Origin: Treponema sp.
Lineage (GTDB): Bacteria; Spirochaetota; Spirochaetia; Treponematales; Treponemataceae
Reading direction: 5' to 3'
DNA length: 46,820 nucleotides
NCBI GenBank assembly: GCA_018385395.1
Contig: JAHBAD010000045.1
Location: 1-46,820, forward strand
Shown here: piece by piece, positions 1 through 46,820 of the stretch
Numbering within the stretch: position 1 is the stretch's first letter
How the letters are laid out: each line of letters begins with the position of its first letter
Translations under genes and position numbers: made by a program
Notes under the pieces: generated by a model
Told to the model about the DNA's origin: nothing
Database searches by the model: none
What the model saw: only the letters and a program-made list of their open reading frames with translations

Positions 1-1308
1 ACCTTACTGTCTTGCGCAGCTGTATTCGTTATGGTTGCACTGAACTTTGGATGTGCGGACCCAAACAAAAAACCTGTAGATTCTACACCAACTGTAGTTC
101 CTGCACCAAGCGAAGGAACAACACAGGATAAAGTTCCTGAAACACCGGCAGATGTAAAAAAGACTGTTGAAACTGAAGAAGATTTCAAGAAAGCAATGGA
201 AGAAATTTATCAGGAAATTATGGCTTTCTTCCCATCAGACCCATCAGTCCCATCAGAAGAACCTGAACCAAGTCAGTATCGTTCAATGAGAACTGCTGCT
301 CCATCAGAAGCTGAACTTTTTGAAGGTGACAAGGCTATTGAACCTCTTAGTGAATTCATTGCCACTTTCTTTAAAGCTGTTCTTGACGCTGTCCCAGATT
401 CTTGGCCTGCTGCACCGCTTTCTTCTTTCCAATTAAAGGATTCAATTAATGTAAAAAATCTTTCTTTCGACCAGATTATAAAGGCTATTGATAAATTCCT
501 TACAAAAGAAGAAAACAAAAATATGGTAGAAGAAATATTCAGTCCTTATAATTCAGTAGATGAGCTTTTAGTAGATTTAGCAGATTCTCTCGAGGTAGAA
601 GATGTTGAAGCACTCAAAGCAAAACTCAATGAATGTATAACATTAACAAAACTGAAGTACAGTGGCACTTTATCAATTGACCAAATAGAATTCAGAGAAG
701 TAAAAGTAAATGAAACACCAGAGCATGTCGAATGCGAATTAATATCCGAAACTAAGGGAATCTTTAATATCTCTGACATGAATGAAGAATTTGGCCTTAA
801 AGTTGAAAAACTTGATTCCCTTCTTCAGTTCTTAACAGGAAACACTGCAGCTTTCCCTATTAAAAACGTAACAGTAGAAGAAGCCTTAAAAATTTTGGAC
901 GCATTATTTATGACTCCCTTAGGTGTAGGTCATGGAACTATAGGTAGTAACGATATAAATGATATCGAAAACGAAATAAATGAATGGATGGCTGGTTACA
1001 CAAGCCCAGAACAATATCCTGATACTAATGAATTCAGAATCAACGGAACAGCTTCTTCAAAAATCGCTTTCGACTTTGAAACAGCTTCATACACAGGAAC
1101 AATCGAAGTTTCATTAAATCTTGAAGCAACAACAGAACTTTTCCAGAACATTATGAACGCTTTTGAAAATGATTCAGAAGCCGAAGCTGTTGAACTTTTA
1201 AACAAAATTGGTGGCATTACAATTTCTGTAAAAGACAGCACATTTTCAAGTTCTTCAAAACTTGGTGACCTCATTGTTTCTATCAATGAGTCAATTTCAA
1301 AAAAATAA
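1..1308 (+). CDS. Putative spirochaetal lipoprotein, acidic, function unknown (5' end lies outside the window)
   Basis: Frame is open from base 1 (TLLSCAAVFVMVALNFGC). Hydrophobic stretch ends in lipobox-like LNFG-C, followed by a Pro/Thr/Glu-rich tether. Confidence 0.75.
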   Translation, partial: TLLSCAAVFVMVALNFGCADPNKKPVDSTPTVVPAPSEGTTQDKVPETPADVKKTVETEEDFKKAMEEIYQEIMAFFPSDPSVPSEEPEPSQYRSMRTAAPSEAELFEGDKAIEPLSEFIATFFKAVLDAVPDSWPAAPLSSFQLKDSINVKNLSFDQIIKAIDKFLTKEENKNMVEEIFSPYNSVDELLVDLADSLEVEDVEALKAKLNECITLTKLKYSGTLSIDQIEFREVKVNETPEHVECELISETKGIFNISDMNEEFGLKVEKLDSLLQFLTGNTAAFPIKNVTVEEALKILDALFMTPLGVGHGTIGSNDINDIENEINEWMAGYTSPEQYPDTNEFRINGTASSKIAFDFETASYTGTIEVSLNLEATTELFQNIMNAFENDSEAEAVELLNKIGGITISVKDSTFSSSSKLGDLIVSINESISKK

Positions 1309-1339
1309 CTTAACTTTACGTAAGTATCCATAAAATATT

Positions 1340-1380
1340 AAAGGGGCTGCCTATACTTTTAGGACAGCCCCTTTTGCTTT
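1340..1380 (+). terminator. Rho-independent terminator
   Basis: AAAGGGGCTG-CCT...AGG-A-CAGCCCCTTTT stem-loop and T tract after the lipoprotein stop. Confidence 0.85.
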
Positions 1381-1541
1381 TATATGAAGGTAATGTGAGC
1401 AAAACTTGCATCTCCCGACGCTAACAACATTCGAAAAGCGAAAAAATTCCTGCGGAATCTAAGCAGTTACATTACAGGAACTTGCTATGGGAATTTACAA
1501 GCTGGAGGAAGGGTCTCGAAAACATATCCTTTCAAATTTTC

Positions 1542-1590
1542 TTGACATGACAAAGTATAAAAAGTATGATTTGTATAACTTTACAAACTT
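1542..1590 (+). promoter_or_regulatory. Sigma70 promoter with overlapping candidate operator for the AbrB-ABC operon
   Basis: TTGACA (1542-1547), 17-nt spacer, TATGAT (1565-1570). Repeated AAAGTAT units and imperfect inverted ACTTT units overlap the -10. Confidence 0.75.
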
Positions 1591-1611
1591 TCCACATTTA
1601 CGTGAGGTAAC

Positions 1612-1848
1612 ATGAAAAAGGAAAAAAAGACGACGAAAGGCAAACACGCCTGGACAGCCACTGTAGGCGAAAAAGGTCAGATTGTAATTCCTAAAGAAGC
1701 ACGTGACATTTTCAACATCAAACCCGGCGACACCCTTATTCTTTTAGGCGATGAAAAACGTGGCATCGCAATCCCACAAAAAAATATGTTCACAGACATT
1801 ATGACAAAAGTTTTTCCTTCATCAGAAAACCCGGAAGATGAAGAATAA
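1612..1848 (+). CDS. AbrB/MazE/SpoVT family DNA-binding regulator
   Basis: Swapped-hairpin motif TVGEKGQIVIPKEARDIFNIKPGDTL; GAGG RBS. Confidence 0.92.
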   Translation: MKKEKKTTKGKHAWTATVGEKGQIVIPKEARDIFNIKPGDTLILLGDEKRGIAIPQKNMFTDIMTKVFPSSENPEDEE

Positions 1849-1871
1849 TATCATATTCAGGAGAAACAATT

Positions 1872-2591
1872 ATGAGCAGCGTTCTTGAAATTACAAATCT
1901 ATGCAAAAAATATCCTTCCTTCGAACTTAAAGATGTAAGCTTCACAATGAATGAAGGAAGCATTATGGGATTCATCGGCCGTAACGGCGCCGGTAAAACC
2001 ACAACAATCAAATCAATTTTAAACTTTGTTCACCCCTCTTCAGGCTCAATAAAATTCTTCGGAAAAGAAATGAGCGAAAATGAAGATGAAATCAAACAGC
2101 TTACAGGTTACGCCCCTGGCGGAATCAATTACTATCCTATGAAGACTCTGAAAAAAATCACAAAAATTACAAAAAGTTTTTACCCGGAATGGAATGATGA
2201 ACTTTACAGAAAATATATGACAGCCTTCAAGCTGGACGAAAACAAAAAGCCGAAGGAACTTTCCGAAGGTATGAAAGTAAAATACAATCTGGTTCTTGCA
2301 TTAAGCCATGGCGCAAAACTTCTGATTCTTGACGAACCGACTTCAGGCCTTGACCCGGTTTCCCGCGACGAACTTCTGACAATTTTTGAAAAGCTCCGGG
2401 ACAAAGGAACATCAATTCTTTTTTCCACACACATTACAAGCGACCTTGAAAAATGTGCCGACTCAATAACCTATATCAAACAGGGCCAGATTGTAGACAG
2501 CGCAGAAAAAGAAGATTTCATCCGTAACCAGGGCGGCGGCACACTTGAAGAAATTATGGTTCACCTTGAAAAAGAAGAAATCAACATTTAG
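1872..2591 (+). CDS. ABC-2 type transporter ATP-binding protein
   Basis: Walker A GRNGAGKTT, signature LSEGM, Walker B LILDEPTSGLD, H-loop STH. Confidence 0.95.
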   Translation: MSSVLEITNLCKKYPSFELKDVSFTMNEGSIMGFIGRNGAGKTTTIKSILNFVHPSSGSIKFFGKEMSENEDEIKQLTGYAPGGINYYPMKTLKKITKITKSFYPEWNDELYRKYMTAFKLDENKKPKELSEGMKVKYNLVLALSHGAKLLILDEPTSGLDPVSRDELLTIFEKLRDKGTSILFSTHITSDLEKCADSITYIKQGQIVDSAEKEDFIRNQGGGTLEEIMVHLEKEEINI

Positions 2592-2603
2592 GAGAAAGAA
2601 GTT

Positions 2604-3260
2604 ATGACCAAAAAAACACTTTTACTTAAAAAAGAAATGTTCCTGACAGCATCTCCACGAACATATATTTTCATTGCCTTTTCACTTATGGCTATGATTC
2701 CCCAGTACCCTATCCTGCTTGGAGCATTTTTTATCTGTCTTGGGATTTTCGGATCTTTCCAGGCAGGTCGCGAAGCCGGTGATCTTTTTTATACTGCAAT
2801 GCTACCAGTTGCAAAACGAGATGTAGTAAAATCGAAATTTATTTTTACAGTTGCCATTCAGATGATTTCATGGATTATTATGCTGGCAATTTCTTTAATC
2901 AGAATGATTTTCCTTTCAGACGTTGAACCATATTCAATCAACACTCTCATGAATGCAAACATTGCTTACCTTGGCTGGAACCTGATAATCTTTGCTGCGT
3001 TCAACACTGTGTTCCTTGGAAAGTTTTTTAAAACCGCATACAAAATCGGAATCCCCTTTCTGCTTTTTGGAATCTGTGCAACACTGATAATTTCCCTTGG
3101 AGAATCACTGCACTTTTTCCCCGGCCTTGAAACTTTGAACGACACTCATTTCCAGGTAAGCCAGCTTTACGTCCTTTGTGCCGGCATCGTGATTTATATT
3201 GCAGGAACTTTAGGAAGCCTTGCAGTTTCAATAAGACGTTTTGAAAAAATTGATTTGTAA
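2604..3260 (+). CDS. ABC-2 type transporter permease
   Basis: About 6 TM segments, AMLPVAKRDVVKSKF motif, C-terminal FEKIDL; follows the ATPase. Confidence 0.88.
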   Translation: MTKKTLLLKKEMFLTASPRTYIFIAFSLMAMIPQYPILLGAFFICLGIFGSFQAGREAGDLFYTAMLPVAKRDVVKSKFIFTVAIQMISWIIMLAISLIRMIFLSDVEPYSINTLMNANIAYLGWNLIIFAAFNTVFLGKFFKTAYKIGIPFLLFGICATLIISLGESLHFFPGLETLNDTHFQVSQLYVLCAGIVIYIAGTLGSLAVSIRRFEKIDL

Positions 3261-3297
3261 TTTTATCTGCGTCTACAGCCTGAGCCCCGGTAATTTG

Positions 3298-3430
3298 CCG
3301 CATGTTGCAGTCAACAAAAGTTTCCTGCAACACCAGGCTTTCCGCACTTCGCTAACGCTCATCCTCCTCGTAGTTGCAGCTCTGCAACTACTGCGGTGGA
3401 CTGCTACGCAGGTGCTCCAATCCTTTGCGG
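3298..3430 (-). repeat. Structured intergenic element, copy A (REP/ncRNA-like multibranch fold)
   Basis: Minus strand: CCGCA-AAGGATTGGA-GCAC[CTGC-GTA-GCAG; long hairpin with core GTAGTTGCAG/CTGCAACTAC; GC-GTTA-GC]GTGC-GGAAAGCCTGG-TGTTGCAG..CTGCAACA-TGCGG. Confidence 0.75.
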
Positions 3431-3433
3431 TGA

Positions 3434-5509
3434 TTATTTTTCCGCAATTTTGAGAGAAACAGTTTCTATTTCCGGAAAGCTTACATTTTCAATTTTTGTT
3501 ATAGACATTACAAACTGATTTTTATCAATTGTATCTTCTTTTCCATCTTTTAAACGAGTAATTTTCCACACAGACTTATCAAGAATGGGCAGATAAAAAA
3601 TATGACCTGTTTTTCTTGAAGCTTCTTTGTAGCATGCCCTTAATGCATTCACTTTATTTTTGTAATCTTCTTCATCAATGTTAATAGAAGAAGATTTGTT
3701 CACACTTTTCACTTCAAAAATATGAATCTGCCCTCTTTTATCTTTCATTACAAAATCTGGATAAGAAGAATGAACTCCATTCAGATAATATTCATATTTA
3801 ATTTCAGAATTAAGCGGAAAGTTTTTGCCCCACAAAAATCTGGAATCTTCAAAAAGTGCATTTTCGTTTTTAGTGGCTTTATCAATTGAATTTGAACGAA
3901 TGTCTTTTAATAATTCCGCCCATTTTTTTTCGGCTTCACTGTCAAAAGAAAAATCAGTTTCCTTGTCTTTTCTGCACCAGATCCAGTCATCCAAAGTAAG
4001 ATTGTTTGTGTTTTCAATAAAACAGCTTTCAGCAGGGAATCCCACATCATTGCAAACAACCATGCTTTTTTCATAATCGCAAATACTATTTTCGTAGGAA
4101 GTTTTTATTTCGCTAAGATGCTCGGTAAATAAAGTCCATTTTTTAAAATCACTTGCATAATCGTAACAGATATTCTGAATCTCATTATCCTGTTTTTGAA
4201 GGTAATGATATAACTCAAAAATGGAAGGATGAGTCAAATTGACATCTTTTAGATTATTCAGAAAATTTTCCATATCTCGAATTTTTGTAGAACTAATACT
4301 TTTCAATTTAACAGGTTTTATGCGGAATTTCTTTTCAATTTCATAATCTGCATACAAGTTAACCTGTTTTTGTAAATGTTCAGCCTTTGGAATAATTCCC
4401 CAAATCCAGGCAGTGCAGGCAAGGTGTTTTGCTTCTTCGCTTAAAGCTTCAAAATCCAAAAGTCTGGGATTACGGCGAACTCGTCCCATAACCTGTTCAT
4501 CCAGCTGCTTGCTTTTAGAATCACGAATCTGATAAAGCATACAGGCACGGGGAATGTCCCAGCCTTCTGAAATCACCATTTTAAAAATGATTACAGAAAT
4601 TGTGGATTCTTTTCCTTTCATGTAATTTTTCCATTTTGAAACAGGAAGTTTTTTTAATCCGTTATCGTTGGTTTCACCGCCTTTATCACTTATGTAAACC
4701 CATTTTAATTCCTGATGATTTTTCAAAGCCGGCATTATGTTGTTTTTTAATTCTTCTTCTGCCTTTTCTTTGTTGGAAATTTGAATTATAAAACAGGGAT
4801 TTACTCCAAGAAGATTTATGTAATCTGTTCTGATTTGTTCAAATTTGGTCAGAGCATCATTCAGACTGTCGGTTTCGCTGCACTGTTCCACTTGTTTTAT
4901 AAGTTTTGCATTTTCTGCTTCTGTATTAGAAATTTCTACATCCGGCTCCTGCCTGCGGGAAAGTTTTGGTGTGGCAGAAAAATTTATGATTTGCGCAAAA
5001 TATTCTTTAAGCTCATCAAGATTGCTGGTGGCAATGTGACATTCATCTTTTATAAGATAAACTGTCTTGTCTGCCTGCTTCATAAAAGTGTCGCCTGTTA
5101 GATTTTTTAGGAAATTCAGGAAAGTTCCTTCTTTTTTAAGTTTACTGGAATCTTTGTATAAATCCCGGGGAAGAACATACACATTGTAATCTGTTGGAAT
5201 GTAAAGACTTCCTTCGCCGCTGGAATCTGAATTTATTAAAAAAGGATTTATGTTTGGAAAGGTATTATTTTCTGCCAAAGCCAGAAATGATTCGTAATTC
5301 TGCTGGGCAAGGTTACTTTTTGAAAGAGTTGAAACTATGAATACGGCATTTTGATTTGCCGCAAGAATTCTGTTCATAAAGTCTGCCATCATGTAAGTTT
5401 TACCGCTGCCAGTTGGAGCTTTAAAAGTGATTTCTTTTTTTCCGCTTGCAAGAACCTGTACCAGCTTTGAAACAGCATTTTTCTGTAAATCTTTTGCTTC
5501 CTGTAACAT
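3434..5509 (-). CDS. res: Type III restriction endonuclease Res subunit (SF2 helicase-like plus PD-(D/E)xK nuclease)
   Basis: APTGSGKT, DECH, FSATP, EGWDIP, QVMGRVRR and nuclease motif YPDF...FEVKS. ATG at 5509 directly follows the mod stop. Confidence 0.92.
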   Translation of the reverse strand: MLQEAKDLQKNAVSKLVQVLASGKKEITFKAPTGSGKTYMMADFMNRILAANQNAVFIVSTLSKSNLAQQNYESFLALAENNTFPNINPFLINSDSSGEGSLYIPTDYNVYVLPRDLYKDSSKLKKEGTFLNFLKNLTGDTFMKQADKTVYLIKDECHIATSNLDELKEYFAQIINFSATPKLSRRQEPDVEISNTEAENAKLIKQVEQCSETDSLNDALTKFEQIRTDYINLLGVNPCFIIQISNKEKAEEELKNNIMPALKNHQELKWVYISDKGGETNDNGLKKLPVSKWKNYMKGKESTISVIIFKMVISEGWDIPRACMLYQIRDSKSKQLDEQVMGRVRRNPRLLDFEALSEEAKHLACTAWIWGIIPKAEHLQKQVNLYADYEIEKKFRIKPVKLKSISSTKIRDMENFLNNLKDVNLTHPSIFELYHYLQKQDNEIQNICYDYASDFKKWTLFTEHLSEIKTSYENSICDYEKSMVVCNDVGFPAESCFIENTNNLTLDDWIWCRKDKETDFSFDSEAEKKWAELLKDIRSNSIDKATKNENALFEDSRFLWGKNFPLNSEIKYEYYLNGVHSSYPDFVMKDKRGQIHIFEVKSVNKSSSINIDEEDYKNKVNALRACYKEASRKTGHIFYLPILDKSVWKITRLKDGKEDTIDKNQFVMSITKIENVSFPEIETVSLKIAEK

Positions 5510-5510
5510 T

Positions 5511-7058
5511 TTATTCCCCAAGTTCCTTTTGAGTTTTTTCAAAGTTGCTGCAAACCCAGTCGATTTTTTCTTTTACAGTTTTGAACTTTTCTTTGCCGTA
5601 AAGAGTTTCGTCGATTACATCAAAAGGTGATTTGCCGGGAGTGTTTTCAAAATTGGCAACAGATTCAATTTCGTAAACATCAAGGTTTCCGCCGTAAGGC
5701 TGGTTATCTTTAAGCCAGGGAAAATCTTTTGTACCGTCGTAACATTCACCGGTCATAATGCGCTTAAGGCGTTTGGATGTTACATCGTAGGCAATGCCGT
5801 TGGGGCACTTTTCAGTTTTTTCATTATTTGTGCATAGAATGTAAGTTATATTATTGTGATAATCTTTAACATATTCCATTGTTGATTGACCAGTTGTTCC
5901 ACTACCTGCAAAAAAATCCAATACAATAGAATTCTCTTTACATGCATGAAAAATTAAATCTTCAATTAGTTCAACAGGTTTTACTGTGTTGAAATCATGT
6001 TCTTTAGTTCCTAAAATTTTATCTAACTCAGACTTTGCAGTTTCAGCTGTACCGTATTGCTCTGCACCATACATTCCCCAAAATGGTTTATAATTTTCAA
6101 CAGCCTCATCTTCAGGACGAATTTTTCTAAAAGGTCTTTCGTTAATTAAGAGTAAATCTTTTCCATCATTACGAGTAGAATATTCAAGTATTGTATCTTT
6201 CCCTAATTTCCATTGGTTTCCTTCATTCGGGTAAACGCCCAAGATATCAAAAATCATACTAGCACGACCACGAACTCCATTCTTGCTCATTTGCCCAATT
6301 TCTTCATAACGAAAGATTCCATAAGCATCCTTTTCAGGATATAACTTTTCACCAACTACATGACATCGGAATTCTGCTCGGTGATTAAAATTTTTATAAC
6401 ATAAAATATATTCCACTTTAGGTTGAAGCATGAATTTTGCAGTATCTGTATTTTGACATTTAGTTCTTTTCTCCCATGCAATAACTGAAAGCGAATTCTC
6501 TTCCCCAAAAACCTCATCAAACAGACACTTTACATAAGCCTGATTTTTATCATCAATGCTGCAGAAAATTACGCCTTCGTCAGACAAAAGCTGTTTTGCA
6601 AGAATAAGGCGCGGGTACAGCATGGAAAGAAGATTGTCGCGGGTAATGGCATTTGTATAATTTGTTTTTGCAAATTCGCCCATGCTGTCTTTTCCGTAGG
6701 GAGGGTCAATGTAAATTACGTCGATTTGACCTTTGTATTGAATCAACAGATTTTGCAGTGCCTGGTAATTGTCGCCAATAATCAGTTTGTTTACAGGTTT
6801 TGCATCGTCGGTGCGGAAAGAAAGTTTCTCATTTTTCTTAAAATATTTAATGCTGTCCGTCATTTTTTCAAGCCGCTTGTCAAAATGAAGTCCTGTGCGT
6901 TTATAAGTTGTTCCCAGTGCTGCAATGTTTATAGCTTCTTCGCTGCTTTCTGCATTGTTTATAAGTTTGGTTAGTAAAGCCGCGTTTGTCGGTTCAAGGA
7001 TTTTATCCTGTACGCGTTTATTTATTTCTTCGATTAATGATTGTTTGATGTCTTGCAT
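5511..7058 (-). CDS. mod: Type III R-M Mod subunit, beta-class adenine DNA methyltransferase
   Basis: LIIGDN, IYIDPPY (motif IV) before LDFFAGSGTTG (motif I), with the TRD between them; upstream of res. Confidence 0.94.
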   Translation of the reverse strand: MQDIKQSLIEEINKRVQDKILEPTNAALLTKLINNAESSEEAINIAALGTTYKRTGLHFDKRLEKMTDSIKYFKKNEKLSFRTDDAKPVNKLIIGDNYQALQNLLIQYKGQIDVIYIDPPYGKDSMGEFAKTNYTNAITRDNLLSMLYPRLILAKQLLSDEGVIFCSIDDKNQAYVKCLFDEVFGEENSLSVIAWEKRTKCQNTDTAKFMLQPKVEYILCYKNFNHRAEFRCHVVGEKLYPEKDAYGIFRYEEIGQMSKNGVRGRASMIFDILGVYPNEGNQWKLGKDTILEYSTRNDGKDLLLINERPFRKIRPEDEAVENYKPFWGMYGAEQYGTAETAKSELDKILGTKEHDFNTVKPVELIEDLIFHACKENSIVLDFFAGSGTTGQSTMEYVKDYHNNITYILCTNNEKTEKCPNGIAYDVTSKRLKRIMTGECYDGTKDFPWLKDNQPYGGNLDVYEIESVANFENTPGKSPFDVIDETLYGKEKFKTVKEKIDWVCSNFEKTQKELGE

Positions 7059-7080
7059 TAAGTCTATTCCTGAATAATAT

Positions 7081-7151
7081 TTAGACTATTGTCTAATATA
7101 TTTAATTATCGACTATTGTCCTAAAAACTAAAGAATTATTAGACACAAGTC
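7081..7151. promoter_or_regulatory. Three GAC-N4-GTC operator-like boxes between divergent mod and XRE genes
   Basis: GACTATTGTC at 7084-7093 (within TTAGAC-TATT-GTCTAA) and 7111-7120; GACACAAGTC at 7142-7151. Confidence 0.65.
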
Positions 7152-7165
7152 CATAAATTAAAAAA

Positions 7166-7504
7166 ATGGAATTTTGGGAAACAGTTGAAAATGAATTAAA
7201 ATTTCAAGGGAAAACAAAGAAAGAACTTTCAGCAAATACAGGTATAAACTTACAGAGTTTACATAAATCTTTTGAGCGAAATAGCGAAGTTTCAGCCATA
7301 AATGCTGTCAAAATCGCAAATGAGTTGGGAGTTTCCGTTGAATATCTTGTAACAGGTCAAGACTCATCATTAAAACGAGAAAATTTGGATTTGCATAGAT
7401 ATCGCGAATATTCCTCTTTAATCTCCCAGCTAGACTCCCTACCAGAAAATCAAAAAGAACTTGTAAAATCCATCATTTCAAAAATGTGTGAATGGGGAAA
7501 ATAA
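7166..7504 (+). CDS. XRE/Cro-C1 family HTH transcriptional regulator
   Basis: KKELSANTGINLQSL...AVKIANELGVSVEYLVTG pattern. Confidence 0.9.
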   Translation: MEFWETVENELKFQGKTKKELSANTGINLQSLHKSFERNSEVSAINAVKIANELGVSVEYLVTGQDSSLKRENLDLHRYREYSSLISQLDSLPENQKELVKSIISKMCEWGK

Positions 7505-7517
7505 ACCACTATAAATA

Positions 7518-7546
7518 TATACAGTAAATAAAATGTAGTATATAAT
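7518..7546 (+). promoter_or_regulatory. Promoter of the candidate type I toxin mRNA
   Basis: TATAAT at 7541-7546, weak -35 TATACA 17 nt upstream. Predicted +1 near 7553 coincides with the start of the fold-back stem. Confidence 0.6.
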
Positions 7547-7634
7547 ATTATTGGAAATGCCTGAACAGGCGGTTAGCTCCCCGACTCTGACAATCAGGAA
7601 ACTGGTTGATTAATTTGACACGGGAGGCTTGCTT

Positions 7635-7724
7635 ATGAACGTAGACAGAATCATAGCTATTGTAGCTTGCGCTGCAACAGTTATCTGCATGATCATAGCA
7701 TGGCTCACTTACATTAAGATGTAA
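7635..7724 (+). CDS. 29-aa single-TM hydrophobic peptide, putative type I toxin (MNVDRIIAIVACAATVICMIIAWLTYIKM)
   Basis: GGGAGG SD at 7622-7627, ATG at 7635, TAA at 7722-7724. Structured UTRs and a convergent antisense promoter. Not in the ORF track. Confidence 0.8.
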   Translation: MNVDRIIAIVACAATVICMIIAWLTYIKM

Positions 7725-7831
7725 AAAAAGTAAAAAATATGGCCGCCCAGTCTGACACACTGAGTGGCCTTGTGTCCTTTTAGGACATATAAACACAAGT
7801 GGAGATGACCAAATGTTTGGGCATTTCCTTT
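7725..7831 (-). ncRNA. Putative antisense antitoxin RNA (~105 nt)
   Basis: Starts just downstream of a minus-strand TTGACT-17-TATATT promoter. Ends in hairpin GGCCACTCAGT..ACTGGGCGGCC (7769-7741) followed by T runs. Confidence 0.7.
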
Positions 7832-7837
7832 TCTTTG

Positions 7838-7866
7838 AATATAGCACATTTTATATATGCAGTCAA
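7838..7866 (-). promoter_or_regulatory. Sigma70 promoter for the antisense RNA
   Basis: -35 TTGACT (7866-7861), 17-nt spacer, extended -10 TG-C-TATATT (hexamer 7843-7838). Confidence 0.8.
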
Positions 7867-7915
7867 ACTTTTTTCCCGGGCAAGGGATTGGACTTTTTTT
7901 CCGGGCAAGGGATTG
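7867..7915 (+). repeat. 24-nt tandem direct duplication of the 5' end of structured element B
   Basis: ACTTTTTTCCCGGGCAAGGGATTG (7867-7890) vs ACTTTTTTTCCGGGCAAGGGATTG (7892-7915), 23/24 identical. Confidence 0.9.
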
Positions 7916-8037
7916 TAAGGGCGGCGAAGCCGTTGTTTGCGGCGGTGGTTGAGCTCGTCGAAACCACCGCCGCAAACAATGCAGCCGAAAGGCGGAACCC
8001 TGAAAAGCCCGGTTTTTTGCGAAGCAAAAAATGGCCC
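7903..8037 (+). repeat. Structured intergenic element, copy B (same architecture as copy A)
   Basis: GGGC-AAGGGATTGTA-AGGG[CGGC-GAA-GCCG; perfect 18-bp stem 7933-7950/7962-7979; GCC-GAAA-GGC]CCCT-GAAAAGCCCGG-TTTTTTGC-GAA-GCAAAAAA-TG-GCCC. Confidence 0.8.
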
Positions 8038-8054
8038 CTTACAAAAATACTATT

Positions 8055-8198
8055 CTACTCTTCCTCATCTGGAATGAACTTAAAAATTTCTTCAACTGGT
8101 TTCCCGAAAACAGTAGCAATATCCATTGCTAATTTCAACGACGGATTATATTTCCCATTTTCCAGGGCTCCTATGGTTTCTCGCCGAACTCCAACTTT
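8055..8198 (-). pseudogene. 5'-truncated XRE-family HTH gene remnant
   Basis: Minus strand reads [47 protein letters not shown]. It is preceded by an in-frame TGA, and the first helices and start codon are missing. Confidence 0.85.
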
Positions 8199-8290
8199 TC
8201 AATTCGTTATTTTTGCAGCTGATTCCGAAGTGTTTCTCAAATTATTCCATAAAATTGCAGAATGTCTTTCTATAATGTAAAATGTTGTTT

Positions 8291-9670
8291 ATGCGCAAAT
8301 TTACATTCTCAGGCGGAATTTTCCCGCCAGAAAGAAAGGAACTTTCACAAGAATGTCCAATTCAAAATGTGATGCCTTCTTCAAAAAAAGTCTGCATTCC
8401 TGTAACAATGGGCGGCGCACCGAACCAGGTTCTGGTAAAAGTTGGTGACGTGGTAAAAAAAGGCCAGCTCATTGCCAGCGGCAATGCTTTTATGTCTGTA
8501 CCGGTACACGCTTCTGTTTCCGGCACTGTAAAAAAAATCGGTCCTGTAATGGGAAACGCAAATGTGGAAAAGATTGCAATTGAAATTGCAGCCGATGATT
8601 CAGGCGAAACAGACTTCATGCCTGTTCTGGATCCGTTCACATGTGACAAGGAAACTGCCCTTAAACGTATCAAGGATGCAGGTATTGTTGGAATGGGTGG
8701 GGCTTCTTTCCCGACTCACGTAAAACTGAATCCACCGCCAGCAGCAGTAATTGATTCTGTAATCCTTAATGCTGCTGAATGCGAACCATATCTTACAATC
8801 GATGAACGCATATTGCTTGAAACACCAGAAAAAGTAATTGACGGTGTTGCAATTGTAATGCAGGTAACCGGCGTTATGCAGAAGCCTGAAGGCCGCGGAT
8901 ACATCGGGCTTGAAGAAAACAAAATCCACTGCGTGGAAGGACTTCAGAAAGCAATCGATGCAAAGAACTATTCGGGCAAAATAGAAATCAAAATCGTAAA
9001 AACAAAATACCCTCAGGGTTGTGAAAAAATGCTTACCGTTGCCATCCTTGGCCGCGAAATTCCGACAAAAGGTCTTCCTGCCAATATCGGATGTGTTATC
9101 TGTAACGTTGGAACTGTATGTGCAGTTTCTGATGCATTCCGTCTTGGTATGCCGCTTATTGAACGTCCTCTTACAATTTCCGGCGGTGCTGTTTCTGAAC
9201 CAAAGAATATCCGCGTTCCTGTAGGAACAATGGTCAGCGACCTGGTTGGAGACGTAATCAATCCAACAGAAGAAACTGTAAAAATCCTTTCAGGCGGACC
9301 AATGATGGGCTTCGCCATGACAAACGCTCAGTTCCCTGTTGAAAAAGGAACAAGCGGTGTTCTGTTCCTGACACGTAAGGAAATTGCAATTTCAAAAGAA
9401 AATGCATGTATCAACTGTGGTATGTGTGTAAACTCATGTCCAATGAATCTGATTCCAGCCCTCATGAAACGCCAGCTTGATGCCGGCAACACTGACAAAT
9501 CAACAGCCTTTGGTCTCATGGACTGTATCGAATGCGGATGCTGTACTTATGTCTGCCCTGCAAACATCAAGCTTGTTCAGCATTTCCGCGTTGGCAAATG
9601 TAAAGTCCGTGCACAGAGGGCTGCAGCAAAAGCTAAGGCAGATGCTGAAAAAGAAAAAGGAGATAAATAA
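8291..9670 (+). CDS. rnfC: Rnf complex subunit C
   Basis: PVHASVSG, GIVGMGGASFPTHVK, NAAECEPY, KYPQG and two CxxCxxCxxxCP clusters. Start at 8282 or 8291. Confidence 0.96.
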   Translation: MRKFTFSGGIFPPERKELSQECPIQNVMPSSKKVCIPVTMGGAPNQVLVKVGDVVKKGQLIASGNAFMSVPVHASVSGTVKKIGPVMGNANVEKIAIEIAADDSGETDFMPVLDPFTCDKETALKRIKDAGIVGMGGASFPTHVKLNPPPAAVIDSVILNAAECEPYLTIDERILLETPEKVIDGVAIVMQVTGVMQKPEGRGYIGLEENKIHCVEGLQKAIDAKNYSGKIEIKIVKTKYPQGCEKMLTVAILGREIPTKGLPANIGCVICNVGTVCAVSDAFRLGMPLIERPLTISGGAVSEPKNIRVPVGTMVSDLVGDVINPTEETVKILSGGPMMGFAMTNAQFPVEKGTSGVLFLTRKEIAISKENACINCGMCVNSCPMNLIPALMKRQLDAGNTDKSTAFGLMDCIECGCCTYVCPANIKLVQHFRVGKCKVRAQRAAAKAKADAEKEKGDK

Positions 9671-10617
9671 TGGCTGACGAAAAAATGTACCTTTCATCAT
9701 CTCCACACTTCCATTCACCTGTTTCAACACAGATGATTATGTGGATGGTTTGTTTCGCACTGCTTCCAGTTTGTATCGCAGGCTGCATCATCTTTGGATG
9801 GTGCGCACTTGCAGTACTTGCCGTAAGCGTTGCTTCATGTGTTCTCTTTGAATATCTTTTCAATCTGATTGTATACAGAAAATCTGAACCAGAAAAGGTT
9901 CTTTCCATTAAAGACGGCTCGGCTGTTCTTTCGGGACTTCTTCTTGCATGTACACTTTCACCACTTGTTCCTTTCTGGCAGGTAGTGCTTGGTGGATTTT
10001 TTGCAATGGTCGTTGTAAAAGGATTTTTCGGAGGACTCGGTCAGAACGTATGGAACCCTGCCCTTGCCGGCCGTGCATTCCTTTTCATCTGCTTCCCTTC
10101 AACAATGGGATCCCAGTGGCTGGATCCTGCAACAGATGCAGTTTCAGGAGCAACAATCCTTTCGCAGGCTTCACAGTTCACCTCTTACTGGGACCTTTTC
10201 CTTGGCCGCCAGGGCGGATGTATAGGTGAAACAGCAGCTATTGTTATTCTGATTTCAGGTCTCTTCCTTATCTGGATGAAAATCATCGACTGGAGAATTC
10301 CTCTTTCATTTATCGCTACTGTTGCACTCCTGACTCTGGTTTCAGGCGGCGACGTCCTTATGAGCGTTCTTTCAGGTGGTCTTATGCTCGGTGCCTTCTT
10401 CATGGCAACTGACTATGTTACAAGCCCAATCACTTCATGGGGACGCGTTGTATTCGGAATCGGATGTGGACTTATCACATTCCTCATCCGTAAGTTCGGC
10501 GGTTACCCTGAAGGAGTTATGTTCTCAATCCTCTTCATGAACTGTATCCATCCTTTCCTTAATAACCTTCGTTCAAAAATGTATGGTTACGGAAAAGCAA
10601 AAAAGGAGGCAAAGTAA
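9670..10617 (+). CDS. rnfD: Rnf complex subunit D
   Basis: SSPH, GGLGQNVWNPALAGR, FMN site SGAT, FFMATDYVTSP, GGYPEG. Confidence 0.96.
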   Translation: MADEKMYLSSSPHFHSPVSTQMIMWMVCFALLPVCIAGCIIFGWCALAVLAVSVASCVLFEYLFNLIVYRKSEPEKVLSIKDGSAVLSGLLLACTLSPLVPFWQVVLGGFFAMVVVKGFFGGLGQNVWNPALAGRAFLFICFPSTMGSQWLDPATDAVSGATILSQASQFTSYWDLFLGRQGGCIGETAAIVILISGLFLIWMKIIDWRIPLSFIATVALLTLVSGGDVLMSVLSGGLMLGAFFMATDYVTSPITSWGRVVFGIGCGLITFLIRKFGGYPEGVMFSILFMNCIHPFLNNLRSKMYGYGKAKKEAK

Positions 10618-11147
10618 TGAAAGAAATCCTTAAGCTTGGTTTCGTACTTTCTGTATTTGCTGTAGTTTCTTGTTTTGCGCTGGCAGTTGTAAACAATTTA
10701 ACTGCTCCAAGAATCGCAGCACACAAAGCTTCCCAGACTGCCGCCGGCCTTAAAGTCGTATTCACCGGTGCCGACAGTTTTGAAGCCGTAACTGATTTTG
10801 AAAAATCTGTGGACACAACAACAATCATGGAAGTTTACACTGCCATGAAAAACGGCGAAAAAGCCGGAACTGTTGTAAAGGCTACAGGTCCAACTTATGA
10901 CAAAGTTGTAATACTGATTGCATGGGACAACAACAAAAAAATTACAGGGGTTAAATTCCTTGAAAACACAGACTCTCCTGGATTCGGACAGAAAGCATCT
11001 GAAGAATCTTTCTACGGTCAGTTTACAGGAATTGACGGTTCAAAACCTGTTGTAATGGGAACAGACTTCGAAGCAATTTCCGGTGCAACCATTACATCAA
11101 AAGGTATTGAAAAAATCATCAACAATGCTTTGGAGGGAATTAAATAA
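10617..11147 (+). CDS. rnfG: Rnf complex subunit G
   Basis: N-terminal TM, DSPGFG, FMN-binding AISGATITS. Confidence 0.93.
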   Translation: MKEILKLGFVLSVFAVVSCFALAVVNNLTAPRIAAHKASQTAAGLKVVFTGADSFEAVTDFEKSVDTTTIMEVYTAMKNGEKAGTVVKATGPTYDKVVILIAWDNNKKITGVKFLENTDSPGFGQKASEESFYGQFTGIDGSKPVVMGTDFEAISGATITSKGIEKIINNALEGIK

Positions 11148-11797
11148 TGAGCAACATGAAAATTTTTACTAACGGTATCGTAAAAGAAAATCCTCTCCTC
11201 GTTCTGAGCATTGGTCTTTGTTCTTCCCTTGCCGTTACAACAAGCGTATTTAACGGACTTGGTATGGGCGCTGCCATGACTTTCGTTCTTCTTATGAGTG
11301 AAGTCATAATCAGCCTTTGCAGAAAAGTAATTCCATCTGCAATCCGCCTTCCATGTTTCATTATCGTTATTGCTGCATTCACAACAATCGTTCAGCTTAT
11401 GCTGGCAGCATTTCTCCCTGCCCTTTCAGAATCTCTTGGTGTGTTCCTTCCACTCATCGTTGTAAACTGTATCATCATGGGACGCGTTGAAAGCTTTGCT
11501 TCGAAGAACTCAGTCGGAAAAGTAGTCCTCGATTCCCTTGGTATGGGTATCGGTTATACATGGGTTCTTGCAGCAATCTCAATCATCCGCGAACTTCTTG
11601 GAGCCGGTTCTTTCTTCGGAATAGAAGTGATTCCTGAAAGCTACAGACTTGGAATCTTTACAGCTGCCCCTGGCGGATTCATTGTATTCGGTCTTATGAT
11701 TGCAATTACAGAAGGAATCAGCGGTGCTGTAGCAAAGTCTAAAGCTAAAAAATCAGAAACTGGTGCAGAAAAAGAAACTGCAAAGGAGGCTGAATAA
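11147..11797 (+). CDS. rnfE: Rnf complex subunit E
   Basis: ENP...GLCSSLAVT, PLIVVNCIIMGR, IRELLG. Confidence 0.95.
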   Translation: MSNMKIFTNGIVKENPLLVLSIGLCSSLAVTTSVFNGLGMGAAMTFVLLMSEVIISLCRKVIPSAIRLPCFIIVIAAFTTIVQLMLAAFLPALSESLGVFLPLIVVNCIIMGRVESFASKNSVGKVVLDSLGMGIGYTWVLAAISIIRELLGAGSFFGIEVIPESYRLGIFTAAPGGFIVFGLMIAITEGISGAVAKSKAKKSETGAEKETAKEAE

Positions 11798-12375
11798 TGC
11801 CAACTCTTCTGAAAATATTTTTGAGCGCAATGCTTATTGATAACGTTGTTCTTGTTCAGTACCTGGCACTTTGTCCTTTTGTTGGAATGACAGGCGACAC
11901 AAAGAAAGCCTTTGGAATGGGCGTTGCAACAACCTTCGTTATTATTCTGGCAACTGTTGTTACTTATCCTATTTACTACGGTATTCTGGTTAAGTTCCAC
12001 GTTGAATTCCTTCAGACATTGATTTTCATTCTGGTAATCGCATCACTTGTACAGCTGGTTGAATTCTATCTTAAAAAGACTTCACCTGCCCTGTATTCTT
12101 CAATGGGTGTTTACCTTGCTCTTATTACAACAAACTGTGCAGTTCTTGCCGTTACACTTAACTGTATCTCAAAGAACTACAACTACCTTGAATCAATTGT
12201 TTACGCCCTTGGTTCAGCAGGCGGATTCATTCTTTCTATGGTTGTAATGAGCGGAATCCGTGTTCGTCTTGAAACTTCAAAAGTGCCATCCTTCCTTAAA
12301 GGAAACGCAATTCTGTTCATTACAGCAGGTCTCCTTTCAATGGCATTCATGGGCTTCAATGGACTGATTAAGTAA
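11797..12375 (+). CDS. rnfA: Rnf complex subunit A
   Basis: NVVLVQYLALCPF, LITTNCAVL. Confidence 0.95.
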   Translation: MPTLLKIFLSAMLIDNVVLVQYLALCPFVGMTGDTKKAFGMGVATTFVIILATVVTYPIYYGILVKFHVEFLQTLIFILVIASLVQLVEFYLKKTSPALYSSMGVYLALITTNCAVLAVTLNCISKNYNYLESIVYALGSAGGFILSMVVMSGIRVRLETSKVPSFLKGNAILFITAGLLSMAFMGFNGLIK

Positions 12376-12405
12376 TTGAAAATTGACGATTGATAATTGA
12401 CAATT
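12374..12405 (+). repeat. Degenerate heptamer tandem repeat (AATTGAN) x4
   Basis: AATTGAA AATTGAC GATTGAT AATTGAC AATT directly after the rnfA stop. Confidence 0.7.
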
Positions 12406-12461
12406 TTTTGTAAATGAAAAGTGCTGCTTATTAAAGCAGTCTGATTGTATAGGATAATGAA

Positions 12462-13262
12462 ATGAAAATTATTATTGCTACTGTAATTATAGCCTTTGTG
12501 ATTGCATTTGTTCTTGGAATGCTTCTTGGTTTTTTCAAAAAAGTATTTGCAGTTCACGAAGATGAGAAAGTAACAAAAATTAAAGAACTTCTTCCTAACG
12601 GAAACTGTGGTGGATGTGGCTACGCTGGATGTGCTTCTTACGCTGAAGCCGTTGCAAGCGGAAAAGCTCCCCTCAATGCATGTACTGCAGGTGGAGCCGA
12701 AGTTGCAAAAGCCATTGCAGAAATCATGGGCGGAACAGCAGAAGTAAAATCGTACATTGCGGTTCTTGCATGTCAGGGCTCAAAGACTTGTGCTGTAAGC
12801 CGCGGAAATTACACCGGCGTTGAAACCTGTGCCGCAGCAGCAATTGCCGTAAACGGAACCAAAATGTGTGCCAGCGGCTGTATTGGTTTTGGAGACTGTG
12901 TAAAGGTCTGTAAGTTCGGAGCCATGACAATGGGCGAAGACGGACTTCCCAAAATTGATAAAGCAAAATGTACAGGCTGCGGTGCATGTGCAAGAGCCTG
13001 TCCTCACAAACTGCTCAAGAAAATTGACACAGAGCGCAAAGCTCCACTGGTACTTTGTTCATGTGTAAGCGACAAAAAACCTGACGTTGTAAAAAACTGT
13101 TCTATGAGCTGTATCAAATGCCAGAGATGTGTTCGCGAATGTCCTGAACAAGCCATTACAATGGAAGGCGGAGTTCCTTTCATCAACGAAGAAAAATGTA
13201 CTGCCTGCGGCACTTGTGTAACAGCATGCCTAAGAAAGGTAATTAAATTTCTTGAAAAATAA
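12462..13262 (+). CDS. rnfB: Rnf complex subunit B (polyferredoxin)
   Basis: N-terminal TM, LPNGNCGGCGYAGC, several 4Fe-4S motifs. Confidence 0.95.
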   Translation: MKIIIATVIIAFVIAFVLGMLLGFFKKVFAVHEDEKVTKIKELLPNGNCGGCGYAGCASYAEAVASGKAPLNACTAGGAEVAKAIAEIMGGTAEVKSYIAVLACQGSKTCAVSRGNYTGVETCAAAAIAVNGTKMCASGCIGFGDCVKVCKFGAMTMGEDGLPKIDKAKCTGCGACARACPHKLLKKIDTERKAPLVLCSCVSDKKPDVVKNCSMSCIKCQRCVRECPEQAITMEGGVPFINEEKCTACGTCVTACLRKVIKFLEK

Positions 13263-13282
13263 ACTTTAAAAGAAACGCTTTT

Positions 13283-13318
13283 AATCCCGGGTGAAAAATC
13301 ACCCGGGATTTTTTTTTT
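13283..13318 (+). terminator. Rho-independent terminator of the rnf operon
   Basis: ATCCCGGGTG-AAAAAT-CACCCGGGAT followed by a T run. Confidence 0.92.
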
Positions 13319-13331
13319 GCATAAATTTATA

Positions 13332-13365
13332 TTGCGCCCATTCTCTTTGTGTATTATCATACACA
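13332..13365 (+). promoter_or_regulatory. vapBC promoter with palindromic operator
   Basis: TTGCGC-17-TATCAT; TGTGTAT-tatc-ATACACA (13348-13365) overlaps the -10. Confidence 0.7.
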
Positions 13366-13380
13366 TAACGAGGTGTATAC

Positions 13381-13596
13381 ATGCGAACAAATATTGTATT
13401 AAATGATGAATTAGTGAAAACAGCCTTATTTTTGGCGCCCTCCATAAAGACAAAGAAAGACTTAATTAATACAGCATTACTCGAATTTATCGAAGTTCGC
13501 CAGGTAAAAAAGATTCAAGACATTCGTGGTATGGATCTTTTTGCTGAAGACTATGATTACAAAGCTATGCGGGAAGGCAATAATGGTTCTTATTGA
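13381..13596 (+). CDS. vapB: VapB-type antitoxin (RHH, DUF2191-like)
   Basis: MRTNIVLNDELV...KTKKDLINTALLEFI...DYDYKAMR; overlaps the downstream PIN gene. Confidence 0.88.
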   Translation: MRTNIVLNDELVKTALFLAPSIKTKKDLINTALLEFIEVRQVKKIQDIRGMDLFAEDYDYKAMREGNNGSY

Positions 13597-13984
13597 TACT
13601 TCCGTAATCATCAATTATTTAAAAAATGTTGATGATCAATATACAAACACATTAACTTTTTTAATCGACAATAAATATCCTATAGGGATAAACAATTATA
13701 TTTATCAGGAAATTCTGCAAGGCGCAAAATCTGAAAAAGAATATGAAATACTAAAACAATATTTAAACCAGTTTCACTTCTATCAACTGTCCGGAAAATC
13801 CTCATATGAAGCCGCAGCAATGATGAATGTTCAATGCCGAAATTCCGGCATCACAATCCGCAGCACCATTGATCTGCTTATTGCACAGACTGCTATTGAA
13901 AACGATATTTTACTCCTAACTTACGACTCCGATTTTTATAACATGGCAAAAGTAATCCCCCAATTGAGGATATTTGAAATCTAA
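13583..13984 (+). CDS. vapC: VapC PIN-domain ribonuclease toxin
   Basis: MVLIDTS, QEILQG, STIDLLIAQTA, LLTYDSDF; acidic tetrad intact. Confidence 0.92.
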   Translation: MVLIDTSVIINYLKNVDDQYTNTLTFLIDNKYPIGINNYIYQEILQGAKSEKEYEILKQYLNQFHFYQLSGKSSYEAAAMMNVQCRNSGITIRSTIDLLIAQTAIENDILLLTYDSDFYNMAKVIPQLRIFEI

Positions 13985-14061
13985 AGCAATTCCCTCTCCC
14001 CATTTTCAGATTTATATATTTGTTATAAAATGATTTGTAGTTTTTAAAAAAAGGAAGCGCT

Positions 14062-14973
14062 ATGCCAATTAAAATTCAATCAGATTTACCAGCAGTTCAG
14101 ACTCTTGAAAAAGAAAATATTTTCGTAATGACAGAAAAACGTGCTGCCACACAGGATATTCGTCCGCTAAAAATTGCAATTGTAAACCTGATGCCTACAA
14201 AAGAAGTAACTGAAACTCAGCTTATGCGCCTTCTTGGAAACACTCCGCTTCAGATTGAAATCAGTCTGGTAAGAATGGAAAGTCACGTTTCAAAAACTAC
14301 AGGAAAAGCCTATCTCGATAAATTCTATATTCCGTCTTCTGATCTTTACAAGCAGAAGTTCGACGGCATGATTTTTACAGGTGCTCCAGTTGAACAGATT
14401 CCATTTGAAAATGTTGATTACTGGGATGAACTCTGCAAAATTATGGACTGGGCAAATGAAAACGTATTCTGCTCTCTTTACATCTGCTGGGGAGCTATGG
14501 CAGGACTTTATCATTTCCACGGAATCAACAAACAGATTGTAGATAAAAAATTCTCAGGAGTTTACTACAGCAAAAACCTAAAACCAAAGGATCCTCTTGT
14601 TCGCGGCTTTGACGACTTCTTTCCGGTTCCAACTTCACGCTGGACAACAATCAGAACTGAAGATATAAAGAAAAACAAAAATCTTGTTCTGCTTGCCGAC
14701 AACGAAGAAACTGGCGCCACACTCTGTAAGTCAAAAGATAACCGCGCCATTTTCATGACAGGTCATCTGGAATACGACACAGACACTCTGGCAAAAGAGT
14801 ATTTCCGCGATCTGAAAAAAGGGATAAATATTGAAAAACCTTTGAACTATTTCCAGAACAACGATCCGGAGTTGCCGGTAATTTCTACATGGCGCAGCAC
14901 CGCTCACCTGCTTTACTCAAACTGGCTCAACTATTACGTTTACCAGGCAACACCTTTCGACTGGGATGTTTAA
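14062..14973 (+). CDS. metA: Homoserine O-acyltransferase (MetA family, probably acetyl-CoA specific)
   Basis: QDIRPL, NLMP, ICWG nucleophile, GHLEY. GAPVE carries Glu at the specificity position associated with acetyltransferases. Confidence 0.95.
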   Translation: MPIKIQSDLPAVQTLEKENIFVMTEKRAATQDIRPLKIAIVNLMPTKEVTETQLMRLLGNTPLQIEISLVRMESHVSKTTGKAYLDKFYIPSSDLYKQKFDGMIFTGAPVEQIPFENVDYWDELCKIMDWANENVFCSLYICWGAMAGLYHFHGINKQIVDKKFSGVYYSKNLKPKDPLVRGFDDFFPVPTSRWTTIRTEDIKKNKNLVLLADNEETGATLCKSKDNRAIFMTGHLEYDTDTLAKEYFRDLKKGINIEKPLNYFQNNDPELPVISTWRSTAHLLYSNWLNYYVYQATPFDWDV

Positions 14974-15972
14974 TTAATTCTTCGCTTTTATAAGTATTGT
15001 CAGTTCGTGTTTGTTGTAATTCAAGTGAACGATTTTTGAATTCGGTATGGCGGCGAACTGTTCGTCTATCATTTTCCAGTCAATTTCTCCCTGCATCTTG
15101 ATTGTACAAATCATATTACGTGTCATACCTGAATCAAGCCATTTGTGAATCCATTCAAGAAGGCGTTCAGGGTAACAGATAACATCGCTGAACACCCAGT
15201 CTACAGGACCAATGTCTTCAGGCTTAAGAGTAAAGGCATCATGGATCTGAAATTTTACCAGAGGATTTGTCATAAGTTCAGGAGCAAGTTCTGCACGGTC
15301 TACAGCGTAAACTTCAGCGCCAAGGCCAACAAGAACCCAGGTCCAGCCACCAGGGCATGCTCCGGCTTCAAAGCATTTCTGTCCTTCATGAGGAAGTTCT
15401 TCGCCAAAGAAAAGATTGAAAAGCGTAAGGCTTTCCTGAATTTTTAAGTATGCCCGGCTCGGCGGGTTTTCGTGGTCTTCCACCCAGGTGATTTTTCCGG
15501 CAGGAATAAAGCTTGTAGTCTTTGCAGAACAAATCATTGTGTGCTCGTCAATCAATGTATAAAGCCCGATTTCGCTCTGAGGAATTTTTACAGGGAATTT
15601 TCTGTCTTTAAGATTTATATAAGGAAGCTTTTCCTGAATAAGATTGGCACGACGGAAACAGGTATACTGATATGGTGCCCAGTTTCTTTGAATCTTTTTA
15701 AGTTCGCCTGCGGCTTCGCCAATAGAATCAAAATGAACTATAAAAGGCTCTTCCATAACAGTACGTGCAAAATAAGGAAGTACCGATTCAGCTCCGGACG
15801 GAAGTTTTGCATCACGGAGAGAATCTTTTGAATAATAATAAAGGCCGCCGTAAATTTTATCTGCTACGGGCGAAATACCAAAACGCTGGGAAAGTTCGCT
15901 TTCAAGGAATCCGCTTTTTTCTGTGAAGGCAAGAAAAGCCCTGCCGTTTATTTTCTGAATTGATACTGCCAT
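14974..15972 (-). CDS. RlmM/FtsJ-like SAM-dependent rRNA 2'-O-methyltransferase
   Basis: PPSRAYLK, GACPGGWT, AVD, DWVFSDVICYP, CTIK. Confidence 0.85.
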   Translation of the reverse strand: MAVSIQKINGRAFLAFTEKSGFLESELSQRFGISPVADKIYGGLYYYSKDSLRDAKLPSGAESVLPYFARTVMEEPFIVHFDSIGEAAGELKKIQRNWAPYQYTCFRRANLIQEKLPYINLKDRKFPVKIPQSEIGLYTLIDEHTMICSAKTTSFIPAGKITWVEDHENPPSRAYLKIQESLTLFNLFFGEELPHEGQKCFEAGACPGGWTWVLVGLGAEVYAVDRAELAPELMTNPLVKFQIHDAFTLKPEDIGPVDWVFSDVICYPERLLEWIHKWLDSGMTRNMICTIKMQGEIDWKMIDEQFAAIPNSKIVHLNYNKHELTILIKAKN

Positions 15973-15977
15973 AGAGC

Positions 15978-16340
15978 CTAAATTATTTCCAGATTATCGT
16001 CTTTACCGAAATCAGCCAGTTCTGCTATATACTTCATAAAACGGTTCTGATCTGGAGAATATAATGCCTTGAACCCGATTTCTGTTTCATGATGGACTTC
16101 AGAAACCCACTGAGGCACACACACTAAAACCAAAGGTGATTCTCCGATTTTTTTTGCAAGAGAAATTTTCAATTCATATTCATTTTGCGCTTCAATATCA
16201 ACTGAAACCGGAACCGGGAAATGAACCATTAACCCAGTCTTACTGATATTAATCAGGTTCCCGGAAAGAGCACACAAATCCGGACAATTAACTTTGCCCA
16301 TATCATCGTATCGCTCTGCTTCTCTGTTTTCTTCATTCAT
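15978..16340 (-). CDS. PilZ domain protein
   Basis: RxxxR (REAER) and NISKTG motifs. Confidence 0.8.
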   Translation of the reverse strand: MNEENREAERYDDMGKVNCPDLCALSGNLINISKTGLMVHFPVPVSVDIEAQNEYELKISLAKKIGESPLVLVCVPQWVSEVHHETEIGFKALYSPDQNRFMKYIAELADFGKDDNLEII

Positions 16341-16361
16341 TTTATCACATCTCCGGTTTCA

Positions 16362-16769
16362 TCAGTTCTTTTTGCTGCATTCGGTACAGCAGACAATATG
16401 AATATGTTTACTGCCGTCACGCTTATTAAAAAGCCTTGCTATAAGATTACCGTTAATGGGAACTTCTTTATGACAGACAGGACATATTCGTCTTAAACCA
16501 GGCTCTACTTTAGGATAACAGTGAATACAGCCCATGACAATACACCTTTGATCAGGTACATCCATAGGTCTGTAAACCTTTGTATAAATATTATCCCCGA
16601 TTGGAAGAGGCATATCGCATAAAGGGCATTTTGCAAAACCCGGACCTTCAGCCTTTTTTATCATTTTTTTTGAGCCATTCATTTTACGGCTTTCAATCCG
16701 TAAAAAAATAAAACACAATAAAGCAATAATAACAACAAATGAAAGTCCCATAAAAAAATATTCAAGCAT
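16362..16769 (-). CDS. Membrane-anchored Cys-rich (zinc-binding) hypothetical protein
   Basis: N-terminal TM followed by four CxxC pairs (CPLC, CIHC, CPVC, CTEC). Confidence 0.75.
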   Translation of the reverse strand: MLEYFFMGLSFVVIIALLCFIFLRIESRKMNGSKKMIKKAEGPGFAKCPLCDMPLPIGDNIYTKVYRPMDVPDQRCIVMGCIHCYPKVEPGLRRICPVCHKEVPINGNLIARLFNKRDGSKHIHIVCCTECSKKN

Positions 16770-16791
16770 ACACCCTCTTCCAATTCATCAT

Positions 16792-18891
16792 TTATTTCAA
16801 AAAACCGTCGTTTGCAAACAGAAGCTGTTCGTATGTCGGGTAAGGACGGAATTCCATTCCCCACAAAGGCTCAATTGTATCTGCTACGGCGCGAACCTTT
16901 TCCATAAAAGGAATTACTTCGTCGGCATAGTAGCGGGCCTTTTCCATAAGACTCTTTTTTGACTTTGCAACAGAATGCATTTCTGCAAGTTTATCTGCAT
17001 TATCAGAAAGCTCTTCAGACAGAGCTGAAAGCTTCTTCCAGAGTTTTGTTACAGCCTTTGGAGCTGCACCTCTTATTCCTTTATGAATAACATCCCCAAG
17101 CAGAGCCATATATTTGAACGTTGCAGGAAGAATGTCGGAATGAATCATTTCCAGCATTGTTCCTACTTCAATGTTCAGCATCTTACAGTATTTTTCAAGC
17201 TTTACATCATAATGATGCTTCATTTCATCTTCTGTGTAGATGCCCATTTCTGTATACAGTTTAATATTTTTTGCATCCAGATAATGTGCCACTGCATCAG
17301 GAGTTGTGCGGTAATTTTTAAGTCCCCGTTTTTCAGCTTCAACTTTCCATTCTTCGCCGTATCCGTTTCCGTCAAAAAGGATACGCCAGTGTTCAGTAAT
17401 CTCACGTTTAATCAGAACCTGAAGATCAGAATCAAAATTCTTTGACTGTTCAAGTTCGTCGGCAAATGCTTTAAGTGCATAAGCCAGAATTGAGTTCATG
17501 GTTGTGTTCGGACCACTGATTGAAAGTGATGAACCAACTGAACGGAATTCAAAACGGTTTCCGGTAAAAGCAAATGGAGAAGTACGGTTACGGTCTGTGG
17601 AATCTTTTGGGATTGGCGGCAGAACGTCTACACCGATTTCAATTTTTTTATTTGAAGCTGCATCAAATGGTTTTCCCGTTTTAATTGATTTAAGAACAGC
17701 ATTAAGCTCATCGCCCATGTAAATTGACATGATTGCAGGTGGAGCTTCGTTTGCTCCAAGACGATGATCGTTTCCGGCACTTGCAACTGAAATGCGGAGC
17801 AGGTCCTGATATTCATCCACTGCTTTCATAACGGCTGTAATAAATAAAAGGAACTGTGCATTTTCGCGTGGTGATTTTCCAGGTGCGAAAATATTTTCAC
17901 CTTCATTTGTTGAAAGTGACCAGTTATTGTGCTTACCGCTTCCGTTTACTCCTTCAAAAGGTTTTTCATGAAGAAGGCAAACCATACCGTGCTTACGTGC
18001 AACCTTTTTCATTATTTCCATTGTAAGCTGGTTCTGGTCTGCGGCCAGGTTCGAAGTTGTAAAGATTGGAGCCATTTCGTGCTGGGCCGGAGCGGCTTCA
18101 TTATGTTCTGTCTTTGAATAAATGCCCAGCTTCCACAGTTCTGTATTCAAGTCTTCCATGTAAGCTGTAATACGTGGTTTAATGGCTGCAAAGTACTGGT
18201 CATCCATTTCCTGTCCTTTTACAGGACGAGCACCAAAAAGAGTACGACCGGTCATTTTAAGATCTTTACGTGCATTGAACATTTTTTCATCAACAAGGAA
18301 ATATTCCTGTTCAGGCCCCATTGTAGATGTTACATGTTTTGCAGTACTTCCAAAAAGTTTTAAGATGCGAAGACACTGTTCATTCAGAGCTTCCATAGAA
18401 CGAAGAAGCGGTGTCTTTTTATCCAGAGCTTCACCTGTATATGAACAGAAGGCTGTGGGAATACAAAGTGAATGATCTTTTACAAATGCGTAAGATGTAG
18501 GATCCCAGACTGTGTAACCGCGAGCTTCAAAAGTTGAGCGGCTTCCTCCACTTGGGAAAGATGAAGCATCAGGTTCACCTTTTACAAGTTCTTTTCCGGA
18601 AAAATCCATAATGACAGTTCCGTTACCTTTTGGCGAAAGGAAGCTGTCGTGCTTTTCAGCAGTAATACCTGTAAGCGGCTGAAACCAGTGTGTAAAGTGT
18701 GTTGCACCTTTAGAAATTGCCCAGTCTTTCATGCCCTGAGCCACGTGATTTGCCAGATCCAGATCCAGTGGAGTTCCGTTATCAATTGTTACCTTAAGAC
18801 GTTTGAAAACATCATCCGGCAGGAACTCCTTCATTGCTTTCTCATTAAATACGGAACTGCCAAAGAGCTCCGGTACATTCATTTCAGCCAT
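16792..18891 (-). CDS. glnA: Glutamine synthetase type III
   Basis: [57 protein letters not shown]; 699 aa. Confidence 0.96.
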
Positions 18892-19038
18892 ACTGTTACC
18901 CCATAGTATGAAAAAAAATTAATAATATATTTTATCGGAAATCGGGGTTTTTTGGAATTGACCTGGGTGATTTTCCCATTGCCTCCATTCTGTGGTCCTT
19001 GCAAAATGAAAGTATGGGAAGGAAGGCGGAGTGATAAT

Positions 19039-19479
19039 TCATTTGTTTGAAGAATAATCAATTAAATCAAAAACATTAAATATTTCAAAATCCTTCGGAT
19101 TCGCTGTCCAAAATACATCAATACCATGATTTGCATAGCAGGATGCCATATGAGTGTCGATTAATCTTTTTCTGCCCAGACCATATTGATTAAGCCACAA
19201 CTGTGCCCTTCCAAAACTCTGGTCATCAGGATAAATAATTCTAACTCTTTCCTGATCACACCAGAACCAGCTTTGTTCAATTGCCTGTTCCATTGTCATA
19301 GGATTTGTAAATCTTTTCGGATCTGTTACGATGTGCTGGAATTCCAGAAAAACATTATAAAAAATATACATCTGTTTATTTGTTGATTTCCAGTTATTAA
19401 AAAGTTTCAAAGCACCTTCATGTCTTGGAGATCCATTCATGGTCAAATCAACAAGGAAGCATGTATCAATACCTATCAT
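19039..19479 (-). CDS. vapC: PIN-domain (VapC family) toxin
   Basis: MIGIDTCFL, FLEF, RLIDTHMA, WTANPKDF; probable start at 19479. Confidence 0.88.
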   Translation of the reverse strand: MIGIDTCFLVDLTMNGSPRHEGALKLFNNWKSTNKQMYIFYNVFLEFQHIVTDPKRFTNPMTMEQAIEQSWFWCDQERVRIIYPDDQSFGRAQLWLNQYGLGRKRLIDTHMASCYANHGIDVFWTANPKDFEIFNVFDLIDYSSNK

Positions 19480-19720
19480 CCAGCATTTCTCCCCTGAAGT
19501 CTTCGTCTTCGCCTTCGCTTTCATGGATAAAATCTTTCTTCAAATCTCCAGAATTAAAAGAAACAAAATCATCCAGCGTTTTTTTCTTCTTAAGATTTTC
19601 CGAAAGATAAGAATTCATAGCCTTTCTGATCAATGCCGCAGTTTTTACTCCAAGCTTTAATGCTATTTCCTGATATGATGAATACACTTCATCAGATACA
19701 TATAAAGTTAATGGTTTCAT
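19466..19720 (-). CDS. RHH/CopG-type antitoxin
   Basis: MKPLTLYVSDEVY...KTAALIRKAM; overlaps the PIN gene start. Confidence 0.82.
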   Translation of the reverse strand: MKPLTLYVSDEVYSSYQEIALKLGVKTAALIRKAMNSYLSENLKKKKTLDDFVSFNSGDLKKDFIHESEGEDEDFRGEMLDDRY

Positions 19721-19755
19721 ATGTATAACATATGTATAATTTACCATAAAGTCAA
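19718..19755 (-). promoter_or_regulatory. Promoter/operator of the second TA pair (probably leaderless)
   Basis: TTGACT (19755-19750), 17 nt, TATGTT (19732-19727), 6 nt, ATG. Direct repeat CATATGTATAA x2 (19718-19739). Confidence 0.7.
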
Positions 19756-19779
19756 TGTATGTTCTTTTATGGGAGCAAT

Positions 19780-19823
19780 AAAAAAAACTGACAGCCACAA
19801 AGGACTTTCCCCGTGACTGTCAG
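19780..19823 (-). terminator. Rho-independent terminator after glgP
   Basis: CTGACAGTCAC...GTGGCTGTCAG followed by a T run on the minus strand. Confidence 0.8.
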
Positions 19824-19836
19824 CTTTCTTATTCAG

Positions 19837-19881
19837 TGGATAATTTTCAATTATCCATTATCAATTATCAATTATCAATTT
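19837..19881 (-). repeat. Heptamer tandem repeat (AATTGAT) x5 after the glgP stop
   Basis: Minus strand AATTGAT AATTGAT AATTGAT AATGGAT AATTGAA AATT. Confidence 0.8.
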
Positions 19882-19882
19882 C

Positions 19883-22327
19883 TTACAGTACCACCCTTTC
19901 CAGCTTCCAGATGTCGCGTACGTAATCTTCGATTGTACGGTCAGAGCTGAACTTTCCGGCGTTAGCAATGTTGATGATTGCTTTGCGAGCCCAGGCTTTG
20001 CGGTCTGAATAATCAGCGGCAATTCTTTCCTGTGCTTTTACGTAAGATTCAAAGTCTGCCAGCAGATAGTAAACGTCTGGGCGCTGACCTTCTACACCGT
20101 AAACAAGGGAATCGTAAAGCTCTTTGAAAATCTGATGTGTCGGATCGTAAGTACCGTCAACCAGCTGATCAAGAACTTTTGCCAGAGCAGGATTACGGCT
20201 CATATATTCCTGTGGGTTGTATGAGTGTTCGTTTTCCATCTTGATGATTTCGTCAGAAGTAAGACCGAATACGTAAGCGTTTTCTGCTCCTGCTTCTTCT
20301 ACGATTTCAATATTTGCACCGTCCATTGTTCCAAGTGTCAGAGCACCGTTCAGCATGAACTTCATGTTTGATGTACCTGAAGCTTCAAGACCTGCTGTTG
20401 AAATCTGTTCTGAAACATCAGCAGCCGGGAAGATTTTTTCTGCAACTGAAACACGATAGTTTTCTACGAAAACCACACGGATCTTTCCGCGAACGCGGCG
20501 GTCATTGTTTACGCGGTCAGCAACTGTGTTAATCAGCTTAATGATTGATTTTGCACGGCGGTAACCTGAAGCAGCCTTTGCTCCAAAAATAAATGTACGT
20601 GCAGGAGGATTGAAGCTTGGATCTTCAACCAGGCGGTTGTACAGATACATAATGTGGAGCACGTTCAGAAGCTGGCGTTTGTATTCGTGGAGACGTTTTA
20701 CCTGAACGTCGAAAATACTTTCAGGATCCAGGAATTCGTTCTGTGCGTGTTTAAGGTAATCAGCAAGAGCCTGTTTGTTATCCTGTTTGATTTTCAGGAA
20801 TGCGTCGATTGATGCTGCATCGTCAGCGAACTTTTCAAGTTCCTTCAGTTTAGAAAGTTCTTTTTCCCAGCCGTGACCAATTCTGTCTGTAATGAATTTT
20901 GCAAGTTCAGGGTTTGCATTCAAAAGCCAGCGGCGCTGTGTAATACCGTTTGTTTTGTTGTTGAACTTTGCAGGATACAGATCGTACCAGTCTTTAAGTT
21001 CTTTTGTTTTAAGAAGTTCTGTGTGAAGAGCTGCAACACCATTTACGCTGAAACATGCGTGAATTGCAAGCCATGCCATGTAAACTTTATCATTATGGAT
21101 AATAGACATGTGCTGGTGTTTTTCGTAATCGTTCGGATATTTCTGGCGCAGTTCAATAAGAAGACGGCGGTTGATTTCTTCAACAATCTGATAGATACGT
21201 GGCAGCAGCCCCTGGAAAATACTGATAGGCCATTTTTCCAGAGCTTCAGCAAGGATTGTATGGTTTGTATAAGCAAAGGTTTTTGTAACAATATCCCAAG
21301 CAGCATCCCATCCAACATTGTAATCATCCATAAGGATGCGCATAAGTTCAGGAATTGCAACAACAGGATGTGTATCGTTCAGCTGGATTATATGAAGTTC
21401 AGGGAACTTTTTGAAGTCTGTACCATAATCAGCAACATAATGGCGAACCAGGTCCTGAAGGGAAGCCGAACTGAAGAAGTACTGCTGCTTAAGACGAAGT
21501 GCTTTTCCGCTTGGACCATTATCATTTGGGTACAGAACACGGCTGATATTTTCTGCACTGTTCTGGCGTTCAACGGCACGGTTGTAATCCATATTGTTGA
21601 AAAGCTGAAGGTCGAATCCGTTTGGAGAAGATGCTTCCCAAAGACGCAGAGTATTTACAGTTTTTGTATCAAAACCAACGATTGGCATATCGTATGGAGT
21701 TGCAATTACTTCTTCTGCATTTTCAATGTAGAAACGTGGCTGTCCGTCAGGAGTTTTTCCATACGCAATGTTTCCACCGAACTTAACTGTTACCTGAAGG
21801 TCAGAACGTTTTACTTCCCATGGGTCACGGTGTTTGAGCCAGTTGTCAGGATATTCAACCTGGTAACCGTCTTCAATTTTCTGTTCAAACATTCCGTATT
21901 CGTAGCGGATACCGTATCCGTGTCCAGGATAATCAAGTGTTGCAAGTGAGTCCAGGAAACATGCTGCAAGACGTCCAAGACCACCGTTTCCAAGACCTGC
22001 ATCAGGTTCTTCATCTTCAATCATATCAAAGTTGATATTCATTCCCTGAAGAACTTCTTTTACTGCATCCTTAATTCCACAGTTGATCAGGTTGTTTGAA
22101 AGGGCACGTCCCATAAGGAACTCTGCTGATAAATAATAAAGCTGTCTTGTCGGTTTCTTTTCATATTCATTACGGGTAGCCATCCAGTTATCCATAATGA
22201 TTTCACGGGCAGAAGCCGAAACAGCATCAAAAAGGTCATGCTTGTTTGCCTGGCTGATGTCTTTTCCGTACTGGCGGCGAAGACGGCCTGAAAGATTTTC
22301 TTTAAATTTTTCTGCATCAAATACCAT
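19883..22327 (-). CDS. glgP: Glycogen/starch phosphorylase (GT35)
   Basis: GLGNGGLGRLAACF, QLNDTHP, KRLHEYKRQ, EASGTSNMK. ATG at 22327 with GAGGAG RBS. Confidence 0.97.
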   Translation of the reverse strand: MVFDAEKFKENLSGRLRRQYGKDISQANKHDLFDAVSASAREIIMDNWMATRNEYEKKPTRQLYYLSAEFLMGRALSNNLINCGIKDAVKEVLQGMNINFDMIEDEEPDAGLGNGGLGRLAACFLDSLATLDYPGHGYGIRYEYGMFEQKIEDGYQVEYPDNWLKHRDPWEVKRSDLQVTVKFGGNIAYGKTPDGQPRFYIENAEEVIATPYDMPIVGFDTKTVNTLRLWEASSPNGFDLQLFNNMDYNRAVERQNSAENISRVLYPNDNGPSGKALRLKQQYFFSSASLQDLVRHYVADYGTDFKKFPELHIIQLNDTHPVVAIPELMRILMDDYNVGWDAAWDIVTKTFAYTNHTILAEALEKWPISIFQGLLPRIYQIVEEINRRLLIELRQKYPNDYEKHQHMSIIHNDKVYMAWLAIHACFSVNGVAALHTELLKTKELKDWYDLYPAKFNNKTNGITQRRWLLNANPELAKFITDRIGHGWEKELSKLKELEKFADDAASIDAFLKIKQDNKQALADYLKHAQNEFLDPESIFDVQVKRLHEYKRQLLNVLHIMYLYNRLVEDPSFNPPARTFIFGAKAASGYRRAKSIIKLINTVADRVNNDRRVRGKIRVVFVENYRVSVAEKIFPAADVSEQISTAGLEASGTSNMKFMLNGALTLGTMDGANIEIVEEAGAENAYVFGLTSDEIIKMENEHSYNPQEYMSRNPALAKVLDQLVDGTYDPTHQIFKELYDSLVYGVEGQRPDVYYLLADFESYVKAQERIAADYSDRKAWARKAIINIANAGKFSSDRTIEDYVRDIWKLERVVL

Positions 22328-22361
22328 AGAGTTCTCCTCTCTTAGGGGCACTGCCCCGTTT

Positions 22362-24467
22362 TTATTTTCCTATAAGAATTACAGAACTGCCGCTGATCAG
22401 AACATATCTTTTCTGATCCATAAGCTGTTCTTCGGTGCCTTCCATACAGAAGTCATCCGGACTTTCAAATGATGTATCAACCACACGGTACCAGTTTTTT
22501 CCGATTGGAAGTGTTGGCAGTGTAATTGTCAGATCGTAAATGTCAGTATTCGAAGCAATGTAAAAATCTGATTTTTCATCTGAAAGTTTATAACTTAAGA
22601 AGCGGTTTGATCCGTTCCAGTCCGGATTTTTGCCGTTTCTGTCATACCATGTTAATTCCTGGCGGTTTTCCTCGCTGAAAAAAGTTTCGCGGCGGAAGCA
22701 GGCATTATTTTTTCGTAAAGCAATAAGGCCTTTCACAAAGCGGACAAGCCCTGCATTTTTTTCTGCAAGAGTCCAGTCAAACCAGCTTACCTCAGAATCC
22801 TGGCAGTAAGCATTGTTGTTTCCTCCCTGAGTACGGCGCATTTCATCGCCGCCCAGCATCATAGGAACCCCCTGACTTGTCATAAGATAAACCATAAAAT
22901 TTTTGATTTTCTTAAGGCGCAGTGCTTCGATCTTAGGGTTTTCACTTTCGCCTTCATACCCATGATTGTAGCTGAGGTTGTCATCAGAACCATCACGGTT
23001 TTCTTCGCCGTTATCTTCGTTGTGTTTATGGTTATAGCTTACCAGATCATTCAAGGTAAAGCCGTCATGTGCTGTAATGAAATTAATTGAAGCAAGAGGG
23101 CTTCTGTCAGCCGCTTTATACAGATCCGAACTACCGGCAAGGCGTGTTGCCGCAAGGGTTGCAGTTCCTTCGTCGCCCCGGATAAAACGGCGCATATCAT
23201 CTCGATACTTGCCGTTCCATTCGCTCCACCTTTTTCCAGGAAAGCTTCCAACCTGGTAACAGCCTGCAGCATCCCAAGGCTCGGCAATAATTTTTGTTCT
23301 GCTCAAAACAGGGTCTTCTGCAATGGCACATACAAGAGGCGGATTTGCAGGAATATGACCGTTTGCCTCGCGGCAGAGAATTGAAGCCAGGTCGAAGCGG
23401 AACCCGTCAACGTGCATTTCCATTACCCAGTAACGGAGACTTTCAATAATGAATCTCCGCACAACAGGATGATTACAGTTCACTGTATTTCCGCAGCCTG
23501 AGTAATTCATGTAATACTGTTTTTCATATTCAGGAAGACTGTAATAAACTGAGTTTTCAAAACCGCGGAACATGAAAGTGTATCCGTTTTCATTTCCTTC
23601 CGCAGTGTGATTGTAAACAACATCAAGAATTACTTCGATGCCTTCTTTATGCAACACCTTAACAAGTTCCTTGAATTCGCGGACAGCGCCGCCAGGAGTC
23701 TGGTCGTATGCATATGAAGTTTTTGGAGCAAAGAACCCGATTGTACTGTAGCCCCAGTAATTTACAAGCTTAAGTCCTGTTCTCGGATTTTCATTTCCGT
23801 TTTCGTTTTCATCAAATTCGAAAATAGGAAGAAGCTCAACAGATGTAATTCCAAGATCTTTAAGGTGCTGGATTTTTTTCTGGAAACCTTTGTAAGTTCC
23901 GCGGCCTTCTTCCACAGAAATTCCTGAAGTTTCAGATGCAGTAAAACCTTTTACATGAGTTTCATAAATGACAGTATCCTTCAAAGGATAATTCAGCGGC
24001 TTGTCACCTTCCCAGTCAAAATTTTTATCATCAACGACTACACACTTCGGAAAATCGGAAAGATCCTGAAGCTCACCGTTCTGAATTCCGGCAAGCCCGG
24101 AAGCGCGCTGTTTGTTGTAGGAACGGAAAACTGAACCTCTGGTAAAAGCTTTAGCACAAGGATCCAGAAGATATTTTACAAAGTTGAAGCGATGTCCTTC
24201 CGGCGGTACATAAGGGCCGTCGACGCGGTAAAGATAAAGGGTTCCTTCCCCTTTTCCCTGAACAAAGCAGTGCCACAAATCGCCGGTCTTGTTTGTTACA
24301 GGGTCAAACTCATAACTTTCCGAAGGCTGTACAGCATCATCCCTGTCAAAAAAATAAATGACTACCCTTGTTGCGTTTTTAGAATAAACAGTAAAGTTCA
24401 CTCCTCCGTCCATAACGGTAGCACCTGAAAGAAGAGGATTTCCACTCTGTACAATTAATTCGCCCAT
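22362..24467 (-). CDS. glgX: Glycogen debranching enzyme / isoamylase (GH13)
   Basis: NYWGY, DVVYNHT, DGFRFDLA, IAEPWD, AHDGFTL, GNNNAYCQD. Confidence 0.97.
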   Translation of the reverse strand: MGELIVQSGNPLLSGATVMDGGVNFTVYSKNATRVVIYFFDRDDAVQPSESYEFDPVTNKTGDLWHCFVQGKGEGTLYLYRVDGPYVPPEGHRFNFVKYLLDPCAKAFTRGSVFRSYNKQRASGLAGIQNGELQDLSDFPKCVVVDDKNFDWEGDKPLNYPLKDTVIYETHVKGFTASETSGISVEEGRGTYKGFQKKIQHLKDLGITSVELLPIFEFDENENGNENPRTGLKLVNYWGYSTIGFFAPKTSYAYDQTPGGAVREFKELVKVLHKEGIEVILDVVYNHTAEGNENGYTFMFRGFENSVYYSLPEYEKQYYMNYSGCGNTVNCNHPVVRRFIIESLRYWVMEMHVDGFRFDLASILCREANGHIPANPPLVCAIAEDPVLSRTKIIAEPWDAAGCYQVGSFPGKRWSEWNGKYRDDMRRFIRGDEGTATLAATRLAGSSDLYKAADRSPLASINFITAHDGFTLNDLVSYNHKHNEDNGEENRDGSDDNLSYNHGYEGESENPKIEALRLKKIKNFMVYLMTSQGVPMMLGGDEMRRTQGGNNNAYCQDSEVSWFDWTLAEKNAGLVRFVKGLIALRKNNACFRRETFFSEENRQELTWYDRNGKNPDWNGSNRFLSYKLSDEKSDFYIASNTDIYDLTITLPTLPIGKNWYRVVDTSFESPDDFCMEGTEEQLMDQKRYVLISGSSVILIGK

Positions 24468-24588
24468 ATTCTGGTCTAGTATATCAAATTCACAGGTGAA
24501 ATTCCATATATAAATGGAGAATTTGGAGAAAGGGGAAAGCCTTCCCCTACAAATACTAATTGATTTTAATACTTGTCAATGTTTATCC

Positions 24589-24623
24589 TTGACTTTAAAC
24601 TTGTACAATTGTACATTAGATAT
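24589..24623 (+). promoter_or_regulatory. Promoter/operator of the third TA pair (probably leaderless)
   Basis: TTGACT (24589-24594), 17 nt, TACATT (24612-24617), 6 nt, ATG. Perfect palindrome TGTACAATTGTACA (24602-24615). Confidence 0.75.
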
Positions 24624-25013
24624 ATGAGTGATATTCTAATCCATGCTTCATGTGTACTTTCTTTTTTGCTGAACCAGGAAGGGAGTAAAAATGTTGTTTC
24701 AATTGTTGGCGAAAATCAACTGGTAGCTCCAAGTTGTTTACCTTTTGAAATTGGAAATGCTATCAGCAAATTGATAAAACGAAAACTTATTTCGGTATAT
24801 GAAGGTGTTTCTGTTTTTCACGAATTTGCACGAATTCCTATCAGGTTAATTGAACCTGATATTCCAAATTCCATTGTAATTGCCGGTGAATCAGAGTCTT
24901 ATGCATACGATTGTTATTATCTCAATATAGCATCTCAAATGGTTCTACCTTTGTTTACTTATGATGACAAAATGAAAGAAACTGCGGAAAAGAGAGGTAT
25001 AAAATGCTTGTAG
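24624..25013 (+). CDS. vapC: PIN-domain (VapC family) toxin; first catalytic Asp replaced by His
   Basis: ILIHAS, FEIGNA, YAYDCYY, LFTYDDKM. Confidence 0.85.
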   Translation: MSDILIHASCVLSFLLNQEGSKNVVSIVGENQLVAPSCLPFEIGNAISKLIKRKLISVYEGVSVFHEFARIPIRLIEPDIPNSIVIAGESESYAYDCYYLNIASQMVLPLFTYDDKMKETAEKRGIKCL

Positions 25014-25225
25014 TAACATATTCAGAAGCCAGACAGAATTTTGCATCAGTATTGGATACTTCAAAAAAAGATGGCGTTGTTGTTGTAAAAAGAGCTGACG
25101 GATCCTCTTTTAAAATTACACCAGAAATCGAAAAGAAATCTCCATTTACCGGAATAAAAACTCTTGCAAACATTAAGCAAGAAGAAATCCTTTCAGCATT
25201 AAGGGAAACTAGAGAAGAAAACTAA
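25004..25225 (+). CDS. Phd/YefM family antitoxin
   Basis: TYSEARQNFASVLD...VVVKRADG. Confidence 0.88.
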   Translation: MLVVTYSEARQNFASVLDTSKKDGVVVVKRADGSSFKITPEIEKKSPFTGIKTLANIKQEEILSALRETREEN

Positions 25226-25584
25226 GCCATGAAACTGAAAATTTCGCCGGCCTGAGGCATGGAGCCTGCCATGAACTGAGGAGCGGTGTTTACAGCCTGC
25301 TTAATCTGGAACTGATAGTGTTTGATGAGCTGTTCTGCAGTTTCGTCATTAATGCTGGTAAATGATTTTGCAGGCTCATTTTTTATTGCGGAAAGACGTT
25401 CTATCATGGCGTTGAGAATCTGGATTTTTGTGATTGAAACTCCGTTCTGTCCGCTTTTAGCGGCAACGCCTGAAACATGGTCAAAATGAGAATAGAGAAC
25501 TGCATTTTTGTTTACAGGAACGTAAAGCTTTGAAGCTCCTGCGCCGTATGAGTATGGGTTTAAGTTTCCGATTGATGTAGTCAT
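25222..25584 (-). CDS. Hypothetical protein
   Basis: 120-aa ORF with GGAG RBS; no recognised motif. Confidence 0.7.
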   Translation of the reverse strand: MTTSIGNLNPYSYGAGASKLYVPVNKNAVLYSHFDHVSGVAAKSGQNGVSITKIQILNAMIERLSAIKNEPAKSFTSINDETAEQLIKHYQFQIKQAVNTAPQFMAGSMPQAGEIFSFMA

Positions 25585-25664
25585 CTCTTTTCTCCGTGAA
25601 GACCAAAAATATTCAGTCTTCTATATATATGTTCGGAAAACGGAGAAAAGAGTTTAGTAAAATT

Positions 25665-27011
25665 TTAGCCCCAGACGAACCAGAGGCTTACAGCTGCAGC
25701 GGCAGTTGTAAGGATTGTGAATGGAGCGGCAATCTTTAAGAATCCGCCAAAGTTTACAGGATGACCTTCATCCTTAAGTATTCCCATGGCAACAACGTTG
25801 GCAGATGCCCCGTAAGGTGTCAGGTTTCCGCCAAGACATGAACCTATAAGCAGTGCGAACATAAAAAGTTCAGGTGCAATGTTCATCTGTGCGGCCATAT
25901 TTCCGGCGACAGGAAGCATAACAATGATGTAAGGAACGTTATCAACAAAGCCGGAAATAAGGATGGAAACCAGAAGAATAAGAATAAAGCCTGCAAGTTT
26001 GTTTCCGTTTGTAATGCGGCCAAGGAAAAGTGCCAGGTCATTCAAAAGACCTGCTTCGCTGATGGCACCAACCACAACAAAAATCCCCATAAGAAAGAAA
26101 ATTGTTTCCCAGTCCAGACCGAAAATCAATTCCTTTACTTCGGACATATTTTTTTTCTGACTGAAAATGTACCAGAGAACTCCCACAATTCCCAAAGCAA
26201 GAACAAAACCGCCGGAAATATAAGTAAGCCCGTCACTAAAGAAAGAAATAAGGGCAAGCCCAAAAATCATGCTTAAAAGCAGAATGAATGGAACCCAGCT
26301 GATAATCGGTTCTTTTTCAACTTCCGACTTGTCCTTGTACTTTGCAAAGAAGCAGTAGAAATAAAGACATCCTACAAGAAGACCTGCCTGAATAAAGAAG
26401 AAAACTGAAATCTTTCCCTGACTTATAAAAAAGTCATTGAATGTGTAGCCTGAATATGAAGCAAAAATCATGCTTGGAGGGTCGCCTACCAGAGTTGCAG
26501 TTCCTTCAAGGTTTGACATAACGGCAAGACCGATCATAAATGGAACAGGATTTATTTTAAGCTTTTTACTTATGCTAAGGGCAATAGGTGCCATAACAAG
26601 AACAGTTGCTACGTTTTCTACGAAAATTGAAATAATGCCTGTAAGTGCAAGAATCATTACAACGGCAACACCTGTTGAGCGGCAGGAGCCCACAATAACA
26701 TCAGCAATCAAAGCCGGAACTTTTGAATAAAGGAAAAGAGCCGCAATTGTCATAGCCCCTACATAAATCATCAGAACGTTCCAGTTAATAAGATTCCCCA
26801 AAGTATGTGTAAGGGGAAACCAGCGGGAACTGTCAGCTACAGCCGAAACAACCCCTGCTTCAGCTCTGAAAATCTGTCCCGGGAAACACATCCCGAGAAC
26901 CAAAAGCAAAACAGCAGAAGCGGTTGTAAACCATACTTTTTTGTCCTGAAAAGCGATTACCAGAAGATACATTAGAACCGCAATTGCAAGGACAATCCAT
27001 TTCAAAGTCAT
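25665..27011 (-). CDS. IT-superfamily (ArsB/NhaD/CitMHS/SLC13-like) permease
   Basis: About 11 TM segments, ENVATVL, TLVGDPPS, SGFVDNVP, GGNLTPYGASAN. Confidence 0.9.
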   Translation of the reverse strand: MTLKWIVLAIAVLMYLLVIAFQDKKVWFTTASAVLLLVLGMCFPGQIFRAEAGVVSAVADSSRWFPLTHTLGNLINWNVLMIYVGAMTIAALFLYSKVPALIADVIVGSCRSTGVAVVMILALTGIISIFVENVATVLVMAPIALSISKKLKINPVPFMIGLAVMSNLEGTATLVGDPPSMIFASYSGYTFNDFFISQGKISVFFFIQAGLLVGCLYFYCFFAKYKDKSEVEKEPIISWVPFILLLSMIFGLALISFFSDGLTYISGGFVLALGIVGVLWYIFSQKKNMSEVKELIFGLDWETIFFLMGIFVVVGAISEAGLLNDLALFLGRITNGNKLAGFILILLVSILISGFVDNVPYIIVMLPVAGNMAAQMNIAPELFMFALLIGSCLGGNLTPYGASANVVAMGILKDEGHPVNFGGFLKIAAPFTILTTAAAAVSLWFVWG

Positions 27012-27048
27012 AAAAACCTTCCTTTTGTGGAAAATAATACTACATATA

Positions 27049-27071
27049 AATCAAATATATTTTATTTGATT
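27049..27071. promoter_or_regulatory. Perfect 9-5-9 inverted repeat upstream of the permease (operator-like)
   Basis: AATCAAATA-TATTT-TATTTGATT. Confidence 0.45.
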
Positions 27072-27092
27072 AGTTATGGTCTCTAAAAAACT

Positions 27093-27266
27093 TACTCCCG
27101 GTCACAATCACGACCTACTAGGAACGCTAGCTTGCGTCGCTGAATAGTTTCTTTGACCCGCTTCACATGCAGCTGTCGATCGCTGCAAAACAGCTACCTT
27201 ACCAGGGGCTTGGGGGCGGGCCCCCAAACTAGCGTCCTGACACACCCATTTTTGTGACTGGGAGTA
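27093..27266. mobile_element. MITE (non-autonomous, IS630/Tc1-mariner-like ends)
   Basis: TA-CTCCCGGTCACAA (27095-27107) ... TTGTGACTGGGAG (27252-27264)-TA; 12/13 TIR match. GC-rich interior in an AT-rich spacer, no ORF. Confidence 0.75.
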
Positions 27267-27372
27267 ATTCATTAAACGTATATAAACTAAGTAATTTGAT
27301 TTAATCCTAGTTTTTTCCTAACTAAATATTATATTGAATTTATGGCCTGGAATTATTAAATTTAATAGTGAT

Positions 27373-28437
27373 ATGTTTAAAATCTCCAAAAAGACTGCTA
27401 TTTTATCCATTCTTGCGGTAGCGGTTTTTGTTATATGTACAGTTTTAGTTTTAACCCGAAAGAAGACAGTGCCTTATGAAGTTCCGGTGCCGGCGGTGAC
27501 TATTGCAAAGCCTGTAAAGGGAAAAGTTTCAGAAGCCATTACTATTTCAGGTTATGTAGAAGCTAAAGACATGATTCCTGTTGTTCCATTTGTTTCGGGA
27601 ACTATTACGTCTTATCCTTACAAAGCCGGGGATTATGTTGAAAAGGATACAATTCTTGCAAAAATTGATGATGCGCCTTACCGTCAGCAGTTTCTTCAGG
27701 CTCAGGCGGCCTATTATGGATACGAATCCACTTTTACCCGTATAGAAAATCTTTATAAAAGCGGGGCTACAACCCAGCAGAATTACGATTCTGCAAAAGC
27801 TCAGTATGACGCTTCAAAAGCCCAGTATGATCTGGCCAAACTTCAGATGGAATACACGGAAGTGAAAGCTCCTGTTTCCGGCACAATCCTTATTGCCGAT
27901 TCTGCAGAAGGTTCCTTAGGCGCTACTACTCAGCCCTTAATGGTTCTTGCTGATATGACAAATCTTGTTGTGCGGCTTAAAGTACCTGAGAAATATTTTG
28001 ACCTTTTTGCTACACGTAAAGATGATATTTCCCTTACAGTAACAAGACCTGGTATTAAGGGAATGTATGATGATGCTGTAAGCCCTGCCACAATTGAAAA
28101 TGTGGCACCCTACATTTCTGCCGAAAGCAAGAACTTTCAGGTTGTGTGCCGCATCCAAGAACCGGGTGAAAGGTTCCGTCCGGGCATGTTCATTAAAGTG
28201 ACGGCAAATTATGCAGAGCATGATGATGTATTTGTCATGCCTGTAACTACAAGAAAACTGGACGGTTCCTGTTATATTTATAACGAAAATGACAATACCG
28301 TTTCTTTCCTTGAAATGAAAGATGTTATTACTGACGGTAAAAACTTTATTGTTCCCGATGAATATAAAAATTCCTTTTTTGTAACTGATGGTCAGAATTC
28401 TGTTTTTGACGGACAAAAAGTAAAGGTGATTGAATGA
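27373..28437 (+). CDS. RND efflux periplasmic adaptor (MFP)
   Basis: N-terminal TM, lipoyl halves (VSGTI...GDYVEKD; VKAPVSGTI), coiled hairpin, RPGMF. Confidence 0.93.
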   Translation: MFKISKKTAILSILAVAVFVICTVLVLTRKKTVPYEVPVPAVTIAKPVKGKVSEAITISGYVEAKDMIPVVPFVSGTITSYPYKAGDYVEKDTILAKIDDAPYRQQFLQAQAAYYGYESTFTRIENLYKSGATTQQNYDSAKAQYDASKAQYDLAKLQMEYTEVKAPVSGTILIADSAEGSLGATTQPLMVLADMTNLVVRLKVPEKYFDLFATRKDDISLTVTRPGIKGMYDDAVSPATIENVAPYISAESKNFQVVCRIQEPGERFRPGMFIKVTANYAEHDDVFVMPVTTRKLDGSCYIYNENDNTVSFLEMKDVITDGKNFIVPDEYKNSFFVTDGQNSVFDGQKVKVIE

Positions 28438-31400
28438 AACTTTCTGAGTTTTCCGTAAAGCATCCTGTCATCATTACAATGTGTCTCATTGTTCTTATGG
28501 TTTTCGGCTTTCTTTCTATAAGCGGAATGCCTTTGGAATTTATGACTGATATTTCCATGCCTCAGGCTATTGTCTATACAATTTATCCGGGTGCTTCGGC
28601 CGAAGATGTTGAACAGGAAATCTCCTCTGTTATGGAAGACGCCTTTGTAACTCTTCCGCACTTTAAGAAAGTTGACAGCGCATCCTATACTTCTGTTTCC
28701 TGGGTTACCATTACTTATGCCGACGGAGTGGATCCTTATGATCAGCTAGAAGAACTTAGAAACCGAGTCCGCGAAATTAAAAATCAGCTTCCGGAAGGAA
28801 TTTCCGGGGAACCTGTTGCCGTTGTAGGCGGTATTACAATGCTTCCTGTCATTACTTTTTCTGTAGGTGCGGGAAAAGATCAGGGTCGTGCAACCCGTTA
28901 CATAAACGATGAGCTTATTCCAAAACTTACACGAATTGACGGAGTTTCTTCTATAAATGTGGAAGGCGGAAAAGAACTCCGCATGAACATCAAACTCCGA
29001 ACGGATGACCTTGTTTCAAAAGGCATTTCCGTTACAAGAGTGTATCAGGTTCTGAATTATGGAAACGTAAACCTTCCTTTGGGAAATGCTGACCACGAAG
29101 ACCGTGCCATTCAGGTACGGTACGCCGGCGGTTTCAATTCCATTGATGATGTAAAAAATCTTCCTGTTGGCGTTGCAGACGGATCAACTGTAATCCGCCT
29201 TTCTGATGTAGCCGATGTTTATCTTGATTATCCTGAAGAAGAATACCGGGTTACAGACGGATACAATCCTCTTACAATTGTAAGCATTACAAAGCGAAAT
29301 GACGGAGATACTGTCCGCATTGTAAAACAAGTGAAAAAGGTTCTTGAAAACGAAGAGAAAAATCTTGGCGGGGCTGTGAAGTTCCATGTCATTTCTGATG
29401 ATGCACGTCAGGTATCTGCTTCACTGAAAACCGTAGTAACTTCGGGTATTGCAGGAATCATATTTGCCATCCTTGTAATTCTTTTATTCCTTGCCGACTG
29501 GCGTGCAACCCTTACAATCGGGCTTTCAATTCCACTTTGTATTCTGTTCAGTTTTATCGGACTTAAGATTTTCGGTATTTCTATAAACCTTATGAGTCTT
29601 TCAGGCCTTGTCATTTCTCTTGGTATGGTTGTTGACGGTAGTTCCGTTATGCTTGACCAGATTTACCGTTACTACAAACAGAGAAATCCAAAGACTGGTG
29701 AAGCTCTTTATACCGTAACTGGAAGTATTTATAAAGGCTGGGACGAAGTTGCCCTTTCTATTTTTGCATCAGTTGCAACAACAATGGTTGTATTTATCCC
29801 CATTGCGCTTCTGGACGGGCTTATCGGTATGATTCTTCATTCGGTTGCCATTACAATTATCATGGCAATCGGAGCTTCTTTCCTTGTTGCAGTAATTATT
29901 GTTCCATATCTTTTAAAACTTCTCCTTAAAGAAGGCGGACCTGCAGTCCGTGAAAAGCCCCGCAAATTTGACGTTCTTATGGATAAAATTGAACGGGGAT
30001 ACCGGAGAATTCTAGTCTGGGTAATTGCAAATAAAAAAAGTGTCCTTATCAGTTCTGTTGTGCTTCTCGTTTTTTCAGGCTTTATTGCGCTTCAGCTTGG
30101 TATCGCGTTTATTCCTTCAACAGACTCTGGAGACTTTTATCTTTCGGTAGACTTCCCGGTTGGAACAAGACTTGAAGACACTGAACGAAAAATGAAGAAG
30201 GCTGTAGACCTGATTTACGAAAAAGTTCCTGAAGTTGATAATATCGTTTTTTATATGGGGCGCAGCCAGAATAAAGGTATTATGACTATGACCGCAGGCG
30301 AGTGTGCTTATGCTCACGTTATTCTGGTTCCTGTTTCGGAACGAAAGCGTGACGTTCATTACATCAGCCAGATGATGCAGCAGGTCTGGAGCGATGCACT
30401 TCCTGATTCAAAAGTTTCCATAGAAAACGGTGGTTTTGATAAACTTGTCGGTTATGTTTCAGGCGGTGGTGGTTATGGTCTTACTCTTATTTCTGAAGAC
30501 ATGAACCTGCTGTACGAAACTGCAAGCGGTATCAAAGAGTTTCTTGAAACAGATCCTGAAGTCATTACTGCAAAGCTTGATACAGACTTTGATACAAGCA
30601 CTATGGTCATTGATATGAGTCAGGAATATTTAAGTTCTCTTGGTCTTACAAGTTATGAAGCTGGTATTACTTCTGCAATTTTGTTCCAGGGACTGGACGC
30701 CGGCCGTTACCGCGAAGCTTCGAGCGGTAAGCGCTACGATATAAAGCTGTTCTCGGACATTGCCGATGCCAACGTAACTTTGGACGATATTGCAAACGTT
30801 CACATTATTACTGACCGCGGTCAGGATGTTTCATTTGCAAACCTTGCTGATATTTACGTAGAAAAATCAGTTTCCCAGATCAATCATTCAGACCGTGCCA
30901 AAACAATTACAGTTTCTGCTACTCTTAAAAGTGAAAATACAAGCGGAGTTTCAAGCCGTGTAAATGATTACCTAGCAAAACATCCCCTTCCTGATGAAGT
31001 AGACAGTGCAGCAGGGGGTATCATGAGCCTTATCGGCGGCATGATAGGACCAATGATTACAGCCATGCTTATTGCCATTTTCCTTGTTTACACTGTAATG
31101 GTTATCCAGTTCGAAAAGTTCAAGCAGCCTCTTCTAATTATGATGACAATTCCTTTCTGTTTTATCGGAGTTATTACAGGACTTCTTATGTTCGGTTCTA
31201 CAATGAACCTTATTGCCATGCTTGGACTTATTTCTTTGTCCGGCGTGGTTGTAAATAACGGTATCATTCTTGTGGATTATGTTAATCAGCTTCGTAAAGA
31301 ACGCCGTCTTCAGATCGCCATGGAAAAAGGAAGTCAAGATAAAGACGGTGAATGGCATGTGGAACTTTCCAAGGACGAAGAAAATCAGCTGCTTCTTGAA

Positions 31401-31619
31401 TGTGTTACAGACGGCTCTGCATCCCGAATCAAACCGATTTTAATTACTACCCTTACCACTCTTTTAGGTGATATTCCAATGGCTTTAGCCCATGGAGAAG
31501 GGTCTGAAATATATGCACCAATGGGTCAGGCAATTTGTGGTGGTCTTTTGACTTCAACTGTCATCACGCTTATTCTGATTCCAACTTTGTATTATATGGC
31601 AGAAAAAAGGAGAAAATAG
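28434..31619 (+). CDS. RND efflux transporter (AcrB/AcrD/AcrF family)
   Basis: 1061 aa, YPGASAEDVE, GMVVDG, GVVVNNGIILVD, RIKPILITTLTT. Confidence 0.95.
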   Translation: MKLSEFSVKHPVIITMCLIVLMVFGFLSISGMPLEFMTDISMPQAIVYTIYPGASAEDVEQEISSVMEDAFVTLPHFKKVDSASYTSVSWVTITYADGVDPYDQLEELRNRVREIKNQLPEGISGEPVAVVGGITMLPVITFSVGAGKDQGRATRYINDELIPKLTRIDGVSSINVEGGKELRMNIKLRTDDLVSKGISVTRVYQVLNYGNVNLPLGNADHEDRAIQVRYAGGFNSIDDVKNLPVGVADGSTVIRLSDVADVYLDYPEEEYRVTDGYNPLTIVSITKRNDGDTVRIVKQVKKVLENEEKNLGGAVKFHVISDDARQVSASLKTVVTSGIAGIIFAILVILLFLADWRATLTIGLSIPLCILFSFIGLKIFGISINLMSLSGLVISLGMVVDGSSVMLDQIYRYYKQRNPKTGEALYTVTGSIYKGWDEVALSIFASVATTMVVFIPIALLDGLIGMILHSVAITIIMAIGASFLVAVIIVPYLLKLLLKEGGPAVREKPRKFDVLMDKIERGYRRILVWVIANKKSVLISSVVLLVFSGFIALQLGIAFIPSTDSGDFYLSVDFPVGTRLEDTERKMKKAVDLIYEKVPEVDNIVFYMGRSQNKGIMTMTAGECAYAHVILVPVSERKRDVHYISQMMQQVWSDALPDSKVSIENGGFDKLVGYVSGGGGYGLTLISEDMNLLYETASGIKEFLETDPEVITAKLDTDFDTSTMVIDMSQEYLSSLGLTSYEAGITSAILFQGLDAGRYREASSGKRYDIKLFSDIADANVTLDDIANVHIITDRGQDVSFANLADIYVEKSVSQINHSDRAKTITVSATLKSENTSGVSSRVNDYLAKHPLPDEVDSAAGGIMSLIGGMIGPMITAMLIAIFLVYTVMVIQFEKFKQPLLIMMTIPFCFIGVITGLLMFGSTMNLIAMLGLISLSGVVVNNGIILVDYVNQLRKERRLQIAMEKGSQDKDGEWHVELSKDEENQLLLECVTDGSASRIKPILITTLTTLLGDIPMALAHGEGSEIYAPMGQAICGGLLTSTVITLILIPTLYYMAEKRRK

Positions 31620-31621
31620 AA

Positions 31622-32764
31622 ATGATAAAGGCTTTAAGTAAAGTAAGCGTAATTCTTGCAGGTTTAATTTTAAGTTCCTTTGTTTTATCATGCTCAAGTG
31701 TTTTTTCAGGAGGAACCGGCGGCCGTGTTGTAGACGCAGAAAGCACATCAAATCCTAAAGAAGGAATTTCTGATGTAGAAGTTTATGCTTATACAAGTGA
31801 AAAAGACCGGGATTCTGATTTTAATAAATGGAATAAAACAGAACGTTTTTCTCCTTCTTCAAAATATTATGCCAGAACCACAACAGGAACTGACGGAAAC
31901 TTTGTCATTTCAAAATTGATGTGGAAAGAAATGAAGCCTGCCTTTGGAAAAGACGGCGATGTTTCTGAAGTTTATCTTCTTTTTTATCATGAGAATTACG
32001 GACTTGTAAAAGGCGGTACACTGATTGTTTCCGATTCTACTACTGACAGTATTTATGTAGAAATGACAAAGACCCGTGTTTCCACCCTTCTTTCTTTAAG
32101 CGTAATTGATGTTGCAACTGATTCTGCAACATCTGAAACGGTTCATGTAAAAGTGACAGTGCCTCAGACTTCAAAAGATATTTCTGTTGCAGACCATGTT
32201 ATCAAAGAAACTGATGTTACAGGAAACGGCGTTCTTTCTGTTTCTTATCCACGGGGTGAAGAACCTGAAATCATAATTGAATATGCTGTTTCTGGGGATG
32301 AAGTTAATTTCAAAGCCTGCTATAACGGAGACGGGGAAGAAGGAGAAGAATATGCTTTCCTTGGAAAACCGGTTGTAACAAAAAAAATTAAAGGCGATTC
32401 ATTTCCGGTTCATCTTTACGGAAAGAAGACAAAACTTTCAGTGCCTGTTGTGAACGGTACTTATGGGGATAAGGATTCGGATGAAAGTGACGGAAAAGTA
32501 ATCAGCATGAAAGGTGCTCCTGAAGGATCAAGCTTTGTTCTGGACTGTGGAGAAGTAACAACAGAATCTCGTGCCTTAGGAACAAATGGAAATGAAACTC
32601 ATGGAAATTTTTCAGGTCTTGGACAGAATTGTTATTTTAGGGATGAAACTTATAAAGGAAAATTTGCTGAGCTGAAAGTAAAATTTTTTGCAGAAGGTAC
32701 TGAAATTCCTGGAAGTGAAAAAACGTTGAAAACAAATGTCGCTTCATATTCTTTTAAATTTTAA
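31622..32764 (+). CDS. Lipoprotein of unknown function, beta-rich (carboxypeptidase-regulatory/Ig-like N-domain)
   Basis: MIKALSKVSVILAGLILSSFVLS-C lipobox; GRVVDA...ISDVEV...TTTGTDGNF pattern. Confidence 0.75.
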   Translation: MIKALSKVSVILAGLILSSFVLSCSSVFSGGTGGRVVDAESTSNPKEGISDVEVYAYTSEKDRDSDFNKWNKTERFSPSSKYYARTTTGTDGNFVISKLMWKEMKPAFGKDGDVSEVYLLFYHENYGLVKGGTLIVSDSTTDSIYVEMTKTRVSTLLSLSVIDVATDSATSETVHVKVTVPQTSKDISVADHVIKETDVTGNGVLSVSYPRGEEPEIIIEYAVSGDEVNFKACYNGDGEEGEEYAFLGKPVVTKKIKGDSFPVHLYGKKTKLSVPVVNGTYGDKDSDESDGKVISMKGAPEGSSFVLDCGEVTTESRALGTNGNETHGNFSGLGQNCYFRDETYKGKFAELKVKFFAEGTEIPGSEKTLKTNVASYSFKF

Positions 32765-32767
32765 TTT

Positions 32768-34153
32768 ATGAAAATGAAAAAATATTTTTCAGTATTTACA
32801 GTTTTCTCAATGATTGTTTCAAGTGTTTTTTCTTATTCGCTTGAAACTTTGAAGGAAAGCCTTTTTGTAAATAATCCTGAAATCCGCGGAGCGGAAGAAG
32901 AGTATAAGCGCTCTGTCATGGATTATAAAGACGCCCTTGCAGGTTATGGCCCCAAAATTGATCTTATGCTTTCCGGCACATATATGGTAAACCCGCCCGT
33001 TGGAAGCTTAAGCGTCAGCCTTGATGATATTTTTTCTTCTGTTGAATGGCCGAACGGAATAAAGCCTGCACGTACCGGACAATATGTAAAAGTTTTTGAC
33101 GGTATGGAAAACACTCTTTACAGTTTTCAGCTTTCTCTTGAGCAGCCTGTTTTTACCTGGGGAAAACTTCATGATGCATCAGTATTATATAAAAAGGTTT
33201 CTGAAATTCAGGAAATTAAATTTCAGAATACACGGAAAAAACTTGAAACTGAACTTGAAACCCGTATCACTTCTTTATGGTTCCTGAATAAAATCAGTAA
33301 GGTTCTTTTAGAAGAACAGTCTTATGCTGATGAAATGGTTTCTTTTTCTGAGGATGCTGAAAAATCAGGAATGCTTTTGCATCAGGATGTGGTTGAAGCA
33401 AAAATAAAAGCCAAGGAGCTTGAAATTGCACTTCAAGGTGTGAACGAGCAGATTACAAATCAGATGATTGAACTTCGCCGTATTACGGGAATCAGCAGCC
33501 TTGAATTTGAAGAAATTGATTTCGAATATGATGATTCTGTTTATGAAGAACTTTTGAAAGAAGACCGAAATGTGCTCTTGGAAAAAGCTCTTTCTGAAAA
33601 ATCCGATTCAGTCCGTATGGTTTCCAAAGCCCGTGACGTAAGTGATTATGCTCTGAAGATTTCAAAGAATTCAGTTTACTGGAAACCTGATATCGGACTT
33701 CAAATGAGTATGGGATATGGTGGTTCCCGGCTTCCGCTTTTGGAAACAAACTGGCTTCGAAAGGATGACTACAGTCTTAATCTTTCTCTTGGCGTAAAAA
33801 CTACAGTCTGGGATGGTGGAAAAAAACTTCGGGATGTTTCAAGATCTTTAAGTAATGCTGAATCGGCAAAAATAAATGAAGATTCTGTGAAAAGTACTTT
33901 GCGTAAGACTATTTCTGAACAATGGAATACATATGATATCAGCGAGATAAAAATTGAATATCAGACGCTGAAAATGGAAACCGAAGAAGGAAAAATCAAA
34001 CAGCAGGAAGTACTGTTTTCAAATGGATATGGTTCGAAAGCTGATCTTCTTTCTGCAAAAATGGATTTATGCAATGCAGAAATTGAAAAACTTCAAAATG
34101 AGCTTTCACGTGCCTGTGCCCTTATGACAGTGAAATTTCTGGTGTATAATTGA
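32768..34153 (+). CDS. TolC family outer-membrane efflux protein
   Basis: Signal peptide, NNPEI, QPVFTWGK, PDIGL, VWDGG repeats; last gene of the efflux operon. Confidence 0.88.
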   Translation: MKMKKYFSVFTVFSMIVSSVFSYSLETLKESLFVNNPEIRGAEEEYKRSVMDYKDALAGYGPKIDLMLSGTYMVNPPVGSLSVSLDDIFSSVEWPNGIKPARTGQYVKVFDGMENTLYSFQLSLEQPVFTWGKLHDASVLYKKVSEIQEIKFQNTRKKLETELETRITSLWFLNKISKVLLEEQSYADEMVSFSEDAEKSGMLLHQDVVEAKIKAKELEIALQGVNEQITNQMIELRRITGISSLEFEEIDFEYDDSVYEELLKEDRNVLLEKALSEKSDSVRMVSKARDVSDYALKISKNSVYWKPDIGLQMSMGYGGSRLPLLETNWLRKDDYSLNLSLGVKTTVWDGGKKLRDVSRSLSNAESAKINEDSVKSTLRKTISEQWNTYDISEIKIEYQTLKMETEEGKIKQQEVLFSNGYGSKADLLSAKMDLCNAEIEKLQNELSRACALMTVKFLVYN

Positions 34154-34179
34154 TATTAATTGAAAAAAAGGAAAACAAA

Positions 34180-35310
34180 ATGAAAACTTACAAACTTAAT
34201 GAAATTGAAAATCTTCACATTGCAGGTCGTACTGCAGGTGCAAATGAAAAAGGAGAACTTGCTTTGTTCTGGGCGGGAAGTGCCCTTGAAGTAAATGTAA
34301 AAACATCTGAAGTTTGGGTAGAAGTTGAAAGCGATTTTTCTTCCAGTGAAGTATGGCTTTGTATCTTTGTAAACGGAAGAAAAATTTCCCGCTTTATGGC
34401 ACCAAAAGGTAAAAGCAAATTCTGTATTCTTCGGGCTTTGAATCCTTCAAAAGAAAATCTTATTTCAATTATGCGCGATACACAGCCAATGAGTGGAGAT
34501 GTTAATCAGATTTTGAAAATTACTTCTCTTGAAGTAAGTGATGAAACTGAGTTTTTGCCGGTTCCTGAAAAGGATTTAAAAATTGAATTCATAGGAGATT
34601 CAATTACTTCTGGAGAAGGGCTTTATGGTGGTCCATGGGAACAGGACTGGATCAGCCAGTGGATTTCTGTTTCAGAAAATTATGCCGTAAAAACAGGATG
34701 TGCACTTAATGCCGATTTTAATATTCTTTCTCAGTGCGGATGGGGTGTTGTCTGCGGATGGGATAATAACGTCACTTCTGTTATGCCTCCTCACTATGAA
34801 AATATCTGTTCTCTTCAAAGCGGAGATATTCAGAAAAAGCTTGGTTCACAGGAGACCTGGGACTTTTCGAAATTCCAGCCTGACTTTGTTGTTGTGAATC
34901 TTGGAACAAATGATTCGGGTGCTTTCAATCAGCCTGCATGGAAAGATCCAGTTACGGGAACAGAATATAAAATGCATCTTGATGAAAATGGAAAACCTGT
35001 TCCCGAAGACGGAAATAAAATTGCCAAAGGCGTTACTGATTTTTTGAAAGCAATCAGAAAAAATAATCCTGAAGCAAAAATCTTGTGGGTTTGGGGAATG
35101 ATTGATATGCCTGAAGTTGGGGTATATGTTAAAAAGGGAATTGATAGTTTTATTTCTGAAACAGGTGACAAGAAAACTTCTGCAATGATTCTTCCTTCAA
35201 TGAGTCTTGAAAAAACTGATGAAGAAAAAGGAAGTCGTGGTCATCCAGGTCCTCTTACTCATCGCCTTGCTTCAGAAAAAATTATTGAATATATAAAAAA
35301 CAACAGATAG
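34180..35310 (+). CDS. SGNH/GDSL hydrolase, CE2-like acetyl esterase
   Basis: IEFIGDSITSGEG, NLGTND, GSRGHP (no Asp before His), N-terminal beta domain. Confidence 0.88.
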   Translation: MKTYKLNEIENLHIAGRTAGANEKGELALFWAGSALEVNVKTSEVWVEVESDFSSSEVWLCIFVNGRKISRFMAPKGKSKFCILRALNPSKENLISIMRDTQPMSGDVNQILKITSLEVSDETEFLPVPEKDLKIEFIGDSITSGEGLYGGPWEQDWISQWISVSENYAVKTGCALNADFNILSQCGWGVVCGWDNNVTSVMPPHYENICSLQSGDIQKKLGSQETWDFSKFQPDFVVVNLGTNDSGAFNQPAWKDPVTGTEYKMHLDENGKPVPEDGNKIAKGVTDFLKAIRKNNPEAKILWVWGMIDMPEVGVYVKKGIDSFISETGDKKTSAMILPSMSLEKTDEEKGSRGHPGPLTHRLASEKIIEYIKNNR

Positions 35311-35318
35311 AGGTTTTT

Positions 35319-36473
35319 ATGGCAGATCTGATTGATTATGTTACATGGCGTGCTGATGTCACCTTTGATTATTCTCCTTTCAATAAAATTGATGCCCTGA
35401 TTTTCAGTCAGATTTCTTACTTAAATCTTAAGGGTTTTGTTCCTGAAAGTTTTGATGAGGAAATAGTTTTTGAAGATTTTGCCTCTTTTGTTGATGTTCG
35501 TGCCCAGAAAAAACTTAAAAAAACTCTGGGACCTTTAATCAACCCGGAGACATTTGATCTGTTGATGGCAGCTTCTAAATCGGAACGTTTCGGTAAACTT
35601 AAACTCTGTGGTTTTCGTGATATATTCAGTAAAAAAAATTGTGAACAGTTTTGTGCCTTTACTGTAAAAGGGAAAGGCTGGAACTGTATTTGTTTTCGTG
35701 GAACAGATGAAACAATAATCGGCTGGAAAGAAGATTTCTATCTTGGATGCATGGATCAGATTCCTGCCCAAAAAGATGCCCTGGATTATTTTACAGATGC
35801 CCTGGATTCCTTAAAAGGAAAGTTCTATGTTGCAGGTCATTCAAAAGGGGGTAATGAAGCAATGTATGTTGCTATCAATGCCACTCTGAAACAGAAAAAA
35901 AAGATTTCGAAAGTATTTAATTTCGATGGTCCTGGTTTTGTAAAAGAAACAATGGAAAGTGAGAATTATAAAAATATTTCTGATAAAATACTTTCTGTTT
36001 ATCCCGAGTGTTCAATTGTCGGAATGATTTTTCATCATCCTTCAAATTTCGATATTGTTGAAAGCTCCGAATTTATTGTTATGCAGCATGACGCATTTTC
36101 ATGGAACATTATGGGAAATGATTTTGTAAAAAAAGATAAGTTTAAAGATGAAAGTATTTTCTTTCATGCAACTTTCAATCAGTTTTATGCAGCTATGTCC
36201 CGTCAGGAAATGAAAAATATTACAGATAAATTGTTTGATCTTTTTCTGAATACTGGTTGTAGAACCCTTGATGATATTGATGATGATAAATTACAGGTAT
36301 CTGCAAAAGTATTATATGAGCTTTATCAGCTGGACAGTCGGGAAAGAAAAGAAATAAAAAAAATGGCAGGAATGTTTCTGAAAGCAGGAAAAGGAAATTT
36401 CCCTCTCTTTAATAGTTTTAAACCCTCAATTTCAAGAAATAGTGGTATAATTAAATCACTAAAAAAAGACTAA
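35319..36473 (+). CDS. DUF2974 family alpha/beta hydrolase (lipase-like)
   Basis: FRGTDETIIGWKEDF, GHSKGGN, FDGPGF, QHDAFSW. Confidence 0.9.
   Translation: MADLIDYVTWRADVTFDYSPFNKIDALIFSQISYLNLKGFVPESFDEEIVFEDFASFVDVRAQKKLKKTLGPLINPETFDLLMAASKSERFGKLKLCGFRDIFSKKNCEQFCAFTVKGKGWNCICFRGTDETIIGWKEDFYLGCMDQIPAQKDALDYFTDALDSLKGKFYVAGHSKGGNEAMYVAINATLKQKKKISKVFNFDGPGFVKETMESENYKNISDKILSVYPECSIVGMIFHHPSNFDIVESSEFIVMQHDAFSWNIMGNDFVKKDKFKDESIFFHATFNQFYAAMSRQEMKNITDKLFDLFLNTGCRTLDDIDDDKLQVSAKVLYELYQLDSRERKEIKKMAGMFLKAGKGNFPLFNSFKPSISRNSGIIKSLKKD
36443..36451 (+). promoter_or_regulatory. Extended -10 promoter ahead of the FHA-phosphoesterase-kinase genes
   Basis: TG-G-TATAAT about 40 nt upstream of the FHA start. 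Confidence 0.5.
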
Positions 36474-36490
36474 ATATTCTGGGGGTTGAA

Positions 36491-36832
36491 ATGGATGAAA
36501 CAATAACAACTAACAGTCCTGTTGGAAAACATATCGATAAAATCAGCAGTTCAAAGAGCGCTTCTTATTTGATGTTTAACAACAGAAAAGTAAACCTTGT
36601 TGCAAAAATAACAATTGGTCGTGATACTTCAAATGACATTGTGGTTGATAATAAACTTGCAAGCCGGCATCACGCTGTTATTCAGAAAATCAAAGATGCT
36701 TATTTTTTGAAAGATGAAAACAGTACAAATGGAACTCTGGTAAACGGCGTGAAAGTTCCTAAAGACAAATATATAAAACTTAATATCGGGGACCAGATTC
36801 AGATTGGTTCTATGGTATTCGTGATTTCATAA
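36491..36832 (+). CDS. Stand-alone FHA domain protein
   Basis: IGR, SRHHA, STNGT motifs. Confidence 0.93.
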   Translation: MDETITTNSPVGKHIDKISSSKSASYLMFNNRKVNLVAKITIGRDTSNDIVVDNKLASRHHAVIQKIKDAYFLKDENSTNGTLVNGVKVPKDKYIKLNIGDQIQIGSMVFVIS

Positions 36833-37833
36833 TGGATTTTTTTGAAACAAGACTTCCGTCTCATGATGAAATTTTCACTTTGTGTGAAAAAATGTCGGAT
36901 ATTCTCGAAAATGAAAAAGGTGATGCTTTTCCCTGGAGACCGGTTTCTTCTGATGGAACTGCAGGAGGTCTTTTAGATTTTTCCAATTCTGATATTCCTG
37001 TTCTAATTATTCCTGACTTACATGCCCGGCATTCGTTTTTAAAAAATGTCCTGAATTTTCGTATAGATGGAAAATCTGTTCTTGAAAACCTGGAGGAAAA
37101 AAAGATTCATCTTGTGTTTACCGGAGATGCACTTCATAGTGAAAAAACAACCCGTGAACGCTGGATGAACTGTTACAAAGAATACGAAAGCGGAATTTTT
37201 TCAGGGCCATTTATGAAAGAAGAAATGACCGATGGACTTTCTCTTTTAATGAATCTTTTTCTGTTAAAAATCAGTTTTCCTGAAAATTTTCATTTTTTAA
37301 AGGGAAATCATGAAAATATTTTGAACGAATGTTCAGGGGGAGATTTCCCTTTTAGAAAATATGTTGAAGAAGGGGAAATGGTGAAATATTTCATCAGTGA
37401 TTATTACGGAGATGATGTTCTTTATATGCTTTCGCTTTATGAGAAAAATCTTCCTCTTGTATATGTTTCGAAGAACTGTATTGTCAGTCATGCTGAACCA
37501 AGAAGAGTTTTTTCAAGGCAGGAAATTGTTGATGCCCGACTTGAAGAATCTGTTGTTTCGGGTATTGTCTGGACTGCAAATAATGAAGCGGAAGAAAACA
37601 GTGTTGAAAACACAGCAAGAAATCTTCTTGGAAAAAAAGGTCAGGGTGTAACATGGTTTGGTGGACACAGACCAGTAAATGGAAAATATGCTATGCGTCA
37701 GAACGGACATTTTGTTCAGATTCATAATCCGCTTCTTCAGAATATTGTATATATTAAAAGTGTACATAAATTTAATCCCGAAAATGATATAAGAAATGTT
37801 CTTTTAGATGTTAATAAGGAGAGCAAACGATGA
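36832..37833 (+). CDS. Calcineurin-like metallophosphoesterase (PPP-type phosphatase candidate)
   Basis: PDLHA, GDALH, KGNHE, SHA, GGH motifs. Confidence 0.88.
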   Translation: MDFFETRLPSHDEIFTLCEKMSDILENEKGDAFPWRPVSSDGTAGGLLDFSNSDIPVLIIPDLHARHSFLKNVLNFRIDGKSVLENLEEKKIHLVFTGDALHSEKTTRERWMNCYKEYESGIFSGPFMKEEMTDGLSLLMNLFLLKISFPENFHFLKGNHENILNECSGGDFPFRKYVEEGEMVKYFISDYYGDDVLYMLSLYEKNLPLVYVSKNCIVSHAEPRRVFSRQEIVDARLEESVVSGIVWTANNEAEENSVENTARNLLGKKGQGVTWFGGHRPVNGKYAMRQNGHFVQIHNPLLQNIVYIKSVHKFNPENDIRNVLLDVNKESKR

Positions 37834-39482
37834 GTGATGAATTTCCACCAATGATAGGAAAATATAAAATTTCTGGTATAGTTGCAAAAGGCGGAATGGG
37901 AGTTGTGTATAAGGCAGTTCATCCGTCATTGAAACGTTATGTAGTAATAAAAAAATTTACAGCAAGAGGACGTGGTTCTTCTTCCAATGCAGAACGTTTC
38001 AAGCGGGAAGCTCAGATTCTTCTTGATTTGCAGAGTCCCTATATTGTTCATCTTTTTGATTATTTTACAGAAGATCGTTTCCGTTACATGGTAGAAGAAC
38101 TTGTGGACGGTATGTCCTGTGATAAATTTATTAAGAAACAGGTAATGCTTCCGGTTCCTTTAGCCATGCTTATTATGCAGGATGCCTGCTATGGGCTGAA
38201 ATATGCTCATTCAAAAAAAGTAATTCATCGTGATATAAAACCTGGTAATATTCTTATTTCACGTCGTGGTGAAATAAAGATTACAGATTTTGGCATTGCC
38301 AGTGATGAATCTGAAAGGGAAGATAATCTTACTAAGGAAGGAGTTGCTCTTGGAACTCCGGCTTATATGCCGCCTGAACAGTTTGAGGACAGTTCTTCGG
38401 TTGATGAACGGGCTGATATTTATGCACTTGGTATTTCTTTATATGAAATGATAACCGGAACCAAGCCGTATCCCGGGGAATTTACAAAAGAGAATATTGC
38501 TCTTATAAAAAAAGGAAAATATCTTAATCCACGTAAAATTAATAAAGAAATTCCAAAAGATGTTGAACGCCTGATTAACAAAATGATAAAGGCAAAGAAA
38601 AAAAGCAGAGCAAAATCAATTGATGCTGTTTTGAAAAATGTAAAAAAATTTCTTTCCCATTATGATACTCATGAATTGCGTGTTCAGCTTGCACGTGCAG
38701 TATCAATTGATAAAACATATAAATTTACGGATAAGCCTTTTGAACCTAAAGATAAAATAAGACGGATTGTGCGCCGGTCGGTTCTTTCTGTTTTCTGTGC
38801 AGGCATTGTTATTTTTTGCCTTATTCGTTCAGGTCTTGTTCATAGAACACTTCTTTCGCGGATTTATAGTCCTGTTGATGTTGAACTTGTTATGCCAGTT
38901 TCTGTTTTCAAATCCGGGAACCTTGATCTTCCGGCCAAGATCACATTCTATGAAAATGACGGAAATGAAATGCCGGAAGTAAGAAATTCAAGCCGTGAGT
39001 TCCGTCTGAAAGGTTCAGGCTTTATTCAAAAATTGATTAATGGAAAAAAAGAAAATGAAACTTCTTTAAAAAAATCTCGTAATGCAATTTATGAGGCTAA
39101 AACTGTTTTTCTGAAAAAAGGTGATTACCGTATGAAAGTTGTAGTTGGCCCTTATGTCAACTGGACAAGCTTTTCGGTTTCCGGTGAGAAAAAATTCATG
39201 AGAATGGATTTCCTTCATGATATGAAACGTCCTTTGAAAATTCATGAAACAGCATTGGATAAAAAAAATGGAAATGTTATTGAAAATGCAGAGTTCAAAA
39301 TTCTTTATGGTAATAAATGGAATTATTTAGATGAAATACCTGAAGGAAAATTGAACTCGGGAACTGTATGGAAAATAAAGGTCACTTCAGAAGGATATAA
39401 AGATGAAATTTTTTCACTTCTTATTGACTGGTACCAGGACGAGTTGTTTGTTACAGCGGTCCTGGACAAACTAGAAGAGTAG
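37830..39482 (+). CDS. Hanks-type Ser/Thr protein kinase with one TM and an extracytoplasmic C-domain
   Basis: AKGGMGVVY, VIKK, HRDIKPGN, DFG, GTPAYMPPE; hydrophobic segment SVLSVFCAGIVIFCLI. Confidence 0.94.
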   Translation: MSDEFPPMIGKYKISGIVAKGGMGVVYKAVHPSLKRYVVIKKFTARGRGSSSNAERFKREAQILLDLQSPYIVHLFDYFTEDRFRYMVEELVDGMSCDKFIKKQVMLPVPLAMLIMQDACYGLKYAHSKKVIHRDIKPGNILISRRGEIKITDFGIASDESEREDNLTKEGVALGTPAYMPPEQFEDSSSVDERADIYALGISLYEMITGTKPYPGEFTKENIALIKKGKYLNPRKINKEIPKDVERLINKMIKAKKKSRAKSIDAVLKNVKKFLSHYDTHELRVQLARAVSIDKTYKFTDKPFEPKDKIRRIVRRSVLSVFCAGIVIFCLIRSGLVHRTLLSRIYSPVDVELVMPVSVFKSGNLDLPAKITFYENDGNEMPEVRNSSREFRLKGSGFIQKLINGKKENETSLKKSRNAIYEAKTVFLKKGDYRMKVVVGPYVNWTSFSVSGEKKFMRMDFLHDMKRPLKIHETALDKKNGNVIENAEFKILYGNKWNYLDEIPEGKLNSGTVWKIKVTSEGYKDEIFSLLIDWYQDELFVTAVLDKLEE

Positions 39483-39487
39483 AAAAA

Positions 39488-40234
39488 TCAGAACGTTAAA
39501 GTACCTACAACAGTTTCATCTTCGCTGGAACTGTTGTTTTTGTTTTTAAAACGAGGACTGTCGGCTTCGTTATCGAAATATACTACAGTCTTTGCTTCAT
39601 TTTCATTTTTCTTTGTTTTTTTAACGGGTTTCTTTTTGGATGATGTCTTCTTTACTGTAATAAAGGAAACGAGGCTGCCGCATAATCCTCCTGCAAAACA
39701 GATGAAAAATGGTATGATGCCTTCTTTTATGCTTCCCATATTTGTAAAGAAGAAAACGATAATAAAAATAGTTGCAAAAACTGACGACAAGTTTATTGTT
39801 TTCTTTTTAATGGATGCCATTATATCCAGAATGATCAGAAGAAAGATTACAGGATCTGAACCGGCAAAAGATGTGTTTCCAAAACAGGCGAACAGTACAC
39901 CCGAGAATAAAACGCTTAAAAGAACCATTAAAGCTGTAAGGCCGGTTCCAAAATTCGTTTCAATTTCTGGCAGACGAAAGTTCATTATAGCCAGAAAAAT
40001 CCACATGTATATTTTTTTTGTTCCAAATACATAAAGAAAAACTCTGCACCAGCTGAGGGGATCTTTTAATGAAAAAGGAAAATTTCCTTTTATTGAGGTG
40101 GGGCTTGTGAAAATATTGTTTATTCCAAGGTTTGGGACAAATTTCTGGAGTAGAAATGCACAAACTGTAATAAAACTGAAAATAAGAAAAATAATTGGAT
40201 CAAAAGTTATTTTAATTTTGTTATTAGATGCCAT
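39488..40234 (-). CDS. Rhomboid-like membrane protein, apparently lacking catalytic residues
   Basis: About 6 TM segments; RVFLYVFG, IETNFGT, AGSDPVIF, FAGGLCGSL resemble rhomboid segments; Lys-rich tail. Confidence 0.6.
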   Translation of the reverse strand: MASNNKIKITFDPIIFLIFSFITVCAFLLQKFVPNLGINNIFTSPTSIKGNFPFSLKDPLSWCRVFLYVFGTKKIYMWIFLAIMNFRLPEIETNFGTGLTALMVLLSVLFSGVLFACFGNTSFAGSDPVIFLLIILDIMASIKKKTINLSSVFATIFIIVFFFTNMGSIKEGIIPFFICFAGGLCGSLVSFITVKKTSSKKKPVKKTKKNENEAKTVVYFDNEADSPRFKNKNNSSSEDETVVGTLTF

Positions 40235-40322
40235 AATTCTTATATCGGCAAAAAAAAGGTGACAAATCATTAAAATTTTTGGTAAAATATCTTTATTAAT
40301 GTTGTAAAAAAAGAGGGATTTT

Positions 40323-40685
40323 ATGATTATTCGTGAATCAGCCGAAATGTATCTTGAGACTATTCTTGTACTCTCAAAAAAAGGTCCTGTTCATGCGGTT
40401 GAAATTGCCAGATCACTTAATATTTCCAAACCATCTGTAAGTGTTGCAATTCATAATCTGGAATCCGAACATTATATTCTTATTGATGAAGAAGGACACA
40501 TTTCTCTTTTACCAAAAGGACGTGAAATTGCCGAACGCATTTATGAACGTCATACAGTCCTTACAGAATTCTTTGAAAAGATAGGTGTTTCTTCAGAAAA
40601 TGCCGTTGCAGATGCCTGTAAGATAGAACATGATATTTCAGATGAATCTTTTAATAGGGTTCGTGAATTGATAAAAAAATTATAA
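40323..40685 (+). CDS. DtxR/MntR family metal-dependent regulator
   Basis: ESAEMYLETI, SKPSVS, IYERH, DACKIEHDIS. Confidence 0.93.
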   Translation: MIIRESAEMYLETILVLSKKGPVHAVEIARSLNISKPSVSVAIHNLESEHYILIDEEGHISLLPKGREIAERIYERHTVLTEFFEKIGVSSENAVADACKIEHDISDESFNRVRELIKKL

Positions 40686-40707
40686 TTAATATTGAGGATC
40701 AGCAAAG

Positions 40708-41802
40708 ATGAACAACAGAATGGAAATTGGAGACCAGTTTGAAACAGAAATCGTACAGATTCAGAAAGATTATGTTTTCCTGGCTATGGACGCTAAAAGT
40801 GAAGGTGTGTGTGATACAGCAGATTTTCTTGATAAAGAAGGAAAGCTTACAGTAAAAGAAGGTGACAAAGTCAAAGTTTTCTTCACAGGATATATTAATG
40901 GAGAAATGCGTTTTACTGCAAAAATTGCGGGTGAAAAGGCAGATAAATCAATGATTGAAAATGCTTTTAACGCAAAAATCCCTGTAGATGGTCACGTTGA
41001 AAAAGAAATCAAGGGCGGATTCGAAGTAAAAATCGGATCTTCAAGAGCTTTCTGCCCTTATTCTCAGATGGGGTTCCGTCAGAAGGAAGAACCTTCTTTT
41101 TATGTTGGTCGCACAATGCCTTTCATCATTTTGGAATATAAAAATGATGGAAAAGACCTTACAGTTTCAAACAGAGTTCTTGGTGAACAGCAGTATGCTG
41201 AAAAACTGGACAGTCTTGCCCGCGAAATTACTCCTGGTAAAATTGTTGAGGGTGTTGTTGAATCGGTTCAGAGCTTTGGTGCTTTTGTAAATGTAAATGG
41301 ATTCAGAACACTTCTTCCAGTTTCCGAAATTCAGTATGACAGAGTTGAAGATATTAATTCTGTTATTGCTGTGGGACAGACAGTTAAAGCTCAGGTTATT
41401 AAGGCTGACTGGAAAAATGAAAAAGTTTCAATTTCTGTAAAGGCAATTCTTGAAGATCCATGGAAGGCTTCAGCAGAAGCTCTTAAGCTTGAAACAAAAT
41501 ATGATGGAAAAGTAGCCCGTGTTACAGACTTTGGAGTTTTCGTAAATCTTGTAAAAGGGGTTGATGGTCTTGTTCATATTTCAGAACTTGAAGGGGTTAA
41601 TAAAAATACAAATATCAAGAAACTTTATAAACCTGGTGATGAAATGTCAGTTGTAATCAAAGAAATGGATATTCAGAATAAACGCATTTCTCTGGTTCCT
41701 GCAAGTTCTGTAGAACAGGATTTAAGTGCAGCAAAATATTTAAGCTCTCAGAAGGATGATGACGATGATTCATATAATCCTTTTGCAGCTTTATTAAAAT
41801 AA
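40708..41802 (+). CDS. S1 RNA-binding protein (four S1 domains, ribosomal S1-like)
   Basis: KGGFEV...AFCPYSQ, FGAFV...LLPVSEI, FGVFV...DGLVHISEL repeats. Confidence 0.9.
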   Translation: MNNRMEIGDQFETEIVQIQKDYVFLAMDAKSEGVCDTADFLDKEGKLTVKEGDKVKVFFTGYINGEMRFTAKIAGEKADKSMIENAFNAKIPVDGHVEKEIKGGFEVKIGSSRAFCPYSQMGFRQKEEPSFYVGRTMPFIILEYKNDGKDLTVSNRVLGEQQYAEKLDSLAREITPGKIVEGVVESVQSFGAFVNVNGFRTLLPVSEIQYDRVEDINSVIAVGQTVKAQVIKADWKNEKVSISVKAILEDPWKASAEALKLETKYDGKVARVTDFGVFVNLVKGVDGLVHISELEGVNKNTNIKKLYKPGDEMSVVIKEMDIQNKRISLVPASSVEQDLSAAKYLSSQKDDDDDSYNPFAALLK

Positions 41803-41828
41803 AAAAAATCAAAAGTCGGAGAGAGTGT

Positions 41829-42935
41829 ATGCAGTTATCCCTTGGAAAAACAAATCACAGACAAGTTTGCACAATGTACAAACTTATCTATCAGAATCCA
41901 AACATCAATAGAAAAGTTATCTGTGATACCCTGGCAATTGACAGGGCTATGGTAACACATATCTATAATTATCTTGTTGAACATGGCTGGGTAATTGAAC
42001 AGGAATCAACTCTCAAAAGACTTCCTCTTGTTCTGAACGAAAACAAAATCTATGCTGCAGGTGTTGAAATTCAACCTGAATATCAGGTTCTTGTAATTAC
42101 AAATCTTCGCGGTAAGGTTTTGTTTGAAAAAAGATTTACTGAAGTTGTACGGGATATTGCAGGCTTCCTGAAGAATACAATTTCTCCTGCGATTGAATCA
42201 ATTGGCCTTACAGTTTCTGGTCTTGGCGTTGCACTTCCCGGCATTGTTGTTCCGTCAGAAAGAAAGATTCTCCGTTCTGTTCCTTTTGGTGCTGACGCAG
42301 AAGTTCAGCTTCCGGAAAATATTATCATCAACAACGAACCTGTTCCTCTTTTCCTTGATAATGATGTTCGTTGCTGGGGTTGGGGACGGGTTGCTTTTAA
42401 TAAAGAAACAGAACCTTTCTTTGTGTTCCTTCAGCATTTTATTGATTCTAAAGATAATCCTGATTTAATAAATCGAATTTCAGGTGGAAGTTCATATTTT
42501 GCAAACGGAAAACCTTGTATAGGTGCAAATAGTTGTGGCGGTGAGCTTCCTGGTATTTTCAGGATCGAAGAATTCCGTTCTCTTCATATCGGCGAAGATG
42601 AAAAGGAAACTCTGAAAAGCAACAAAGAAAATCAGGAAAAGTTTATAAAGAATTATGCACTTATAGTTTCTTTCCTCGCAACTGTGTTTGATGTAAAGAA
42701 AGTTTATCTTGCAGGTTTTGAAAATTTTGATAAAGCTTCGCTTATTCAGAAAATTGAAAAATATAGTTCTGAATACTGTTTATATCCTGAATTTCAGAAA
42801 CATGAAATCGTATTTGAAAATGATGACGCTACTAAGACTGCTTATGGCGCTTGTGGTTTAGTTTTTGAAGAACTTATTGTTAAACCTTGTGAAAACGAAT
42901 CCATAGACAGCAGGATTTTCCCTAAAAAAGCATAA
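41829..42935 (+). CDS. ROK family transcriptional regulator
   Basis: N-terminal wHTH, GVALPGIV, LDNDVR, GGELPG. Confidence 0.85.
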   Translation: MQLSLGKTNHRQVCTMYKLIYQNPNINRKVICDTLAIDRAMVTHIYNYLVEHGWVIEQESTLKRLPLVLNENKIYAAGVEIQPEYQVLVITNLRGKVLFEKRFTEVVRDIAGFLKNTISPAIESIGLTVSGLGVALPGIVVPSERKILRSVPFGADAEVQLPENIIINNEPVPLFLDNDVRCWGWGRVAFNKETEPFFVFLQHFIDSKDNPDLINRISGGSSYFANGKPCIGANSCGGELPGIFRIEEFRSLHIGEDEKETLKSNKENQEKFIKNYALIVSFLATVFDVKKVYLAGFENFDKASLIQKIEKYSSEYCLYPEFQKHEIVFENDDATKTAYGACGLVFEELIVKPCENESIDSRIFPKKA

Positions 42936-43085
42936 ATTTCTGTATTTTTTTTAATTTTTTTCATTTCTTTTTTCCTCTTTTGTTAAAAAAAACGCATATA
43001 TATAGTGCAGCGATTTATATGTTCTGCATTAGTTCCCGGCCGGAACAAAATTAAAGTGCGTCAGCACAGCAAAAGAGGTATTTTT

Positions 43086-43535
43086 ATGAACCAGTTGAAT
43101 TCGGTAATTGTTGAAGGAAATGTAGCAAAACAGCCGGTATCCAAAGAACCTGTTCCAGGTTTCAAAGTAGCAGATTTTACAATCGGAGTTAACCGTTATT
43201 CAAAAGATAAAAACGGTAACTGGAAGGAAGAAGTAAGTTTTATTCCTGTTCATGTTCAGAATAAAATGGCAGATTATGCAGTTGAAAAAGCGGTGAAAGG
43301 ACGTGGGGTTCGTGTTGTTGGAAGACTTAAACAGGAACGCTGGAAGACAGCCGAAGACAAATGGGATAGCCGCATGATGGTTGTTGCTGAACATATTGAA
43401 TATAAACCAATCAAGACTGAAAGCGAAACTGAAAGTGATGCTTCGGCCCGTGACTCTTCTGTAGCCGAAGAAATCAGAATGGCCGAAGCCGCTGCAGCTT
43501 CTTCCGAAGAACTTGCTGAAACTGCAGTATTTTAA
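43086..43535 (+). CDS. ssb: Single-stranded DNA-binding protein
   Basis: MNQLNSVIVEGN, KGRGVRVVGRLKQERW; GAGG RBS before ATG 43086. Confidence 0.92.
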   Translation: MNQLNSVIVEGNVAKQPVSKEPVPGFKVADFTIGVNRYSKDKNGNWKEEVSFIPVHVQNKMADYAVEKAVKGRGVRVVGRLKQERWKTAEDKWDSRMMVVAEHIEYKPIKTESETESDASARDSSVAEEIRMAEAAAASSEELAETAVF

Positions 43536-43538
43536 GGT

Positions 43539-45710
43539 CTAGCGCTTATTCTGCGGGTCACGATTAGGATCGCGGTCTCTGTAGAACCCGTCTTTCCAGT
43601 TGAAACGCGAAACGTCAGGTAAAGGCTGTGCTTTTGTCATGGAAGTTATAATTGCTTTTATCTGGCCGCGTGTAACTTTTGTTTTTGTAAAGTCGATAAG
43701 GATACGTTTGAATCCTGACTTGTTCAGGGGTTCAACCTTATCAACAATTGAGAATGGAGATTCAGGCATTACGAATGAACCGTCTTCTGTTGAGTTTACT
43801 TTGAAAAGAGAACCTTCCTTGTCTTCGAAGAATGTAAAGTCATAATCCGAAGGAAGTTTAAAACGCATTCTGAAAAGGGCAGGGTAAGCGAAAACCGGTA
43901 CAAGAACTCTTGAACGAACGTTCATGTCGAATGTTGCTTCAAGATTTTTGCGGGAGTTTTCGTAGGGCATTATGAATGCACCGATGTTCTGGTTTTCAAG
44001 GAAGGAAACAGCCCAGCGGTTAAATGTATAAAGGTATGGTCCTGCAATAAGATTTGTTTTTTTATCTTTAAGCATTTGAATATGTGCCAGGTTGTTAACG
44101 ACGAAGTTTGAGAATCCGTCTTCGATAAGAGTATTAAGTTCTTCATTGAGCTTATCTTCCTGTGTTGAAGCGCAGAATGGATCAAGTGAAATGTAAATCT
44201 GTTTCTTTGAGAACGGAAGAACTGTTTTGTGACCAAGAAGGTCTGCTTTTGTTTCGGAGTTATATTCCAATATAACTCTTACTGGGTGAAGTCCCTGAAT
44301 CTGGAAAAGATCGGGAATAGAAGAAACACTTGCGTAGATTCCTTCAGGGAAATAAACAAGTTCTTTCTGTGCTACAGGAGTAAGGTCGAGGATAGGAAGA
44401 GTTTCGTCACCCGGTTGTTTTCTGTAACGGCCAATGTCGTGTGGAAGTACATGAGGGTAACGTTTTGAACTTGATTTTGTCTGAAGCAGATAAACCGGGT
44501 CACCTTCTGTAAAGCCTGATGGAATATCAATCCAGCGTTCGCCAGAGTCTGAAAGTTCAACTGTACGGACTTTATGGCTCACGCGGCCTGAGTCGTCTTT
44601 TTTATGAAGACGGATTGAATCTCCCGGATCCGGATCATAGGAGCCCCCTGAAAGTACTGCAAGTGCAATACGGTAATCTTCAGGTGTGGCTTCTGCCGGA
44701 TTCTTTATCAAAGCCTGTTTCAATTCCTTTGGAGCAGGCTTTGTCTTTTTAATTTTTCCAAGGTAAATACCAGTTCCACCGGCCTGGTCTGGGTTCAGAA
44801 TTTTTGAACCGGCGTTTTTCACTCCTTCTTCGAGACTTTTAAAACCGTACCAGTACGTGGTTTTGCTTCTTGCAAAGTCACTTGCAAGCATACGGTGACC
44901 GGCTGCAATAGCACCTTTTTTGTCTTCTTTGTAATGATCCATTACATAGCGATAAGCAGAAACAACACTTCCAACATATTCAGCACTTTTCATGCGGCCT
45001 TCAATTTTGAAAGAGTCTACTCCTGCTTCTATAAGAGAAGGAATCTGGTCAATGAGTTCCAGGTCACAAGGTGAGAAGTAGTACCCCTGACGGATTCCGC
45101 CTGGAACTTCTGCTGTATAATAACGGCGGCAGGCTTGTGTACACATACCCCGGTTTGCAGACTTTCCACCAAGGAAACTAGAGAAAAGACAAAGTCCCGA
45201 TTCACTTACACAAAGAGCTCCGTGTACGAAAACTTCCAGGTCTGCACCAGTTTCTGTTTTTATTTTTCTGATTTCATCCAGTCCAAGTTCACGTGCAAGA
45301 ACAACACGTTTAAGACCTTCTTTCTGCAAAAGCTTTGTTGCATTTGAACTTTCAACGTTCATCTGTGTTGAAGCATGAAGTTCCAGATTAGGAAAAAATT
45401 CCTGACACATGCGGATTACGCCGAAATCCTGTACAATAAGTCCGTCTGGACCAACTTTGTTCAGGTATGAGAGGAAACGATAAAGGCGTTCAGTTTCTTT
45501 TTCTTCAGAGACTGTATTTACTGTTACATAGATTTTTTTATGCTGTCTGTGACATGATTCAACTGCAGCTTCAAACTGGTTCCATGCAAAGTTTGTTGTA
45601 CGAAGACGAGCATTAAAGCTTTTAAGTCCCATGTAAACAGCATCGGCACCTTCGCCGATTGCTGCGTCAAGTGATTCAATATTACCCGCAGGTGCTAAAA
45701 GTTCTGCCAT
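43539..45710 (-). CDS. U32 family protein (RlhA/TrhP-like Fe-S RNA hydroxylase)
   Basis: ELLAPAG, GADAVY, HASTQ, EVFVHGALC, NRGMCTQACR, KIEGRMKS. Confidence 0.9.
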   Translation of the reverse strand: MAELLAPAGNIESLDAAIGEGADAVYMGLKSFNARLRTTNFAWNQFEAAVESCHRQHKKIYVTVNTVSEEKETERLYRFLSYLNKVGPDGLIVQDFGVIRMCQEFFPNLELHASTQMNVESSNATKLLQKEGLKRVVLARELGLDEIRKIKTETGADLEVFVHGALCVSESGLCLFSSFLGGKSANRGMCTQACRRYYTAEVPGGIRQGYYFSPCDLELIDQIPSLIEAGVDSFKIEGRMKSAEYVGSVVSAYRYVMDHYKEDKKGAIAAGHRMLASDFARSKTTYWYGFKSLEEGVKNAGSKILNPDQAGGTGIYLGKIKKTKPAPKELKQALIKNPAEATPEDYRIALAVLSGGSYDPDPGDSIRLHKKDDSGRVSHKVRTVELSDSGERWIDIPSGFTEGDPVYLLQTKSSSKRYPHVLPHDIGRYRKQPGDETLPILDLTPVAQKELVYFPEGIYASVSSIPDLFQIQGLHPVRVILEYNSETKADLLGHKTVLPFSKKQIYISLDPFCASTQEDKLNEELNTLIEDGFSNFVVNNLAHIQMLKDKKTNLIAGPYLYTFNRWAVSFLENQNIGAFIMPYENSRKNLEATFDMNVRSRVLVPVFAYPALFRMRFKLPSDYDFTFFEDKEGSLFKVNSTEDGSFVMPESPFSIVDKVEPLNKSGFKRILIDFTKTKVTRGQIKAIITSMTKAQPLPDVSRFNWKDGFYRDRDPNRDPQNKR

Positions 45711-45731
45711 GGGGATATTGTAACAAAGAAA

Positions 45732-46820
45732 TTAAAAAAAGTCACAATACCCGGGAGTATAGTTTGCCGTTTTAAAGTAATCCCACTGGTTTTTATCCGA
45801 AGAAAGTGGCCATTCCAAAGTATCATTATTTTGGGCAGAAATAATTTCTGGAAGATTATTTCTCTGGAAATTGGCATTGTTTTCGAAACTGACAGCATCT
45901 TCAATGGTTGTTTCACCTTTCCAGACGCCGTCTTGAATACATCGTTTATGGGTTTCCTTAAAAATATCTTTTGTCCAGTCTGTTTTTCCAGTTTTCGAAT
46001 ATAAAATAGCCTGAAGTATTTTTCCATTATTTGAGTTTTCCAGAAATACTATATCCTGGCTTGCACCAAAACGGGCTTCAGTATTATCCAGGTAAAAATC
46101 CCATGACTGATTTGAAGCTCCTTCTGCCTGACATAAAGCTTTATCACCTGTTATTTCATCAATGCAAAGTTCTCCGTCCAGAGAATTCTTTCTATAGTGA
46201 ACTGTAATGAAATCGCCGGCATTAACATCAATTCCTGGAAAATCAAAAACTTTACTTTCGCCGTCATTACAGCTATAAATTTTGAGTCCTGAAAGATTTC
46301 CATCTGTAAGGGCATAAAATTCAATGAATTCGTAAATTTTGTGTTCTATTTTGCTTTTTGTATAACGTCTTGTTTCATCCATTATTTCTGTAAGGATTAG
46401 TTTTGGAATATGATTATTAAATCCGGTAAATCTGTATGAGAAGGTTAATGAAGACCCCCAATTGTTTTCAACTTCTCCAAGAAAGACATAATCTCTTCCA
46501 ATTTCGGTTCCGCCGGGAATATCTATGAAAACTGTACGTCCGTCTTCTGCTTTTGAATAAATTGTTTCGATTTTTTGTGATTCATCATCAAAATATTCAG
46601 TAATAGCTGAACTCAGAAGATTTACTTCTTCGGAAAATGTCATAGCAATACGATTTTCATCAAGTATTTCATATGATTCAAGAACCGGTACTTTGCAGTC
46701 TGTTCCTATTATTTCAAGTCCTGAAACACTTACCCGGCAGGAAAGAGGAAATACGGAAAGAAGCATACAAGCTGAAAGCCCAAGGGTTTCAAGTATAATA
46801 AAGATTAACCGTTTTGATTT
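45732..46820 (-). CDS. Lipoprotein with lamin-tail-like domain (5' end beyond the window)
   Basis: Frame is open to the window end (KSKRLIFIILETLGLSACMLLSVFPLS-C). LILTEIM...EFIEFY...GNLSGL and TPG motifs. Confidence 0.65.
   Translation of the reverse strand, partial: KSKRLIFIILETLGLSACMLLSVFPLSCRVSVSGLEIIGTDCKVPVLESYEILDENRIAMTFSEEVNLLSSAITEYFDDESQKIETIYSKAEDGRTVFIDIPGGTEIGRDYVFLGEVENNWGSSLTFSYRFTGFNNHIPKLILTEIMDETRRYTKSKIEHKIYEFIEFYALTDGNLSGLKIYSCNDGESKVFDFPGIDVNAGDFITVHYRKNSLDGELCIDEITGDKALCQAEGASNQSWDFYLDNTEARFGASQDIVFLENSNNGKILQAILYSKTGKTDWTKDIFKETHKRCIQDGVWKGETTIEDAVSFENNANFQRNNLPEIISAQNNDTLEWPLSSDKNQWDYFKTANYTPGYCDFF

Follow-up and report, generated by a model that had tools for sequence, protein, structure and literature searches.

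The window, a stretch of 46,820 nucleotides from the genome of a gut Treponema, carries between an ABC-2 permease gene and rnfC a defense cassette composed of type III restriction-modification genes (res and mod), an XRE/CI-type regulator, and a predicted type I toxin-antitoxin (TA) locus. Two folded elements, A and B, bracket the cassette (Table 1) and, as a sequence-only reading of this DNA had noted, no recombinase was seen in the interval between them. The TA-like locus has promoter-like sites forward (7518-7546) and antisense (7866-7838), the two ends of its transcript pair (z -7.1), and it includes a 29-aa hydrophobic ORF (7635-7724) without a match in Pfam or PADLOC. Within mod, contigs of runs X8 and X10 carry a different segment of 749 bases in place of positions 5804-6494, which is likely a swap of the target-recognition domain. 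The flanks also differ between relatives. In genome G174 the counterpart of the XRE remnant is intact (69 aa) and has a partner of 157 aa. Missing here are two ORFs, one MFS and one of 419 aa, found after the ABC-2 permease in G175.

Table 1. Features of the cassette and its flanks, with positions in the window
Feature	Position	Strand	Basis or remark
ABC-2 permease, left resident flank	2604..3260	+	domain match
Element A	3298..3430	-	Flavo-1-like folded repeat copy; 91 bits (family model)
res, type III restriction subunit	3434..5542	-	PF04851; REase_III
mod, type III methyltransferase	5511..7058	-	profile matches
XRE/CI-type HTH regulator	7166..7504	+	ORF and domain match
Predicted type I toxin-antitoxin locus	7518..7866	+	putative TA function
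25-nt tandem duplicate	7876..7900	+	copies B's 5' flank and B's first 13-14 nt
Element B	7903..8037	+	same repeat family as A; 80 bits (family model)
XRE HTH gene remnant	8055..8190	-	outside B
rnfC, right resident flank	8282..9670	+	ORF and domain match

The sequence-only reading had proposed that A and B share junction motifs and an order of stems, and both proposals hold. The left motif is exact at 3418-3428(-) in A and 7905-7915(+) in B, and the right one at 3333-3343(-) and 8002-8012(+). By itself, the left motif is not above chance, with three matches in the window for 2.4 expected; the third is the tandem duplicate, which had been overlooked and is missing from one contig of run X8. As RNA (z -4.3 for A and -4.7 for B) and as DNA (-5.3 and -6.6), each element beats 200/200 shuffles. 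The reverse strands are likewise ahead of every shuffle (DNA z -4.7 and -5.6), so the energy of folding cannot by itself choose the strand. Under DNA energies, the stems of A follow exactly the order first proposed, including the GNA mini-hairpin. Its architecture comprises a closing stem, an A.G-mismatch stem, a GNA/GNA loop, a 4-bp stem, a four-way junction, and a 3' hairpin. Element A begins 3 nt beyond the res stop codon (the ORF ends at 3434), B starts about 75 nt downstream of the TA-like fold, and neither scores as an intrinsic terminator.

These two elements belong to a repeat family whose reality we regard with high confidence: a family model finds at least 43 copies in the genome. 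An earlier-stage scan gave 41 matches against none in the reversed genome, a further control comparison gave 24 against 0, and all 18 sampled genomes of the genus carry copies. The covariation first seen between the stems of A and B extends to the whole family. Among 24 copies, 82% of 647 cells are paired, with 170 two-sided changes, and among 83 distinct copies 89% are paired, with 313; these values were reached by 0/500 shuffles and by no slid control, for copies that were chosen partly for pairing. One-sided changes of the G-U type are few (9 versus 170 in the smaller set, 22 versus 313 in the larger), and the GNA triloops and GNA/GNA loops, which are known stable DNA motifs, are conserved across copies. 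Fold and covariation thus bear out the view of A and B as structure-defined. Their proposed tie to island borders fares worse, as most copies are scattered genome-wide in both orientations, mostly beside housekeeping genes; for most copies this is the kind of scatter that the sequence-only reading had named as refuting it. In co-directional gaps 15 are sense and 8 antisense, and of the 27 copies that follow a gene on the same strand, 12 begin no more than 10 nt from its stop codon. When three close relatives were compared with G000, 16 of 57 copies were common to relatives. Location beside core genes and frequent sharing suggest that many copies are old residents. BLAST against plasmids and phages returned a partial match to a plasmid of T. 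succinifaciens and another match in Nitrosospira, and none in phages.

What is this repeat? Its outer frame matches, below threshold, the consensus of Flavo-1 (Rfam RF01705), a likeness missed in the sequence-only reading. In Rfam the consensus of this motif, described by Weinberg et al. 2010 (PMC2864571), is ccGAUuGaAGc...gCGgAaAGCgg, and the seed rows read GCGUUAGGGAUUG at the start and AAAGCCCGAC at the end. Other copies score 23.6-27 bits against the gathering threshold of 42 bits, and A and B give no match. Nothing relevant came from Rfam scans of the whole window at the gathering threshold or of positions 3000-8400 at E<=10, and a search with 20 copies returned only Flavo-1 and one weak microRNA match. 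The copies have the Flavo-1 frame: A.G-mismatch outer stem, GNA/GNA internal loop, inner stem, and consensus sequence. They also resemble Flavo-1 in their pairing, in being multicopy and intergenic in either orientation, and in their unexplained function. They differ by a four-way junction, two GNA-type mini-hairpins, and a variable long arm, and by a closing stem and a 3' hairpin that lie outside the Rfam model. The Treponema repeat is a new, expanded variant of this unexplained motif. In Flavobacterium psychrophilum, matches to Flavo-1 are sense or antisense and often lie beyond transcripts, according to PMC9723704. The literature searched, most subscription papers being outside it, held no account of the Treponema family, of Flavo-1 function, or of junction behavior; the free-text supplement of PMC2864571 may discuss Flavo-1. 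The GA-stem-GAA junction was also considered as hammerhead-like, a view rejected since GGA/GGA variants and pairing of the upstream bases break the core.

A shortened form, reduced to the frame, occurs once in each of 11 contigs of microviruses; 7 have it on the coding (virion) strand and 4 on the opposite one. Viral scans with full-length Treponema-type patterns gave 0 matches, a looser pattern gave 120 of which the model confirmed none in 80 loci, and Rfam confirmed 0/20 in each of two sets of small viral loci. A metagenome scan for the outer junction of B also gave 0.

Comparison of the ABC-2 permease-rnfC interval across relatives, as had been suggested, is informative on how the cassette arrived. 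Genomes G175, G064, and G181 have neither the cassette nor a repeat copy in this interval. Breakpoints fall at the elements, as anticipated, and specifically at their 3' ends: homology to G174 is lost where A ends on its 3' side, and homology to G171 where B does. With G174 it stops at position 3297, and it is at this 3' end that A meets the resident chromosome. In G174 itself, this end and the insertion point, at a stop codon, are 2-3 nt apart. The G174 block consists of A-res-mod-XRE-TA and lacks B; its junction on the right is found about 780 bp past the position of B, of which only the last bases (terminal GGCCCC) are kept. This absence may be a secondary deletion. In G171, TA and B recur together, and homology ends at B's terminal GGCCCC, after which a different gene follows. 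An A-block lacking B and a TA-B unit beside another gene fit better with two one-ended modules than with A and B as paired ends of one cassette. The bracket is thus likely made of two such modules back to back, A with res-mod and B with TA, each copy likely marking where a block acquired with it joins on the outer (3') side, and likely acting as single-stranded DNA.

Other sites agree in part with this polarity. Among the 57 copies compared with G000, the 3' flank alone was kept at about 10 sites and the 5' flank alone at 2-5, in a count made by eye where some "missing" flanks are artefacts of identity thresholds or contig ends. Copies were gained, lost, or swapped in their interior at orthologous sites, and two sites that are empty, L204 and L082, have no duplication of the target. 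Contigs of seven public runs gave no cassette-free join; they break at the elements and are uninformative either way. A candidate alternative allele in run X10 was rejected as a contig end. We consider the one-ended polarity probable.

Enrichment beside accessory genes, another expectation of the sequence-only reading, was found at homologues of the TA and res loci, even if most copies neighbor housekeeping genes. A copy accompanies 6/24 homologous TA loci and 0/46 control loci (0/30 tmRNA, 0/16 rnfC/ABC). The two TA sets gave 5/10 and 1/14, the search query of the first having included B, through which L174 was partly found. Among res loci, 3/21 have a copy by the model and a fourth by eye; the TA and res loci in these counts are not independent. 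The 18/24 TA loci and 17/21 res loci without a copy count against our explanation.

How might such joins form? A strand exposed in incoming or replicating DNA would fold through its GNA loops, and a host replication or repair protein, with no cognate transposase, would then load on or nick the folded strand. Microhomology of 2-6 nt would serve to join the 3' strand of the closing stem (approximately RCGCCC) to the chromosome, and the DNA lying 5' of the element would come with it. Action as DNA rather than RNA is suggested by the two orientations, the few G-U-type changes, the conserved GNA loops, and the placement of Flavo-1 in F. psychrophilum. Reading by the host is suggested by the bare frame in microvirus contigs and by the distribution of Y1 transposases (see below); as microvirus copies lie on either strand, a strict role as complementary-strand origin is unsupported. 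The copies abutting stop codons would fit a role in 3' untranslated regions too, which speaks against our explanation. A host-read single-stranded DNA signal is a tentative proposal, and the explanation as a whole, a Flavo-1-framed repeat acting as single-stranded DNA with one-ended 3' joins, falls a little short of an even chance. Its extension to Flavo-1 at large, as a host-read signal of chromosomes and microviruses by whose 3' end DNA on the 5' side is fixed without transposase, a one-ended way to capture defense and other accessory genes, we hold to be unlikely.

The most serious alternative, which we find somewhat unlikely, is a passive or selfish repeat, dispersed by gene conversion and template switching without any signal function. 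It would accumulate in weakly selected intergenic DNA, accessory islands included, and the junctions at its ends would be by-products of hairpin-induced breakage. Several observations suit it: interiors swapped between conserved ends at the same site (L085, L212, and L200), partial copies and fold-back hairpins stacked up 5' of copies, copies closing rRNA-operon trailers alongside other repeat families, the occupation of the same sites in G000 by a different family, and a copy lying in frame within an ORF at L267. The very strong two-sided covariation and a frame invariant from Treponema to microviruses argue instead for selection by some reader, and the 3'-side bias of the breaks is not expected of a passive repeat.

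Capture by two ends, in which a recombinase acting in trans moves the whole res-mod-XRE-TA cassette as between attC sites or the ends of a composite transposon, is improbable. Cassette-free alleles exist, an outward-facing pair in G212 encloses the TA locus alone, 5/8 close pairs of an unbiased set face outward (three of the five are one lineage), and in G054 a 6.4-kb block lies between identical copies in direct orientation. Nevertheless, the G174 block has A alone and its other junction away from B, the histories of the two ends are so far independent, and the outward pairs inspected enclose what appear from sequence to be ordinary genes, with no cognate enzyme seen between close pairs. An integron integrase scored over the cut-off in 2/5 genomes, not in the element-rich G054 or G112, and occurs only as fragments in G000 (84% complete). 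Integron attC sites are folded DNA read strand-specifically, conserve structure over sequence, and often start at a stop codon, which the repeat recalls. It differs in having no RYYYAAC...GTTRRRY hairpin in A or B, in being multi-branched, and in forming no array in direct orientation; the inverted orientation of A and B does not fit attC cassette excision. Terminal inverted repeats and target-site duplications, expected of MITEs and composite transposons, are absent, the latter at L204 and L082.

A structured RNA at the 3' ends of transcripts, stabilizing or terminator-like, as the Rfam listing of Flavo-1 would have it, could account for A following res so closely, for the copies abutting stop codons, and for significant RNA folds. 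It has little chance of being correct given the two orientations, the scarcity of G-U changes, and the failure of A and B to score as terminators.

The REP, BIME, and REPIN sequences with their RAYT transposases, reportedly described by Bertels and Rainey in 2011, are also dispersed intergenic palindromic families, which form mosaics with repeats of other kinds, have copies close to stop codons, and are gained and lost between relatives without target duplication. These are paired palindromes of 20-40 nt, whereas ours is a multi-junction fold, its termini in A, B, and the aligned copies have no GTAG/CGTC tag, Y1 transposases do not co-occur with it, and no cognate one flanked by the repeat was seen. 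A non-autonomous, REPIN-like element mobilized by a RAYT or an IS200-type Y1 HUH transposase is a poor candidate. In its favor are the lack of both terminal inverted repeats and target duplication, GTAG-tagged hairpins preceding many G054 copies, one of the two Y1 genes of G000 lying about 230 bp from a copy, and the atypical flanking structures of Bacteroidetes Y1 genes of subclass 2.6, described in PMC6006769. Against it, the Y1 domain PF01797 is present in 5/20 element-bearing genomes and 8/16 without a detected copy, and is missing from the near-complete G054, G051, and G352; Y1 transposases thus do not track the family. The RAYT-like gene of C123 and G000 has a palindrome of its own, different from the repeat. 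The attC- or REPIN-like character first proposed is not borne out: neither an attC core nor a RAYT goes with the family, and in the five genomes scanned an integron integrase did not follow it either. A search for Y2 transposases found 0/5 genomes, its control matching nowhere either, and no cognate enzyme, nick site, or intermediate was observed for the repeat. A canonical Y1 mover is largely refuted already; a divergent HUH family could have been missed by Pfam.

Flavo-1 has been listed since 2010 as an RNA without assigned function, and its frame now reaches a spirochaete genus and microviruses, with evidence that the family is an element of DNA and that its 3' end falls at junctions of gene gain and loss. 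If it promotes integration, restriction-modification and toxin-antitoxin loci could be acquired without any enzyme of a mobile element. Otherwise, the family is nonetheless a previously undescribed repeat by which the intergenic DNA of Treponema is reshaped. Among known systems, one-ended rolling-circle mobilization by IS91/ISCR joins a fixed end to the target and carries along DNA from the other side. The repeat resembles these elements in this respect and differs in having no transposase gene inside or nearby. According to PMC9865509, the primosome assembly hairpin of phiX174 and ssi signals are intergenic single-stranded DNA structures read by host proteins, comparable to the reading that we propose for an intergenic structure in microviruses; unlike them, the repeat lies on either strand in the microvirus contigs and is multicopy on chromosomes. 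Closer in taxonomy, the TD-1 and TD-2 motifs of Treponema denticola are, according to PMC1950547, multicopy, modular, and covarying, and resemble the repeat in these traits.

We favour reading elements A and B as two one-ended modules, both terminated by a copy of an expanded Flavo-1-like repeat. Both were confirmed in the sequence, and the stem architecture proposed for them by the sequence-only reading was reproduced exactly for A with DNA energies. They fold better than 200 of 200 shuffles, as RNA and as DNA alike, and their reverse strands likewise fold better than all 200. Between them lie type III res and mod, an XRE gene and a TA locus predicted to be of type I. Promoter-like sites of that locus point either way, the two ends of its predicted transcript pair with each other (z -7.1), and its 29-aa ORF matches no family. 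A 25-nt duplicate of the 5' end of B sits ahead of B; it is absent from the contig of one public sequencing run, and the contigs of two others have 119 different bases ahead of a B-like start. The contig of run X13, aligned to window 7906-8038, carries an exact copy of B with both flanks different. In the contigs of runs X8 and X10, 749 other bases take the place of the middle of mod (window 5804-6494), which is likely an exchange of target-recognition domains among strains. The 37-nt spacer from the permease stop to A (window 3261-3297) matched only one relative (G106) among the genome and loci compared. The type II TA-like genes of the window include two more PIN-like ORFs, judged from sequence.

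Features located in the window
Feature	Position	Strand	Basis
Element A	3298-3430	minus	junction motifs found
Element B	7903-8037	plus	junction motifs found
VapB-PIN pair / type II TA-like genes	13381-13984, 19039-19798, 24573-25013		domain search for VapB-PIN pair

The repeat forms a genome-wide family. Iterated nhmmer gave 41 matches in the 2.27-Mb genome versus none in the reversed genome, a structure descriptor gave 24 versus none in its control, and a covariance model built on 24 copies found at least 43 with 150 of 186 candidates scored; further subtypes were recognised by eye beyond the model matches. The common frame begins with a closing stem, a stem with an A.G mismatch, a GNA/GNA loop and a 4-bp stem, and continues with a junction bearing two mini-hairpins and a variable arm, then a 3' hairpin ending in approximately RCGCCC. 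GNA motifs form stable structures in DNA. The covariation of stems first noticed between A and B holds throughout the family, with cells of two-sided change dominating those of one-sided change in 24 copies (170 versus 9) and in 83 copies (313 versus 22), sets whose selection favoured pairing. By our own ORF calls, 49 copies lie in co-directional gaps (15 sense, 8 antisense), in convergent (11) or divergent (5) gaps, or at contig ends (10). Domains of defence, TA or mobile type occur in 6 of the 80 neighbouring proteins scanned out of 87 (a HaeIII fragment, a PD-(D/E)XK, two PIN and two HTH), the scan excluding four window proteins, two duplicates and one short ORF; the remaining neighbours are mostly metabolic or housekeeping, e.g., purB, cysS, proS, argG, prfA, recR and uvrC. 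With 23 candidates scored per genome, the model matched 18 of 18 sampled genomes of the genus, 33 of the 41 from its family and 8 of 109 from the order's remaining families. Scanning GTDB with a pattern returned 83 loci, most of them bearing Treponema in the title; of the 80 listed, the model confirmed 78. That the repeat is passive is unlikely in our estimate.

Among 338 genomes of the genus, cassette-free alleles of the kind envisaged earlier exist in three (G175, G064 and G181), where the permease and rnfC, the resident flanks, share a contig with 1-3 other genes between them and neither cassette nor repeat copy. Another relative, G174, carries A-res-mod-XRE-TA together with an HTH gene and a gene of 157 aa, the insertion point being the stop codon of the ORF that lies ahead of rnfC in G175. 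Its left junction falls 2-3 nt beyond the 3' end of A, and homology with the window likewise ends at that 3' end. In G171, which has the TA locus and a B-like copy, divergence begins directly after GGCCCC. The expectation that strain breakpoints fall at the elements thus stands for the 3' ends of A (G174) and B (G171) and fails for the right junction of G174, ~780 bp past the position of B. In G212 the TA locus alone lies inside an outward-facing pair. The copies are genome-wide and G174 has A with B reduced to GGCCCC, which argues against the proposal that A and B form a dedicated two-ended cassette system; capture by two ends is quite improbable.

Homologous TA loci bore a copy in 5 of 10 cases in a first set, whose query contained B, and in 1 of 14 in a second; control loci bore none (0 of 30 tmRNA, 0 of 16 rnfC/ABC). 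Loci from related genomes are not independent of one another. Copies lie downstream of res homologues in 3 of 21 genomes by the model, with a fourth by eye; they are of differing subtypes, some loci may end before the gene does, and the genomes concerned hold 10-77 copies each.

G174, G175 and G106 yielded 64 copies, 57 of which we compared with the window's genome. By eye, 16 were shared in place, the 3' flank alone is kept at ~10 sites and the 5' flank alone at 2-5; the remainder had no comparable flank or were contig-end or identity-threshold artefacts. Two empty alleles (L204, L082) are without target duplication, and at three sites the interior differs with ends and flanks conserved. In G054 (L151:1007-7523), identical direct copies surround 6.4 kb that hold redox-type genes and a regulator, the arrangement that a circle integrating through the element would leave, and partial copies are stacked on the 5' side. 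Eight close pairs in the GTDB set comprise 5 outward (3 from one lineage), 2 direct and 1 inward; those inspected enclose no nuclease recognisable from sequence. The analysis shows the family and its junctions; our tentative reading of the mechanism is that the repeat would act as folded single-stranded DNA and would favour joining at its 3' end via host enzymes.

GTAG-tagged hairpins and partial duplicates ending in GGG or GGGATTG precede many copies in G054 (L149-L161). A second repeat family, of GGGGAAGGCTTTCCCC-type hairpins, occupies sites in the window's genome (C139:4900-4995, C107:25060-25200) at which relatives carry the present family. A repeated hairpin mosaic, seen in the window's genome (starts of C130, C131 and C132; C139:1-950) and at L140, L208 and L212, lies in C139 downstream of what looks like 23S/5S rRNA sequence. 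It terminates in a subtype of the Flavo-1-like repeat, at whose 3' end the shared sequence stops. One copy (L267:1499-1621) is embedded antisense, and in frame, in a 449-aa ORF resembling cysteine desulfurase, as Rickettsia palindromic elements do within ORFs.

The Rfam Flavo-1 model did not match A or B; it scored 23.6-27 bits against three other copies (cut-off 42) and matched one of 20 further copies (25.7 bits), in which consensus and pairing agree. Flavo-1 seed rows have the same outer sequence as the Treponema repeat (main text and supplementary file 5 of PMC2864571). Since the scores are sub-threshold and consensus, pairing and outer sequence are shared, the repeat works like Flavo-1 and is a probable homologue, though not a formal member. 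Flavo-1 matches of F. psychrophilum are sense or antisense and frequently outside transcripts (PMC9723704); PMC13700133 names Flavo-1 only as a neighbouring feature. A structured RNA, with which the RNA folds of A and B would agree, is very doubtful.

The frame also occurs, almost invariant, in phages: an IMG/VR scan gave 111 pattern matches, and in the 79 loci searched the model matched 47 times; no match to three other viral patterns was confirmed. Capsid, pilot or Rep matches identify 11 of the 17 small contigs checked as microviruses. Each of these has a single copy within the stretch examined, which fits recognition of the structure by host proteins. These copies, from few lineages, lie on the coding strand in 7 and the opposite in 4, a split that does not fit a complementary-strand origin in the strict sense, of the kind formed by the phiX174 hairpin (PMC9865509). 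Genes for anti-restriction proteins and a terminase occur on two frame-bearing viral contigs (L428, L450).

An IS200 tnpA lies ~230 bp from one copy in the window's genome, yet a Y1-driven REPIN is very unlikely, PF01797 being present in 5 of 20 element-bearing genomes versus 8 of 16 without a detected copy; it was not found in near-complete, element-bearing G054, G051 and G352. Seven loci of the window's genome with a tyrosine recombinase or RAYT-like gene held no repeat copy. An integron integrase scored above cut-off in 2 of 5 genomes. In G352 (C1:709925-717285; L182 and next), with no repeat copy in the 10 kb searched, a res-mod homologue and a full integron integrase gene lie ~2.5 kb apart, and the res-mod pair may travel inside an integron there.
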